DNA of 64,000 nucleotides from an uncultured bacterium (GCA_964607485.1 CAZSKP010000009.1:1-64000), one strand, 5' to 3'. Shown: positions 1 through 64,000, counted from the stretch's first letter. Numbers and translations are program-made. The notes: generated from the sequence alone by a model not told the origin.

Positions 1-1343
1 AAGGCGAACAGGTCCTGCCATTCTCCCGTCTGATGCTCCGAATATATGTCTGCCACCCTGCTCAGGCTCCGCAGCATCGCACGAGCGCGGAACGCCTGAT
101 AGGATTCTTCAAACCGCCCTATGACGCCCGCAAGCTGAATCTTGGCCGAATCCGTCCTTCCCTCGGCGACCTGACATTTCGCGAGCCAGAAGGCCGCATC
201 CGCGTTGGCGTCGGAGCCCAGGTTCGCGGCGAGGAGCTTCTCGAACACCCCGCGCGCGCCCGCATAATCGCCCGCTCGAAAGAGCTTCACACCCCAGTAC
301 ATCGTCGTGGGAAAGGTCAACGCGGAACGCGGATACTTCTCAATAAGCTTTTCATATTCAACGTATTCCCGCGGGTCGTCCAGGCTCTCGAAAATCTTGG
401 CCCGGCCGCGCAACGCCTGAGGAGCCGCGTCGCTGCCGGGAAACAATTCGACCACACGGGCATAGTCCGCCAGCGCCTCATCGATTAGTCCCAGCCGCCG
501 CCTGTAATCGGCCCGGTTCAGCAACGCGTCGGCCGCGCTGGAAGAATCGAGGTAGTCCGCGATGATCTTGTCATATAAATCGGCGGCAACCTGCTTCTGC
601 CCCTCCATCGCCAGCGATTGCGCCTTGTAGAGCAGCAGCTCGGGCATCAGGGCGGCGTCGGCAGGGTCGGCGAGCATCTCGTCCAGAATGGCGAGGGCTT
701 TCCTCGATTTCTTGTTTTGGAGGTACACCTTCGCGATGGCCAGCCGCCTCTGCGGGGTGCCGACTTCGCGAACCAACTCCGCCGCCTCGACCGCCTCAGG
801 CATCCATGACCATCCGTGTATCAACTGCCAGCATATGCTGTCGCTCTTCGTGAGGTTGTTCGATTGGGCATAGGCCTTCGCGAGCATCAGCATCAGGCCC
901 ACGGTCTCTCGGGAAGAATCGGCGCCGGGCAGCGAGGCCTCTATCAGGGGAGCCGCCTTGGCGGGATGGTCCGTCTCGTAATAGAGGTTGGCCAGTTCCA
1001 GTCGCGCTGTACGCCTGACGGGCGTGTTGGGATACAGGTTGAGCAGCTTCTCAAGAGACGACGCGGCCAGCTCGATGTTGCCCTCTTGAAAGGCGCTCTC
1101 AGCCATCTGGTACAAGGCGTAATCGGGAACTACTGAATACGCTTCGGCCGCGGCTCGGAACTGCTCTATCGATGCGGCCCACTCTCCCGACTGTTGCAGG
1201 CGCCGGCCTTCGAGAAACGCATCGTCGCCGGCAAGTTCATTCTCTTCCGCCCGGACTGACAAAGCGGGCAACGCAAGAGAGGCGAGTAGTGCGAGTAATA
1301 TTATCGAACGGCGCAATGGATTGTAAGCCCGGATGGAAAGCAT
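1..1343 (-). CDS. Exported TPR-repeat protein, runs off the left window end; possibly the N-terminal part of a soluble lytic transglycosylase (Slt70-like)
   Basis: Not in the ORF track because there is no stop in the window. Hand translation from ATG 1343: MLSIRAYNPLRRSIILLALLASLALPALSVRA (signal peptide), then repeated TPR helices (YALYQMAESAF...LEKLLNLYPNTP; ALADYARVVELFPGS; AAFWLAKCQ...ESYQAFRAR), open to position 1. The catalytic domain is not visible. Confidence 0.75.
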   Translation of the reverse strand, partial: MLSIRAYNPLRRSIILLALLASLALPALSVRAEENELAGDDAFLEGRRLQQSGEWAASIEQFRAAAEAYSVVPDYALYQMAESAFQEGNIELAASSLEKLLNLYPNTPVRRTARLELANLYYETDHPAKAAPLIEASLPGADSSRETVGLMLMLAKAYAQSNNLTKSDSICWQLIHGWSWMPEAVEAAELVREVGTPQRRLAIAKVYLQNKKSRKALAILDEMLADPADAALMPELLLYKAQSLAMEGQKQVAADLYDKIIADYLDSSSAADALLNRADYRRRLGLIDEALADYARVVELFPGSDAAPQALRGRAKIFESLDDPREYVEYEKLIEKYPRSALTFPTTMYWGVKLFRAGDYAGARGVFEKLLAANLGSDANADAAFWLAKCQVAEGRTDSAKIQLAGVIGRFEESYQAFRARAMLRSLSRVADIYSEHQTGEWQDLFA

Positions 1344-1344
1344 A

Positions 1345-1821
1345 TCAAACAGATATCAATTCAACGCCCGCCCGCAGGAGCGCGGCCGCACATACTCCGT
1401 TCCCCTTGGTCAGCCTGCCCTTAACATATATCCTGCCTACTCCGCAGGAAGGACTGTTGCTCTTCAGATAAAATCGCCTTATTCCCGTCTCTTCGACAAT
1501 TCTCAGAACCTCGCTCGCGCCCCGAAGGAATTGAAGCGTCACATCCGTCCCGTCCTCGAGGAGAACTGCGGACCTGCCGTCAAGAACGTCTTCGCCGGAC
1601 CCTCGGGTGATTTCCGACTTAAGACGCGGAGTGCTCAATCCCCCCAGTTGCTCGGGACAGAGGGGAATAACCTTTCCATCGACAAAGAGCCGCCGAATCG
1701 AGGCGTCGGACGCGTCTGTGCCGTCAAATCGAGTTTTCAACCCAACAAGGCAGGCACTCGCGCCAAACACACGACCTCCCCCTGCGCCGAATCGATTCAA
1801 CCGGGACACAGGCCTCATCAT
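1345..1821 (-). CDS. DUF523 / 2-thiouracil desulfurase-like (YbbK) family protein
   Basis: Motifs SACLVGLKTRFDG, CPEQLGGLSTPR, LKSNSPSCG and GNGVCAAAL. The start is probably the ATG at 1821/1818, since the 1968 start overlaps nth. Confidence 0.85.
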   Translation of the reverse strand: MMRPVSRLNRFGAGGGRVFGASACLVGLKTRFDGTDASDASIRRLFVDGKVIPLCPEQLGGLSTPRLKSEITRGSGEDVLDGRSAVLLEDGTDVTLQFLRGASEVLRIVEETGIRRFYLKSNSPSCGVGRIYVKGRLTKGNGVCAAALLRAGVELISV

Positions 1822-1933
1822 TATACCTGTGCCTGCCGGATTACGCAAGCCCGACAATGGTTGCGTTTCCGGCGCCGTTATGAGATACTGGGGTCGGCGT
1901 GGATGAACGGAAGCACGAACGACGGGTGCCGCA

Positions 1934-2587
1934 GTGACTGCGAAAGAACCGCTCGAGAAGAAGCGCAAACACGCTCAAAAGATATTGGCGCTGTTAAAGA
2001 AGGAGTATCCCGACGCGCGCTGCGAGCTGGATTTCTCCACTCCCCTCGAGCTGCTCGTCGCCACGATCCTTTCCGCACAATGCACCGACGACCGCGTGAA
2101 CATCGTGACCAAAACGCTTTTCAAGAAATACCGCCGGCCGGAAGATTATGTGAAAGCGTCTCATGAAAAGTTCGAGCAGGAGATTCGCTCCACCGGCTTC
2201 TACAGAAACAAGACCAAAAGTATACAGGGCGCCTGCCGGATGATTGTCGAAAAGTTCGACTCCGAAGTGCCCCGGACGATGGAGGAACTGCTCAAGCTGC
2301 CCGGCGTCGCCCGAAAGACCGCCAACATCGTTCTCTCGCACGCCTACGACGTCATCGAGGGGATAGCCGTGGACACGCACGTCAAGCGGCTCGCCCAGCG
2401 TCTCGGCTTCACAACGAATGCCGACCCCGAAAAGATAGAATCCGACCTCTGCGAGCTCGCGCCGAAGAAGGAATGGAAAATATTCGCCGACGTGCTGATA
2501 TTCCACGGCCGCCGGGTGTGCTTCGCCAAGAAGCCGAACCACGACGGCTGCGTCGTAAGAGACCTTTGTCCCTCACGAAATATCTAG
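1934..2587 (+). CDS. nth: Endonuclease III
   Basis: LLVATILSAQCTD, HhH motif LPGVARKTAN, VDTHV and a C-terminal Fe-S region CFAKKPNHDGCVVRDLCP (second Cys replaced by His). Confidence 0.95.
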   Translation: MTAKEPLEKKRKHAQKILALLKKEYPDARCELDFSTPLELLVATILSAQCTDDRVNIVTKTLFKKYRRPEDYVKASHEKFEQEIRSTGFYRNKTKSIQGACRMIVEKFDSEVPRTMEELLKLPGVARKTANIVLSHAYDVIEGIAVDTHVKRLAQRLGFTTNADPEKIESDLCELAPKKEWKIFADVLIFHGRRVCFAKKPNHDGCVVRDLCPSRNI

Positions 2588-2686
2588 GTCAGAACCGGGT
2601 CCGAGACATTCAGGCAAACATGCCTTTGCTCCCTTCGCCCCGCCGTTTCGACCTCTTTTCGGGCCTTGTGATTCGGACCGCGGATG

Positions 2687-2716
2687 TTGACACTGTGGAG
2701 GCTATTCTGCTATCCT
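2687..2716 (+). promoter_or_regulatory. sigma70-type promoter for tRNA-Ser
   Basis: TTGACA (2687-2692), 18-nt spacer ending in TGc (extended -10), then TATCCT (2711-2716), about 22 nt upstream of the tRNA. Confidence 0.6.
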
Positions 2717-2738
2717 TTTGAATCGAGAGCGGGGCTGG

Positions 2739-2830
<92 letters not shown>

Positions 2831-3141
2831 TTTGCCAATCCGCGATGGGAAGCTTTTGTGTAATGACGCCGACTCCGTGAATACCCGATCCTTTCCGTTC
2901 CCTTTCGCTTGCCTGTTGAGCGGGATAGGCTCATAGTTATATGTAAGAGCATGAGCGCACTCACCGAAGGAACCCGCAAAGCATCGGCCGACATTCGACG
3001 CCGAGGCTTTTTGGCTTGCCCGGAGAGCTTATTTGGGTCAGGACGGTCTCTCGGCAAGAAAGTGCTCCGAGTTGCCTGTGACGGCACGGAGAAAACACAC
3101 ACCATGATGGGCGACGGCGCCCAGAAAGGAAAGAAGGTCAG

Positions 3142-3531
3142 ATGAACATTTACGTGGGCAACTTGGCGCACACGGTAACCGAGAACGACCTGAGGCAGGC
3201 TTTCGAGGCGTTTGGAGAAGTTGCGTCGGTCAACATCATCAAGGACAAGTTCTCCGGAGAATCCAGAGGATTCGGGTTTATCGAAATGCCCGATAAGACC
3301 CAGGCGCAGACAGCCATCGAAGGCATGAACGGCAAGGACCTCAAGGGACGTTCCCTGAACGTAAACGAGGCCCGGCCCCGCCGGGAAGGCGGCCGCGGTG
3401 GCGGCGGCGGTTACCGCGGTGGCGGCGGCAGAGGCGGTGGCGGTGGCGGCTACCGTGGCGGCGGCGGCAGAGGCGGTGGCGGCGGCTACCGTGGTGGCGG
3501 CGGCGGTGGCGGCAGAGGTGGAAGATATTAG
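3142..3531 (+). CDS. RRM-domain RNA-binding protein with Gly/Arg-rich tail
   Basis: RNP2 IYVGNL, RNP1 RGFGFIEM, GRSLNVNEARPR, then an RGG tail. Confidence 0.95.
   Translation: MNIYVGNLAHTVTENDLRQAFEAFGEVASVNIIKDKFSGESRGFGFIEMPDKTQAQTAIEGMNGKDLKGRSLNVNEARPRREGGRGGGGGYRGGGGRGGGGGGYRGGGGRGGGGGYRGGGGGGGRGGRY
3388..3525 (+). repeat. Coding tandem repeat, about 3 copies of GGGGYRGGGGR
   Basis: Degenerate ggc/ggt repeats with three taccg units inside the RRM protein tail. Confidence 0.85.
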
Positions 3532-3596
3532 TGCCCTGCCGGCCGGCTGCATAAACAAGAAGATATTTCTCGCATGAGACTCCCAGACCGAAAGGA

Positions 3597-3743
3597 ATGG
3601 GAGAGGGAGAAGAGTTTACTGTTCTCAATCGGGAGAAGCTCATTACCCTATTGAGGAAAAAGGCTACGCTTTTCCAAGATCGAAACGAAGGTGTGTCATC
3701 CTTACTCGAGAATCTGGGTAGAAGGCTGAGGGAGCGAAGATGA
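3597..3743 (+). other. Short ORF (48 aa) or gene relic overlapping the fprA start (ATGA)
   Basis: MGEGEEFTVLNREKLITLLRKKATLFQDRNEGVSSLLENLGRRLRERR*, with its stop overlapping the fprA ATG. Confidence 0.3.
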
Positions 3744-4936
3744 GCGTCATAACGGAAGCCAAAGTTGTCGAAGGAGTCTATTGGGTCGGCGCCGTGGACT
3801 GGAACATAAGGCATTTCCACGGGTTCACTTATACCACTCCGCGAGGCACCACATACAACGCCTACCTCGTGAAAGATGAGAAGACCGCCCTCGTGGACAC
3901 GGTGTATGCGCCGTTCACGGGCGAGATGATGGAGAGGATTCGCGCGCTCGTCGACCCGGCGAAGATCGACTACGTCGTCGCGAACCATGTTGAGACCGAC
4001 CACTCGGGGGCACTGGCGGCCATACTCTCCGTCGCAAAGAATGCGAAACTCGTCTGCAATGCCCGCTGCAAGGACGGCCTCGAAAAGAACTATTTCGGCG
4101 ACTGGAACTACCAGATAGTGAAGACCGGCGACGCCATAAAGCTGGGCAAGAAGACCCTCACCTTCCTCGAGGCGCCCATGCTGCACTGGCCCGACAGCAT
4201 GTTCACGTACATTCCCGAAGACGAGCTCCTGCTGCCCAACGACGGGTTCGGCCAGCATCTGGCTTCGACGGAACGCTTCGTCGAGGATTACGACGAAGCC
4301 ATAGTCATGCAGGAGGCCGCCAAGTACTATGCGAACATCCTGATGCCGATGTCGGCGCTGGTCACCAAGAAAATCGAAGAGGTCCAGAAGCTGAAACTGA
4401 GCATAAAGATGATCGCTCCAAGCCACGGCCTCATCTGGCGCAAGCCGGAAAAGATCATAAACGCCTACCTCCGTTGGGCGAGCGGAGAGGCCGAGAAGGC
4501 CGTGCTCGTGGCCTACGACACGATGTGGACCGCCACCGAGAAGATGGCGCGCTCCATGGTCGAAGGAATCCGCTCGGAAGGCGTGCCGGCCAAGCTCACT
4601 CGAATCGCGGTCTCCGACAAGAGCGAAGCCATCAGTGACTGCCTGCTGATGAAAGGAATCCTCGTCGGCTCCTCGACCATAAACCGGGGAATGCTCCCCT
4701 CGCTCTCACCTTTCCTCGAAGACCTGAAGGGACTCAAGCCGAAGAAGAAAGTGGGGGCGGCTTTCGGCTCCTACGGCTGGAGCGGAGGAGGCGCTGAGTC
4801 GGTGGACAAGATTCTTCGCGAGGCCGGCGTCGAAATCGTCGCAGAGCCGCTCACCGTCAAATACATGCCCAGCCCCGAAGAGCTGAAGAGGTGCTTCGAA
4901 TTCGGCGGAGAGTTCGCGCGCAAGCTTAGGGCCTGA
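3740..4936 (+). CDS. fprA: Flavodiiron protein (FprA / A-type flavoprotein; O2/NO reductase)
   Basis: GTTYNAYL, NHVETDHSG, HWPDSM, NDGFGQH, APSHG and flavodoxin-domain motifs YDTMWTATEKMA and AFGSYGWSG. Confidence 0.95.
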   Translation: MSVITEAKVVEGVYWVGAVDWNIRHFHGFTYTTPRGTTYNAYLVKDEKTALVDTVYAPFTGEMMERIRALVDPAKIDYVVANHVETDHSGALAAILSVAKNAKLVCNARCKDGLEKNYFGDWNYQIVKTGDAIKLGKKTLTFLEAPMLHWPDSMFTYIPEDELLLPNDGFGQHLASTERFVEDYDEAIVMQEAAKYYANILMPMSALVTKKIEEVQKLKLSIKMIAPSHGLIWRKPEKIINAYLRWASGEAEKAVLVAYDTMWTATEKMARSMVEGIRSEGVPAKLTRIAVSDKSEAISDCLLMKGILVGSSTINRGMLPSLSPFLEDLKGLKPKKKVGAAFGSYGWSGGGAESVDKILREAGVEIVAEPLTVKYMPSPEELKRCFEFGGEFARKLRA

Positions 4937-5028
4937 AGACGGAGCCGTATCTGTTCCTCCACATCAGATTTCAGCGATGGGAGGCGTCCTACACAATCCC
5001 GGAGTTGAAACAGCCCCGAGAATCATCC

Positions 5029-5487
5029 ATGAGACACGAGGACTACATGAGTATTGCGCTCCGTGAGGCGCAGAAGGCTTTGGAAATTCAGGAAGTCCCC
5101 GTGGGCGCCGTCATAGTTCATGAGGGTCAGGTCATCGCCAAGGCGCACAATCAGCGGGAGCTGCTTCGCGACCCGACCGCGCACGCGGAGATGATCGCCA
5201 TCACGCAGGCGGCTTCCTGTCTGCAAAGCTGGCGGCTCGACAACACCGTAATGTACGTGACAATCGAGCCGTGCCCGATGTGCGCCGGAGCCATCGTGCT
5301 TGCAAGAATACCCGAGGTCGTCTTCGGCGCACATGACCCGAAGGCGGGCGCGGTCGGGTCGTTGATGAACATCTTGCAGGATTCGCGGCTCAATCATCGC
5401 GTAAATGTTACGGCCGGGGTGATGGAGGAACAATGCGGAGCGATACTGCGGGATTTCTTTGTCCGGCTCAGGGGGCGGGGCTACTAG
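5029..5487 (+). CDS. tadA: tRNA adenosine(34) deaminase
   Basis: EVPVGAVIV, PTAHAEMIA, EPCPMCAGA and DPKAGA; ATG 5029 preferred as start. Confidence 0.93.
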   Translation: MRHEDYMSIALREAQKALEIQEVPVGAVIVHEGQVIAKAHNQRELLRDPTAHAEMIAITQAASCLQSWRLDNTVMYVTIEPCPMCAGAIVLARIPEVVFGAHDPKAGAVGSLMNILQDSRLNHRVNVTAGVMEEQCGAILRDFFVRLRGRGY

Positions 5488-7240
5488 TCAGCGGCGATGG
5501 TTCGAGCTTCAAGTCTTCGATCTTTTTCTTAACTGCATCGTTCGACGGGTCAAGCGCCAGAGAGCGTTCCCACTGTTCTTTGGCCTTCTCCGGCTGGCCG
5601 AGTTTGAGGTAGGCATCGCCCAGATGCTCGCGTATGATGGGGTCGTCCTCCTCCGCGTTTTCTATCGCTTCTTCCAGGTAGAGCAGAGCCTTCTCGTAGT
5701 CGCCTTTTTGATAGTACACCCAGCCGAGGCTGTCGATGAAATAGCCGTTCTGGGGCTCGATTTCGAGTGCGCGTTGAATCAGCTCGCCGGCTTCGTCCAG
5801 ATTCTCTCCCTTCTCCGCAAACATGTAGCCGAGGTAATTCAGCGCATTTGCGTTGTCCGGGTCGAGCTCGATGCTCTTCCTTAGCTCTCTCACGGCATCG
5901 TCGAATCGGTCCTGCTCCTCGTAAAGCACAGCCAGGCGAAAGTGGGCGATCTTGCTGTCGGGACGAATCTTTATCGCTTCCTCGAAGGCGGCTATGGCCT
6001 GTTCGGGTTTCTTCTGTTGGCTGTATGCGGTGCCCAACACGAGGTAAACCGGCTCGCTCCGGGCGCCGAGCTCGATCGCCTTGTTGAGCGTTCTTATCAC
6101 CATGTCGGGCATATTCTTCTCCCCGTAGAGCATGCCCAGTTTGAGGTACGCCTTCAGCGCGTCGTCATCTATCGCGGTGACGTGAATGAATTGTTCTAGC
6201 GCCTTGTCCAGCTCGCCCTGCTCCTGGTAAACGGCTCCCAGAAGATAGTGAGTCGTCGCGTCGTCCGGATCTTTCGCTATCGCCTCTTCAAACTGCTCCC
6301 GCGCCTCATCCAACTGATTGTTCCGGAGATAGAGAAGACCGAGAGCCTTGCGGAAATTGACGACGAAGGGGCGCTGCTCCACGAGGGCCTCGTACTGCTC
6401 GATCGCCTTGCTCCATTCTTCCCGGCTCGCATACAGGATCCCGAGCTTCTTGCGCGCATCGACGTTCTTCGGGTCGACAGCAAGAATTTTCTCGAACTCT
6501 TCGATCGCCTTCTCAGGATGTCCCTGCATTTCATAAATCACGCCCAGATTGTAGAGGGCTTCGGTGAAGTCGGGGAACAGTTCGAGAGTCCTCTCCAGCT
6601 CATCCTCTGCCTTGTCGAACCTGCCCAGCTTTATGTAGGCGAGCGCCAGCTTATTGTGCGCCCAGTCGAGGTCGGGCCGGAGCTGGACAATCTGCTTATA
6701 GATTTCAACAAGCTGATACAGGTCCTGTTCCTGCTCATATACTTCCGCGAGGGAATTCAGAGCGATAAGGTCGTCGGGCTCGACTCTGAGCACTTCTTTG
6801 AAATGTTGGGCGGCTTCCTCGTACCTTCCCTGGTGGGCGTACATGGCCCCCAGCAGCATGTGGCCGCTGGACTCGTCCGGGTCCAGATGGACGGCTCGAA
6901 TCGCCTCGATGGCGGCCATCTCCATCATGCCTTTCCTGAGGTACGCTTTGGCAAGCTGCACGTGGATGCGGGCGGCGGTGGGGTCCTGCTCGGCGGCCTT
7001 CTTGAAAGCGCTGATTGCGCCGTCGAGGTCGTTCTGGCGAAGCAGGAGAAGGCCGTATGTATATTCCGAGTACGCCTTCGCGATGGGCGGCGGCTCGACC
7101 TCTTCGACCGGGAGATTGAATGCGGGACGCGGCCTTTCCGTCACGCCGCTTGCCGCCGCGCACCCCGCAAGCCCATGCGCGAGCAGAATCAGAACGCAGA
7201 ACTTAAGTAATGTCTTCATAATAGTGAAGGGAGCAAACAT
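5468..7240 (-). CDS. TPR-repeat lipoprotein
   Basis: Lipobox LAGC after a hydrophobic stretch, more than 12 TPR units, and C-terminal NALNYLGY...IDSLGWVYY...EHLGDAY. The start may be the second Met (MKTLL). Confidence 0.9.
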   Translation of the reverse strand: MFAPFTIMKTLLKFCVLILLAHGLAGCAAASGVTERPRPAFNLPVEEVEPPPIAKAYSEYTYGLLLLRQNDLDGAISAFKKAAEQDPTAARIHVQLAKAYLRKGMMEMAAIEAIRAVHLDPDESSGHMLLGAMYAHQGRYEEAAQHFKEVLRVEPDDLIALNSLAEVYEQEQDLYQLVEIYKQIVQLRPDLDWAHNKLALAYIKLGRFDKAEDELERTLELFPDFTEALYNLGVIYEMQGHPEKAIEEFEKILAVDPKNVDARKKLGILYASREEWSKAIEQYEALVEQRPFVVNFRKALGLLYLRNNQLDEAREQFEEAIAKDPDDATTHYLLGAVYQEQGELDKALEQFIHVTAIDDDALKAYLKLGMLYGEKNMPDMVIRTLNKAIELGARSEPVYLVLGTAYSQQKKPEQAIAAFEEAIKIRPDSKIAHFRLAVLYEEQDRFDDAVRELRKSIELDPDNANALNYLGYMFAEKGENLDEAGELIQRALEIEPQNGYFIDSLGWVYYQKGDYEKALLYLEEAIENAEEDDPIIREHLGDAYLKLGQPEKAKEQWERSLALDPSNDAVKKKIEDLKLEPSPLTSSPAP

Positions 7241-8034
7241 TCCCTCACGGGCGCAAACGAGCGTCTGTGAATGGGGGAGACTCCGAACTTTCTTATCGAC
7301 GCCAGATGTTCCGACGTGGCGTAACCCTTGTGTTTTGCGAATCCGTATTGCGGATACTTTTTGTCAAACTCCAGCATCATCTGATCTCGGACAACCTTGG
7401 CTACTATGGAAGCGGCCGCGATTGACATCGAAAGTTTATCCCCCTTAACGATTGCGCGTTGCGGAATCTTCAACCCTGCCGCGGGCCGGCCATCGACGAG
7501 GACAAGGTCGGGAGCACGGGGCAGGTCTTCGATCGCCAGCTCCATGGCAAGCAGATTGGCCTTATGAATATTCGTGCGGTCTATTTCCTCAACGCTTACG
7601 ACGCCCACTCCGATGTCGGCCACGCCTGCTATGATGTTCAGAGCCTTTCGCCGCTGGGCATCGGTAAGCAGTTTCGAGTCGTTAATCTCCACCGGCTGCA
7701 TGCTCGGAGGCAAGACGACCGCCGAGGCGACCACCGGTCCTGCAAGAGGCCCCCGTCCGACCTCATCGACCCCCGCGACAACTCTGAAACCATCGGCATA
7801 AGCCCAACGCTCGTGCCGGAGCATGTGTTCAACGCGTCTCTTTCGCCGTTCATCCGCGCGCTGTCTCGACTCCAGCCCCTTGAGCAACTGCCGCGCGCCC
7901 GCCCTGCCGTCTCTTTCGAGAGCGTCGAGCAACCGCGCCGGATAAGGAGGGCTGAGCTCCGACAAAGCCCGCCTTATCTCAGAAAGGCTCATCGAGCCGA
8001 TGTCGCCGATTAAAGCTTTCAGCTTCTTCTTCAT
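7216..8034 (-). CDS. rnhB: Ribonuclease HII
   Basis: GVDEVGRGPLAGPVV, DSKLL, VKGDKLSMSIAAASIVAKV, KHKGY and HRRSF. Confidence 0.95.
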   Translation of the reverse strand: MKKKLKALIGDIGSMSLSEIRRALSELSPPYPARLLDALERDGRAGARQLLKGLESRQRADERRKRRVEHMLRHERWAYADGFRVVAGVDEVGRGPLAGPVVASAVVLPPSMQPVEINDSKLLTDAQRRKALNIIAGVADIGVGVVSVEEIDRTNIHKANLLAMELAIEDLPRAPDLVLVDGRPAAGLKIPQRAIVKGDKLSMSIAAASIVAKVVRDQMMLEFDKKYPQYGFAKHKGYATSEHLASIRKFGVSPIHRRSFAPVRECLLPSLL

Positions 8035-8098
8035 CGTGGAGCGGGTTCACGAAAAAGTCCGGAGCATCGTTCGGCGTCGTCAAACGATTCCGGCGGTG

Positions 8099-8488
8099 CT
8101 ATTCTTCGGGAGCGGGCTCGGCGGGAGCAGGCCTCTCTGCACGGGCGGCGCTCCGAGTCTTCACGCGCGACTTCTTGCCGACCTTGCCCCTGAGATAGTA
8201 CAGCTTCGCTCTTCTCACTTTCCCGAGCGTGATGACCTCTATCTCCTGGATCTTGGGGGAATGAAGCGGAAACACTCGTTCCACTCCGATGCCGAACGTC
8301 ACTTTACGCACCGTGAATGTCTCCCGTATTCCCGTGCCCTTCCGGCCTATGACTATCCCCTCGAAGACCTGTACTCTTTCCCGGCTTCCTTCCACGACCT
8401 TCAGATGAACCCTCACGGTATCGCCAACCGAAAACCGGGGCAAATCAGTCCGAAGCTGCTCCTTTTCCACCGTGTCAATGATGTTCAT
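8099..8488 (-). CDS. rplS: 50S ribosomal protein L19
   Basis: Starts [36 protein letters not shown] and [10 protein letters not shown]. Confidence 0.97.
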
Positions 8489-8544
8489 GTCATTCCTCCG
8501 CTCACCTTCCGACCGCGAACGCACCCGCTCGCGGCATGGATACT

Positions 8545-9279
8545 CTACCCTTCGATTCGCTCCAGTTCTCTCAAGAACTCTTCTTCTTCTTCTGTCAACG
8601 AAGCTTCCGCAAGCAGCTCCCTTCGATTGTTGAACGTCTTGCGAATGCTCTCTCGCCTGCGCCACTTCGATATCTCGGCGTGGTGGCCCGACACGAGCAC
8701 CTCCGGCACTTCCATGCCCCTGAACTCAGGCGGCCGCGTGTACTGGGGATATCCGAGCAATCCCCCGCTGAATGAATCCTGCTCGAGCGATTCCGGCGAA
8801 CCCACCACGTCGGGAATCAGCCGGCAGATTGCATCTATCAACACAAGCGCGGGAAGCTCCCCGCCGGTGAGCACATAGTCGCCGATGGAGATCTCCTCGG
8901 CGCCAAGCCCCGCCGCGACGCGCTCGTCCACGCCCTCGTATCGACCGCAGATGATGACGACGTCCTTCTCCCGGGCAAGCTCGCGGGCCTTCTCCTGGTT
9001 GAACAGGACCCCCTGCGCGCTTGTCAGAATTATTTTCTTGAGCGAACTCTGTTGCGAAAGCGACTCGACGGCCTTGAATATCGGCTCCGCCATCAGCACC
9101 ATCCCTGCGCCGCCGCCATACGGCTTGTCGTCGGCCTGGCGATGCTTGCCCGCGCAGAAATCCCTGAGGTTCACCACGTTTACCGAAACGAGCCCTCTCT
9201 CGATGGCGCGGCCGATTATGCTCTCCGACAGAGGCCCGGCGAACATTCCCGGAAACAGTGTGATGACATCGATTCGCAT
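8545..9279 (-). CDS. trmD: tRNA (guanine37-N1)-methyltransferase
   Basis: [33 protein letters not shown] and PQYTRP. Confidence 0.97.
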
Positions 9280-9292
9280 GTTCAGACCGTTT

Positions 9293-9844
9293 TTATTCCA
9301 GGCGGGAGATGTCGGCTATCATTTCGCCGCTTTCAACGTCCACTCTGAGGATTATGTCTTCGATCGCCGGCAGCAGAGTCTCGCGACCCTCGTCGTCAAG
9401 CACCCGATAAATGTCGTTTGCGGGAGTCTCCCATATCTCGCAAAGCCTGCCGACCACCGAGCCTTCCTTGTCCTTCACGGTAAGCCCGACCAGGTCGTCC
9501 ACGTAATATTCGTGCTCGGGAAGCGGAAACCGCTCGGAAAGCGGAACCACCACGAGCGCCCCCCTCGCGGATGCCACCTGGTTGTCATCCTCGGCTTCAA
9601 CCTTCGCTATGACGGCCGACCTCGTGACCCTCACGCTCGCGACGGTCAAGAGAACCGTTTGCTTTTCTCTTGTTTTCAAGCGAAGGTGACGCAATGCGTG
9701 GAAACGTTCGGGATGGCTTGTTTCGGGCGCGATGCGCAGCTCGCGCCGTGGGACGTTGACCGAAACAACCTTTCCAATTACAATGTCGCGTTCGTCGGGG
9801 CTTCCACCCAGTGGACCCCTTCGGGTATCACTCGACAATCTCAA
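9293..9844 (-). CDS. rimM: Ribosome maturation factor RimM (divergent N-terminus)
   Basis: [18 protein letters not shown] and LLPAI; lies between khpA and trmD. Confidence 0.9.
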
Positions 9845-10058
9845 GCACCACTCGAATGTTATCCTTGGTCGCGGCTGCGTTGAGCAGTGTGCGCATGGAC
9901 TTCGCGGTGCGGCCGTGTTTGCCTATTACCTGTCCCATGTCGTCGGGATGGACCCGCAACTCTAATACCTTCGTCTTGCCTCCCTCGACTACGTTGACTT
10001 GAACGGCTTCGGGGTGGTCAACGAGCGCTTTCGCAATGTACTCCACGAGCTCTTTCAT
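9828..10058 (-). CDS. khpA: KH-domain RNA-binding protein KhpA
   Basis: [17 protein letters not shown] and [13 protein letters not shown]; canonical position after rpsP. Confidence 0.93.
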
Positions 10059-10138
10059 GGCTGTGACCTCCGCTGTGACGTTCGCATGATCTCCTCAATG
10101 AGGAGCCATTTCGCCGGCCGCTGAATGTAAGTCAAACG

Positions 10139-10417
10139 CTATCCTGCTTGTAATTCGGTCGCCTGATTGAGCTTGGCGAGAATCCCCTGCTTCTTGAGCA
10201 GGTTGCGCACTTTCTCCGTGGGCACGGCTCCCTTGCTCAACCAGTAGAGCGCGCGTTCCTCGTTTATGTTTATTTTGGGCGGCTCATTCTGCGGATGATA
10301 ATAACCGATGTTTTCCAGGCATCGCCCGTCGCGCGGACGCCTGACATCCGCAACCACCACCCTGTATTGGTCCACCTTCTTGCGTCCGACCCTCATCAGT
10401 CGGATCTTCGCTGGCAT
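10139..10417 (-). CDS. rpsP: 30S ribosomal protein S16
   Basis: KIRLMRVGRKK, YRVVVAD.RRPRDG and YWLSKGAVPTEKV. Confidence 0.96.
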   Translation of the reverse strand: MPAKIRLMRVGRKKVDQYRVVVADVRRPRDGRCLENIGYYHPQNEPPKININEERALYWLSKGAVPTEKVRNLLKKQGILAKLNQATELQAG

Positions 10418-10504
10418 CGTTTTTCCTCCCTTTTCGGCAGAATCACTACCTTTCCATCATTGATATTTTAACAGAATTCAAAACCTTCGTAAATAGCGGC
10501 AGGC

Positions 10505-11833
10505 TCAAATCGGGAATTTCAAGCCGCCGCCCAAGCCCCGGAGCCGCCCCATGCGACTCACCTGTTTCATCATCTTTTGCATCTGCTGAAACTGTTTCAG
10601 GAGGCGATTCACGTCGGCCACGCTCGTGGCGCTGCCCCGCGCGATTCTTTTCTTTCTGCTCCCGTCGATTATCTGGGGCGTCTGCCGTTCCTTTTTCGTC
10701 ATCGAGTTGATTATCGCCTCCACCTTGGCGAGGTTCTTCTCCTGCGGCTGGAGCCCCTTGAGTTTCGACATGCCGGGCATCATGGCCAGGATTTCGTCGA
10801 GCGGCCCCATCTTCTTCAGTTGCTGGAGCTGTTGTTGAAAATCCTCGAGCGTGAACTGAGCCTTGAGCAGCTTCTCCTGTAGTTCGGCGGCCCGCTTTTC
10901 GTCGATCGTTTCCTGGGCCTTTTCGACGAGCGAAAGCACATCGCCCATGCCGAGAATGCGCGACGCGACCCGGTTGGGATGGAACGTCTCGAAGGCGTCG
11001 AGTTTCTCTCCCACGCCTGCGAATTTTATCGGCTTCCCCGTCACCGCCCTGATGGAAAGGGCTGCGCCGCCGCGGGCGTCGCCGTCCAGCTTCGTCAGGA
11101 TGACGCCCGTGATGCCGACGCCGGTGTGGAAGCTCTCGGCCACGTTGACCGCGTCCTGCCCCGTCATCGCGTCGGCGACGAGCAGTATCTCCTCGGGACG
11201 AAGCGCGTCGCGGATGCGCCGCAGTTCTTCGACCAGTTTATCGTCTATGTGAAGCCTGCCCGCCGTGTCGAGTATTATCACGTCGCGACCATTTTCGCGT
11301 GCGTGCTGAACTGAACCCTTGCATATCCGCACCGGGTCGTCGGATTTTTCGACGCTGTACGCGGGAATGTCCAATTGTTCGGCCAGTATCTCCAGTTGCC
11401 TGACCGCGGCGGGCCTGTACACGTCGGCCGCAACGAGGAGCGGTTGGTGGCCGCGAGCGCGCAGGCTGCGAGCCAGCTTGGCCGCGGTAGTGGTCTTGCC
11501 CGAACCCTGCAGGCCAATGAGCATGATGGTTGTCGGAGGCTCCGACGCGAAACTGAGCCGCTCGGCCTCGCCTCCCATCAACTGGACGAGCTCGTCATGG
11601 ACGACTTTTACAAGCTGCTGGCCGGGTGTGATGCTCTCAAGCACCTCTCGGCCCATCGCCTTCTCCTGAACATGGCCGATGAAGTCCTTGACGACCTTGT
11701 AGTTTACGTCCGCTTCGAGCAGGGCCAGACGAACATCCCGGAGCCCTTCTTTCATATTCTTCTCAGAGAGCTTTCCCAGCCCTCGAAGGTTCCTGAATGT
11801 CTTCTGAAGCTTTTCGCTCAGGTTTTCAAACAT
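10505..11833 (-). CDS. ffh: Signal recognition particle protein Ffh
   Basis: ALLEADV, GLQGSGKTT, DTAGR, TKLDGDARGG, RILGMGD and Met-rich M domain. Confidence 0.98.
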   Translation of the reverse strand: MFENLSEKLQKTFRNLRGLGKLSEKNMKEGLRDVRLALLEADVNYKVVKDFIGHVQEKAMGREVLESITPGQQLVKVVHDELVQLMGGEAERLSFASEPPTTIMLIGLQGSGKTTTAAKLARSLRARGHQPLLVAADVYRPAAVRQLEILAEQLDIPAYSVEKSDDPVRICKGSVQHARENGRDVIILDTAGRLHIDDKLVEELRRIRDALRPEEILLVADAMTGQDAVNVAESFHTGVGITGVILTKLDGDARGGAALSIRAVTGKPIKFAGVGEKLDAFETFHPNRVASRILGMGDVLSLVEKAQETIDEKRAAELQEKLLKAQFTLEDFQQQLQQLKKMGPLDEILAMMPGMSKLKGLQPQEKNLAKVEAIINSMTKKERQTPQIIDGSRKKRIARGSATSVADVNRLLKQFQQMQKMMKQVSRMGRLRGLGGGLKFPI

Positions 11834-11893
11834 GAAGCCTCATCCGGTTCCTACCACAAAACAGCCGGGAGAGCTCCCGGCATCCGGAGAGAC

Positions 11894-11922
11894 AGTATAG
11901 TACATAAATGCAGAAATGTCAA
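11894..11922 (-). promoter_or_regulatory. sigma70 promoter of the ffh operon
   Basis: Minus strand TTGACA-17 nt-TATACT, about 60 nt upstream of ffh. Confidence 0.75.
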
Positions 11923-12046
11923 CGTTGTTTGAAAGATTTACGCAGGCGTGCAAGGAACTTCAGGCGGCCGCCGAGTGGAGAGATATGACTGCCGCGACCT
12001 CTGCTTCCCCCAACAATGCGGGCGGAAAAAGCGAGCGGGATTCCGT

Positions 12047-12181
12047 CTATTCGCTACAAGCCACTACCGAGTGTTGCCCGGATTCGAGCTGGGTGACGTA
12101 ACACTTCAGGACGTCGTCCCAATAGGTGACATACCACAACCCGGACTTCTCATCGTAGTGCCGTATGACGTTCTGTTCCAA
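12047..12181 (-). CDS. Putative small protein (44 aa)
   Basis: TTG start 10 nt after AAGAGGAG; MEQNVIRHYDEKSGLWYVTYWDDVLKCYVTQLESGQHSVVACSE*. Below the ORF-track cutoff. Confidence 0.5.
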   Translation of the reverse strand: MEQNVIRHYDEKSGLWYVTYWDDVLKCYVTQLESGQHSVVACSE

Positions 12182-12423
12182 GCCGCTCAATCTCCTCTTA
12201 CGGAAGGCCCTTTTGTTGAACAGACGCTACCGGCATCCATTCATAATCTGCAAAAACATGAACGAATTAAGTTGGCCGCGGAGGGGCTCAACTCATCGCT
12301 CCGCTTCCGCTCCCGGTTTTCTGGCCGTGGGCCACAATAGCACTGATGTAGATAGGGATGTAGATTCCTCACGTCCGGTCTGATGCGCAGCCCACATCGC
12401 CCTCTCCGCAGCCAAAGTCGAAG

Positions 12424-12885
12424 CTATGTCTTCTCAGGCCGGTAAAGGGTTTTCAGCACATCCATGAACTCATCTATGTCTTTGAACCGGCGATAGACCG
12501 AGGCGAACCGCACATAGGCGACTTCGTCGAGGTTCCTCAGTTCTTCCATAACCATGGCGCCGACAGTCTCGGAGGAAACCTCTTTTTCCATCGAGCTGTT
12601 GATGCTTTTCTCGATCCTGTCAACCAGGTCCTCTATCTGTTCGACGCCGACCGGGCGCTTCTCGCAGGCTTTGAGGATGCCTATCACGATCTTGCTCCGG
12701 TCGAAGGGCTCACGTCGCCCGTCTTTCTTGGCGACCATGAGTGGGATTTCCTCGATACGTTCGTACGTGGTGAATCGCTTCGTGCACGCGAGACATTCGC
12801 GTCTGCGACGAATGAGTTCCCCGTCTCTGATGGTGCGCGAGTCAACGACCTTGTCGTCGGGGTGTGCGCAAAAGGGGCATTTCAT
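12424..12885 (-). CDS. nrdR: Transcriptional repressor NrdR
   Basis: MKCPFC...VVDSR...[19 protein letters not shown] cone and [11 protein letters not shown]. Confidence 0.98.
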
Positions 12886-12917
12886 CTCCGGGGTCCTCGC
12901 GCGGTGGGATGGTGAAA

Positions 12918-12970
12918 GTCCATTATTTGGTGTTTGCGCAGATTATACCATACTACATATAGGGTGTCAA
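12918..12970 (-). promoter_or_regulatory. nrdR promoter with two candidate NrdR boxes
   Basis: Perfect TTGACA-17-TATAAT (12970-12942). Box 1 atactacatatagggt (12950-12965) lies in the spacer; a weaker box 2 at 12918-12933 is offset by 32 bp. Confidence 0.75.
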
Positions 12971-12995
12971 GCGAAAATTTTTCGCGTCCGGCCGC

Positions 12996-13571
12996 TTAAG
13001 TGGGGCTCCGTCGTGCTCGTTCGATGCGCTGAAAATAGGACAGCGCAGTCTGTCCGTAGGTGCGGGTTCGGGCCAGTGGAATGCCCGAAATAGAGGGTGG
13101 CGGTTCGGTCTTCTTGAAGTGTTCGACGACGATAATCGCCTCTGGAGAGGTGATGCAATGCTTTGTGAGGACACCGGCCACGTCCGCAAGCAGGCCGGCT
13201 TCGTATGGCGGGTCGATGAAGACCAGGTCGAATCTTTTCCCTCTTTTCCGGAGTTTCCTGACCGCCAAACGGAAATCCGCCCTGATGATCTCACCCTTTT
13301 CGGAGAGCCGGGTCTTCGCGAGGTTGTCGGCTATCGTGCGAACGGCGTTGGAGTCGTTCTCGACAAACACTACATGCTCCGCACCTCGGCTGAGAGCCTC
13401 GATGCCCAGCGCGCCGCTGCCGGCAAAAAGGTCGAGCGCTCTGGCGCCCGCCACGCTCTCACGCAAGGTATCGAACAGCGCTCCCCTCAGTTTGTCCGAC
13501 GTCGGCCGGGTGCGCATGCCCCCAGGCGCCTTGATGGGTATTCCTTTCGCCTTGCCGCCGGTCACTCTCAC
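12996..13571 (-). CDS. rsmD: 16S rRNA m2G966 methyltransferase
   Basis: TRPTSDKLR, LDLFAGSGALGIEALSRGA, FIDPPY and YGQT. Confidence 0.95.
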   Translation of the reverse strand: MRVTGGKAKGIPIKAPGGMRTRPTSDKLRGALFDTLRESVAGARALDLFAGSGALGIEALSRGAEHVVFVENDSNAVRTIADNLAKTRLSEKGEIIRADFRLAVRKLRKRGKRFDLVFIDPPYEAGLLADVAGVLTKHCITSPEAIIVVEHFKKTEPPPSISGIPLARTRTYGQTALSYFQRIERARRSPT

Positions 13572-13586
13572 AAACAGAGTCCTCCG

Positions 13587-15695
13587 TCACAGGTGAACGG
13601 CCTCGGGCAGGGGTTTGTCGAGCATAAGCCTGAGCGGTGCGTTTTCGGACGATTCGAGACGCGGGTCGGCGTCGAGAATCGCGGCTGCGGCTTCGCGGGC
13701 ACGTTCGAGCAATTGCGCGTCTCTGACCAGATGGCCGACGCGTAACGGAGGGAGTCCGCTCTGCGCCGTTCCCAGAAACTCGCCTGGGCCCCTGAGGAGC
13801 ATGTCGTGCTCGGCTATCGCGAAACCGTCATTCGTCGAGACCATGATCTCGAGCCTCCTGACCGCCTCCGGCGTCGAGGGTTCGGCCATCAGAAAACAGC
13901 GTGACTTGTGATGGGAGCGTCCGACGCGCCCTCTCAACTGGTGTAGCTGAGCCAGCCCAAACCTGTCGGCGCTCTCGACGATCATGACGGACGCGTTGGG
14001 CACATCGACGCCGACCTCGACGATGGTGGTCGCTACCAGAATCTGAGCCTCATTCCTGCGGAATCGCAGAAGCGTCTTTTCCCTATCCTCGGGCCGCATC
14101 CTGCCATGCAACAGCGCAACGGACAGCTCAGAGAAGAGCTTCTTGTAGTCCGCGTAAGTCCTGCTCGCCGTCGCGGCGGTTCTGCCCGCGTCGCCGCGAG
14201 GCGCGCCCGCCGGAACGCGCTGCTCTCCTATTTCGGGACAAACGACGAATGCCTGTCTGCCGCCCGAAATCTCTTCACGCACGAATTGGCACACTTGCCC
14301 GCGCTCCGACTCGGAGACGTGGCGGGTCTCGACCGGATGTCTTCCCGGCGGGCATTCGTCGATGACTATCGTCTCGAAGTTGCCGTAAAGAGCGAGCGCG
14401 AGCGTGCGCGGAATTGGGGTGGCGGTCATCACGATGAGGTCGGGGCTGACGCCCTTCTCCCTGAGCGCCGCGCGCTGGCTGACGCCGAACCGATGCTGTT
14501 CGTCTATTATTACCAGGCCTGCGTTCGGGATGCTGACCTTCTTTTGAATGAGCGCATGAGTGCCGACTATCAGGGAAGGCGTTCCCGACGCCAGCAGTTT
14601 CAAAGCGCGCTCCTTCTCGGGCGTCGAACGGCTTCCCGAGAGCAGGGCTGTCCTGAGCTCGATGCCCCGAAGCAACTCGCGCAGACTGGACAGGTGCTGC
14701 TCGGCGAGAACCTCGGTCGGCGCCATCAGGATGGCCTGTTTGCCGTTTTCGATGGCCTTCAGCATCGAATAGGCGGCAACAACTGTCTTGCCTGAGCCGA
14801 CGTCGCCCTGAAGCAGGACGTTCATCTGGCGGGGGGATTCCATGCGCGCGAAGATTTCGGTGATCGCTCGCTGCTGTGCGCGTGTAGGTCTAAAAGGAAT
14901 GCAGGAATCAAGCCGAGAGGTCAGGCTCGGAGCCGAATTGTGGGCGATTCCGCCGCCGTATTCGCCGCCGGCCGCCGACTGAATAGATAATTGAAGCGCG
15001 AGAAATTCCTCGAAGGCAATCCTCCTTCGAGCCGTCTCGGACTCCTCGCTTACGTGGGGGAAATGGATCGCACGGAGCGCATCCTTTCTTGAAACCAGCC
15101 CGTGGGCGTCGATAACCCCGGCAGGCAGGTTTTCGGGAATGCCGTCAAGAAAATCCTCCAGCGCATCATGCACGAGCCGCCGCAGTCTCTTCTGTCCAAG
15201 TCCCTCGGTCAGCGGATATACCGGCACGAGCCCCATCGTGTGGAGGAAATCATGCTCTTCGCCCGACATCGGCTCGACATCCGGATTCTCCATCTGCAGG
15301 CCACGCCGTTCCAAGACGCTGCCCGAAAGGATTACGTTCGCGCCTGCCGGAAGATTTCTCCTGATGTAGGGTTGGTTGAACCAGACGACCTTCAGGGAGC
15401 CGGTTCCATCGCTCACGAGGCACTGAGTGATATGGAGCCGCCTCAAGGGGCGGAAGCATCGCACGCGGGTCACCTCGCCCCGCACGACGGCGGGCTGCGA
15501 TGCGCGAACGGACCCGATGGGGACGATGTTACGACGGTCGAGATATGCGCGTGGGAAGTGGTACAGCAACTCTCCGACCGTGGATACGCCGATTTTGTGG
15601 AGCACCAACCCGGTTTTCGGGCCGACTCCCCTGCAGGCGGAAACGGCGAGCGACAGCGGCGAACCGTCCCTTTTTCCGCTGCGTGTCAATCTCAA
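13587..15695 (-). CDS. recG: ATP-dependent DNA helicase RecG
   Basis: Wedge domain, QGDVGSGKT, DEQHRFG, MTATPIPRTL, QLHQLRGRVGR and RGPGE. Confidence 0.97.
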   Translation of the reverse strand: MRLTRSGKRDGSPLSLAVSACRGVGPKTGLVLHKIGVSTVGELLYHFPRAYLDRRNIVPIGSVRASQPAVVRGEVTRVRCFRPLRRLHITQCLVSDGTGSLKVVWFNQPYIRRNLPAGANVILSGSVLERRGLQMENPDVEPMSGEEHDFLHTMGLVPVYPLTEGLGQKRLRRLVHDALEDFLDGIPENLPAGVIDAHGLVSRKDALRAIHFPHVSEESETARRRIAFEEFLALQLSIQSAAGGEYGGGIAHNSAPSLTSRLDSCIPFRPTRAQQRAITEIFARMESPRQMNVLLQGDVGSGKTVVAAYSMLKAIENGKQAILMAPTEVLAEQHLSSLRELLRGIELRTALLSGSRSTPEKERALKLLASGTPSLIVGTHALIQKKVSIPNAGLVIIDEQHRFGVSQRAALREKGVSPDLIVMTATPIPRTLALALYGNFETIVIDECPPGRHPVETRHVSESERGQVCQFVREEISGGRQAFVVCPEIGEQRVPAGAPRGDAGRTAATASRTYADYKKLFSELSVALLHGRMRPEDREKTLLRFRRNEAQILVATTIVEVGVDVPNASVMIVESADRFGLAQLHQLRGRVGRSHHKSRCFLMAEPSTPEAVRRLEIMVSTNDGFAIAEHDMLLRGPGEFLGTAQSGLPPLRVGHLVRDAQLLERAREAAAAILDADPRLESSENAPLRLMLDKPLPEAVHL

Positions 15696-16609
15696 CGCCC
15701 TTCCGCTTCAGGTGACGGGCGGGCCTGAGACGCTTCTTCCTCTTTCCTTGCGATCACGAACATGTCAATGAACCTGAATTTCACGATAGTGTCTTCAATG
15801 CCAAGCCACTGGACGAGCCTGTCGGCGACGCGGCGGGCGGTCTTGCTGTAAGGTTCCAGCTTGGTCACCAGGAACCGCATGCTACAGGGCCACACTCCCG
15901 GCCGCGTTTCGATCAGTTTGAACCCCGTCTTCGAAAGCATCCGCTCGAGGGTTTCCTTTGAGAAGAAGTAATTGTGTTCGGCCGCCTTCTTGAATCCGTA
16001 CCAGTAGCCCCCCATCATGCGAGCCGGGAGACTGCCCGAATTCGGCACGGTCATGAAAAGGTATCCGCGAGGTCTTAGAATGCGGTTGATTTCGGCCAGC
16101 TCGTTCGTGGGGTCGAACGAGTGTTCGAGCATATCCCACATCGTGGCTACGTCGTATGAGGACGTCGGCGCCCCTGCGTGTGCGAGCGTTCCCGTGTACA
16201 CCCTCACCTTTGCTTTATCCCTGGCCGCCTGTGAGGCGAACGGGGAAACCTCGACCCCCTCGGCCTTCCATCCGCGTGAGCTTGCAACCTGGAGAAAATA
16301 TCCGAAGGCGCAGCCTATATCTATTATGGAAGCGGGCGGCCGGACAAACTTTTCTATGACCGCAAGGTGTTCGGTGAACACCTGTTTCAGACCTTCGGCG
16401 TGGCTGGAATAGTCGTCGTAGCCCAGTGTGGAGGGATTCTGGCTGACAAAGTACTGTTCAGAGTAAATATCCGATACGTCCTTCGCCGGCCGGCGCGGAT
16501 TCGTGTAGAACAACCCGCAGGAGTCGCACCGAACAATCTGAAATTCGCCGACCCTGCAATAGGGGGAGGCGTCTTCGGCGCCACAGAGGTTGCAGGCGAC
16601 ATATTCCAA
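15692..16609 (-). CDS. Class I SAM-dependent methyltransferase with N-terminal Cys motifs
   Basis: CNLCG...CDSCGL, IIDIGCAFGYF and WDMLEH. TTG 16609 preferred as start (AGGAG 10 nt upstream), since ATG 16657 abuts a terminator. Confidence 0.85.
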   Translation of the reverse strand: MEYVACNLCGAEDASPYCRVGEFQIVRCDSCGLFYTNPRRPAKDVSDIYSEQYFVSQNPSTLGYDDYSSHAEGLKQVFTEHLAVIEKFVRPPASIIDIGCAFGYFLQVASSRGWKAEGVEVSPFASQAARDKAKVRVYTGTLAHAGAPTSSYDVATMWDMLEHSFDPTNELAEINRILRPRGYLFMTVPNSGSLPARMMGGYWYGFKKAAEHNYFFSKETLERMLSKTGFKLIETRPGVWPCSMRFLVTKLEPYSKTARRVADRLVQWLGIEDTIVKFRFIDMFVIARKEEEASQARPSPEAEGR

Positions 16610-16668
16610 TGCCGACGGTCTCCTCAAACAGTTGCCAGCCGACGGTCGCGGCTTCATGTTCAGGCAGC

Positions 16669-16701
16669 AAAAAGCCCGGACCGCATAAGCTTTCCGGGCT
16701 T
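16669..16701 (-). terminator. Intrinsic terminator after the tandem coiled-coil genes
   Basis: Stem AAGCCCGGA / TCCGGGCTT ending in a short T run on the minus strand. Confidence 0.65.
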
Positions 16702-16727
16702 GCGATAGCGCCGATTTTGCCGCTGCA

Positions 16728-17729
16728 TCACGACGAAGAGAGCGTTTCTTCTGAGAGCGCGTCGGCCGTCGTCTGTTTCAACCCTTCCTGAATGTCGAGG
16801 GTCAGCGAGGCTGCGGACTCGGCCCTTTCGACCCTCTCAGGCTCGAGGCGCGCCTTGAGCACCTCGGATTTTGCTGCATCGCTTTGGATCTGGTCGAGTC
16901 GTTTCTCTGTCGAAGATATCAGGTAGTTATTCCGTGCCTCTATCTGTTTTATGCCTTTCTGAACATTGGCCAGTGAGCCCTTCTGGACGGAAAGCTCTCG
17001 GTTGGTATCGTCAAGCCGAGCAGATACCTGGTCGAGGCGTTCCTCTACCGTGGACTGGTCGGCGATTTTGGCTTCGATGGCACTCATTTCCTTCGACATC
17101 TTCGCCCTCTTGTTGAGCTCGTCTCTGACGGCCATTATTTCGTCTATCGTGCCGACCGCGCGGTAATCGGTAAGCTCAGCCTCGAGCTTCGTGTTCTCAG
17201 TCTGGAGCTCGGCAAGCTGCTCGCCCGGCGTCGGTCCGCTCGTCAATATTTTCTCAACCACCTTCATGCCGGGCTTCACTCCGAAGAATCCTATGACCAG
17301 ACCGGCCGCGGCGACGGCGACAAACAACAGAGCGGCCTTGATGCCGCGCCTGCGTTTCGGAGGCGCGTACTCCTCTACTTCGGGGGGTGGCGAAATGGGT
17401 GCCTCGCGTTCCGCCACCGCGCCAACCTCTCCACCCGTGACGCCCCCCGACGTGACTTCTTCACCGAAGTCAATCCCGAGCCCCAATTCCTCATCGACCG
17501 GGGGCTCTGTAGCGCCGATAGGCTGTCCAAGATCGGGTCCGCCTCCGGAGGAACCCGAGAACCCGCCGTCGCTCATTCCGGTTTCAAGGCTGATGGTATC
17601 GGCGTCGAACTCCTCGCCGAAGCCGGCATCTCCCACATCGAACATATCCTCGCCCGTGTCACCCGGAATCGCCTGCGAGATATCGGCCTTCTTCCGCTTC
17701 CTGAAAATTCCGAAGATCTTTTCGAACAT
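16728..17729 (-). CDS. Hypothetical bitopic membrane protein (acidic disordered N-region, single TM, coiled coil), paralog 2
   Basis: MFEKIFGIFRKRKK, D/E/G/P-rich region, TM (AALLFVAVAAAGLVIGFFGV) and heptad-rich C-terminus; GGAGG RBS. Confidence 0.85.
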   Translation of the reverse strand: MFEKIFGIFRKRKKADISQAIPGDTGEDMFDVGDAGFGEEFDADTISLETGMSDGGFSGSSGGGPDLGQPIGATEPPVDEELGLGIDFGEEVTSGGVTGGEVGAVAEREAPISPPPEVEEYAPPKRRRGIKAALLFVAVAAAGLVIGFFGVKPGMKVVEKILTSGPTPGEQLAELQTENTKLEAELTDYRAVGTIDEIMAVRDELNKRAKMSKEMSAIEAKIADQSTVEERLDQVSARLDDTNRELSVQKGSLANVQKGIKQIEARNNYLISSTEKRLDQIQSDAAKSEVLKARLEPERVERAESAASLTLDIQEGLKQTTADALSEETLSSS

Positions 17730-17780
17730 GTAATCCTCCGCCTCCGGTCAGTTTCCGAACGTATTTGTTTCCCCCATCTC

Positions 17781-18836
17781 CTATTCCGGCGCAGCTTCGG
17801 AAGGAGTTGCCGGCGAAACTGCAGGAGTCAACCGGGAGAGCTGCTGATCGAGTTCGGCCAGTTTCTCCTGGAAACTCTCGATGTCTTCCATCTGAAGCTC
17901 AATCAACAGGCGTTGACTGATTTCGGCGCGCACCAATTCAAGCTGGAAACGCGCATACTCTTCTTCGGTCTGCTTTGCCAAGGCGGCCACCCTGACCCGT
18001 GCATCTTCTATCTGTGCCTTAACCTGGCTGATCTCAGCGCGTGTCTTCGATATGTTGGATTCGATCTCGCCAATCTTTGCCACCAACCCGTCGTACGTGG
18101 CCTCCCTCTCCTTCGCGAGGTTATATTCAGTCTCGAATTGCTCCATCGCCCCCTCGGAGTCTCGCACCTGGGCGAGCTGCTGCTGAAGGGCTTTCACCTC
18201 GGCCGGCTTTCCCATTCCTACGAATTCGCTGATCTCCGATTTCAATTTTTCGTTCTTTCGCCGCTCGGCGTTCACCTGTGTCTGAATGTCGAGCTTGGGC
18301 TGCTCCGTGCCGGAACTCCTTATGAGCTTGCCTACCACGGGCCACAGGAACAACTGAGCCACTCCCCCCAAGATTAAGGCAATCACGGCCACAATGGCCA
18401 GCGTAATAATCCGCTTGCCGGGAGAAACGGGCTCGGGCTCCTCCATGGCCTCGAGGAACGGCGGCGCCTCGGCTTCGCCAGGGAAGGCGGCCGGAGCCTC
18501 CGCTCCGGCTTCCGCTACGCCCAGGTCGGTTCCGGATATTTCGTCGCTGATCGTTCGTTCGTCGAAATCGCTCGCCCCGGTCGAAAAATCTCCTTCGCCG
18601 GTCTGAAAATCGGCGTCGGAAAAAGGAGGTTCCATTCCGGGTCCGCTCTCGGCGCCGACCGGCGCTGTGCCAACCTTGTCGATCGATTCCTGCAAGTCGC
18701 TGATATCGCCGAAACCCTCATCCAGCCCAAAATCGTCCAGGCCCGGCTCTTTGCCGTTCATGATGGTGGTTTCGCCGCTCTGCCTTTTGCGTCTTCTTGT
18801 AAAACGCTTGAAAAAGCCCGAGATTTTTTCGAACAT
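17781..18836 (-). CDS. Hypothetical bitopic membrane protein (acidic disordered N-region, single TM, coiled coil), paralog 1
   Basis: MFEKISGFFKRFTRRRKR, acidic region, TM (IITLAIVAVIALILGGVAQLFLW) and long coiled coil. Confidence 0.85.
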   Translation of the reverse strand: MFEKISGFFKRFTRRRKRQSGETTIMNGKEPGLDDFGLDEGFGDISDLQESIDKVGTAPVGAESGPGMEPPFSDADFQTGEGDFSTGASDFDERTISDEISGTDLGVAEAGAEAPAAFPGEAEAPPFLEAMEEPEPVSPGKRIITLAIVAVIALILGGVAQLFLWPVVGKLIRSSGTEQPKLDIQTQVNAERRKNEKLKSEISEFVGMGKPAEVKALQQQLAQVRDSEGAMEQFETEYNLAKEREATYDGLVAKIGEIESNISKTRAEISQVKAQIEDARVRVAALAKQTEEEYARFQLELVRAEISQRLLIELQMEDIESFQEKLAELDQQLSRLTPAVSPATPSEAAPE

Positions 18837-18892
18837 GTCTTTGTTCCCTTTTGTTCGTCCCACAAAGACGCACGTGACCTCTTCTTTTGTGA

Positions 18893-18921
18893 ATTATACC
18901 TCAAAACTCCTTGCTTGTCAA
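18893..18921 (-). promoter_or_regulatory. Consensus sigma70 promoter for the coiled-coil pair
   Basis: Minus strand TTGACA-17 nt-TATAAT. Confidence 0.8.
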
Positions 18922-19105
18922 CATCTTTCGCCTTCACACGGCGCGTCCTCAAAGAATGAGATGAACACGAGGAGAATATCGTCGGTGATTGATGAGGCAA
19001 ACACCGTGCCAGCCTCAGGACTCATTGCTGAAGCTGTGCGAGGGACAGACCGAACTGGGGAGAAACAGGGGGCGGAGAGAGGAGAGTGAATGAGACGAAG
19101 GCTTC

Positions 19106-19759
19106 CTATCGGACGAGCGTTGAGTGGATGAGCCTGCCTCCGTATCCGACAAAGAGAAGACCGAACAGAAGCAGAAAAGCTCCGCATGCCTGGAGCATGT
19201 GGCGATACAGTTTCGCTTCGAGCATCCGCCTGCCCGAACCCACGAGCAGCCCGACGAGCCCGAACCACAAAAAGTCCGCTGAAATGTGACCGATATAGAA
19301 CACGACGATTCCCACCAGGCCGGCCTTTGCGGAGAACAACACGAGCGCCAGCCCGGCCGTGAGCCACCACGCCGTCCAGTACGGGTTTGCAATCGTCACG
19401 GCGGCCCCGCCCACGAGCAGACTGTGCGGCCTGTCGGGGGAGACGGAATCATCGGTCAAGCTTGCGCCCTCGCGAGGCTGCCTGATTGCGCCCACGCCCA
19501 TCCACAGGAGAATGGCGCCCCCGAGAAGACCAACGGGACCGGCTATCGCGTCCACCGAGACGAGTCGGCTCAAACCGCCGACGAGCGCGCCGACCATCAG
19601 CAGTTCCAGGAATGAATGGCCGCTCGCCAGCCACAATGCCGACCACTTGCCCCGGCTGAGGGATTCCTTGAGCGTGAGGGCAAGCAGCGGACCCGGCATC
19701 ATGGCGCCGGTCAGGCCGATGCCGAGTGAGGTAACGAATATCACCGCCAGATTTTGCAT
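19106..19759 (-). CDS. LysE family transporter
   Basis: Starts MQNLAV; GAMMPGPL, GHSFLE, ANPYW..WW and GHISADFLW; multiple TM segments. Confidence 0.9.
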   Translation of the reverse strand: MQNLAVIFVTSLGIGLTGAMMPGPLLALTLKESLSRGKWSALWLASGHSFLELLMVGALVGGLSRLVSVDAIAGPVGLLGGAILLWMGVGAIRQPREGASLTDDSVSPDRPHSLLVGGAAVTIANPYWTAWWLTAGLALVLFSAKAGLVGIVVFYIGHISADFLWFGLVGLLVGSGRRMLEAKLYRHMLQACGAFLLLFGLLFVGYGGRLIHSTLVR

Positions 19760-19791
19760 CGAAGACAATCCTGAAGAGTCACTCACATGTC

Positions 19792-21846
19792 CTACTTCTC
19801 CGACTCTTCTTTCTCCTTTTTCGCCTGCTCGATTATCCTCTGCGCTATGTGGGCGGGCACCTCCTCGTAACTGGAGAATTTCATCGTAAAGCTGCCCCGA
19901 CCTCCCGTGATAGAGCGCAGCTCGGCCGAGTAGTTGAGCATCTCGGCTTCCGGAACCAGCACGCGTATGATTTGCCCGTAGGAACCTCGCTCCATGCCGA
20001 GTATTCGCCCTCGCTTGGAATTGAAGTCTCCGGTGACATCGCCCATGAACTCCTCGGGCACCACGACCTCCACCTCCACGACCGGTTCGAGAAGACACAT
20101 CTCGGTCGAGGAGGCGGCCTTCTGAAACGCCATCGATCCTGCAAGCTTGAACGCCAGGTCGGACGAATCAACCGAGTGCATCATCCCGTCGTACAGGCGA
20201 ACCTTTATATCCACGATGGGATAGCCGGCGAGTATGCCTCGTTCGAGCGCCTCGACCACGCCTTTTTGTACGGAGGGAATGAAGTTCTTCGAGATCACAC
20301 CCCCGAAGATGTCATCTTCAAACTCGAATCCCTCTCCCCGCCCCTTCGGGCTTATCTCTATCTCGACCTCTCCGAACTGGCCCCGGCCGCCCGATTGTTT
20401 CTTGTGGCGATAACGTGCGGAAGTCTTCCCCTTGATCGCCTCCTTGTATGCGATTTTCGGAAGCGCGGTGTCGGCGGACACGTTGAATTTGTTCTTGAGC
20501 CGGTCCATGATGACGTTCAGATGAAGGTCGCCCATGCCGGCGATTATCTCTTCCTTTGTCTCACGGTTGCGATACGCTTTGAACGTGGGGTCCTCCTCGG
20601 CGATGCGGTTGAGGGCGTTCATAATACGGTCCTCGTCGGCCCGAGATTGCGGTTTGACCGACAGGCGCACCATCGGCTCCGGGAACTCGATCGAATCGAA
20701 CGTGAGCGGATGGTTGTCGTTGCAGAGGGTATCCCCCGCCGCTGTGGCCTTCAGCTTGGGCACGGCCGCGATTTCTCCCGGCCCCACCGACTGGACGCTC
20801 GTTTGTTCTTTTCCCTGCATGAGCAACAAATTGCTGATGCGCTCCTGGACTTCTTTGTTCGCGTTGTAGAAACCGTCCGCGGCTTTCACCGTTCCCGAGA
20901 AGACGCGGAAATAGGTCAACTGACCGATGTATGGGTCGGTCATCGTCTTGAACACGTACGCAGCCAGAGGAGCTGCGGGGTCGGGTTTGAGCTCTTCTTC
21001 CTCGCCCTTTTTGTTTTTTGCCCGCCGGGACGGCACATCGAGGGGTGACGGCAGGCAATCGACGACGAAGTCGAGCAGTTGCTCGACGCCTATCCCCTTC
21101 TCGCCCGCACCGCAGACTACCGGCACGATGCTGCCCGAGGCTATGCCCCTCCTGAGACCGCTCGCAATTTCTTCCTCGGTGAGCGTGCCTTCCTCAAGGT
21201 ACTTCTCGGTCAGTTCGTCATCGGTTTCGGCGGCGGCCTCGACGAGTTTCTCGCGGTACTCGGCGAAATTCTGCCGCGCTTCCTCGGGCGCCTGCGATTC
21301 CTCGCTTGTGCTCCAGAGGCTCACCACCCCCGTCAGGCCCGCCTCCTTGCCCACGGGAATCGTGAAGGGAATGCATGAAGATCCGAAACTCTCCTGAACG
21401 GATGCGAGCACCTTGTAGAAGTCGCTGTGCTCTTTGTCAAGCTTGTTGATAAAAATTGCGCGGGGGAGATTGTATTTCTCGCAATAGCGCCAGCAGCTTC
21501 TTGTGCCGACTTCGATGCCGGCAAGCCCGTCAACCAGCAAAATCGCGCTGTCGAGCACCGACAATGAGGCTACCATCTCGGCCACGAAATCGGCGTAGCC
21601 GGGGTTGTCCACGATGTAGATGGGAGTCTTTTTCCAGTCCGTATGCATCAGTTTCAGGGAAATGGTGAATTTGCGCGCGACCTCTTCTTCCAGATAGTCG
21701 CCGACGGTGTTGCCGGCGGCGATGGTTCCCACGCGGCTTGTTTTGCCGGTCTTGTCGAGGATATGTTCCACGAGGGTGGTCTTTCCCGTTCCCCCGTGGC
21801 CTACTAGGCCCACGTTGCGCACATCCTTCACTTCGAATTTGCTCAT
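19792..21846 (-). CDS. fusA: Elongation factor G paralog (EF-G2-like)
   Basis: GHGGTGKT, DNPGYADF, NKLD, GMGDLHL, HKKQSGGRGQFG and HSVDSS. Stand-alone, not in an rpsL-rpsG-tuf context. Confidence 0.9.
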   Translation of the reverse strand: MSKFEVKDVRNVGLVGHGGTGKTTLVEHILDKTGKTSRVGTIAAGNTVGDYLEEEVARKFTISLKLMHTDWKKTPIYIVDNPGYADFVAEMVASLSVLDSAILLVDGLAGIEVGTRSCWRYCEKYNLPRAIFINKLDKEHSDFYKVLASVQESFGSSCIPFTIPVGKEAGLTGVVSLWSTSEESQAPEEARQNFAEYREKLVEAAAETDDELTEKYLEEGTLTEEEIASGLRRGIASGSIVPVVCGAGEKGIGVEQLLDFVVDCLPSPLDVPSRRAKNKKGEEEELKPDPAAPLAAYVFKTMTDPYIGQLTYFRVFSGTVKAADGFYNANKEVQERISNLLLMQGKEQTSVQSVGPGEIAAVPKLKATAAGDTLCNDNHPLTFDSIEFPEPMVRLSVKPQSRADEDRIMNALNRIAEEDPTFKAYRNRETKEEIIAGMGDLHLNVIMDRLKNKFNVSADTALPKIAYKEAIKGKTSARYRHKKQSGGRGQFGEVEIEISPKGRGEGFEFEDDIFGGVISKNFIPSVQKGVVEALERGILAGYPIVDIKVRLYDGMMHSVDSSDLAFKLAGSMAFQKAASSTEMCLLEPVVEVEVVVPEEFMGDVTGDFNSKRGRILGMERGSYGQIIRVLVPEAEMLNYSAELRSITGGRGSFTMKFSSYEEVPAHIAQRIIEQAKKEKEESEK

Positions 21847-21874
21847 TTCTGCCTCCCACTCTAACGTGTCGGTT

Positions 21875-22414
21875 TCAGACGGCCTCGGAGCCCAGATGAC
21901 TCACCTTCATGAGACCCACTATCGTCTTGGCGTCGATTATCTCTCCATGTTCGATTTTATCGAGCGCCTCTTGCAGAGACATCCTCTGTACCTCAAGCTG
22001 CTCGTCTTTGTCAAGCTTCGACTCGCAGCGCTCAAGCCCGGTCGCCAAAAACAGATGCAGAAACTCGTCGCAGAACCCCGGCGACGTGAAGAAGCCGCCC
22101 ATCGGGTTCATGTTTCCCGCGCGGTAGCCGGTCTCTTCGACCAACTCTCTCTCCGCGCAGGCCAGGGGCGTTTCGCCCGGCTCGACCGTTCCGGCGGGAA
22201 TCTCCCACAGCGTCTTCTTGGCGCAATAGCGAAACTGCTTTATCAGCACCACCTCGTCAGGGGACAGCATCGGCACTATCGCGGCGGCGCCCGAATGCCG
22301 GACAACCTCGCGCGTGGCCTCCCTGCCGTCGGGCAGAACTATCGTTTCGACCGATAGCCCGACGACGCGGCCCGAATAGACCTGCTTCACGTTCTTGACT
22401 TCAAAATCCTTCAT
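21875..22414 (-). CDS. NUDIX hydrolase (ADP-ribose pyrophosphatase-like)
   Basis: Nudix box PAGTVEPGETPLACAERELVEETG, QFRY, SPGF and DAKTI. Confidence 0.92.
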   Translation of the reverse strand: MKDFEVKNVKQVYSGRVVGLSVETIVLPDGREATREVVRHSGAAAIVPMLSPDEVVLIKQFRYCAKKTLWEIPAGTVEPGETPLACAERELVEETGYRAGNMNPMGGFFTSPGFCDEFLHLFLATGLERCESKLDKDEQLEVQRMSLQEALDKIEHGEIIDAKTIVGLMKVSHLGSEAV

Positions 22415-22559
22415 TATGTCTCAGTCTGCGTGGGGAGTCGCGTCGGTGTCACGGGATGAATCGACAGAGGCAACGATCGTGCCGGCTGCAAGCGGACGGA
22501 CTTTGCCGGGAACCTCAAGTTCGCCGGCAGGACTCAGTTTGATCTCCTCGCAGCGTTCC

Positions 22560-23081
22560 TCAAACGACCTCCGCGCCGTATGTCTTTGTCATGCGCTCGA
22601 GCGAAAATCTGTGGAACTTCTGGTCGAAATCGGCGACCCCCTTCTTGTACACGGTGACCGGATAATCCCGGCTGCGCAGGCCGCCGACCGTATCCATCAC
22701 GCAGATCGAAGTGCACACCCCTACGACATCGACATGCTTTATCCTGTTTTCCTTCAGTATCGATTCCAGCCTCGTCCCGTAAAAGCCTGAATAGCGCGTC
22801 TTGCGGATGACGACGTCGCCGCGTTTGGGTTTCAATTCGGGTATCACCTGCGCGCCGGGAGTCCCCTTGACGCAGTGCTTCGGAAACATCTGAAACTCTT
22901 TGTCATTCGGCTTGTGGCTGTCCGTTATATAGACAACGAGGTCGCCCGCGCGCCTGGCCTGTTCCAGCTTTTTCTTTATGAACGGAACCATCTTCTCCGC
23001 GGTCGGCCCGCAGTACAGCGCGCCCTTCTTGTCGATAAAATCGACGAGCGTGTCCACCACGATGAGCGCGTTTCGGCTCAT
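22560..23081 (-). CDS. Cysteine hydrolase (isochorismatase/nicotinamidase family)
   Basis: ALIVVD, DSH, HCVKGTPGA, KTRYSGFYGT and GVCTSICV. Confidence 0.9.
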   Translation of the reverse strand: MSRNALIVVDTLVDFIDKKGALYCGPTAEKMVPFIKKKLEQARRAGDLVVYITDSHKPNDKEFQMFPKHCVKGTPGAQVIPELKPKRGDVVIRKTRYSGFYGTRLESILKENRIKHVDVVGVCTSICVMDTVGGLRSRDYPVTVYKKGVADFDQKFHRFSLERMTKTYGAEVV

Positions 23082-23126
23082 TTTCCGCCTCCCTCGACTC
23101 AGAACGGCGGCGCGCAGGAGACCGCG

Positions 23127-23486
23127 TCAGCCGCTGCCCAACTGGCGCAGGAAATCGTCAACGTCAAACGGGGGCAGGTCGGAGGAGGGCTCGCTGTCCT
23201 CCGACTTGCCGCCGAGCGGATTTCTCAAGAACTTCTGCTGGCAGCCGCGACAAAGGTCGAAACTGAACTGCTTGAACACGTCTTCCTGCAACTGCTTGGG
23301 GTCCATGTGCTCGATCTTTTCGATCAGCTTGCGAATCTCGTCCTCATAATCCTTCTCGAGGTCGGAAAGCTCTATCTTCATCGTGTCATATGCGGCAAAT
23401 ATGTTCATTTTGAGCACATACCTGAGCTCATTCGCCTCTATCCGCGCCCCGCACCTGTCGCACGTATAATATTTCACCCGAAACAC
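23127..23486 (-). CDS. Hypothetical protein with two CxxC motifs (putative Zn ribbon)
   Basis: YTCDRCG ... FDLCRGCQ flanking an acidic helical middle. Confidence 0.75.
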   Translation of the reverse strand: MFRVKYYTCDRCGARIEANELRYVLKMNIFAAYDTMKIELSDLEKDYEDEIRKLIEKIEHMDPKQLQEDVFKQFSFDLCRGCQQKFLRNPLGGKSEDSEPSSDLPPFDVDDFLRQLGSG

Positions 23487-23649
23487 CTTCCTAGGCTCAG
23501 ATTAGTCGAATGCCGGTATCCAACTAATCTAACACAAAGCCAGAGCTTTTTCAAACGGTTTCGCGGGGAGGGCAGAGATTCAGAAAAGGCCCGCAGACAC
23601 AAATTGAACCGCAAAGCCGCAAAGGGCGCAAAGATAGATGCACCGTGGC

Positions 23650-26223
23650 CTAATTGCTGCGACGGGGTGCGGCGGGTTTGCGGCGTGGGTGGCGGAATGA
23701 GGCGAAGAAGCGCTGGAATTCGTCGAAGACCTCGTCGGAGCCGCCGCGAACGATGCGGCACGCCGGCAGCGAATTGAGGAACGTGCGCCCGTACGATTTC
23801 TCGACGACGCGCTTGTCGAGGATCAGAACGGCGCCGTGGTCGGTGCGGTTGCGGATGAGGCGGCCGAAGCCCTGCTTAAACTTGATGGCGGCCAGCGGGA
23901 CGGCGTATTCGGTGAACGAGTTGCCGCCGCGCCGCTCGATGTCCTCGGCGCGCGCCTGCGTGACCGGCTCGTCGGGCACCTTGAACGGCAGCTTCACGAG
24001 CACGACGCATTCGAGCGATTCGCCCTCCACATCGACTCCTTCCCAGAAGCTGAGCGTCGCGAACAGCACCGACGTGGTATCGCGCCGGAACCGTTCGAGC
24101 AGCGCCGTCCGGTTGTCGTCGCCCTGACGCAACGCATTGACGCCCATCAGTTTCTGCAAACTCGGCGCGAGCTCGTCATACACCGAGTCGAGCATGCGAA
24201 ACGCCGTGAACAGCAGGAAGGCGCGTCCCTGGCTGATGGTCAGGCATCGGAATATCGACTGAACGAGCGCTTCCCGATACTTCGGGTCCTTGACGACGGG
24301 GACATCTGTCGGGATTCCTATTATCGCCTGCTCGGCGAAATCGAACGGCGACGGAAGCGCGATGAACTCCGTGCGGTCGGCATCGACCTTGTCCAGCCCG
24401 ATGCGGCCCGCGACAAAATCGAACCGGCCCTCGACGGTCAGCGTCGCGGAGGTGAGCACAATCGTGGGGAAATGCGAGTAAATCTGCTCGGCGAGCACCG
24501 TCCCCACGTCGAGCGGGACCGAATAGAGCCTCACCACCGACGTTCTCTTTCCGCCGCGAGCTTCTATCCACCTGATGCGGTCGGGGTCGTCGCCGAAAAG
24601 CGCGTCCTCGATGTTCGACGCGGCGACGTCGAGCCTGTTGCAGATGGCTCGAAGCTCGATGCGCTCGTCTATGAAATCCAGCTCGCCGCCCGTGTCGCGC
24701 TTGAGACCGTCCAGCCTTTTGAGCACGAGATTGATCCGCGAGATGAGATTGCGCAGTTCGGTAAGAAGCTTCTCCACCGGCGGCAGACAATCCTCACGCC
24801 AACGGTCGTCTTCCTGCAGTTGCGGTCCGACGCGCATCTTGATTTCGCCCTTCGCTCCCCGAGACTGTGCCGATGTTAACTCGTAAATGGCGTCGAACGC
24901 CTCCGCCAGCCTGTGCTCCAGTTCGCTCTTCAGCGGGATTATCTCGTCCTGAATGTCCAGGAGGATTTCGTCTATTTTCTCGCTCACGCCCGGTGCGCGC
25001 ATGAGCTTCGCCCTGAGAACCGTCACCAGCCCGCCCTCCCGCCTTCTCGGCTGGCGGTGGTGGATGCGTCCGAGCAGCCGCAGTAGGCCGATGCGCGTGA
25101 CCCTCGCTCCGAAATATGAGGTCGCCGAATCCTCGACGTTGTGAGCCTCGTCGAGTATCACGCGACGATAGCCGGGCAGAATGGCCATGTCGGAATAACT
25201 CTGCGTCGCGCTCCTCAGGGCGAGGTCGGCGAAGAGGAGATGATGATTCACCACGAGCAGGTCGGCCGAGGCGGCTTCGCGGCGCGCCTTGTTCACGAAG
25301 CAGTCGGCAAAGCGGGCGCATCGCGCGCGCGGGCACGTGTCGCTCTCGGCGTTCACCTTGTCCCATATCTCTGGCTTCGGGACGAAGTTGAGGTCCGACC
25401 GGCTGCCGTCGCGCGTCTGCTTCGCCCATTCCATAATAGAGCGCAGCACGTCGCACTCCTCGGGCGTCGTCAGCAGGTCGAACTCGCGCTCGAGCATGGC
25501 CAGCTTGCGCAGGCAGACGTAATTGCCCCGGCCCTTGACCAGCACGGCCTTGCATTCGGCCCCGAGCGCGGACAGAAGCGTCGGAATGTCTTTTTTGATG
25601 AGCTGCTCCTGCAGGTTGATGGTGTTCGTCGAGACGACGACGCGCTCCTTGTTTGTCACGGCCCACGAGATTGCGGGGATGAGGTACGCGAACGTTTTCC
25701 CCGTGCCCGTGCCGGCCTCGATCGCGACGATGCCGTCTTCGTTGAACGCGCGCGCCACAGCGCGCATCATCTCGACCTGCTGTTCCCTGTGCTCGTATTT
25801 CTTCAGCTTGCGCGCGATAGGCCCGCGGGGCATGAGAACTTTAGAAAGCTTCTCAGCGTCGAGCGGCTCAAGCTTCTCGCGCCCGAATGCGGCGACGACC
25901 TCATACACGCGCGTGACGGAATTATTGATGATGTAGAAACCCACGCCCGCCTGCCCGACGCCGCTGGCAATGGAGATGTCGGCCGACGACGGGTCGAGCG
26001 GCCCGGAGGGATGGTTGTGGATGACGACGTCGCCCGGCCGCGCAAGCTGCGTTATCGCGGGCACCGCCCCCTCGTTCCCGTGGGCCAGAGGGACGGCCTT
26101 CGTGACGACGCGCTCGTCATCGGTGCTGCCGAGAAAGAAGACCTCGTTGCCGCCCGAGGCTTCGATCTCGGTGCGCACGGCCTCGATGACAGCGGGTGCG
26201 AACAGCTTCTTTGCGGATTTCAT
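23650..26223 (-). CDS. DinG/YoaA-family Fe-S helicase with N-terminal JAB/RadC-like domain
   Basis: N-terminal GNEVFF...IHNHPSGPLDPSSAD; Q motif REQQ; EAGTGTGKT; Fe-S Cys (YVC, CPRARC, DCF); DEAH; SATL; FWEGVD; QGFGRLIR. Confidence 0.92.
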   Translation of the reverse strand: MKSAKKLFAPAVIEAVRTEIEASGGNEVFFLGSTDDERVVTKAVPLAHGNEGAVPAITQLARPGDVVIHNHPSGPLDPSSADISIASGVGQAGVGFYIINNSVTRVYEVVAAFGREKLEPLDAEKLSKVLMPRGPIARKLKKYEHREQQVEMMRAVARAFNEDGIVAIEAGTGTGKTFAYLIPAISWAVTNKERVVVSTNTINLQEQLIKKDIPTLLSALGAECKAVLVKGRGNYVCLRKLAMLEREFDLLTTPEECDVLRSIMEWAKQTRDGSRSDLNFVPKPEIWDKVNAESDTCPRARCARFADCFVNKARREAASADLLVVNHHLLFADLALRSATQSYSDMAILPGYRRVILDEAHNVEDSATSYFGARVTRIGLLRLLGRIHHRQPRRREGGLVTVLRAKLMRAPGVSEKIDEILLDIQDEIIPLKSELEHRLAEAFDAIYELTSAQSRGAKGEIKMRVGPQLQEDDRWREDCLPPVEKLLTELRNLISRINLVLKRLDGLKRDTGGELDFIDERIELRAICNRLDVAASNIEDALFGDDPDRIRWIEARGGKRTSVVRLYSVPLDVGTVLAEQIYSHFPTIVLTSATLTVEGRFDFVAGRIGLDKVDADRTEFIALPSPFDFAEQAIIGIPTDVPVVKDPKYREALVQSIFRCLTISQGRAFLLFTAFRMLDSVYDELAPSLQKLMGVNALRQGDDNRTALLERFRRDTTSVLFATLSFWEGVDVEGESLECVVLVKLPFKVPDEPVTQARAEDIERRGGNSFTEYAVPLAAIKFKQGFGRLIRNRTDHGAVLILDKRVVEKSYGRTFLNSLPACRIVRGGSDEVFDEFQRFFASFRHPRRKPAAPRRSN

Positions 26224-26329
26224 ACACAACCATTATACCTGCGAAGGCACGAAGAAATACAGAAAGAAAAGGGGGAAAAAGGAAGGAGGGAAAAGGGGAA
26301 AAGGAAATTCATCTGAAGTGTCCCAAGGA

Positions 26330-27148
26330 CTAAATGATTGCAATGACGGAGAGCGTGCGGCCGACGCCGGGGCCGTGCCTGCGGGCGGAGAAATATTCGT
26401 GCGAGTTGCAGGCGGAGCAGATTTCGGGATTGATAATCCGTTCGCCGCTCATGCCGCAGTCTTCGAGCTGCCGCCGATTGGCGAGCCACAGGTCGAGATG
26501 CCACTTTTCCTGAGCCGTCTTCCGGAAGAGCGATGGCGCGTAGTGAAATTCTACGCTGAATTGCTCGTAAACATCGCGGCCGACCTCGTAGCAGCACGGA
26601 CCGATGGACGGCCCGAACGCCGCCCACATGACCGCAGGGTTCGACCCGAATTCCTCTCGCATCCTCTCGACGGTTTTCCGGGCGATAGAGAGCCCCGCGC
26701 TGCGCCAGCCGGCATGCACGATGCCTACCGCCATTCGCTCCGGGTCGTACAAGAAGAGTGGCACGCAATCCGCCGTGAACACGCCCACCGGCACGCCCGG
26801 CACGTCGGTGACCAACGCGTCGGTCGCAGGGATGGCGTCGTCGTAGCTGAGCGCTCCCCTGCCAAGGTGTTCCGCGGTCACGCGGCAGACGTTGTCGCCG
26901 TGCACCTGCTGGGCTGCGGTGAAGGAGTCTCGGTCCAGACCGAGCTCATCGAAGATAAGCCTTCGATTTTCGAGGACGTTTATGGGGTCGTCGCCTGTGT
27001 GAAGGCCGGTATTAAGGTTCCCGGAAGAGGAATCGTCTTTAGCAAGCCGGCGCGTGGTAAACGCCGCTACTATTTTATCGAACGGCGCCTCGGAGGGAAA
27101 CGCATACCGCACGGGACTTCGATCATTCACGGATAATTTATTCTGCAT
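26330..27148 (-). CDS. pgeF: PgeF/YfiH (purine nucleoside phosphorylase, laccase-domain) family protein
   Basis: QQVHG, TADCVP, HAGWR, GPSIGPCCYEV and YFSARR. Confidence 0.93.
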   Translation of the reverse strand: MQNKLSVNDRSPVRYAFPSEAPFDKIVAAFTTRRLAKDDSSSGNLNTGLHTGDDPINVLENRRLIFDELGLDRDSFTAAQQVHGDNVCRVTAEHLGRGALSYDDAIPATDALVTDVPGVPVGVFTADCVPLFLYDPERMAVGIVHAGWRSAGLSIARKTVERMREEFGSNPAVMWAAFGPSIGPCCYEVGRDVYEQFSVEFHYAPSLFRKTAQEKWHLDLWLANRRQLEDCGMSGERIINPEICSACNSHEYFSARRHGPGVGRTLSVIAII

Positions 27149-27151
27149 TAC

Positions 27152-28519
27152 TCACAGGATGAATCGGCTCAGGTCCTGGTCTTTGAGGATTTCCTTCAGG
27201 CGGTCCTTCACGTAGGCGGCGTCGACGGTGACGGTGCTGCCCGAGCGGGCGGGCGCGTCGAAGGAGATGTCCTCCACCACGCGCTCCATGATGGTGTGAA
27301 GCCGGCGCGCGCCGATGTTTTCGGTCTGCTCGTTCACAAGCTCGGCGCTTGTTGCTATCTCCTTGATCGCGTCGTCGGTGATGATGAGCTCGACACCCTC
27401 GGTCTTCAGAAGGCCGATGTATTGCTTGACGAGCGCGTTCAGCGGCTCCTGCAGAATGCGGACAAAATCCTCGGCCGTGAGGCTCGACAGCTCGACGCGC
27501 AGGGGAAAACGCCCCTGCAGTTCGGGAATGAGGTCGGACGGCTTGGTCATGTGGAACGCGCCGGCGGCGATGAAGAGGATGTGCTGGGTGTTCACCGGCC
27601 CGTATTTCGTTATGACGGTGCTGCCTTCGACGAGCGGAAGCAGGTCGCGCTGGACGCCCTCGCGGGACACGTCGGGCCCGTAGCCCGATTGTCCACGGCT
27701 CGCGACCTTGTCTATTTCATCAAGAAATATGATGCCCGCGTGCCGGGTTCTTTCGAGCGCCGTCGATACGACTTCGTCCATGTCGATGAGCTTCTGAGCC
27801 TCCTCCTGCGCGAGGATCTTCTTCGCTTCCTTAATCTTCACCTTCTTCTTCTTTGTCTGCGAGGGCATGAGCTTGCCGAGGAAGCCCTTCAGGCCCACGT
27901 CCATCTCCTCGAGGCCCGAGCCGGAAAAAATCTGGAGGGGAAGCGAGGCGGACTCCTGCATCTCTATTTCGACGTATCGCTCGTCCATCTCGCCGTTTCG
28001 GAGTTTTTCCATCAGCCTGTCGCGCGTCGTCGCGGGAGCCGCAACTGTATCGGCCGGCCCGCGCCCGTAGAACGCCTCGCCGGTTCCACCTGCGGGACGG
28101 TACTGCGGCGGCAGGATGATGTCCATCAGGCGCTCTTCGGCCATCTTCTCGGCCACCGTTTCGACCTCGGCGGTACGCTGCGACTTGACCATGTTGATTG
28201 CGATCTCGGTCAGCTCCCGAATCATCGATTCGACATCGCGGCCGACGTAGCCGACCTCGGTGAACTTCGACGCCTCCACTTTAAGGAACGGCGCATCGGC
28301 CAGGCGCGCGAGCCGCCGGGCGATCTCGGTCTTGCCGACTCCCGTCGGTCCGATCATGATGATGTTCTTCGGGGCGACCTCGTCGCGAAGCTCCTCGGGC
28401 AGGTGCTGACGCCGCCAGCGGTTGCGCATGGCGATGGCCACCATCCGCTTCGCGTCATTCTGGCCGATGATGTACTTGTCGAGCTCGGCCACTATCTGCT
28501 TTGGAGTCAGCGAGCTCAT
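27152..28519 (-). CDS. hslU: ATP-dependent protease ATPase subunit HslU
   Basis: Starts [27 protein letters not shown] pore loop, DEIDK, ELQGRFP, NIGARRL and C-terminal DLSRFIL. Confidence 0.97.
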
Positions 28520-28971
28520 ACTCGGTTCATTTCCTTCACGACGATTTCGATTCCCGCCTCTTCGAGCATCCCGCGGGCGAGCTTGTCCGGATAATCGCCG
28601 CACACGACGATGCGTTCGACGCCGGTGTTAATCAGCATCTTGGCGCAGAGCACGCAGGGCTGGTTGGTGCAATACATGGTCGAGCCGCGCAGGCTGATTC
28701 CGAACTGGGCCGCCTGAAGGATGGCGTTCTGCTCGGCGTGGATGCCCCGGCACAGCTCGTGCCTCTCGCCCGACGGTATCCCCTCGCGCTCGCGGATGCA
28801 GCCGACCTCGGAGCAATGTTTCAGTCCGCTCGGTGCTCCGTTATAGCCCGTGGTGAGCATGCGCTTGTCGCGGACGAACACGGCGCCCACCTGACGCCTC
28901 AGGCACGTGGAGCGGCTCGAGACGAGGTTCGCGATTTCCAGAAAATATTCATCCCATGAAGGTCGTGCCAC
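28516..28971 (-). CDS. dCMP deaminase family protein
   Basis: [26 protein letters not shown] and PCVLC. Confidence 0.93.
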
Positions 28972-29006
28972 GATGTGCCTCCATCGTTATTCGAAAGCGG
29001 TGCGGC

Positions 29007-30290
29007 TCACGCGTCGCCGGGCATCGGAAACCGGTCGCAGAGTTCCTGCACGCGTTCGCCGATTTTGGCGAGACGAGCTTCGTCGGAGCGCGCGTCCAGG
29101 GCCTCGTCGATGAGTTGCGCGATCAGAACCATCTCCTCCTCGCCCATGCCGCGCGTGGTGACCGCGGGAGTGCCCGGCCTGATGCCGCTGGTGACGGCGG
29201 GACTCTTCTTGTCGAACGGAATCGTGTTCTTGTTTACAGTTATGCCGGCGCGGTCGAGTATCTCGACCGCTTCCTGCCCGGTGACCCCCTTGTTGGTGAG
29301 GTCGATGAGCATCAGGTGCGTGTCGGTGCCGCCCGCGACCAGCCGGAAGCCGCGCTCGCCGAGCTCGGCGGCAAGTCGGGCGGCGTTGCGCGCGATCTTG
29401 CGCTGATAATCGGCGAACTCCTCGGTCATGGCCTCCTTCAGGCAGACTGCCTTGGCGGCGATGACATGCATGAGCGGGCCGCCCTGGATTCCGGGGAAAA
29501 CCGTCTTATCGATTTTCTGCGCATATTTCTTCTTGCACAATACCATGCCGCCGCGAGGCCCGCGCAGCGTCTTGTGCGTGGTCACCGCCACGAAATCGGA
29601 GTGCGGGAATGGACTGGGGTGCACGCCGCCCGCGATCAGCCCGGCGATGTGTGCGATGTCGGCCATCAGGTACGCGCCCACCTCGGAGGCGATCTTGGCA
29701 AACTCGGCGAAGTCGATCGTGCGCGGATAGGCGCTCGCGCCGACGACGATCATCTTCGGCTTACAGGCGTGGGCCTGCTTCCTTATCGCGTCGAAATCGA
29801 GCGTCTCGGTCTTGGGATTCACGCCGTACGCGACGACTTTGAAGAGTTGGCCCGAGAAACTGGCGGGAGCGCCGTGCGTCAGGTGCCCGCCGTGCGACAG
29901 CTCCATGCCCATGATCACGTCGCCCGGCTTCAGGACGCTGAGATACACCGCCATGTTCGCCTGCGTGCCCGAGTGCGGCTGCACGTTCGCGTGTTCCGCC
30001 CCGAACAGTTTCTTAGCGCGCTCGATGGCAAGGTTTTCGACCACGTCCACGTACTCGCAGCCGCCGTAATACCGATGTCCGGGATAGCCCTCGGCGTACT
30101 TGTTGGTCATCACGCAGCCCTGCGCCTCGAGCACGGCGGGGCTGGTGAAATTTTCGGACGGAATCAGTTGCAGCTTGCCGCGCTGCCGCTCATGCTCGCA
30201 GTCGATGGCGCGCGCGACGTCGGGATCCACCTTGGCCAGAACGCCCAGTTTTTCATCTACGGAACGGGAGTTTACAAATTTGGAACACAT
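29007..30290 (-). CDS. glyA: Serine hydroxymethyltransferase
   Basis: [40 protein letters not shown] and FPGIQGGP. Exact start uncertain. Confidence 0.97.
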
Positions 30291-30566
30291 TTTCCCCCCA
30301 AAATAGCTTGACAAGAACTGACAATTATGGTATTACTATCATGCAGGTCCGAGTCCGTCTTTAGGGGCGGGGGTAGGTCCTGCTTTTCATTTCCCGTAAA
30401 AAGGCCTGATAATCCCCTCGGAATCATGGCGCGTAGCCTCTGTCACAAGAATCGGCGCCAACAAACCAAAAGCTTCATTCAGCCCATACCTTTTCCGAGA
30501 GTGCCTCGGACTTTCCATCAGCTTTCCTTCGTGATACAAGAATAAAAACTCTGACTCGGTCCAAGT

Positions 30567-31481
30567 CTATAGAGTCCTATCCGAGGGAAGACGTTTCAGC
30601 CTCTTTGGTTCTTCCGGAGAATACTTTAGCCTTCGGCGTCGCACATCGTCTATTCTCCATCCCATCATAAATATCTCATGACTCCCTATCTTATCGACTT
30701 TCTTGAGTTTTATCTCTTGGCCTGGGAAGAAGGCACCACAGCTCACCTCCTGCGGGGAACAGGAGTTATCGTTTACGCAGACCACTAAGGAATTGGTCTT
30801 GCTCGAAAGGCGTAAGCAAGATCCAAGTGCTTGTGAGAATTTGTTTGTATAGCACGGAACTAGGATAACTTCAATGTCCGCCTTGTTCAAACTCGTAGAG
30901 TTCAATACCTCAAACTTATATTCAGCATTACGGTCGGCCACATCTAGGCAAATCAAGACGCTAATTACTCCAAATTCTGTGTTAATAAGTAGAAATTTCG
31001 GTTTGCCTTTTGGAACTTTACATTCTTCGCCGGCCACTTGGGCCAGATTATATTTGTATTGCTGAAATGGTCTATTCCTATATGGCGTGTATATCAGCGA
31101 AGTATTAAAGAAGGTTCTTGGATCATAATATGAACCGGCAACAATATGTGACCCAAATCTGCCTGCAAAATTTGCCAACTTGCTTTCCAGTCCACGTGCT
31201 CCGTACGGATAAGATAGTTCGCTGAAACAAATAAGATTTGCTCCTTTTCTTGCCGCACTTTGTGCACATTGCAGAAAATTCTTCGAGAAGCTTTTTAGCT
31301 TTGTCTCTTTGAGAACGAAGATGGTGTCATCTCTATCTGCTTTGGAAACAAAACAATCCTCGGGAATATGCATTGACACTAATGCAATTTTTATCTCTGG
31401 ACGACTGACGAACGAAAGAGTCTTTGTTAGAGATAGAGTGTCCTCCTGAATAGTGACATTTTCCTTGCTGGGATTCGACAA
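30567..31481 (-). CDS. Carbon-nitrogen hydrolase (nitrilase superfamily) protein in an AT-rich island
   Basis: Glu-Lys-Cys triad contexts NLICFSELS, QQYKYN and FGVISVLICLD, plus IVAGS and EVILVP; AT-rich codon usage. Confidence 0.75.
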   Translation of the reverse strand: MSNPSKENVTIQEDTLSLTKTLSFVSRPEIKIALVSMHIPEDCFVSKADRDDTIFVLKETKLKSFSKNFLQCAQSAARKGANLICFSELSYPYGARGLESKLANFAGRFGSHIVAGSYYDPRTFFNTSLIYTPYRNRPFQQYKYNLAQVAGEECKVPKGKPKFLLINTEFGVISVLICLDVADRNAEYKFEVLNSTSLNKADIEVILVPCYTNKFSQALGSCLRLSSKTNSLVVCVNDNSCSPQEVSCGAFFPGQEIKLKKVDKIGSHEIFMMGWRIDDVRRRRLKYSPEEPKRLKRLPSDRTL

Positions 31482-31564
31482 GTGTAATGTCTCACCAATT
31501 AGGGGTGCAGGATCATTCTTGAAAATAGGCTGAGATGCTATTGAAAACGAATGGCAGAAGCCAG

Positions 31565-32056
31565 TTAACCAAATCTCTGGTGTATCAGCTTTGTTTTCGC
31601 CAAATTAGCAACCTGTTCTCTGGGCAGACAGATACGTGTTAAGAAAGTACAATAGTCCTGCTCCAATTCCTTGAGATTCTCAATTGTTCCTCTCAGAGTC
31701 TTATTATTTCCCAAAGAAATGTCCGCCCCCTTCTTTCTCTCATCCAGCCTGTAATCGGATATCAGACAAGGATATTCGAAGATCCATTCCGGTATTTCTT
31801 CTAAACTTAATACAAGTGGTCGAGGCAAACCTCTCCGAACACACTGGTGATCGACCTGTTCGATTTGTTCGTTGCATAGGACTCGTTTTTCAGTGAAGGA
31901 AAAGTAAAAGTTCTTCAACTCCTTGTTTTCTTTTTCGAAGCGAAGCCGAACATTTACACTGTCCGAATATTCCCAAACACTTACCCGCCCACAGATTAAT
32001 CCCATAAACGCGTCCTCTCCCATACCCAATGCTGTTCGTAACATTTGACCGAGCAA
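31565..32056 (-). CDS. Hypothetical protein (AT-rich island)
   Basis: 163-aa ORF in AT-rich DNA, co-oriented with its neighbours; no motif recognised. Confidence 0.6.
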   Translation of the reverse strand: MLGQMLRTALGMGEDAFMGLICGRVSVWEYSDSVNVRLRFEKENKELKNFYFSFTEKRVLCNEQIEQVDHQCVRRGLPRPLVLSLEEIPEWIFEYPCLISDYRLDERKKGADISLGNNKTLRGTIENLKELEQDYCTFLTRICLPREQVANLAKTKLIHQRFG

Positions 32057-32057
32057 C

Positions 32058-32945
32058 TCAGTTGTCCGAACCGATCATGCGTGCAAAAGCTTTACTCACT
32101 CTCGCAGGTCCCGCGTCTCTAACAGTCAAAGGAGGGGTCTGGCGCTGGTCATAACAGATGCCAACATGGCTGTCAAATGTGCCATTTCCATTCGTGCTTG
32201 ACTCTAAAACTATCCCTTCTGTGTCTTCACCCGCCAGACCAGCCCATTCAGCGTTTGTTGCTTCAAGATATTCTTGAATTTCTGGCCAGCTTGAGCACCT
32301 CCAACCCTGCCAGAAAATCATTGTTTCTGCAACATTGCGCATCTCCTTATCTGTCTTAATCATTGCTCTGAAATCTATCTCCTCGCCAGCGAGCAAACTG
32401 CTCACGCATCCTGCAAATTCAGGATCCATCGAAGCAACAAATTTGAGACTGATCTTCTTTCCTTTAGAAACTTCCTCGTAAAATCCTTCCTCAACCAATA
32501 TTTTCCGATAGCTATTATAAACAATATCATCAAGGCCGGAGATATATTCGGAACAGGTTGAAAAGAAATTGTGAATCTCTTGTGCATCCAAATTTCCGTT
32601 TGAAGACTGGATCAGAGAACATCTGGACCATATTTTACTTTTGTTTGGTGGAACACAAATCGTAATGGATGGCCTGTACTCGAGCAGAAAACCATTGGAC
32701 CTAAATTGGAGACCGCCGAAAACCAATCCAGGCCCTTCCCGCGACTCATTCTCTGGTTCTAGACTCTTTTCATTCGTGATACGCGTCAAGCAATTCTTGA
32801 TCTCTTTATGGAGAGATATCCATTTGCGGCTCATTGCATTCCTTACTGCAGTAGCCTTCCCATATTCACTGCTGCAGAATCCACGCGGTTTCACAACCAA
32901 GCATGACCTGATCAAAGGGAATCTGTATTGCTTGTCAGCGTACAA
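32058..32945 (-). CDS. Hypothetical protein (AT-rich island)
   Basis: 295-aa ORF in AT-rich DNA, where long chance ORFs are unlikely. Start uncertain; no motif recognised. Confidence 0.65.
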   Translation of the reverse strand: MYADKQYRFPLIRSCLVVKPRGFCSSEYGKATAVRNAMSRKWISLHKEIKNCLTRITNEKSLEPENESREGPGLVFGGLQFRSNGFLLEYRPSITICVPPNKSKIWSRCSLIQSSNGNLDAQEIHNFFSTCSEYISGLDDIVYNSYRKILVEEGFYEEVSKGKKISLKFVASMDPEFAGCVSSLLAGEEIDFRAMIKTDKEMRNVAETMIFWQGWRCSSWPEIQEYLEATNAEWAGLAGEDTEGIVLESSTNGNGTFDSHVGICYDQRQTPPLTVRDAGPARVSKAFARMIGSDN

Positions 32946-33146
32946 GATTACACCTGCCTTCCTCCGGTTGCACTTATCATGCTTGCTCTAACTTCTGTTT
33001 TCCTAAGCACATGGACACACTAATATTATATCCTATAACATAAACTTTTTCAAGAAACTTCCCGCCCATGGGGGATAGATTCTGGTTCGGGCGCTGAAGC
33101 GTAAACTCGGCATTAGTGGGCGATTATTTTCTCTCACGAACAATCT

Positions 33147-33175
33147 ACCATAACGCACGCTAACAAATTTGTCAA
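33147..33175 (-). promoter_or_regulatory. sigma70 promoter for the AT-rich island
   Basis: Minus strand TTGACA-17 nt-TATGGT upstream of the 3-gene island. Confidence 0.55.
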
Positions 33176-33265
33176 GTTGAATGCAATATTCTTCTTTCGT
33201 AGTTCCGCAACGAATGTCCAGGTTCCACGAAGGCCGAACGCGAAGCAGCATTAAGCATACCTTTA

Positions 33266-33700
33266 CTATTCTTCGCCGTCTATTTTGCGGATTCGCCTGA
33301 GGTGGCGTCCCCCCTCGAAGGGAGTTTCCATCCACACGCGGAGTATGTCCCGGGCGGCGGCAAAATCGATGAGCCTCGAGCCGAGCACAAGCACGTTCGC
33401 GTCGTTGTGTGCTCTCGACATCTCTGCCATCCGGGTATTCATGCAGAGCGCGGCGCGGATGCCTTTGTACCTGTTGGCCGTGTAGCTCATCCCCAGTCCG
33501 GTGCCGCATATGAGCACCCCGCGCTCGCATGCATTTGCGAGTATCGTCTCGCACAGTTTCTTGGCAAAATCGGGATAGTCGCAGGATTCGGTGCTATAGC
33601 AGCCGAAGTCTTCCACCTCATGCCCTTCGGATGCGAGATGCTCCTTGACCCTTTCTTTCAGCTCAAATCCAGCGTGGTCAGAAGCTACCGCCAACTTCAT
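33266..33700 (-). CDS. rpiB: Ribose-5-phosphate isomerase B
   Basis: MKLAVASDHAG, DYPD, CGTGLG, HNDAN and FEGGRH.RRI. Confidence 0.96.
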   Translation of the reverse strand: MKLAVASDHAGFELKERVKEHLASEGHEVEDFGCYSTESCDYPDFAKKLCETILANACERGVLICGTGLGMSYTANRYKGIRAALCMNTRMAEMSRAHNDANVLVLGSRLIDFAAARDILRVWMETPFEGGRHLRRIRKIDGEE

Positions 33701-34367
33701 CTGGGTTCCCTTCCTGAGAATACAGTCTCCTGCCAAACTCGGCGACCACGGCGCTCAGCCTGTCAGCCGGGACCGCACCCTCCCTTAATATTACTATTTT
33801 TCGACCGGTAACTTCCACTATCGTTGACGGCAGCTTGCAGGTGCTCGGCCCTCCATCGACAACCGCGTCGATTTCGCCCCTGAAGTACTCCATGGCTTCC
33901 TGCGCGCTCCGTGCAGGCCGGCCTCCAGAGGGGTTGGCGCTTGTGGCAACCAACAGCCCGCCCAGCGCGCCCGCGATGGCGCGGGCGATAGTGTTGTCGG
34001 GCATCCTGACGCAGATCATCCTGCGCGCGTCCAGCACATCGGTCGGAAGATTCCCGGAATCCTCGACCACGAGCGAGACCGGGCCGGGCCAGAATGTCTC
34101 GGCGATGGCCGCAGCGACGGGACTGAGCCTGATTCCCCACTCCGCCAGCCGCTCCGGCTTGTCGATGACGTAGGGAAATGGTTTTGCCCCCTCCCTGCCC
34201 TTGAGTATTCTGACCTTGTGGTTGGCGTCGGAGTTGAAGGCGTCGCCGCCGAGTCCGTAAAGCGTGTCGGTGGGGTAGGCAATCACGCCTCCCTTTTTCA
34301 GCAGCGAGGCGACCTCGTTCACCAGTTTAGGCTCGGGCGCTCTTGTGTTTAGTTCGAATACTTTCAT
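33678..34367 (-). CDS. tsaC: L-threonylcarbamoyladenylate synthase (TsaC/Sua5/YrdC)
   Basis: Starts MKVFEL; YPTDTLYGL, KGR, WPGP, TSANPSG, PSTIV and LREGA. Confidence 0.92.
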   Translation of the reverse strand: MKVFELNTRAPEPKLVNEVASLLKKGGVIAYPTDTLYGLGGDAFNSDANHKVRILKGREGAKPFPYVIDKPERLAEWGIRLSPVAAAIAETFWPGPVSLVVEDSGNLPTDVLDARRMICVRMPDNTIARAIAGALGGLLVATSANPSGGRPARSAQEAMEYFRGEIDAVVDGGPSTCKLPSTIVEVTGRKIVILREGAVPADRLSAVVAEFGRRLYSQEGNPDEVGGSF

Positions 34368-34971
34368 CCTTCTTCGAACGCTCGGCGAGCATTCGCTCCA
34401 GAATGCGGCGAGCCTTCCTGAGGGCTTGCGCGCGGTGGCTGATCTCGTTCTTTGTTTTCGTGCCCAACCGGGCAAAGGTCTTGTCGTACCCCTTGGGAAT
34501 GAACACGGGATCATACCCGAAACCCGATTTCCCGAGCGGGCGCGAGGCGATCCTGCCCTCGCACTTTCCCGTGGCCATCCAGATTTTCTTTCCGTCGGTT
34601 ATGGCCACCACGCACACAAAGCGCGCCGTTCGCTTTTCGGCCTTGACGCCCCGCATCAGGCGCAGCAGCTTCTTGACGTTATCCGCGTCCGTGGCATCGT
34701 CTCCGGCAAATCTGGCCGAATGGCAGCCGGGCTGTCCACCGAGACGGTCAACCTGCAGGCCCGAATCCTCGGCAAGCGTGAGGAAACCGGTCTGACGAAC
34801 ATATGTCCTTGCCTTGATGCGCGCGTTTGCCGCGAACGAATTGCCGCTCTCGCGCGCGGGCTTGACATTCTTGATTTCCTTGAGACTGACTATCTCGACG
34901 GGGAGCCCGTCGAGAATCTTCGAGATTTCGCGGATTTTGCCCGTGTTGCCGGTTGCGAGGAGGAGCTTCAC
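34327..34971 (-). CDS. rdgB: Non-canonical purine NTP pyrophosphatase (RdgB/HAM1)
   Basis: [28 protein letters not shown] and KNEISHR. Confidence 0.95.
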
Positions 34972-35703
34972 GACCCCGCGCTCCCGGCTTCGAGCGCGGC
35001 CGTCTGCGAGCGGACCAACCGTCGAATGCCATCCTGCGCGAGGTCGAGCAGCTCGTCGAGGAGCTTTCTCTCGAACGGGTCCTTTTCAGCGGTGGCCTGA
35101 ATCTCGACAACCCTTCCTGCTTGCGTCATAATCACGTTGAGGTCCGCCTCCGCCCGCGAGTCTTCCTGATAGCACAGGTCGAGCATCGGAATCAACTATG
35201 CCCACGCTGGTGGCGGCCACGACTTCCCTGATGGGCATCGAGTCGATTCCGTTCGACTCGATGAGCCACGAGAGAGCGTCGTGCAGCGCGACGAACGAGC
35301 CGGTGATCGCGGCGGTTCGCGTGCCGCCGTCTGCCTGGAGGACATCGCAATCCATCTGAATCGTCCGCGAGCCCAGGGCCGAAAGGTCCACCACGGAGCG
35401 CAACGTGCGTCCGATAAGCCTCTGAATCTCGAACGCGCGCCCCGATGCGCCCCGGCCGATGCGGGTCTCGTTCGAGCGGGGGAGCATCGCATACTCGGCG
35501 GTTATCCATCCCTTGCCCGAACCCTCCAGAAAAGGCGGGACCCCTTCCCCGACGGAGGCGTTGCACAGGACCCGAGTATCGCCGATTTCAATCAGCACGG
35601 ACCCTTCGGCGTACTTTGTGAATCCTCTCCGGATGACGACGGGCCGCATCTCGTTCCACCGTCGCCCGTCCGGCCTGAGAATGTGCGTGCGATCATCCGC
35701 CAC
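34968..35703 (-). pseudogene. rph: Ribonuclease PH, frameshifted near 35190 (pseudogene or assembly error)
   Basis: Frame 1: RPDGR...AEYAMLP...EIQRLIGR...[14 protein letters not shown]...SVGIV. The continuation [20 protein letters not shown]...EIQATAE is in another frame (34968..35195). Confidence 0.88.
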
Positions 35704-37123
35704 TGGGAACTTCCTCGGGTTGCGGCTGCTGCTCAGTCTCGGGAGCTGTCGTATCGGGGAGAGCCTCGACAGGCGCTGTGTCCGTCGACGTGCCGGAGGA
35801 AACCTCCTTCGGCTCCTCCTTCGCGGTGGTCTCGATCTGTTTTTTCGCGACGTTTATGTTCTGTTCGATTGTCTTGAAGATGTCGTACCCCTGAAGCAGC
35901 TCTACCGCCCGTTCGAGCTGAATGTCCGTTGCCTCAGGCTTTTCCTGGCCGGCGCCGACCGTGCCGGGTATGGTCATGCCGCTGAGGAGGTGGGCAAGCT
36001 GTTCCTTGCTCATCTTCACGACAATATCCGGAGTGATGCCGACCCCGTTTATGGAATGGCCGTTCGGGGTGAGATACTTCGCCGTGGTCAGACGAAGGGC
36101 CGAACCGTCGGACATTGGGATTATGCTCTGAACCGAGCCTTTCCCGAATGTCTTCTCGCCCAGGATGACTGCCCGATGCCAGTCTCTGAGCGCGCCCGCC
36201 ACAATTTCCGACGCGCTGGCGCTGCCCCCGTTCACCAGCACGACGATGGGCGTACTTGGATCGACCGTCGCGTCGCGCTTCGCCTTGAATCTCAGACTCT
36301 GGTCGGGGTGGCGAGACTCGGTGTAAACGATGAGCTGGCCTTTCTCGAGAAATTCGTCGGCCACGTCGGCGGCCACGTTGAGCAGTCCGCCGGGATTCGT
36401 GCGAAGGTCAAACACGAGCGACCGCATCCCCTTGGCCTTCAGGTCCTCTATCGCCTCGTGGAGCTCGGTCCCGGTCTGTTCGCTGAACTCGCGAAGGCGG
36501 ATGCGCCCGATGGAGTCGTCGAGCATATCCCACTTGACGCTCCGGATCTTAATGTCGTCGCGAACCAGCGTGAACTCCAGCTCTTCCGGAACGTTGCCGT
36601 CGTTTTCGTGAAGCCTGAGAACGGAAATGGTGACCTTTGTGCCTTTCGGACCCCGAAGTTTCTTGACAGCCTCTTCGAGCACCAGTCCCGTTGTGCTCTC
36701 CCCGTCGATCTTTATGATTTTGTCGCCCGCCTGCACGCCGGCTTTGAACGCGGGGGTGTCCTCGATGGGCGAGACGACGGTGAGCACCTTGTTTTCGTCG
36801 AGGCTGATGACGATTCCCAGCCCGCCGAAGTGTCCCTCGGTCTCGACCTTGAGCTCCTTATAGACATCCGGGGGCATGAACTGGCTGTGGGGGTCGAGTC
36901 CGTCCAGCATTCCCTTCAGCGCGTCGTATATCAGCGTTTGGGTGGAGACTTCCTCCACATATTCGCTCTGCACAATGCTGAGGGCGTCGGAGAAAAGCTC
37001 GAGGTCGTTGTATGTCGAGCCGGTCTGAGCCGCGACGTAGCCGGACAGGCTGTTGCCTATGATGAGGCCCAGCGTGAGAACCGACGCCAGAAAAAGGAAA
37101 AACTCACTCCGATTGCGTTGCAT
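35693..37123 (-). CDS. ctpA: Carboxyl-terminal processing protease (S41 family, PDZ)
   Basis: [39 protein letters not shown] and GITPD. Confidence 0.95.
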
Positions 37124-39137
37124 GTATATTCCTCCTTTGAAGCCAAACAGCAGGGTCGACGGGGTCTCCGTGTTCCCTTATTTCAAAATACAGAAACGGG
37201 CCCTTCAGCGAACCGGTTTCGCCCACGAGCGCTATGGGTTGGCCACCCTTCACATGGTCTCCTTTCCTCACGAGAATCTCGGAGCAGTGCGAATATATGC
37301 TGTTATACCCGTCGCCGTGGTCGAGAATCACGAGCTTGCCATATCCTCTGAACCAGTCGCAGTAGGCGACAATCGCGTCGTGGATGGCGCGGATTTGCGA
37401 GCCCACCGAGCCCGAAATATCGACGCCAAGGTGCCTGGTGAATGTGCCCGAGTCGGGATTTCGCACCCTGCCGAATGGAACCGTTATTTCGCCCTCGGTC
37501 GGCCAGGGGAGCAGCCCCCTCATTTCCCCGAACGGAACCGCGCCCGTGAGTGCGGGCTGCGCCTCCGCCCGTTGCTTTTCGATAAAATCCTGCAGGTTAC
37601 GAGCCGAAGCCTCCAGGTCGGTTATCGCGGCCAGATAGATATTCTTCTGTTCCCTGAGCTTCGTCAATATGACTTCGCGCTGTCTCTTCTTCTCCACAGC
37701 CTGCTGAGCGCGCAATTTCGCGGCCTCGGTATAAAGCGTATCCAATTCGACGCGCTTACGCAAGGTTTCCTGTTGCTCCAGATAGGTCCTGCGAAGCCCC
37801 TCGGCCCGCTCAAAGGTCTCGGCCTCCTTCTCCGCCAACAGTGAGAGCATTCGTCGACGCCTCGTGATCTCGGATTGGGGAATATCGCAGAGTATGACCT
37901 CGACCAGAGACGGTTCCCGTTGATTGCACAGAAGCCTGAGCCACTGCTCGAGCTCCTGCCGCGAGCGTACATACAGCGTCTCACACCTGCCGAGTTCGGC
38001 CTGCGCCATCCCGATCGCCTCTTTGTTGGCTGCAATATTCGCTTCGCCCGTCTTGATTTCACGGGCAAGGCTGTCTATTTCCTTGTCTCTCCCCTCCAGG
38101 TCGTCTATTATCGCGCGTTCCTGCTGGCCGAGTTTTTCGGCGGCGGCCATGCTCTGTTGCAGGTCGCGTTCGAGCCGCTTCAGTTCCTGTTGATACTTGA
38201 CCAGCTCGGACTCCAAGTCCTCATCGGCGCGGACCAGACTCCCGGCCGGCCACGCGGCGAGCAGGACCGCGAGCGTCACTACGAGCACGTTTCGAAGCGA
38301 AAACCAGCTTGCCATGAGCGCCAGAGCCGGGCCGACGGCAAAGGCCGCCCCCACCAGTCCCAGGGGGAGCCGAAGCGTCTCGCCCATCCTGTTCGAAAGC
38401 AGCGCGGCCGTGACTGCCAACGCGCCGACGCCGACGGCCGACCCGCACATGCCCTGCGCAACACCCTCCACTGCGAAGACGCGGCGAATGAACTTTGTGC
38501 TCGCGCCCAACATGCGAAGCGTGCGTATCTCGCTTTTGCGGGCGGTCGAGGCGAGCCTCGCTATGTTGACCGTGATTATTCCGAACGCCAGGATCCAGAA
38601 AATGCTCGTCCCGGCCGCAAATCCGGCCATTTCCCGGCGAAATTGCAGGTATCGCTCGAGCATCGTTTCCTCGAACCGTACCTCGTCCACCCCCTTGATC
38701 GAAGCAACCCGCGAGGCCACCCGCCTGATGACGGAGAGGTCCCGGTTGCCCTCGACAAGCCTTATCACAATCGAAGGGGGCAACACCTCATCGAGCGGCA
38801 CCTCGCCCAAGTCGAGCGAATCGCCCGCTTCGGAGAAGAGTTCTTCCCACGATTGCTGGCCGCTGACCAGTCTCGCGTCGCCCACCTCGTTGATGGAGCG
38901 AACGTCGTCGAGCACCTTCTGCGGGCTCTGCGCCTCCGGCCCGCGGGAAAGAAAGGCGACCAGCTCCACCCTGCTCTCCCATTTCTTGAGCAGAGAATTC
39001 ACGTTGAGGACGAGGAACGCAAACGCCCCCATCGCAAACACGGCGACCGCCACGCATCCGGCCATGGCCAGGCTAAGAGTGCGCGCCCGCCGGAAATTCC
39101 GAAGCCCTTCCCTAACGGCGAGGTTGTATCCCTCCAT
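37104..39137 (-). CDS. FtsX-like permease fused to an EnvC-like coiled-coil/degenerate M23 domain
   Basis: N-half is FtsX (REGLRNFRR, extracellular loop, RKSEIRTLRMLGASTKFIRRVFAVEG). Then a signal-like segment, a long coiled coil, and LPWPTEG...HLGVDI...GYGKLVILDHG...GPFLYFEIR; one 677-aa ORF. Confidence 0.88.
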   Translation of the reverse strand: MEGYNLAVREGLRNFRRARTLSLAMAGCVAVAVFAMGAFAFLVLNVNSLLKKWESRVELVAFLSRGPEAQSPQKVLDDVRSINEVGDARLVSGQQSWEELFSEAGDSLDLGEVPLDEVLPPSIVIRLVEGNRDLSVIRRVASRVASIKGVDEVRFEETMLERYLQFRREMAGFAAGTSIFWILAFGIITVNIARLASTARKSEIRTLRMLGASTKFIRRVFAVEGVAQGMCGSAVGVGALAVTAALLSNRMGETLRLPLGLVGAAFAVGPALALMASWFSLRNVLVVTLAVLLAAWPAGSLVRADEDLESELVKYQQELKRLERDLQQSMAAAEKLGQQERAIIDDLEGRDKEIDSLAREIKTGEANIAANKEAIGMAQAELGRCETLYVRSRQELEQWLRLLCNQREPSLVEVILCDIPQSEITRRRRMLSLLAEKEAETFERAEGLRRTYLEQQETLRKRVELDTLYTEAAKLRAQQAVEKKRQREVILTKLREQKNIYLAAITDLEASARNLQDFIEKQRAEAQPALTGAVPFGEMRGLLPWPTEGEITVPFGRVRNPDSGTFTRHLGVDISGSVGSQIRAIHDAIVAYCDWFRGYGKLVILDHGDGYNSIYSHCSEILVRKGDHVKGGQPIALVGETGSLKGPFLYFEIREHGDPVDPAVWLQRRNIHATQSE

Positions 39138-39166
39138 TGAGATCGTTCGCCGTCCTCTCCCCCGCG

Positions 39167-39838
39167 TCAGGACGCCGGGGTCTTCTCCATCCGACCGAAG
39201 GAACGTGTGTCGAGCATGATGGGACGTTTGCCCGACTGCTCCGCAAATTCGACGTTATGAGTCGCAATCACGATGGTCGACCCGCGCAGGTTCGCGCCCT
39301 TGAACAGTTCCGCCGCCTTCTCGGCCGACCGCCAATCGAGCCGCTCATACGGTTCGTCGGCCAGCACGATTTTGGGCCGGCGCGCCAGCGCGCGGACGAT
39401 CTTGAGCATCTGCTTTTCATTCTCCGAAACCTGGTCGGGGAACAGGCCGGTCTTGCCGAGGAGGCCGATTCCCCTGAGATAGAAAACGGTCTCCTTCCTG
39501 GCATCGGAGGCCCGCCAGCCCGCGAGTTCGAGCGAAACCGATATATTCTCGGCGAGGGTATGCTGTGGAAGCAGATAGTCGTCCTGAAATATCACTCCGA
39601 GTGTGCGCCTGTACTTGGGATAGTCGCGTCGCGGAATTTCGGTGATGTCGCGCCCTTCCACGATGACGCGGCCGCCCGAGGGCATCTGCTGAAGCGCCAG
39701 CGTGCGCAACAGAGAGGTTTTCCCCGAACCCGCCTGCCCGCAGATGAAAACAAAATCCCCCTTTTCGATATGCAGATTGAGGCCGTCGAGCACCTCGTGG
39801 GGCCCATGTCGCAGGCACAGGTCCAAGGTAATAATCAC
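39167..39838 (-). CDS. ftsE: FtsE-like ABC ATPase with degenerate signature
   Basis: Walker A GQAGSGKTS, RRTLGVIFQD, Walker B VLADEP and H-loop ATHN. The GTG start overlaps the tkt stop; lies upstream of the ftsX-like gene. Confidence 0.85.
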   Translation of the reverse strand: MIITLDLCLRHGPHEVLDGLNLHIEKGDFVFICGQAGSGKTSLLRTLALQQMPSGGRVIVEGRDITEIPRRDYPKYRRTLGVIFQDDYLLPQHTLAENISVSLELAGWRASDARKETVFYLRGIGLLGKTGLFPDQVSENEKQMLKIVRALARRPKIVLADEPYERLDWRSAEKAAELFKGANLRGSTIVIATHNVEFAEQSGKRPIMLDTRSFGRMEKTPAS

Positions 39839-40794
39839 TTCCCGGCCGCCTTCCTCGATATGGCCCGACGCGCAGCCTCTGCCACGTTCTCGGCCGTGAG
39901 TCCGTAGGCCGCCATCAACTCTTTGGGCTCCCCCGACTGACCAAACCTGTCCTCTATGCCGACCCTCACCACCGGAGCCGGAGAGGTCTCGCACACTATC
40001 TCCGACACGGCGCTTCCCAGGCCTCCGATGACATTGTGCTCTTCCGCCGTGACGAGCGCGCCCGTTTCGTTGACGGCCGCGACTATCGCATCCCGGTCGA
40101 TAGGTTTGATGGTGCTCATGTTGATGACACGAGCGCCTATTCCGTCCTTCGAGAGCGCCTCGGCGGCGACGAGCGCAATTTGCACCATCGTGCCAATGGC
40201 AATAATGGCGACATCGGAGCCATCCCGAAGAATCGACGCTTTGCCGAGCCTGAAGGGGTAGCTTTCTTCATAGATTATGGGCACTCCCGACCGGCCCAGC
40301 CGCAGATATGCGGGGCCGGGTGTCTCCACCACGGCGGCAACCGCCTTTTCGGTCTCCACCCCGTCGGCGGGAACGATGACTTTCATGTTCGGAATGGCCC
40401 GCATGATGGCGATGTCTTCGATTGATTGGTGAGACGACCCGTCGGGTCCGACGGCGATGCCCGCATGCGAGGCGGCGATCTTGACGTTCAGGTTCGCATA
40501 GCAGATGGAGTTTCTTATCTGCTCCCAAGCTCTTCCGGTGGCGAAGATTACGAATGAACTGGCGAATGCGATCTTGCCCGCTGCGGCGAGGCCCGCGGCC
40601 GTGCCCATCATGTCCGCCTCCGCGATGCCCATGTCGAAGAATCGTTCCGGGAACTTCTTCTTGAACTTTATCGTCTTTGTGGACTTGGCAAGGTCGGCGT
40701 CGAGCACAACGACGTCGGGGTTCTGTTCGCCCAACCGCACGAGCGCGTTTCCGTAAGCCTCGCGCGTCGCAATCTTATCACCGACCTTCAGCAT
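39835..40794 (-). CDS. Transketolase, C-terminal subunit
   Basis: ATREAYG, DADLAKST, GIAEADM, GPDGSSHQ, EEHNVIGGLG and DRFGQSG. Confidence 0.95.
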   Translation of the reverse strand: MLKVGDKIATREAYGNALVRLGEQNPDVVVLDADLAKSTKTIKFKKKFPERFFDMGIAEADMMGTAAGLAAAGKIAFASSFVIFATGRAWEQIRNSICYANLNVKIAASHAGIAVGPDGSSHQSIEDIAIMRAIPNMKVIVPADGVETEKAVAAVVETPGPAYLRLGRSGVPIIYEESYPFRLGKASILRDGSDVAIIAIGTMVQIALVAAEALSKDGIGARVINMSTIKPIDRDAIVAAVNETGALVTAEEHNVIGGLGSAVSEIVCETSPAPVVRVGIEDRFGQSGEPKELMAAYGLTAENVAEAARRAISRKAAGK

Positions 40795-40813
40795 CTCCTA
40801 TTTTCCCTCGCGC

Positions 40814-41638
40814 TCACTCCATTTCAGCCAATGCGCGAACACACTCCTCCTCCGTGGGTGCGACGCCGTGATAATCGACCATGTTTTCCATGAACGAGAC
40901 GCCCTTTCCCTTGACCGTGCGTGCGACTATCATTGTCGGCCGGGCTTTGGCATCCCGGGCCGTTTCGAAGGCTTGAAGTATCTCCCCCATATCATGTCCG
41001 TCTATTTCGACGACGTTCCAGCCGAAACTCTCCCACTTTGCCGATATCGAGCCCAGAGACTTGATCTCGTCGATGTGCCCGTCGATCTGAAGGCCGTTGT
41101 TGTCCACGACCGCACAGAGATTGTCCAGTCCGTGATGGGCTGCCGTCATCGCCGCCTCCCATATCTGGCCCTCCTGTATCTCTCCGTCGCCCAGAAGGAC
41201 GTACACGCGATAGTCGCGTCTGTCGAGCCTGGCGGCGAGCGCCATGCCGTTGGCGATCGAGAGCCCCTGCCCTAACGAGCCGCTCGACATATCGACGCCG
41301 GGGGTCTTCCGCATGTCCGGATGTCCCTGCAGCGGGCTGTTCAACTTCCGAAGGCCGTCCAGCCAGTCGACGGGAAAATATCCGGCCTTCGCCAGTACCG
41401 CGTACCATGTTGGCGCGCAGTGTCCCTTCGACATCAGGAAGCGGTCGCGTTCGGGCCAATCGGGACGGCGCGGGTCGTGCCGCATCACATGGAAATACAG
41501 GGCGACAACTATGTCGGCGCACGACAGGCTTCCGCCCGGGTGACCGGAGGCGGCCTTGGCGAGCATCGTGACGACATCTCGTCTTACGGCCTTCGCATGC
41601 GCCTCGAGAGCGGCAATCGTGTTCCGGTCAAAAGACAT
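40814..41638 (-). CDS. Transketolase, N-terminal subunit
   Basis: GHPGGSLS, DRFLMSKGH, LQGHP, GSLGQG, GDGE.QEGQIWE and KGKGVSFME. Confidence 0.95.
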   Translation of the reverse strand: MSFDRNTIAALEAHAKAVRRDVVTMLAKAASGHPGGSLSCADIVVALYFHVMRHDPRRPDWPERDRFLMSKGHCAPTWYAVLAKAGYFPVDWLDGLRKLNSPLQGHPDMRKTPGVDMSSGSLGQGLSIANGMALAARLDRRDYRVYVLLGDGEIQEGQIWEAAMTAAHHGLDNLCAVVDNNGLQIDGHIDEIKSLGSISAKWESFGWNVVEIDGHDMGEILQAFETARDAKARPTMIVARTVKGKGVSFMENMVDYHGVAPTEEECVRALAEME

Positions 41639-41745
41639 GTCGCGGGCCCCTGTTTATCCAATATATGACATCGGGAGAACAGCATGTTAGTTTATCAGAT
41701 TGGCGGGTAAATGTAAACCGAAATTCACTTGTTCGACGGCGGGAA

Positions 41746-43116
41746 TCAAACCTTGATATCGTACTTTTTTATGCGGTATTGCAGCGTTTTGTACGTCATC
41801 CCCACGAGCTTCGACGCTTTCAGAATGTGACCGCCTGTTCTTGCGAGCGCCTCGCAGATGAGCTTCTTTTCTACCTCCTCTATCGAGAGTCCCTCTTCGG
41901 GCAGCCGCACTCCCGGAAGCTGCTCGGCGGCCGCCTGAGGAGCGAGCAGACTCCGGGGCAGGTCGTCCACGGCTATTTTGTCCTTATCCGTCAGAACCAG
42001 CAGCCGTTCGAGCGTGTTCTCAAGCTCCCGCACATTGCCCGGCCAATGGTACGCCACAAACTTGTCGATGACCGCAGAATCGAGGACGGGATATCTTCGC
42101 TGAAACTCTTGCGAGAGCTTCCTCTTAAAAAAGTCGATCAGCGGGGGCACGTCTTCCTTGCGCTCGCGCAGGGGCGGGATATCGACGACTATCACGTTAA
42201 GCCGGAAAAACAGGTCTTCCCGGAAGTTTCCTTTTGCGACCTCGCGCTCCAGGTTCTTGTTCGTGGCGGCGATCACCCGGACATCCACGGAGATCAACTC
42301 GGTCCCGCCGACGCGCTCGATCTTCATTTCCTGCAGCACCCGGAGCAGCTTCGCCTGCAACTCCATCGACATGTCGCCGATCTCGTCCAGGAAGATGGTG
42401 CCTCCGTCGGCGAGCTCGAATTTGCCCTTTTTTGTCTGTATTGCGCCCGTGAAGGCCCCCTTCTCGTGGCCGAACAGCTCGCTTTCTATGAGATTCTCGG
42501 GCACGGCGGCGCAGTTTACCGCAACGAACGGGTTCTTCTTGCGGGGGCCGTTGAAATGAATGCTGCGTGCCACCAATTCCTTGCCCGTCCCGCTTTCGCC
42601 CTGTATCAGGACGGTGCTGTTGACCGGAATAGACCTCTCGATGAGCCTGAAGATTTTTTGCATCTTCTCGCTTGTCCCGACAATGTTGCCAAGATTGAAG
42701 CGGGTTTCCACCAACTCGCGCAGTTCCAAATTCTCCTGCCGGAGCTGTTTGTGCTCGAGAGCCCTCTGAACCGAGACAAGGAGCACCTCTTTGTCGAATG
42801 GCTTTGTGATGTAATCGTGCGCGCCCTGCCGCATCGCCTCGACCGCGCTTTCTATCGAGCCGTATGCGGTCATGACTATTACCTCGGTTTCGGGAGAAAC
42901 CTGCTTGGCCCCCCTCAGCACGTCGATGCCGTTGCCGTCTTCCATTTTGAGGTCGGTGATGATGAGGTCGAGCCTGTCCTTCTCGATCTGCTCGACGGCC
43001 TCGATCGTGCCGGAGGCCTGCGTGACGTCGTACTTTGCCCGACTGAGAACGTCGGAGATGATCTGACGCTGAGCGTCCTCGTCATCCACGACGAGTATCT
43101 TCGCCAGCGCGCTCAC
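41746..43116 (-). CDS. sigma54-dependent response regulator (NtrC/AtoC family)
   Basis: Receiver domain, GESGTGKE, GAFTGA, FLDEIG, WPGNVRELEN and Fis HTH. Confidence 0.96.
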   Translation of the reverse strand: MSALAKILVVDDEDAQRQIISDVLSRAKYDVTQASGTIEAVEQIEKDRLDLIITDLKMEDGNGIDVLRGAKQVSPETEVIVMTAYGSIESAVEAMRQGAHDYITKPFDKEVLLVSVQRALEHKQLRQENLELRELVETRFNLGNIVGTSEKMQKIFRLIERSIPVNSTVLIQGESGTGKELVARSIHFNGPRKKNPFVAVNCAAVPENLIESELFGHEKGAFTGAIQTKKGKFELADGGTIFLDEIGDMSMELQAKLLRVLQEMKIERVGGTELISVDVRVIAATNKNLEREVAKGNFREDLFFRLNVIVVDIPPLRERKEDVPPLIDFFKRKLSQEFQRRYPVLDSAVIDKFVAYHWPGNVRELENTLERLLVLTDKDKIAVDDLPRSLLAPQAAAEQLPGVRLPEEGLSIEEVEKKLICEALARTGGHILKASKLVGMTYKTLQYRIKKYDIKV

Positions 43117-44522
43117 GGTGCTTTCTCCGGAATGGTGACGGTGACGGTGGTGCCCTGTCCTTGCCGGCTTTCGACTTTTATTTCTCCTTCGTGCTTCTCG
43201 ATTATCGTCTTTGTGAGCGAGAGTCCCAGGCCGGTCCCTGAAGACTTCGTGGAGAAATACGGGTCGAAAATCTTGTCGAGCGCTTCGGCGGGGATTCCCT
43301 TGCCCTTGTCCGCAATCGTCAACTTGATCTGCCCATCCGATTCGGCCATGCTCACATCGATGGTTCCGGTCTCGCCGGAGGCCTCCATTGCGTTTATGAG
43401 TATGTTCAGTATGGCTCCTTTCAAGAGCTGGGGATCAACCAAGAAGTCTCTCGGCGCGGCGGGAATGTTCGTCCGCAGGCTCACGCCCCTTCTTTGCGCG
43501 TCCTTTTCGACCAGGTGCGCCGTTTCCTTCAAGAGCTGGTCGACCCTGCAGGGACGCAGTGAGAGTTCGCGCTCCTTGGCCAGCGTGAGGAAATCCCTCA
43601 CGATGTCGTCGAGCCGGTTTACCTCCTTGAGGATGGTATCGGCATATCTGTTGAACGACGCCTCATCGAGGTCGTGCTGGGAGAAGATATCCTTCAGATG
43701 TGAGATGGTGAGCTTGATCCCGTTGAGCGGATTCCCGATTTCGTGTGCGATACCGGCCGTCAGATTGCCCAGTGCAGACAACCGCTGTGTCTGGGCGAGC
43801 TTCTGCTCCATCTTCGCCTTTGTTCTCAACGCCTCGACCATTTCATTGAACTTCATCTCGAGAGTCAAGACCTCGCTGGCGTTGGGCTTAATATCGATCT
43901 CATGAAGGTTGCCCTCGCTTATTTCTTTGCAGGTCTCGGCCATTGCGCGCAACGGGTGCAGAAGCTTGAAAATGAAGTAGCACAGAGCCCCGATGGTGCC
44001 AAGAAACAGGATCAGGAGCGCGACGAGGACTTTGCTCCGAAGCGCCTTCACCAGATGGGTCTGGGGCGCGACGGCAAGCGCGATGCTCACGTAGCCGACC
44101 GGCTCCGAGTCAACCATGATGGGAAAGGTTTGAAAGTATGCGGTTATCTTTCCGCCACCGGCGGGCCGTGCCTCTATAATCTTGGTATCGGGATTGCCGA
44201 ATTCCAGAAGCGGCGTCTCGTCGTGCTGGATGCTTGAGACGACGTTTTTTTCGGAATCGCGGACGATTATCGCATCGACGCCGCTGGGCGTCTCCAGGTC
44301 GGAGAGACTCTTTTTGAGAACCTCTCGGCGCGGCTCCGCCACTTCCAGATTCTCGAGGTGAACTTGAAAGTGACGCACTACCTGTGAGCTCTTCTCTTCC
44401 ATCTCTGAGAGGATGCTCTGCTGGTAGCGGAAAAGGACGCCGACTACACTTCCGACGAGGCAGAACGTGAGTACGATGCAACACAGGATGATCTTGAATA
44501 CCAGAGATTTATACCACTTCAT
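43113..44522 (-). CDS. Membrane sensor histidine kinase (HAMP)
   Basis: Two TMs, HAMP, H-box AHEIGNPL, NAMEA, DKGKGI and GTGLGL. Confidence 0.93.
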   Translation of the reverse strand: MKWYKSLVFKIILCCIVLTFCLVGSVVGVLFRYQQSILSEMEEKSSQVVRHFQVHLENLEVAEPRREVLKKSLSDLETPSGVDAIIVRDSEKNVVSSIQHDETPLLEFGNPDTKIIEARPAGGGKITAYFQTFPIMVDSEPVGYVSIALAVAPQTHLVKALRSKVLVALLILFLGTIGALCYFIFKLLHPLRAMAETCKEISEGNLHEIDIKPNASEVLTLEMKFNEMVEALRTKAKMEQKLAQTQRLSALGNLTAGIAHEIGNPLNGIKLTISHLKDIFSQHDLDEASFNRYADTILKEVNRLDDIVRDFLTLAKERELSLRPCRVDQLLKETAHLVEKDAQRRGVSLRTNIPAAPRDFLVDPQLLKGAILNILINAMEASGETGTIDVSMAESDGQIKLTIADKGKGIPAEALDKIFDPYFSTKSSGTGLGLSLTKTIIEKHEGEIKVESRQGQGTTVTVTIPEKAP

Positions 44523-44557
44523 CTGAGTTCTTTTCGGGCGGGGACACTCCACCTCTT

Positions 44558-44587
44558 AGTATACCCCCTGCGGGTCATTTCTGTCAA
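44558..44587 (-). promoter_or_regulatory. sigma70 promoter of the HK/NtrC pair
   Basis: Minus strand TTGACA-18 nt-TATACT. Confidence 0.6.
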
Positions 44588-44843
44588 TTCACCCGCAACC
44601 CCGAGATGCAAGACCCGGCGGGTCCATGACATAGGGGTATGCCGATGTTTCTCACTCTCTCAATTACACACACGCCGCCGGTAAAGTCGGGCTCGGCGGG
44701 AAAAAGACGAGGTTTTGTAAGGTCACGCCCCACCGACCGCGATGGCCGGTCGAGCGGATAGAAATGCGCCGCACATCTGCAGGCCGCGGCCCGCCCGGGC
44801 GGCTGAATCCACCCGCATTCCATGGAGTTGTGGTTGACGGAGA

Positions 44844-45251
44844 TCAGGCACGTGAAATGCGGCGAGAGTTGCCGTATGTCTCGAGCGCCTTCCTTGCAAC
44901 GCTCAAGATCTCCTGTCCCTTGACGGGTTTGTTGATGTATTCGAACGCACCCAGATTCATCAGGTCCATGTACGATTCGACCTCGCCGTAGGCGGTGATG
45001 AAGATGACGGGTACTTTCATCTTCTTCCGCTTGATTTCCTCCATCAACTCCATTCCGTTCAGGTTGGGCATTCTCAGGTCGGAGATGACGAGGTCAAACA
45101 CATCTTCCGAGAGCGCTTCGAGGGCTTCACGTCCGTCGGCGGCAACGGTCACGTCGTAGCCCGACTTCTCGAACATCTTCTTCATCGCCTTACGGAACTC
45201 TTGGTCGTCGTCCACGAGGAGTATCGACTGCTTATCGTTCATCGACATCAC
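44844..45251 (-). CDS. Single-domain response regulator (receiver only)
   Basis: LLVDDD, SDLRMP, ITAYG and INKP. Confidence 0.93.
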   Translation of the reverse strand: MMSMNDKQSILLVDDDQEFRKAMKKMFEKSGYDVTVAADGREALEALSEDVFDLVISDLRMPNLNGMELMEEIKRKKMKVPVIFITAYGEVESYMDLMNLGAFEYINKPVKGQEILSVARKALETYGNSRRISRA

Positions 45252-45275
45252 TCCTTTTCTCCTAATTATAACCAG

Positions 45276-46829
45276 TCAATCCTCAAGTGGCAACTTGAGA
45301 AGGAAAGAGGCGCCTTCTCCAGGCTCTGAGTAGAACTCGATGGAGCCGCCGTGGGCGCCGATGATATCGCGCGCTATCGGAAGGCCCAAGCCGGTGCCCG
45401 CCGACTTGGTGCTGAAGAACGGCTCGAACAATTTCTCGGCGTCAACGCGCCGGATGCCCGGGCCGGTATCCGAGATGACTATCTCCGCCCAATCGTCCGA
45501 AGCGGCCGTGACCGTCTTTATCCTGCCGCCATCCGGCATGGCCTCTGCGGAATTCTTATACAGGTTCAAAATCGCTTCCTTTATCCGCTCTGTGTCGAAA
45601 TATATGTTGGGCAGCCTGTCCGAAAAAACGTTCACAAACGCAATTTTTCGGGATTCCATCTCCTTGCGCATGAAATCCTGCAGCTCTCTCAGCGTCCGGT
45701 GCAGACACTGTCGGCGAAACTGCATCTTCGGGATGCGGGTGTAGTCGAGGTATTCTCCCGTGATGCGCTCGAGCCGCTCGACCTCCTTCATTACCGACTT
45801 AATGAGTTCCCCCACCTCGCTGCTGATTCCGCTCTCGGCAATCTGCTCCAGCTCGCATTCCAGCATCTCGATATTGAGCCGGATCGATGCGAGCGGGTTC
45901 TTCACCTCGTGGGCGATCCCAGCCGTCATCCGCCCGACAACAGCCAATTTCTCGGCGTGCAGCTCGTTGGCCTGAAGCCGCCTGAGCTCGGTCGTGTCCC
46001 TTATGACGGCCGACTTGCCGGTGGGCTTGCCCGTCTCGTCGCGCATAAGCGTCCATGTCACGTCGAGATACAGCTTTCGGCCCGTCTTGTCAAGGGCGGG
46101 CATTTCACAACTTCTAAGCGACCCGCTCTCGCCTATGCGCTCGCGGATGTTCTTCAACACCTTCCGGTGGGTACGCTGATCCGGCACAATCAAGGACAAA
46201 CCCCGGCCGATCGCCTCATGCTCGTCGTATCCGAAGATGGCCTGGGCCCCGCGGTTCCAGCTTCGGATACGCCCGCGATTGTCAAAACCTATGATCGCAT
46301 CGGCGGAATTGGTCGCGAGGTTGGCAAGATAATTGGCCTCGTGCCTCAGCTTCCGCTCCAGGTTCTTCTCCCTGGTGACATCCCGCAGAACGCCGACTAC
46401 TCCCGCAACCCGGCCCTGGCGGTTCTTCAAGAGCTTCGCCGTGAGCAGACACTGCAGTTTCCTTCCATCTTTCGCTTTCACCGTCACTTCGCGGTCGTCC
46501 ACGTGCTCCGATGTCGTAAGTTCGTTCAGGATCCCCTCAATATCGCCTCTCAGGATAAATTCGGCCGCAGGATGACCAACGGTATCCTCGTGGCAATAGC
46601 CGAGCAGTTTTTCCATGGTGGCGCTGTGGCTGGTGATGACTCCGCGGGCATCGGTCAAAAGAACCGCAATATCGGGAAGCTCTTCCACAAGACGGTCGAG
46701 AACCTCGCGTTCCGCCAAGGCAGGGGCGGGTGATTCGGCGTGGCGGGAACGGCCGGAGAGGGAGCCCAATCCTTTCGTGACGTTCCTCCGGCCCCCCGAG
46801 TCATTGCTGTTGCGAGGCAAGTCCGCCAT
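45276..46829 (-). CDS. Cytoplasmic two-PAS sensor histidine kinase
   Basis: Two PAS/PAC domains (RDVT, RDTT), AHEVKNPL, DTGPGI and GTGLGL; start MADLPRN. Confidence 0.92.
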   Translation of the reverse strand: MADLPRNSNDSGGRRNVTKGLGSLSGRSRHAESPAPALAEREVLDRLVEELPDIAVLLTDARGVITSHSATMEKLLGYCHEDTVGHPAAEFILRGDIEGILNELTTSEHVDDREVTVKAKDGRKLQCLLTAKLLKNRQGRVAGVVGVLRDVTREKNLERKLRHEANYLANLATNSADAIIGFDNRGRIRSWNRGAQAIFGYDEHEAIGRGLSLIVPDQRTHRKVLKNIRERIGESGSLRSCEMPALDKTGRKLYLDVTWTLMRDETGKPTGKSAVIRDTTELRRLQANELHAEKLAVVGRMTAGIAHEVKNPLASIRLNIEMLECELEQIAESGISSEVGELIKSVMKEVERLERITGEYLDYTRIPKMQFRRQCLHRTLRELQDFMRKEMESRKIAFVNVFSDRLPNIYFDTERIKEAILNLYKNSAEAMPDGGRIKTVTAASDDWAEIVISDTGPGIRRVDAEKLFEPFFSTKSAGTGLGLPIARDIIGAHGGSIEFYSEPGEGASFLLKLPLED

Positions 46830-47099
46830 GCGCTGTACTCCGGGGAACGTGGGGAAAAAGTTGGCCGCCTCGAAAAATAGGAAAAGTGCATAATTATTAT
46901 ACCACCAAATCGTTTGCTGTGAAGTAGATATTTTGAAGAAATCTCTTTTTTTTCTTGCGAAACGCATCGGGCCTTTCCCCAAAGGTTAACATCTGAACCC
47001 AAAAGATAATTGGCGCGATAGAGAGTCTTGAAAGGTGGTTCCTGAATGGAAACTGAACGGCAGCCGAGGCGACGAGCGGCGATAAGTCGAGCGGCGGGT

Positions 47100-47423
47100 T
47101 TACGCGACGTGCGGGCTGGGCCTGTCGAATTGGATGGTCACAGCGCTTCCGAGTTCAATCATGTCGCCGTGTCGGAGCTTCGTCTCTTCGCTTATCGGCG
47201 TTCCGTTCACCGATGTCCCGTTCATGCTCTGAAGGTCGCATATGTAGTATGCGTCGTCCCTCTTCACGATGCGCGCGTGAGAGCGCGAGACCCCCTCGGA
47301 CGCTATCTGCATATCGTTCGAGGGAGCGCGACCGAGCGAAACGGTGTTGGAGACGATGCAACAGGTTTGCGAAGCTAGGCCCTTGATAACAATAAGCTTA
47401 GGGACTGCGGACGCGTCATCCAA
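47100..47423 (-). CDS. Stand-alone FHA-domain protein
   Basis: LGR, VSRSHA, DLQSMNGT.VNG and LRHGDMI.LG. Confidence 0.9.
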   Translation of the reverse strand: MDDASAVPKLIVIKGLASQTCCIVSNTVSLGRAPSNDMQIASEGVSRSHARIVKRDDAYYICDLQSMNGTSVNGTPISEETKLRHGDMIELGSAVTIQFDRPSPHVA

Positions 47424-47454
47424 GGCGGGCTTCCCCCATCTGCCGATGCCGGCG

Positions 47455-47730
47455 TCAACCGCCTGCGATTGCGGAAAGGACGGAGATTTCGTCGCCCTCG
47501 CTCAGGCGTTCGTCGAGCCTTTCCGGGATATCCAGGCGGTCTCCGTTCAGGAGAAACGTGGCTCTCCCCTGCTTCACCAGTCCTTTGAAAAATCTTCTGC
47601 CGAGCGCCTTCTTCTTGTCCAGACGCGCGAAAACTTTCTTGGGCGTGTCGTTCTCGATATAGGGTTCCTCGAACGTCCGGTTCAACGGGCTTCCGAGGAA
47701 CACTCCCGTAACCTTCACTCGAATCGCCAT
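47455..47730 (-). CDS. MoaD/ThiS family sulfur carrier
   Basis: LLNG...LSEGDEISVLSAIAGG with C-terminal GG; follows AOR. Confidence 0.88.
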   Translation of the reverse strand: MAIRVKVTGVFLGSPLNRTFEEPYIENDTPKKVFARLDKKKALGRRFFKGLVKQGRATFLLNGDRLDIPERLDERLSEGDEISVLSAIAGG

Positions 47731-47785
47731 CTCATCCCTGCCGGCCTATCAGTTCCACGCGCGGCATTCGTTCGACTCGAAGCGC

Positions 47786-49783
47786 TCAATCTCCGTACAA
47801 GTCCCTGATCGGGCCGAGCAGGCCAAGAGCCTCAAGCCGCTCCCTCTTGGGAACGCCCGTTTCGTAGTCCCAGCCGAGCTTGTCGTAGTATCGCGACGCC
47901 ATCTTGTCGAGGTCGAGCGTGATATTCGCCAGAGGCCCCTTGCTCAGAGGAGGATAGCCGCCGGCCCTGTTCCTTATCTGCGTGTCGGCGGGCTTTATGC
48001 CCTCGCGGACGTTGAAGCAATGTCTGAGGGTGAGTATCCTCTCTCCGATTCTGAGGGCTTCGTGCGCGTCGATGCTCCAGCCGGTCACCGCGTTTATCAT
48101 CTCGAACAGCGGGTATTCGCCCACGAGCAGCCCGAACATGCAGACGCCGGCGCTGTTGGCGACCTGGACGAACGCGCTGTTGATGGTCTGGAACTCGCCC
48201 GCCTTGTCATAGTTGTACTTCGACGATTTCAGCGATACCTGCTTGACGGGTTTGACTTGCTTGAACTTCTTGTGAAGCTCCATCAGCATGACGTACGTGT
48301 CGGAGGAAATGGTGTGCCGGCCGGGGGTCGGCTCCACCTCGTATGCGGTGCCGAAGGTGGGGTCGAACCGCGGATCGTGCATCGGCAGCTCCTGGCCGCC
48401 CGCATGGACGGCGAACTTCTCGGAGCCCTTCCCTATCTTTTCCGCCGCACGCTTGACGCCGTCGGCCAGAACGTCGCCGAAGCCCGACCGCGCCGCCAGT
48501 TTCTCGGTCATCTTGACGATGGCGTCGGCGTTGCCCCAGGTCAGCTTCAGGCCGTCCGTGTCCTCGTCGGTTAATAGTCCGTTCTCGTAACATTCGATGG
48601 CAAAAGCGATCGTCGCGCCGGCCGAGATGGTGTCCAGCCCGGCTCGGTTGCATATCTCGTTGGCCGCGATAATCGATTCGAGGTCGTCGTTCAGGCACAT
48701 CGTCCCGAACGCAGCAAGGGTTTCATACTCGGGCTTGTGGCTTTCCTCAAGGGCATACTTGCCCTCCTTCACCTTGACGATGCCGCCGCAGCCGAGCGGA
48801 CAGAACGCGCAGTAGTACTTCTTCTCCTGATACTTTATGAGATTCTCGTCGCTGATCTTGTACGATTTGGCGCTGACGGGAAAATCGTGGTGACCGCTTC
48901 CGCCCCAGTTTTTCACGGGTGAGTCGCCGCTTTCTGCCGAGTAGGCCGTCATGCCGCCCGTGCCGTAGCGCATGATGAGTTCCTTGTACGTCGCCGGCGG
49001 CGTGGCGAAGAGGAACGGGAAATAGCTGCGCACGAGCTTTCCCATGAGGTTGATGTTGTCAACCGATGCCTTGTCTTTGAACGGCGGCTTCTTTCGGAAT
49101 TTCTCCAGGTAACTCTTGCGTATCTTCGAGAACGCATCCGGGTCGGCCAGTTCGGTCTTCTTGTCGCCGAAAGCCGCAATGGCCTTGAGCCGCTTCGAGC
49201 CCATGACCGCGCCCAGGCCCGAGCGTCCTGCCGCCCTGCCCCTGTCGGTTATCACTCCCGATATAAGCGAGAGCTTCTCGCCCGCGGGACCGATGCAGGC
49301 GATCTGGTACTTCTTGTTGCCCAATTTCTCGCGGATAAGGACCTCGGTCTCGACGCAATCTTTTCCCCAGACGAACGACGCGTCCACAAGCTCGGCCTTG
49401 CCCTCGTTGATGACGAGCATCACGGGCTTTTCGGAAATGCCCTTCACAAAGACGGCGTCGTAGCCCGTGCGCTTGAGCATCGGCGAGAAATAGCCGCCCG
49501 AGTTGGAGTCACCCCATGTGCCCGTGAGCGGCGATTTGCCGACGACCATGTACCTGCCCGTGAACGGAGCTCCCGTGCCCGTCAAAAGGCCGGTCGTGAA
49601 GCCGATGACCGCGTCGGGGCCGAGCGGGTCGGTCTTGGCGGGCTGGCGGTCGTACACGATTTTCGCGCCCAGCCCGTAGCCGCAGAGAAAGTCGCGATAG
49701 GTGAGTTCGTCTATTTCCTCATCCCATATCTTGCCCGTGCTCAGGTCGGCCCACAGCACCTTTCCCATATATCCGGAAGGCAT
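47786..49783 (-). CDS. Aldehyde:ferredoxin oxidoreductase family (tungstopterin)
   Basis: KSPLTG, CIGPAGE, GRSGLGAVMGSKRLKA, CAFCPLGC, PEYET, GLDTIS, HDPR and GVPKRERL..LGL. Confidence 0.95.
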   Translation of the reverse strand: MPSGYMGKVLWADLSTGKIWDEEIDELTYRDFLCGYGLGAKIVYDRQPAKTDPLGPDAVIGFTTGLLTGTGAPFTGRYMVVGKSPLTGTWGDSNSGGYFSPMLKRTGYDAVFVKGISEKPVMLVINEGKAELVDASFVWGKDCVETEVLIREKLGNKKYQIACIGPAGEKLSLISGVITDRGRAAGRSGLGAVMGSKRLKAIAAFGDKKTELADPDAFSKIRKSYLEKFRKKPPFKDKASVDNINLMGKLVRSYFPFLFATPPATYKELIMRYGTGGMTAYSAESGDSPVKNWGGSGHHDFPVSAKSYKISDENLIKYQEKKYYCAFCPLGCGGIVKVKEGKYALEESHKPEYETLAAFGTMCLNDDLESIIAANEICNRAGLDTISAGATIAFAIECYENGLLTDEDTDGLKLTWGNADAIVKMTEKLAARSGFGDVLADGVKRAAEKIGKGSEKFAVHAGGQELPMHDPRFDPTFGTAYEVEPTPGRHTISSDTYVMLMELHKKFKQVKPVKQVSLKSSKYNYDKAGEFQTINSAFVQVANSAGVCMFGLLVGEYPLFEMINAVTGWSIDAHEALRIGERILTLRHCFNVREGIKPADTQIRNRAGGYPPLSKGPLANITLDLDKMASRYYDKLGWDYETGVPKRERLEALGLLGPIRDLYGD

Positions 49784-49931
49784 GAACGGCTCCTTTCATA
49801 GCGTTGCGCGAACAGTACCCAATGCAGCCATTATAGCATGTTTATTGGAGAGCTTAAGAGTCCTCGCACCTAAATCGTAAGTCCAATATAGATAGTTAGT
49901 TATAGGGAAAAGTTGGCTGTGTCCCCATTTA

Positions 49932-50681
49932 TTATTCTTGGCCACGTCTAGGCAAATCTTCCAGAGATAGAACGGGACACTTCCGCTTACCCAGATTGGC
50001 CAAAGTTTCTGCCAACTCTGTTGCCTCTAGATTCCTACCATGTAGTTCATAGAACCTGAGCAAGTCATTTCTGGCAGCAATAGAAGGCAGAGATACACAC
50101 CCCTTCTCATTTGTGATGCGATCAGCAACCGAAATGCTCTTATGGTAACACGCCTCGGCACTTTCCAGGTCCCATAAGATCACGTACAAGTCGGCTGCCA
50201 ATATATAACTCGAATAACTTAAGCGCCAATTTTCATATTCTTCGTAAATTTCTGCGGCCTCTACAAAAGCGTTCGCCGCATTCTTAAGTCGCAAATGGCC
50301 ACAATCAGCAGCAATATGGCCCAACTTATTGTCTAGCTCGGCGCGTAGTTCTGGGGAATCGCTCTCACTTAGCCTGCTGATACTCCTTTCAAGCAAATCT
50401 ATGGCATCATCATATCTGCCAAGTGAATATAGTTTGTCGGCCTCGGCGATAGTTTTCACCGAGAACTGTTCCAAACACTCTTGGCGAGCACTTCTCTCAA
50501 AGAATTCATCCGATTTCTCGCAAATTTCTTCGCCATACTCCTCCTGGCTATCATCAGCTGAGACTTTTGGCTGCCAGAAGACGCATACCAACACAGCTAT
50601 CCAAAGAGCCCAAACCACGCCTCTTTTGGTTGATGTAGTTGATGGGGTCAAATCTTTAGCCTTGCATGTCGAGCTTATCAA
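49932..50681 (-). CDS. AT-rich exported TPR/SNAP-like helical repeat protein
   Basis: Hydrophobic N-segment (VVWALWIAVLVCVFW), then YDDAIDLLERSI, NAANAFVEAAEIYE and AEACYHKSI; lower GC than flanks. Confidence 0.7.
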   Translation of the reverse strand: MISSTCKAKDLTPSTTSTKRGVVWALWIAVLVCVFWQPKVSADDSQEEYGEEICEKSDEFFERSARQECLEQFSVKTIAEADKLYSLGRYDDAIDLLERSISRLSESDSPELRAELDNKLGHIAADCGHLRLKNAANAFVEAAEIYEEYENWRLSYSSYILAADLYVILWDLESAEACYHKSISVADRITNEKGCVSLPSIAARNDLLRFYELHGRNLEATELAETLANLGKRKCPVLSLEDLPRRGQE

Positions 50682-50757
50682 CGAATTTTGGCTATCGCAG
50701 GTTAACCAATTCTAGCATGGGCACAAGGTGCTGTCAATCGCAGTAGCCGTGCCTCGT

Positions 50758-51990
50758 TCAGTCGAAAATTTCCATTGTCTCGAGCTTGTTCTTGAGAATC
50801 TGGAGGAAGCGGGCGGCGGGAGCGCCGTCAACGACGCGGTGGTCGAATGAGAGCGAGAGTTTCATGATAAGAGCGACCTCGATTTTGTCGTCTTTGACGA
50901 CCGGCTTCTTCACAATCGAGCCGACGCCTATTATCGCCGCCTCGGGAAGGTTGACGATGGGGGTGAAACAATCGATGTCGTATGCGCCGAGGTTCGATAC
51001 GGTGATGCTGCTGCCGGTGACATCGTCCACCTGCAAACGGCCCGCACGAGCCTTCTCGATGAGCGCCGCCGAGTCCCGGGCGATGGCCTGCAAATCTTTC
51101 TTGTCGGCGTCCTTTATCGAAACGGTGATGAGTCCGTCGTCGAGGGCGACCGCGAGCCCGATATTGACGTCGGCATGCTTGCGGAGCTTGTCGCCTTCGA
51201 GCGAGACGTTGAGCTTCGGATACTCACGCATTGCCGACGCGGTCGCCTTTACGAGAATCGTGTTGAACGAGAGGTCGGCGCCGGCGTCGCGCTTGAAGGA
51301 TTCCCTGTGCTCTTGCCGGTAGCCGACGGCGCGGGTCATGTCCACCTCGGCGAAATGGACAACGCGCGCGACCGTGCGGGCGCTGCGGGCCATGTTGTCG
51401 CCTATCGAGCGGCGCATCTTGCCCACTGGCACGCTCTCGCCGGGGCGACCCTCGATGACGAAGCCCTTCGGGACGCCTTCGGCCCCGGCCTTCGCCTCTT
51501 CAACGGCGCGGAGCACATCCTCGCGGACAATCCTTCCGTCCGGGCCGGTTCCCTTGATAAGCGACAAATCTATCCCGTGCTCTTTGGCCAGTCTCCTCGC
51601 GGCGGGGGACACCTTGACCTCGGCCTCGGCTCTCTCCTCCTCCGGCTCCGAGGCGGCCTCCTTCAGGGCCTGTTTCTCTTCCCACTGCTCGCGCGTCATA
51701 GCGACGGCCCTCGTCTCGGCAATTATCTCATCGAGGTTCGGTATTTCCTCAGCGGGTTCCGCGATGACGGCGATCGTCTTGCCGCAGGGTATTACCTCGC
51801 CTTCGACGGCGATAATTTTGCGGACCACGCCGGATGCGGGCGACTCGATCAGCGTGGTCACCTTGTCCGACTCGATTTCGAGAAGGTCCTCGCCCTTCTC
51901 GACGCGTTCGCCTTCGTCCTTGTGCCAGAGCACCACGAGCCCCTCTCTCATCACGAGGCCCAGCTTCGGCATCACAACCTTTGTCGCCAT
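50758..51990 (-). CDS. Dihydrolipoamide acyltransferase (E2) of a 2-oxoacid/acetoin dehydrogenase complex
   Basis: MPKLG, lipoyl ESDKV, E3-binding SPAARRLA...GTGPDGRI and DHRVVDG; start MATKVV. Confidence 0.95.
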   Translation of the reverse strand: MATKVVMPKLGLVMREGLVVLWHKDEGERVEKGEDLLEIESDKVTTLIESPASGVVRKIIAVEGEVIPCGKTIAVIAEPAEEIPNLDEIIAETRAVAMTREQWEEKQALKEAASEPEEERAEAEVKVSPAARRLAKEHGIDLSLIKGTGPDGRIVREDVLRAVEEAKAGAEGVPKGFVIEGRPGESVPVGKMRRSIGDNMARSARTVARVVHFAEVDMTRAVGYRQEHRESFKRDAGADLSFNTILVKATASAMREYPKLNVSLEGDKLRKHADVNIGLAVALDDGLITVSIKDADKKDLQAIARDSAALIEKARAGRLQVDDVTGSSITVSNLGAYDIDCFTPIVNLPEAAIIGVGSIVKKPVVKDDKIEVALIMKLSLSFDHRVVDGAPAARFLQILKNKLETMEIFD

Positions 51991-51992
51991 TC

Positions 51993-53960
51993 CTATTCTC
52001 CCATCAGGCTGCGGACGGCCTGCTCGAGCCTGTCCTCGTCGGGGATGACCGTTTGTTCGAGCGATGGCGCGAACGGAACCGGCGTATCCAGCGCAGCGAC
52101 CCTCTCGATGGGCGCGTCGAGATAGTCGAACGCCTCCTTTGCCGCGATGGCGGCCACCTCGGCGCCGAACCCGCCCGTGAGGCATCCCTCTTCGGCTATG
52201 ATCAGCCGGCCCGTCTTCTTGACCGAATCGATGATTGTTTTCTTGTCGAGCGGCGCGAGGGTGCGCGGGTCTATCACCTCGATGGAAATTCCGTCGCGCT
52301 GCAACCGTTCGGCGACGCCCAGCGCCTTCGCCACCATTGCCGAGACGGCGACAACGGTCACGTCTTTGCCGGCGCGCTTGATGTCGGCCTTGCCGAACGG
52401 AATCGTGTATTCGCCCGTGGGAACCTCGCCGGAGTTGAAGTACATCGCCTTGTTCTCGAAGAACAGCACCGGATTGTCCGACCGGATGGCCGTCGTGAGC
52501 AGGCCCTTCGCGTCGCGCGGCGTCGAAGGAACGGCGATTACCAAGCCCGGCACGTGCATCAGCAACGCCTCGAGGCTCTGCGAATGCTGGGCGGCGGCGG
52601 AGAAACCCGCGCCCATGTTGGTGCGTATGACGAGCGGCATCTTCACCTGGCCGCCGGTCATGAAGCGGAGCTTTGCGGCCTGATTGATGATGGGGTCCAT
52701 GCAGCACGTGAGAAAATCGGAAAACTCTATTTCCGCCACAGGCCTGAGGCCGGTCATCGCCGCGCCCACGGCGGCACCGGCTATTATATTTTCGCTGATG
52801 GGCGTATCGAGCACGCGTTCCTCGCCGAACTCCTCGACGAGACCGGCGGTGACGCCGAAGACGCCGATGGTCACATCTTCTCCGAGCACTACCACGCTCG
52901 GGTCGCGACTCATCTCGTCGCGCAGCGTCTGCTGAACGGCCAGTGCGAGCGGGATGTCCTCCTTCTCGTTCGACGCCGCCGCACTCTGCGAGACCGTTTC
53001 AGTGGAATAGACGTTCTGCGTCACGGTTGCGGGGTCGGGGTCGGGACTCTCATCGGCGAACTTGACTGCGTCCCTGACCGCGCCATCGACGGATTCGTCA
53101 ATGGCGTCCAGTTCCCCTTCCTTCGCGACGCCTTCAGCGACGAGCTTGGCGCGGAAATTGGCGATCGGGCATTTCTCTTTCCACTCCTCGACCTCCTCGT
53201 CGCTCCTGTACGAATACACGTCGCCCTCGTAGTGGCCCATCCACCGATAGGTCTTGCACTCGATGAGCGTGGGCCCCTTGCCCGAGCGCGCCCTCTCGAC
53301 GGCCTGCTCAGTCGCCGCCTTGACGGCCATGACATCGTTGCCGTCAACTATGACGCCGGGGATTCCGTACGCCGCGGCCTTGTCGGCGATGTCGGCAACC
53401 TTTGAATGTTTCGCGTACGGCGTGAACTGACCGTACAGATTATTCTCGCAGACGAAGACGACCGGCAGGTTCCACACGGAGGCGAGGTTGACGCTCTCAT
53501 GAAACATCCCCTCTGTGGTCGCGTCGTCTCCGAAGAAGCAGGCGACAACCTGCTTGCTCTTTCGCACCTTAACGCTCAGGCCGGCTCCGGCGGCGATCTG
53601 GGTCCCCGCGCCGACGATTCCGTTTGCGCCGAGAATGCCCAGGCCGACATCGACGATGTGCATCGAGCCGCCCCTGCCGTGGCAGTAGCCCGTTTCTTTT
53701 CCGTAAAGCTCGGCCATCATCTTGTTCAGGTCGCCGCCCTTGGCGATCAGGTGGCCGTGGCCTCGGTGGGTGCTCGTTATGTAGTCGTCGTCGTTCAGGC
53801 CGGCGCAGACCCCCACCGCGACCGCCTCCTGCCCCGTGTACAGATGCACGAAGCCGGGAATGCAGCCGTTGGCAAACTGGACAGAAACCTCCTCCTCGAA
53901 CTTGCGGAGTTCCTGCATCGATTTGTACAGTCTCAGAAGTTGCTCTTTCGATGAAGTCAT
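51993..53960 (-). CDS. Fused E1 alpha+beta TPP-dependent dehydrogenase (acetoin/pyruvate dehydrogenase-like)
   Basis: Alpha: GFVHLYTGQEA, HRGHGH, GRGGSMH, GDDA...CENN. Beta: DTPISE, QHSQ, IDPRTLAPLD. One ORF, start MTSSKE. Confidence 0.93.
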   Translation of the reverse strand: MTSSKEQLLRLYKSMQELRKFEEEVSVQFANGCIPGFVHLYTGQEAVAVGVCAGLNDDDYITSTHRGHGHLIAKGGDLNKMMAELYGKETGYCHGRGGSMHIVDVGLGILGANGIVGAGTQIAAGAGLSVKVRKSKQVVACFFGDDATTEGMFHESVNLASVWNLPVVFVCENNLYGQFTPYAKHSKVADIADKAAAYGIPGVIVDGNDVMAVKAATEQAVERARSGKGPTLIECKTYRWMGHYEGDVYSYRSDEEVEEWKEKCPIANFRAKLVAEGVAKEGELDAIDESVDGAVRDAVKFADESPDPDPATVTQNVYSTETVSQSAAASNEKEDIPLALAVQQTLRDEMSRDPSVVVLGEDVTIGVFGVTAGLVEEFGEERVLDTPISENIIAGAAVGAAMTGLRPVAEIEFSDFLTCCMDPIINQAAKLRFMTGGQVKMPLVIRTNMGAGFSAAAQHSQSLEALLMHVPGLVIAVPSTPRDAKGLLTTAIRSDNPVLFFENKAMYFNSGEVPTGEYTIPFGKADIKRAGKDVTVVAVSAMVAKALGVAERLQRDGISIEVIDPRTLAPLDKKTIIDSVKKTGRLIIAEEGCLTGGFGAEVAAIAAKEAFDYLDAPIERVAALDTPVPFAPSLEQTVIPDEDRLEQAVRSLMGE

Positions 53961-54050
53961 GTAGCACGTGCCTCCGTAATCGTTACTCACGCGGGAGAGT
54001 GTGTTTGTCCTCACAACGCGAGAGGCTGCGCCCACGCAGTTGTCCCGGAC

Positions 54051-54740
54051 TCACCATTGCGAGGAATATTCCTCGGGCAGTTGTTCTCTCAAGGCAGTCA
54101 TACCTGCTTTGACAATGCCGGTCATCTCGGAGACTCTCCTTCCCACACTCTCGGCGCACATGAGTCCTTCCTGGTCCTCAAGCACCTTGTCTTTGGCGAA
54201 CGGGTCAAGCCCTCCGCCCGTATATGCAGCAGCGCCGATGTAGCTTCCCATCAACGTATCGCCCGATACAACGACGCCGTTCAGCATCAGACAACTGGCC
54301 AGCAGAAACGTCAAGACATTGTCCTGCCCGCCATACCGGTGGCCGCCGTTCGTGACAACCCCGCATACCTTGCTGAACCTGGGCATCATCTGCCCCTTGT
54401 GCAGATAGTGACAGAGGGTCAGGTTGCCCAGCCTATCGAGCAGCGCCTTCATCGAGGCCGGCACCGACATATGATAGACGGGCGCGCCCCAGATGACGCC
54501 GTCAGTGTCCAGGTATATCTTGATAAAATCCTGCAGATCGTCCTCGAAGACACATTCACCTTTTTCGAGGCACTTGTAGCAACTGATGCAGTGATGCACC
54601 TTCTTGCCGGCGAGCTGATAGAGGGTCGTTTCGACGCCGGGCAGGCTGTTGGCTCCCTCAAGGGCTTTCGCCACAAGTTTGGCGGTGTTGCCGTCCTTGC
54701 GCGGGCTTCCCGAAACCCCGAGGATTCTCAGGCTCTCCAT
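54051..54740 (-). CDS. Iron-sulfur flavoprotein (Isf) / flavodoxin-fold protein
   Basis: GSPRKDGNT, CISCYKC.....C and PVY; start MESLRIL. Confidence 0.9.
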   Translation of the reverse strand: MESLRILGVSGSPRKDGNTAKLVAKALEGANSLPGVETTLYQLAGKKVHHCISCYKCLEKGECVFEDDLQDFIKIYLDTDGVIWGAPVYHMSVPASMKALLDRLGNLTLCHYLHKGQMMPRFSKVCGVVTNGGHRYGGQDNVLTFLLASCLMLNGVVVSGDTLMGSYIGAAAYTGGGLDPFAKDKVLEDQEGLMCAESVGRRVSEMTGIVKAGMTALREQLPEEYSSQW

Positions 54741-54774
54741 GTTCAGCCTCCTGCCGCCAGGGGCGAGCGATGGC

Positions 54775-56028
54775 CTAACAGTGCGTTGTCTCAATGAGAT
54801 GGTGGGGAAGCCCCATCACGGTGCTGCAACCGTCTTCGGTGATGATGAGGAGATTCTCATACTGGAATGCTCCTTCGCCGCCGAACTTCCGTAACCCGAC
54901 CGCCCCGAGCGATTCGACCTCGAACGTCATTCCCGCCTCCAGAATCGTTTCGTCGCTCGCTCCCAGTACCGGGGGTTCCTGCAAATCCAGACCGATACCG
55001 TGGCCGTACATCTCAAACCCCATGAGCCCGCCTTCGACATTCACGTTGTTGACAGCTTCCCAAACGTCCCTCGCCTTAATTCCCGGCCTCGCCACTCTGG
55101 CTGCCGCCTCAAACCCTTCCCCTATCGTGTCCCAGCACTTTCTCCAATTCTCGGTGGCGGGACCGACGTTGATCATTCTGCCCATATCGGCCCAATATCC
55201 TTTGTATCGTAAGCCGATATCGATTGAGAGGTAGTCGCCCCGGTTAATGGTGCATCCCTCGAAGTGATGCCCGGTATCCCACATTCCCTCGCGCTCCGAA
55301 CCGCACATGATGTGCCCGCTTTGGACCCAATCCGCTCCGTTCTCATACGCAGCGCAAATGAACAGCTTTCCGACGTCTTGCTCCGTCATTCCCGGCCGGT
55401 ATTTCTCGACAACCGTCGCCATCGCTTGTCTGTGGATGCAGGCCGACTTCGTCAGCCTGTCTATCTCAAGCGGTGATTTGACCATCCTGCATCCCCAGAT
55501 CACTCTGTCGCCGTCCACGAAGCGTGCCTCGGGCAACTCGCTCATCAGCGTGCGGATGTCGTTCAGAGGCCTCGGTATCCATGTATGGCCGAGTTCGCCC
55601 ATCTCCAGAGCGATATTCGCCTTTGCGAAACCCATCTGCTTTACGGTTGCGGCCACCTCGCTGGGGAATTCTCGCTCCGATCGAACCTGGTGAACGTCCA
55701 GTTGCGTCCTGATGTCGCGGATCCAGCTCTGGCCTTCGACCGTCCATCTGAAGAATTCGCCCGTTATGACTACCGGCTCTCCGTCGACGGGGATGAGGAC
55801 CACCAAGGTTTGGATGCTTGGCAGGTGCCAGTGTGTCGACGTGAACGACGCAAAGTAACGACAGTTCTGCCTGCTCCAGAGCATGAGCAGGTCGATGTTC
55901 TCCATCCGCATCAGCTTCTTTGCCTTCTCGATTCGGGCCCGCCACTCTGCATAAGGGACATCCGGAAACTTCGGGTCGGGACCGTAAAGCTCGTACCCTT
56001 GCGGCTCAGGAGGCATCTTCAGCGCCAT
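54775..56028 (-). CDS. M24 (Xaa-Pro peptidase/creatinase-fold) hydrolase
   Basis: RMVKSPLEI, D...GYWADMGR, GHGIGL, FEVE and YENLLIITEDG. Confidence 0.88.
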   Translation of the reverse strand: MALKMPPEPQGYELYGPDPKFPDVPYAEWRARIEKAKKLMRMENIDLLMLWSRQNCRYFASFTSTHWHLPSIQTLVVLIPVDGEPVVITGEFFRWTVEGQSWIRDIRTQLDVHQVRSEREFPSEVAATVKQMGFAKANIALEMGELGHTWIPRPLNDIRTLMSELPEARFVDGDRVIWGCRMVKSPLEIDRLTKSACIHRQAMATVVEKYRPGMTEQDVGKLFICAAYENGADWVQSGHIMCGSEREGMWDTGHHFEGCTINRGDYLSIDIGLRYKGYWADMGRMINVGPATENWRKCWDTIGEGFEAAARVARPGIKARDVWEAVNNVNVEGGLMGFEMYGHGIGLDLQEPPVLGASDETILEAGMTFEVESLGAVGLRKFGGEGAFQYENLLIITEDGCSTVMGLPHHLIETTHC

Positions 56029-56061
56029 GAGCAACCTCCTCCGGTGCTTCTTGCAAAGCCA

Positions 56062-57000
56062 TCAGTCGTAGTTAACCGGTGTCGAATACTCGGGTCTCTC
56101 GTGCGCTTTCCAGAAGGCTTCGTGCAACTTCATCGTGATCGGGCCGGGTTTGCCGCCGCTGACGGGAACATCATCAAGCGATTTTACGGGCATGATGCCG
56201 CCCGCCGTGGTGCACATGAACAGTTCATCGGCTGCGCGCACTGTTTCTACGGGAATCTTGCACGCCTTTGCCTCTATATTCATCTCTTTGGCAAGATCAA
56301 ACACTGTAAGGCGTGTTACACCCATCAGACAGTTCGACTCTGGGGTGAGAAGCTTCCCGTCCTTGATCACGAACACATTGAATCCCGGACCTTCGGCCAG
56401 ATTGCCATCGATGTTGAGAAGAAGTGCCGTTTTCGCGCCCTTTGCATGCGCTTCCTTGTCGGCGCGCGTCAGGTCGCCCCAATGGTGGTTCTTAATCTTC
56501 TGATCAACGCACCTATCGGGGATTCGGGGAACCGAACTTATGATGACGTCGGTCCCGATCTTCTGTTCTTCAGGGTCGATAAGCCAGATGAATTCCACGC
56601 AGAACGCATAGAATTGTTGCTGGTATCTGTCCATATCGCGCGGATCATCCATATCCGGCAGCCCGCGTGTGGCGCACAAAAAGACATAGGCATCTCTGAG
56701 CCCCGAGCGGGCGACCATGTCTATCAGTATCTGCCTCATTTCCTCTTTTGTGTAGGGCATCTTGAAGCCGAGCCCGTTGTAGCTCTTCTCAAAACGGTCC
56801 ATGTGGTCGTTGAGCCTGAAGAAGGAACCCTTCCACACGCTCACGACGTCATAGCAGACGTCGCTGTGAAGGAATCCCATATCGATTATGGGAATGCGCG
56901 CCTCGAATATGGGACAAATCTCGCCGCCGACGAAAGCGGCGCCCAGGGAATAAAGCTCGGCGTCCTGATTCTCTTTTGTGTCGACTTGCTTCGTACTCAT
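56062..57000 (-). CDS. Fold-type IV PLP aminotransferase, (R)-selective amine transaminase-like
   Basis: EARIPIIDMGFLHSDVCYDVVSVWKGSFFRL.DH, PLP-Lys in KNHHWGDL, EGPGFN, GVTR and TTAGG. Confidence 0.9.
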   Translation of the reverse strand: MSTKQVDTKENQDAELYSLGAAFVGGEICPIFEARIPIIDMGFLHSDVCYDVVSVWKGSFFRLNDHMDRFEKSYNGLGFKMPYTKEEMRQILIDMVARSGLRDAYVFLCATRGLPDMDDPRDMDRYQQQFYAFCVEFIWLIDPEEQKIGTDVIISSVPRIPDRCVDQKIKNHHWGDLTRADKEAHAKGAKTALLLNIDGNLAEGPGFNVFVIKDGKLLTPESNCLMGVTRLTVFDLAKEMNIEAKACKIPVETVRAADELFMCTTAGGIMPVKSLDDVPVSGGKPGPITMKLHEAFWKAHERPEYSTPVNYD

Positions 57001-57165
57001 GTTTTCCTCCTTTGAGCATGGCCGACGGCGCCGCCCGCGGTGGCGGCCCATGCGGGTACCGCTCCTATTTGCCTCCGGGATCGAGCAGGACTGCTGTTGG
57101 CAGGACGATACTCGTTTCAATCGACGGCTCGCCGGCGCTCGCGCGTTGCCGAGCATCCGGCCCGA

Positions 57166-57330
57166 TCAGAAGGCTCCCTGCTCTCTTGGTTCGGCGATGA
57201 CCTGCAGCATGCTGTCGGGGTCAAGGTTGTACCGATTGTACAGGGCTTCGGGATAGCCTATTTCCGAGTACTCGTCCCGTACTCCCAGCGCATCCCGTTC
57301 GAGCTCGCGATTTGTGCCAACCGCTAACAC
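57166..57330 (-). pseudogene. Relic of a transketolase/DXS-type C-terminal domain (54 aa)
   Basis: LGVRDEYSEIGYPEALYNRYNLDPDSMLQVI aligns by eye with the window's own tkt C-terminus VGIEDRFGQSGEPKELMAAYGLTAENVAEAA. Confidence 0.55.
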
Positions 57331-57343
57331 TCCCCGAAAAAGA

Positions 57344-57772
57344 TCAGTCTATTATCATGTTCTCGTAGCCCAGATCCTTCAGGACGCCCTTATAAATCCC
57401 GAAGGTGGGCCGAATCGCCGTCACCAGCCCGAGCGCCTTCTGCACAGCCCCTGACGCCTTGATCTTGCGCGTGGCGATGGCAGTGACCGCGTTTTCTTTC
57501 CCCTGCCAGTAGCGATGGCTGAAGTCGGCCGATTGGGTCATCGTGACATCGGCCTGGGTTCCGCTGTCGCCCATCTCGTATGAGCCATACATTCCCTCCG
57601 GCGGCGGGTCGGCAAAGTTCAGCAGGATGCTTGCGTCGGGGTCGCTGTAATTGAATCGGATCTTGATCTTGGATTTTGCAAGCTTGGGCGCGACCGCCTC
57701 ATCGGAGAGCACGCGTTTCATGAATTCTTCATAAATCTTGTAGAATTCCTCGGTGTCTTTGAAATATCCCAT
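57344..57772 (-). CDS. SCP2 sterol-carrier-like domain protein
   Basis: MGYFKD..., ADVTMTQSADFSHRYWQGKENAVTAIATRKIKASG. Confidence 0.8.
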   Translation of the reverse strand: MGYFKDTEEFYKIYEEFMKRVLSDEAVAPKLAKSKIKIRFNYSDPDASILLNFADPPPEGMYGSYEMGDSGTQADVTMTQSADFSHRYWQGKENAVTAIATRKIKASGAVQKALGLVTAIRPTFGIYKGVLKDLGYENMIID

Positions 57773-57932
57773 ACCACGCTCCTTCTTCATTCGTCCGGAA
57801 TCCCGCGGAAATATGCCAAGCGGTATCCATCGTACAGCCCCGATTCTATACCGCAGCCCCTCCGACAATCAAGCAGGCGTTTCGAGTCCACCCACACATG
57901 GCCGTGTCGGCTTCCGGGCGAACTACGGGACA

Positions 57933-59029
<1,097 letters not shown>

Positions 59030-59033
<4 letters not shown>

Positions 59034-59776
59034 TGCCTCCTCCCCTCGGATTGCTCCGGCCGGCTGCCTGGTCTTCCGCGACTTATTGGTTTCGACTCCC
59101 ACTTCGGGACAGGCTGTCTCCGATGCGCGGGCGCGATTATGCCGGCTTCAACGACATTCAAAATTTCACGCAGACTCTCCTCCAGAACGTCTCCACTGCT
59201 CGAAATATCCACATTTGCGAAAACGCGGAAGCGCTCCTGCTGATATCGACAGGCAAGTGTCGCAATGAAGATCGCATACACGCTGTCGATCACGTAGGCG
59301 GCGTGTTCGACCGGAAGGTCAGCTCGAATCTCGCCGGACCTTATCCCCTCGGTCAGGACGCGGACAAAGAATTCGGCCGACCTTTTCTCCAGCAACTGCG
59401 CCAGCTCGGCAAGGTGTTTTCCGTCACCGGAGGTGCTGAGGTCGAAATACATCTTGAACATGTTTCGGTAACGCGGAAACACCCGTATGCTTTCCTCGAA
59501 GACTTTCTCGATCTTCGCAATCGGGTCGAGATGCATCCGCTCGATAAGGTCGAAGATTCGGTCCTGTATCCGGACCGCCTCCTTGAAGGTGGAATAGTAG
59601 AGGTCGCGCTTGTCGGCGAAGTAGAGGTAAACGGAACCCTTTCCGATGCCCGCGCGTTGTGCGATCGAGTTGACGTTAGCCTTGTGATAGCCGTGACGCG
59701 CGAATTCGGCGGCGGCATTGCGGAAGATGCGCTCCCTCTTCCTTCCATCCAGCCTGTTGAGCGCTTCCTTTGTCAT
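59030..59776 (-). CDS. TetR/AcrR family transcriptional regulator
   Basis: EFARHGY, IAQRAGIGKGSVYLYF.DK; stop overlaps the ald start. Confidence 0.92.
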
Positions 59777-59809
59777 GCAGGAATCCTCTTTGATGAGAAC
59801 CCGGTGGAC

Positions 59810-59864
59810 TGACTGGGCGGTCACCCAGTCACTTTGTATATCATATCCCCCGAAAACCTGTCAA
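59810..59864 (-). promoter_or_regulatory. TetR promoter and candidate operator
   Basis: TTGACA-18-TATACA (59864-59835) followed by the perfect inverted repeat TGACTGGG-N6-CCCAGTCA (59810-59831). Confidence 0.65.
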
Positions 59865-60019
59865 GCATTTTTTTCCAAGACAGGCTGCGCCCTCATGCCC
59901 CGCAGGAGAGACGCCCGAACATCGCCCGCATATTGACAATCCGCCGGCCCAGCGACAGAATTAGAAAAAGAGAACGTGGCAAAACACCTTCGGGCACAGG
60001 GAAGGAAGGAGGAATACGA

Positions 60020-60427
60020 GTGGGAAAACTGACGGAGGATATCAAGCATTTCCTTGAAGAAGGCCGGCTGGCGTATGTGGCCACGAGCAGCAGCGATGGC
60101 GTGCCCAACGTCGTGCCGAAAGGGTCGCTGGGCGTGCTCGACGACGACCACCTCGTGTTCGCCGACCTCTATTCTCAGAAGACGCGGAAGAACATCGAGG
60201 CGAACCCGCATGTGGCCGTCGCGGTCGTGAACCCGCCCGCATACCAAGGATACCAGTTCAAGGGAAAGGCGGAGATTCTGGATTCGGGGCCCGCATTCGA
60301 GCGGGCGACCGAAATCGTCGATTCGATAAAGATGGACCCGTCGAAGGTCAAGTATGCGGTGGTGATAACGATAGAAGAGATATACGACCTCGCTCCGGGA
60401 CCGAAATCGGGTAAAAGAGTCGCGTGA
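60020..60427 (+). CDS. Pyridoxamine 5'-phosphate oxidase-like (split-barrel flavin-binding) protein
   Basis: GTG after AGGAGG; VATSSSDGVPNVVPKG, KTRKNIEANP, GYQFKGKA and IYDLAPGP..G. Confidence 0.88.
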   Translation: MGKLTEDIKHFLEEGRLAYVATSSSDGVPNVVPKGSLGVLDDDHLVFADLYSQKTRKNIEANPHVAVAVVNPPAYQGYQFKGKAEILDSGPAFERATEIVDSIKMDPSKVKYAVVITIEEIYDLAPGPKSGKRVA

Positions 60428-60488
60428 TGCAAGGCGCGTCGAGCAAAAGACCGGTTGTCCCTTGAACCGGATTGATAAGGAGGCCACC

Positions 60489-60920
60489 ATGAACCAGAGA
60501 GAAGCGAAGAAAAGGGCTCGCAAAATAGTGAATGCCGCCGAGGTGTTTGTGCTGTCAACCGTTGACGGCCGCAACCGTCCGCAGAGCCGCTTCATGGGCG
60601 CAAAGCTGGTTGACAAGGGCATGACCATATACATGGAAACCTATGCCCGCTCGAGGAAGGTGAGACAGATAAAGAAGAATCCGCGCGTCCAATTGCTGTT
60701 CGCGACGAAGAATTATTCAGAAGTTGTCACGCTTTCGGGAAAGGCGTCGATGGATAAATCGGTGGACGTCAGAAAGCGCATCTGGAAGGAGAATCCGGCT
60801 TCGGCAGAATATTTCTCCGGGTATGACGACCCCGCCCTCGGCTTGATCAAATTCAAGCCGGAACGGCTGGAATATTACGGGCCGTCCACCGGATTGGACA
60901 TCATTGAGATAAAGCTGTAA
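60489..60920 (+). CDS. Pyridoxamine 5'-phosphate oxidase-like / general stress protein 26 family
   Basis: ATG after AAGGAGG; LSTVD, PQSRFM, SRKVRQIKKNPRV and YFSGYDDP. Confidence 0.85.
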   Translation: MNQREAKKRARKIVNAAEVFVLSTVDGRNRPQSRFMGAKLVDKGMTIYMETYARSRKVRQIKKNPRVQLLFATKNYSEVVTLSGKASMDKSVDVRKRIWKENPASAEYFSGYDDPALGLIKFKPERLEYYGPSTGLDIIEIKL

Positions 60921-60935
60921 GGCGGGGAGCCTGGC

Positions 60936-61385
60936 TCAACTGATATGCTTCTCCACCAGTTCCTGCAGTTCACGCTTCGGTAGCGCGCCGACCGCCTGTT
61001 CGGCGGGCCGTCCGTCTCGAAACACGATGAGCGTGGGCGTCGCCGTGATTCGGTACGTTCTCGCGCTCTCGGGACTGCTTTCGACATCCAGCTTGCCCAC
61101 CTTTAGCCTGCCCTTATACCGCGAGGCGACGGCCTCAAGCGTCGGTTCCAGGGATCTGCATGCGCCGCACCACGTGGCGAAGAAATCCACGAGCACCGGA
61201 ACATCAGCGCCCAGCACCTCGTCGGCAAACGTGCCGTCGCTCACGCTGAGCGGCCTGTCGGAGGTAGACCCGCGCGGCTCCAGCGTAGCCGAACATTTCC
61301 CGCAGACCGGCTGTTCCCGCTTCTCGCCGTCGAACCGATTGACCGAGCCGCATTGGCGGCATTTGACATAGAGGATTTCGCTCAT
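60936..61385 (-). CDS. trxC: Thioredoxin 2 with N-terminal Zn finger
   Basis: CRQCGSVNR...CGKC, PVLVDFFATWCGAC, ATPTL and GALP. Confidence 0.88.
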   Translation of the reverse strand: MSEILYVKCRQCGSVNRFDGEKREQPVCGKCSATLEPRGSTSDRPLSVSDGTFADEVLGADVPVLVDFFATWCGACRSLEPTLEAVASRYKGRLKVGKLDVESSPESARTYRITATPTLIVFRDGRPAEQAVGALPKRELQELVEKHIS

Positions 61386-61588
61386 TTTTCACGGGGCACA
61401 TACGTGAGCACGCGAATGATTCCCATCGTCGAGCCGTCCACATTGGCCGTCGTCGCGTCGGACACCGAAATGACCTTTTTCACGTCGTTCTCGGCGATGA
61501 AATCGTTAACCTGTTTGTCCAGGCCGTCGAGCTCCTGAGTAATGTGGAATATCTTGAACTGCGACCCGAACGTCTTCACCTTTACCAT
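61382..61588 (-). CDS. Small conserved-looking hypothetical protein (68 aa)
   Basis: GGAGG RBS; MVKVKTFGSQFKIFHITQELDGLDKQVNDFIAENDVKKVISVSD...; stop overlaps the trxC start. Confidence 0.75.
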   Translation of the reverse strand: MVKVKTFGSQFKIFHITQELDGLDKQVNDFIAENDVKKVISVSDATTANVDGSTMGIIRVLTYVPREK

Positions 61589-61695
61589 GACTGATGCCCT
61601 CCGGTTTGTTCGAGAAACCGCGTACTTTCTTCTTTCTTTCTCAACTGTAGCATTCGCAAAGGGGCGGGGCAACGCAGCCGCCCCAAAAAAAGGTC

Positions 61696-61753
61696 TTGAC
61701 AAGAGGGGCGACATGGGGTAATATGTGTATATGTGGACACCTTTCCACCTATA
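61696..61753 (+). promoter_or_regulatory. Promoter and candidate ArsR operator
   Basis: TTGACA-17-TAATAT (61696-61724), then the imperfect palindrome TATAtGTGGA-N6-TCCACcTATA (61728-61753). Confidence 0.65.
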
Positions 61754-61765
61754 GCGGAACCGAAA

Positions 61766-62131
61766 ATGACCACCACCACTCCTAAACGCAGGAAACTGCG
61801 GGATGCGTCGGCGGACGACGTCCAGTATTGTCACGACTATTTCGAGCAGCTCTTCCGCACGAACTTTTTCAAGTGTCTCAACGATGAGACGCGGCAGAAA
61901 ATCATCCTGCTGACCGGCCTCGCCGGCGAGGAGGGGATGTGCGTCGCGGAAATCGCCGGCCACTTCAACCTCGACAGGACCACCGTATCACATCACCTGA
62001 CAATGCTGCGCAACAACAACTTGCTTGAAGTGACCAAGCGGGGCAAGGAAAGGTATTACCGGATGAACGTCGATTACGTGATAGGCGCGGTCGAAGAGGT
62101 CGCGAGGATACTCAAAGCCTGCTGCAAATGA
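61766..62131 (+). CDS. ArsR/SmtB family metalloregulator
   Basis: FFKCLNDETRQKII, MCVAEIA, TVSHHLTMLR, RGKERYY and C-terminal ACCK. Confidence 0.92.
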   Translation: MTTTTPKRRKLRDASADDVQYCHDYFEQLFRTNFFKCLNDETRQKIILLTGLAGEEGMCVAEIAGHFNLDRTTVSHHLTMLRNNNLLEVTKRGKERYYRMNVDYVIGAVEEVARILKACCK

Positions 62132-62153
62132 CCAGCATGGAAGAACCTGCGCC

Positions 62154-63743
62154 ATGTCCTACATCTTCATGAAAATACTCGAACGCAAGCCGGCGACATA
62201 CGACGCCGGAATCGCCAAATACGCCGCCGGCGACTTCGCCGAAGTGCGCGACGAGATGCTTTCGCTCGTGAGCCCCGGCGACCGCGTGCTCGACGTGGGG
62301 TGCGGGCCGGGCGCGTTCGCAGTCGAATGCGCAAAGAGGGGCGCGCGGGTCGATGCGGTCGATATCAATCCGCAGATGCTCTACGTCGCCGACCTGGCAG
62401 CAAAGAAGGCAGGGGTCGAGAACAAAATAACGTTTCAGCATGCATCCGCAACCGACGTCGAGGCCGACCGCGGCGCATTCGACCTCGTCGTCTTTTCTCT
62501 CTCGATGAGCGAGCTCAGAGAGGTCGAGCAGTGGATCGCCATGCATTCCGCGTTCGATTTCTTGAAACCGGGCGGAAGGCTCGTGGTGGCCGACGAGGTC
62601 GTTCCGCAGGCGTTCGCGCAGAGGACGTGGTACCATCTCCGCAGGCTGCCGCTTCTCGCGATAACGTACCTGATAACGCGGACGACCACACGGCCCGTTC
62701 GTGAAATGGAAGAACGGTTTCGCGCGTGCGGCTTCGAGGTCGAGCGGACCGAGGCATATGAACGCGGCAGCCTGAAGCTCGTCGTCGGCCACCGCATGGA
62801 GCGGAGACCCGCGCCGGAGGTCTTATCACCGGACAGGCTGCCGCGATGGGTCGAGACGCTGGGCAAAATTTACAGCTACCTCACGCTGGCGTTCAATGAT
62901 GTCCCCATACGAACCGGCCTGTATAAGTTCGGCAATCCCACGGGGGAATCGCCGGTGCTCGTGACCGCAAACTATCTCTTGACCTTCACGTCGGTCAAGA
63001 AGCATCTCCGGGGGCTGGATTGTTATCTGCTCGTCGTCGATACGCGCGGAATCAATGTGTGGTGCTCGGCGGGGAAGGGCAACTTCTCGGCCGAGGAGAT
63101 TCATACCTCCTTGCGCGCGACACGAGCCGAGGATGTTACCGAAACGCGCAAGCTGATCCTGCCGAAGCTCTCGGCCAACGGCGTCAAGTACCGCGATGTC
63201 GAAAGGCTCAGCGGCTGGAAGGCGGCATTCGGCCCCGTGTATGCGCGGGACATACCCGATTACCTGGCCAACGGCTTTGCCGAGGGCGAACGGATGAAGC
63301 GGGTGAGGTTCGAGCTGGCCGACCGGCTTTGGGTCGGCCCGCCGTTTGCGCTGTTCGTGGCCTTCTGGTTCCTGTTGCCACTGCTGATTTTCCACAGCTT
63401 GTATTCTCCCGCGATCCCGGCCATTGCGCTCGCGGCCGGCCTCATCTTTCCGGCCGCGTTCTATATCCTGCCGACGGACCAGTTCTTCAAGAAAGGGCTG
63501 GTTCTGGGGCTTGCGGGAGCGGTAGGAGCGGGCATCTTGCTGCTCGTTGCGGGCGCGCCAGCCAAGGACATAGTCCAGTGGGCGCTCATCATAGTCGGCG
63601 TCACGATGTTCGTGGCGATAGACTTCTCGGGAATGTCGCCGGTGAGCAATTACAGCAAAATAAGGGAGGAGTATTACGTCGTCCTTCCCTTGTTGGTGTT
63701 GATAGTGATAAGCTATATAGTAGTGAGTTATCTGTGGAGGTGA
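62154..63743 (+). CDS. Class I SAM methyltransferase fused to an HgcA-like corrinoid-binding/transmembrane protein
   Basis: About aa 1-215: VLDVGCGPG, FDLVV, LKPGGRLVVAD. From about aa 250: GLYKFGNP..ESPVLVTANYLLTF, DTRGINVWCSAGKGNF, LILPKLSANGV, FGPVYARDIPDYL, MKRVRF, then about 5 TM helices. Confidence 0.9.
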   Translation: MSYIFMKILERKPATYDAGIAKYAAGDFAEVRDEMLSLVSPGDRVLDVGCGPGAFAVECAKRGARVDAVDINPQMLYVADLAAKKAGVENKITFQHASATDVEADRGAFDLVVFSLSMSELREVEQWIAMHSAFDFLKPGGRLVVADEVVPQAFAQRTWYHLRRLPLLAITYLITRTTTRPVREMEERFRACGFEVERTEAYERGSLKLVVGHRMERRPAPEVLSPDRLPRWVETLGKIYSYLTLAFNDVPIRTGLYKFGNPTGESPVLVTANYLLTFTSVKKHLRGLDCYLLVVDTRGINVWCSAGKGNFSAEEIHTSLRATRAEDVTETRKLILPKLSANGVKYRDVERLSGWKAAFGPVYARDIPDYLANGFAEGERMKRVRFELADRLWVGPPFALFVAFWFLLPLLIFHSLYSPAIPAIALAAGLIFPAAFYILPTDQFFKKGLVLGLAGAVGAGILLLVAGAPAKDIVQWALIIVGVTMFVAIDFSGMSPVSNYSKIREEYYVVLPLLVLIVISYIVVSYLWR

Positions 63744-63748
63744 CGGTA

Positions 63749-64000
63749 ATGATAGCGCTGGATCGGGAAAAATGTGTAGGCTGCGGCGATTGCGCGAACG
63801 TCTGTCCGCAGCAGTGCTACACAATGGGCGACGACCACAAGAGCGTGCATGCATTCCCCGACAGATGCATGGAGTGCGGCGCATGCAGCCTCAACTGCCG
63901 CGCGCAGGCCATCTCGATGGAGGCCGGGCCCGGCTGCATCGTTTACATAATAAAGGAACAGCTGTTCGGCAAAACCGCCGCGGCGGACAGCGAGACCTGT
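63749..64000 (+). CDS. HgcB-like 2[4Fe-4S] ferredoxin, truncated by the window end
   Basis: Not in the ORF track. ATG 63749 after GGAGG: MIALDREKCVGCGDCANVCPQQCYTMGDDHKSVHAFPDRCMECGACSLNCRAQAISMEAGPGCIVYIIKEQLFGKTAAADSETC... Confidence 0.9.
   Translation, partial: MIALDREKCVGCGDCANVCPQQCYTMGDDHKSVHAFPDRCMECGACSLNCRAQAISMEAGPGCIVYIIKEQLFGKTAAADSETC

Follow-up and report, generated by a model that had tools for sequence, protein, structure and literature searches.

The methyl donor in microbial mercury methylation has long been debated, and a 2024 biochemical study, as far as its available text goes, names SAM in that role. Biochemical work on purified HgcAB showed that SAM methylates its cobalamin with no methyltransferase needed (PMC11588087, available text). 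True mercury methylators are commonly sought by motif: in the excerpted text of a consensus protocol, NVWCSAGK is one of six "high stringency" motifs of true hgcA, and the corresponding hgcB rule calls for a C(M/I)ECGA ferredoxin on the same contig (preprint 10.1101/2022.03.14.484253). In Pseudodesulfovibrio, ArsR-like regulators are reported, in the accessible part of the source, to be co-transcribed with hgcAB (10.1101/2022.10.17.512643). [quoted passage not shown] Some paralogues are accompanied by a protein that NCBI names CpaM, "corrinoid protein-associated methyltransferase", and whose model NF043040 it types as "hypoth_equivalog". Among the matches listed by our literature searches, no published work describes a methyltransferase–HgcA fusion, and the phrases "corrinoid protein-associated methyltransferase" and "HgcAB-like" are absent; the one related mention is of a "UbiE methyltransferase" beside HgcA-like genes of Nitrospina (10.1101/648329, excerpted text).

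The window, that is, the whole 64,000-nucleotide stretch of DNA from an uncultured bacterium that was analysed, ends in a compact three-gene unit. The original prediction had described an arsR gene, a 529-aa ORF with methyltransferase and corrinoid motifs and about five transmembrane (TM) helices, and a ferredoxin gene beginning 5 nt further on, and every one of these is in the sequence as stated. The features are as follows.

61696-64000, plus strand: three-gene unit arsR - cpaM::hgcA' - hgcB', from the promoter start to the window end
61696..61724, plus strand: sigma-70-type promoter, with -35 TTGACA at 61696-61701, a 17-nt spacer and -10 TAATAT at 61719-61724
61729..61752, no strand assigned: operator-like imperfect palindrome, presumed ArsR site, just 3′ of the -10 box
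61766..62131, plus strand: arsR-like gene, 121 aa from its ATG (the ORF listing begins at GTG 61733)
62154..63743, plus strand: fused gene, 529 aa, encoding a CpaM-type SAM methyltransferase, a linker, an HgcA-like corrinoid domain and a 5-TM domain
62157..62792, plus strand: methyltransferase domain, aa 2-213, by the NF043040 CpaM profile
62859..63308, plus strand: CFeSP-type corrinoid-binding domain, aa 236 to about 385, by PF03599
63054-63077, plus strand: cap helix NVWCSAGK, N301-K308, with Cys304, by translation
63315..63734, plus strand: membrane domain with five predicted TM helices, aa 388-527, by hydropathy and DSSP of the model
63749..64000, plus strand: HgcB-like 2x[4Fe-4S] ferredoxin gene, 85 aa, extending 6 nt past the window, stop codon included

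The arsR/fusion/ferredoxin unit, its promoter and operator included, is conserved among the loci of the window protein's own group, designated fusI. The arsR gene lies directly 5′ of the fusion in all nine close fusI loci that have upstream DNA, of which at most eight are distinct, since L114 and L119 share identical upstream DNA; the ferredoxin gene follows in all five fusI loci that have downstream DNA. The promoter, TTGACA-17-TAATAT, matches at 10 of 12 positions in a promoter scan, and across the nine aligned upstream regions of the close loci every -35 hexamer is identical, and the -10 box is conserved at an equal distance from it. The palindrome at 61729-61752 is presumed to be the site of the ArsR-family repressor. 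Its arms in the window copy read ATATGTGGA-N6-TCCACCTAT, and over nine loci the consensus forms a perfect inverted repeat of 10-6-10, TATATGTGGA/TCCACATATA. Of 18 arm positions, the window copy agrees with it at 17 and each of the other eight loci at 15-16. An inverted-repeat search requiring an exact 6-nt seed did not report this palindrome, because its individual copies are imperfect; consensus analysis recovered it.

Alignment with eight orthologues places the likely start of the regulator at ATG 61766, and the protein passes the NF033788 model for ArsR/SmtB metalloregulators (68.1 bits, cut-off 55), with a winged-helix HTH matched by Pfam HTH_5 at 35.8 bits. Cys22 is kept in eight of nine orthologues, and the same count holds for Cys37 and for the Cys119-Cys120 pair at the C-terminus; a cysteine occupies the alpha-3 position in only two of the nine. 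This pattern is unlike the four-Cys site of ND132 ArsR2 as given in the accessible part of its description (10.1101/2022.10.17.512643). That the unit may be metal(loid)-inducible is suggested solely by the family of the regulator and these conserved cysteines.

The fusion gene is a single 529-aa frame without internal stop in the ORF listing. Its N-terminal half is identified by profile as CpaM: it scores 245.9-248.8 bits on NF043040, for which the cut-off is 180, and covers profile positions 1-215 of 216. A Methyltransf_25 match (68 bits, aa 45-141) opens with the class-I SAM motif VLDVGCGPG at aa 45-53. Eleven residues of this half are invariant in 52 fused proteins, namely G49, G51, G53, D70, D110, S119, E120, E148, P151, R164 and T179, the first five of which are SAM-binding residues. 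After CpaM, the next-best relatives by sequence are BchM, UbiG/UbiE, RebM, MitM and others, and relatives by fold include RebM, MitM, Coq5, TleD and PE N-methyltransferase. Direct arsenite methylation by this domain, in the manner of ArsM, was considered and is unlikely: there is no conserved set of cysteines (Cys50, Cys59 and Cys192 are the only ones, and only Cys50 is nearly invariant), and the ArsM models reach 49 bits.

In the C-terminal half, the corrinoid-binding motifs SPVLVTANY, GINVWCSAGKG and FGPVYARDIPDYL can be read directly in the translation, and the CdhD family PF03599 matches at 57.1 bits over aa 254-370. The AlphaFold2 model of the whole chain (mean pLDDT 88.7) has a pTM of 0.84, which suggests that the arrangement of the domains is fixed. 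It renders residues 302-308 of the cap helix as helical and places helices at 388-412, 420-435, 444-465, 470-492 and 500-527 of the membrane part, where five segments within aa 393-527 stand out as hydrophobic. The top fold match of the fusion is the published computed HgcAB model 9a0b_A (37% identity over 325 columns); a search of solved structures by sequence turned up no experimental HgcA structure. N301, W303 and C304 of the cap helix are invariant across the 52 fused proteins, as are the SAM-binding residues of the other half; because of this joint invariance, both halves look catalytically intact.

The ferredoxin gene starts at ATG 63749, 5 nt after the TGA of the fusion (63741-63743) and just 3′ of a GGAGG. 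Completed from the contig, the protein is 85 aa long and ends in ...SETCC. Its best whole-profile match is NF040864 HgcB, yet at 77.2 bits it lies below the cut-off of 99, as do its orthologues at 75.2 and 77.7 bits; the true HgcB of the sister genome G003 reaches 112.4. Besides CMECGAC, its cysteines include an internal one in GPGC (cf. Cys73 of ND132) and the C-terminal CC. Among complete fusI ferredoxins, the internal Cys is found in all four and the terminal CC in two, those of L093 and L115 lacking it. The true HgcB sequences compared have both features, and the HgcAB-like proteins and triple fusions compared have neither. Association of the ferredoxin with the fused protein is very likely, because triple fusions that join all three modules in one chain exist.

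The fusion is not an artefact of assembly or frameshift, a possibility that the original prediction had itself raised and that is ruled out by recurrence and by contigs that bridge the junction. Methyltransferase–corrinoid fusions account for 65 of 120 clusters among the matches listed, and the fusion is present in three of nine other genomes of the same family. Contigs from two other runs of the same study cross the domain junction without indels (X4 at 62747-62897 and X2 at 62829-63075), although these runs are not fully independent and X1, which covers the whole stretch, is possibly its source. At one metagenome contig, L115, the fusion gene is broken over two frames, which was taken as error or pseudogene. 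All fusion states of the three modules occur: a separate CpaM beside an HgcAB-like protein (contig C2 of the same genome, L027, L033, L034, L036, L037, L043 and L045), a CpaM–HgcA' fusion with a separate ferredoxin (the window locus, L012, L014 and L015) and triple fusions that take in the ferredoxin as well (L013 and, among the matches listed, 16 clusters of 582-599 aa). This range of states supports a functional coupling of the three modules. Across 201 genomes, at least nine of ten CpaM sites above the cut-off are fused to or adjoin an HgcA-like gene. The novelty that the original prediction had seen in the fused architecture was accordingly overstated: fused forms are numerous in public data, the CpaM family has a name, a 527-aa fusion (P0038) is already labelled CpaM by NCBI, and triple fusions are on record.

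No ars, acr3, mer or metal-transport gene flanks any of the 10 fused loci examined, namely the window locus and L012, L013, L014, L015, L017, L092, L093, L115 and L117. Neighbours vary from locus to locus and include an L13 ribosomal protein, PNPOx-like and CYTH proteins and a peptidase. A MarR gene lies upstream at L015, a Hermodarchaeota locus. The Oxidored_molyb gene downstream of the window unit (149.8 bits) was rejected as a partner, as it has no match in the 55 other loci scanned, L092, L093 and L115 among them.

Placement within the HgcA superfamily depends on the corrinoid half, which scores 228.3-229.1 bits (aa 236-524) on the HgcA model NF040863 against a cut-off of 275, while the 48 stand-alone HgcA clusters passing that cut-off score 363-478. 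On the HgcAB-like fusion model NF043039 it likewise falls short (218 bits, cut-off 285). All trees used CFeSP as outgroup. In an 80-row tree so rooted, an HgcA clade of 28 rows (100/99) is separate from a fusI clade of nine rows (100/99), and a 36-row tree repeats the separation (HgcA 93/80, fusI 99/97); in the latter the deep branches among HgcA, the fused clades and the HgcAB-like group collapse into a polytomy of four lineages. The C-terminal half of the fusion and the ferredoxin are thus near relatives of HgcA and HgcB without being members of those families. The unit represents a distinct lineage of CpaM-associated HgcA paralogues, one with a fused methyltransferase and a ferredoxin split off. 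A "non-Hg-methylating HgcA paralog", offered originally as the alternative reading, holds up, as does the anatomy. Identity with the Wood-Ljungdahl CFeSP was ruled out (83.3 bits on NF003195, cut-off 306); the genome encodes its real CFeSP on contig C60, and all nine sister genomes have one too.

What, then, might such a protein do? Probably, the locus is an autoregulated arsR - cpaM::hgcA' - hgcB' module that passes a methyl group from SAM to a Co(I) corrinoid and on to an acceptor. The ArsR-family repressor would sit on the palindrome overlapping the transcription start, and would be released once a thiophilic ligand occupies its conserved cysteines. The N-terminal class-I domain would then bind SAM and transfer its methyl group to the Co(I) corrinoid, which sits beneath the Cys304 cap helix further along the chain. 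The resulting methyl-Co(III), kept at the membrane by the 5-TM domain, would donate its methyl group to an electrophilic acceptor, and the separate 2x[4Fe-4S] ferredoxin would re-reduce the cobalt to Co(I), its free cysteines perhaps delivering the acceptor. In mechanistic terms, the interpretation of the fusion that we think best, by inference, is that a single chain would carry out the SAM-to-cobalt step. To our knowledge, no class-I Rossmann methyltransferase has been found to methylate a protein-bound corrinoid. Conceivably, the CpaM domain serves some end other than cobalt loading, since purified HgcAB uses SAM without a methyltransferase. A soft metal or metalloid, possibly Hg(II), seems to us a likelier acceptor than an organic substrate.

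One alternative is that the module truly methylates mercury. It would then be a form of HgcAB that carries its own SAM loader, and Hg(II) methylators would include a second lineage that has gone unrecognised. The window's NVWCSAGK cap helix and the CMECGA of its ferredoxin on the same contig fit the high-stringency rules for hgcA and hgcB as excerpted above. Among the fused groups, an accepted cap motif occurs in 11 of 21 fusI clusters, compared with none of 25 in fusII and none of 23 in fusIII/triple; the ferredoxin shares its internal GPGC cysteine and terminal CC with the true HgcB sequences compared; and the regulator recalls those reported in Pseudodesulfovibrio. Even so, we regard this reading as unlikely. 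Both proteins score below the HgcA and HgcB cut-offs, and the HgcA clade leaves the window protein out with support of 100/99. The sister genome G003 contains this module together with a true hgcAB (450.6 and 112.4 bits), and because both occur there the two are unlikely to be redundant. The fused paralogues of P. furiosus and M. methylutens, which belong to a different clade, gave a negative outcome in culture.

Alternatively, the acceptor could be organic and probably a lipophilic molecule of the membrane, for example a lipid, a quinone or an intermediate in natural-product synthesis, and the regulator would sense something non-metallic, for instance redox state or a thiol-reactive compound. 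The relatives of the methyltransferase beyond CpaM act on organic small molecules, the corrinoid domain is anchored to a 5-TM domain, and metal genes are absent from every neighbourhood examined. Cobalamin-to-carbon methyl transfer, however, normally requires a radical-SAM partner, which this locus lacks; the regulator and the ferredoxin, both rich in cysteine, better suit a thiophilic ligand; and the module, being self-contained among neighbours that vary, provides no pathway context for such a substrate. We regard an organic acceptor as quite improbable. Far more remote is cobalamin chemistry without methylation, such as reductive dehalogenation of halomethanes, with the methyltransferase in an accessory or regulatory role. 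Heterologously expressed HgcAB was reported in 2026 to dechlorinate CCl4 (preprint 10.64898/2026.04.26.720869), but that preprint, in its available text, deals with true HgcAB rather than with paralogues. A SAM methyltransferase that looks catalytically intact is strictly coupled to the corrinoid protein, whichever way the modules are fused, and this argues for methyl transfer as the core function.

Throughout the family, HgcA-type corrinoid proteins have an obligatory partner in a SAM methyltransferase, in many cases covalently joined. This lends independent genomic support to SAM-to-cobalt chemistry in the superfamily, and the fusion with its split ferredoxin offers a compact two-gene object on which to test it. 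The conserved ArsR, promoter and operator provide a handle on the inducer and thereby on the natural substrate of HgcA paralogues. There is also a practical corollary: fusI proteins carry the motifs on which the rules depend, yet they do not fall within the clade of proven methylators, so that they may be included, rightly or wrongly, when mercury-methylation potential is estimated from metagenomes; checking for length or for a methyltransferase domain would flag them in hgcA surveys. A bolder proposal, which we consider unlikely, is that the fusI clade consists of self-charging methylases acting on mercury or some other soft metal(loid), and that methylators in the environment thus form two lineages. 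If this were true, the HgcA superfamily would have been built around a dedicated SAM-to-cobalt loader that true HgcA later dropped, and the fusion would be a natural "Rosetta stone", proving that the physiological methyl group comes from SAM and not from methyl-tetrahydrofolate. Sediment bacteria like the host, counted or miscounted by motif surveys, would then produce methylated metals under an ArsR thiol switch.

Among the closest known systems is the pair of CpaM and HgcAB-like protein (NF043040/NF043039; termed "fused HgcAB" in Podar et al. 2015), with which the locus has its three modules in common; in the 80-row tree its corrinoid half falls on the CpaM-associated side and not within HgcA. 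The fusion point, however, is swapped, in mirror image: here the ferredoxin is the separate gene. The same genome also holds a textbook CpaM and HgcAB-like pair on contig C2 (291.6 and 464.7 bits). The window unit further differs from such pairs in having an ArsR regulator of its own, whose presumed operator is conserved, and its cap helix and ferredoxin cysteines are far nearer to those of HgcA and HgcB than the HgcAB-like proteins' are. With HgcA and HgcB themselves it shares the Cys-containing NVWCSAGK cap helix, the 5-TM domain and the adjacent ferredoxin with CMECGAC, internal Cys and C-terminal CC, as well as an upstream ArsR-family gene of the kind found at some hgcAB loci. Identity to true HgcA is 34-39%. 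The N-terminal methyltransferase domain sets it apart, since all 48 stand-alone clusters scoring as true HgcA lack one. AcsC/CdhE, the large subunit of the corrinoid iron-sulfur protein (CFeSP) of acetyl-CoA synthase (PDB 4djd_C, 2h9a_A), has the PF03599 corrinoid fold in common with the window protein, which matches 4djd_C at 41 bits and is devoid of the N-terminal [4Fe-4S] and TIM-barrel parts of that protein.

The module is a self-contained three-gene unit. It lies in the initial 64 kb of contig C9, in a 4.7 Mb genome of 93 contigs, and the only sequencing runs containing the stretch bear a sediment metagenome label. The order and positions originally predicted, arsR followed by an uninterrupted 529-aa ORF and, 5 nt later, a ferredoxin, are borne out by the ORF table, and every motif quoted with them is found in the translation. 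The arsR start was set at the ATG because of alignment with orthologues.

Features of the module
61696–61724, plus strand: promoter match TTGACA-17-TAATAT (promoter scan)
61729–61752: imperfect palindrome between the −10 box and the arsR start (consensus of aligned upstream regions)
61766–62131, plus strand: ArsR/SmtB gene, from ATG (ORF table: GTG 61733)
62154–63743, plus strand: fused methyltransferase–HgcA-like gene, 22 nt after arsR
63749 to beyond the window, plus strand: ferredoxin gene, 85 aa on the contig, ending CC

The fusion is real and recurrent. A search for other such fusions found methyltransferase and PF03599 domains together in 65 of 120 listed protein clusters, and the fused gene in three of nine sister genomes of the same family (70–71% identity), all nine of which carry an ordinary corrinoid iron-sulfur protein (CFeSP).

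Fusion types among the 120 listed clusters
fusI, the clade of the window protein: 18 clusters, 66–91% identity, mostly 523–529 aa
fusII: 24 clusters, 38–43% identity, 510–537 aa, one labelled CpaM (corrinoid protein-associated methyltransferase) by NCBI
fusIII: 7 clusters, two-domain, corrinoid half of HgcAB-like type
triple fusions: 16 clusters, 582–599 aa, ferredoxin included

Named sources of fusI are Hydrogenedentota, Poribacteria, and Abyssubacteria MAGs, and P0021, a 322-aa fragment belonging to this clade, comes from a Lindowbacteria MAG. In a 50%-identity library of 1.84 billion proteins, full-length fusions amount to some two dozen representatives, one of them for fusI. Among 201 sampled genomes, nine have CpaM above its cut-off; the two-domain fusion is confined to the window genome's family, and elsewhere there are one triple fusion and four separate forms. 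Two additional runs of the study yielded contigs that span the domain junction without an indel, evidence against a fusion created artefactually by a stop or frameshift there, although these runs are only partly independent and the whole stretch may stem from the run that spans it. One metagenome contig (L115, 1368–2989) holds an orthologous fused gene in two overlapping frames; the gene is a frameshift pseudogene there or was misassembled. Five HgcA-like proteins (P0137, P0228, P0233, P0100, and P0113) bear N-terminal extensions of ~200–320 residues, not alignable to the query's methyltransferase half, which may be further fusion partners; P0100 and P0113, without a methyltransferase domain, sit on a very long branch beside the fused clades.

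Pfam recognizes Methyltransf_25 and a CFeSP-type CdhD domain in the 529-aa protein. Residues 2–213 pass the CpaM model NF043040 (245.9 bits, cut-off 180), while residues 236–524 fall below the cut-offs of both the HgcA model NF040863 (228.3 bits vs. 275) and the HgcAB-like fusion model NF043039 (218 vs. 285). The full-length ferredoxin has HgcB (NF040864) as its best model, with the whole profile aligned, at 77.2 bits, below the cut-off of 99. The original description of the pair as HgcA-like and HgcB-like thus holds, but curated membership of either family does not. In a calibration scan of 84 of the 120 listed matches, 48 of 51 stand-alone proteins scored 363–478 bits on HgcA, the fused protein's six full-length close relatives scored 210–238 on HgcA and 208–237 on HgcAB-like, and 30 of 31 fused proteins exceeded the CpaM cut-off. 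A genome-wide profile search found no protein of the window genome reaching the HgcA cut-off. Contig C2 of this genome (187638–189037; locus L002 350–2166, minus strand) carries a second, textbook pair: a stand-alone CpaM of 221 aa (291.6 bits) and an HgcAB-like fusion protein (464.7 bits), whose start the CpaM gene overlaps. Having this pair, the fused module, and no true HgcA, the window organism therefore has two different CpaM–corrinoid systems.

For phylogeny, the HgcA-like region was excised from 82 proteins with a profile built from A1, the partial matches L018 and L043 were excluded, and three CFeSP sequences served as root. In the main IQ-TREE tree (80 rows, 311 columns), true HgcA (28 rows) and fusI (9 rows) each form a clade at 100/99; fusI joins part of fusII and two odd long-branch proteins at 98/94, and HgcAB-like, fusIII, and triple fusions group with moderate support. 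A 36-row tree with long branches removed kept the clades (HgcA 93/80, fusI 99/97) and left the four lineages as a polytomy. Of the placements entertained beforehand, the HgcA paralog is the one upheld, in a clade of its own, and true HgcA is not: given the separate clades and failed scores, the window protein is by sequence criteria neither a true HgcA nor HgcAB-like sensu NCBIfam. One sister genome (G003) holds both the fused module and true hgcAB (450.6 and 112.4 bits), which argues against redundancy. Motif rules would read otherwise. In a consensus protocol (10.1101/2022.03.14.484253), NVWCSAGK is one of six "high stringency" true-hgcA motifs and C(M/I)ECGA on the same contig marks high-stringency hgcB; the window module, with cap helix NVWCSAGK and ferredoxin CMECGA, falls within both. 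Accepted cap motifs occur in 11/21 fusI, 0/25 fusII, and 0/23 fusIII/triple clusters, and in 49/51 stand-alone proteins.

Separately, the Nitrospina "HgcA-like" gene, which the literature has put forward as that of a marine mercury methylator, has a CpaM-like methyltransferase directly upstream (L041 4001–5499, an uncultured Nitrospina MAG contig; L098, in genome G013), matched at 120 bits when the window's own domain is the query. This methyltransferase fits the "UbiE" neighbor drawn by Villar et al. (10.1101/648329). The HgcA-like protein itself falls on the HgcAB-like side of the tree, on a long branch outside true HgcA.

The predicted catalytic motifs are intact in both halves. Across 52 fused proteins, the SAM motif glycines, D70 and D110, the CpaM-specific S119, E120, E148, P151, R164, and T179, and the cap helix N301, W303, and C304 are invariant. 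An AlphaFold2 model on the 52-protein alignment (pLDDT 88.7, pTM 0.84) shows, besides a Rossmann domain and five TM helices, a long helix specific to CpaM (154–175) and the cap helix (302–308). The structure closest to it in fold is 9a0b_A, a published computed model of HgcAB. A sequence search found no experimental HgcA structure; the methyltransferase half resembles small-molecule methyltransferases in fold.

An orthologous arsR stands directly upstream in 9/9 fusI loci with upstream DNA (four genomes and five metagenome contigs, L114 and L119 being identical upstream); locus L117 has a more distant ArsR there, and the fusII, fusIII, or triple loci L012–L015 and L017 showed no neighboring one. 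Cys22, Cys37, and the C-terminal Cys119–Cys120 pair are each present in 8/9 orthologues. In the aligned fusI upstream regions the −35 hexamer does not vary, the −10 box is conserved, and the consensus 3′ of it is a perfect 10-6-10 palindrome, matched by the window copy at 17/18 core arm positions. The repressor–operator arrangement, with a putative operator, is thus conserved. The ferredoxin lies downstream in 5/5 fusI loci with downstream DNA, and also in the fused loci L012, L014 (Chloroflexi MAG), and L015 (Hermodarchaeota MAG). The three modules are obligatorily associated in every fusion state. Remaining neighbors differ between loci, and no ars, mer, or cobalamin genes were found near the fused loci examined.

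Several local features accompany the module. In two sister genomes (L092 3088–3219, L093 3088–3467), 130–380 nt separate fused gene and ferredoxin, vs. 5 nt in the window, and these spacers contain a short REP/MITE-like element recurring within and between them. Just upstream of the window module are a thioredoxin whose N-terminal extension is rich in CxxC (60936–61385, minus) and two PNPOx-like flavoprotein genes (59834–60920, plus), the latter also upstream in L092 and L093 and absent at L115. On the same strand 45 nt after the ferredoxin, a 196-aa protein (C9 ~64052–64642; L001 3399–3989) consists of a molybdopterin-binding oxidoreductase domain alone (PF00174, 149.8 bits); as part of the module it was rejected, the same query having no match in 55 other loci. 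Farther away, 30001–34000 has a GC of 0.45–0.50 vs. 0.56–0.64 elsewhere in the window and may be a foreign island.

Mechanistically, the CpaM domain would use SAM to methylate Co(I), from which the methyl group would pass to a thiophilic acceptor at the membrane; cobalt would be re-reduced by the ferredoxin, and the same ligand or a related one would release the repressor. [quoted passage not shown] Mercury is a possible methyl acceptor, though not the default because of the membership evidence.

Among the literature matches listed, in part the best-ranked of thousands, none describes a methyltransferase–HgcA fusion variant. NCBI already has a name for the general kind, CpaM paired with an HgcA paralogue, and types the CpaM model as "hypoth_equivalog". 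Like true HgcB, the window ferredoxin combines two CX2CX2CX3C motifs and CMECGAC with an internal cysteine (GPGC) and a terminal CC (absent from 2/4 complete fusI ferredoxins), unlike the HgcAB-like and triple fusions compared, which are without the internal cysteine and terminal CC. The window module is a distinct, apparently undescribed variant of this kind, set apart by its swapped fusion point, its own clade, a cap helix and cysteines of HgcA/HgcB type, and an ArsR of its own with a putative operator.
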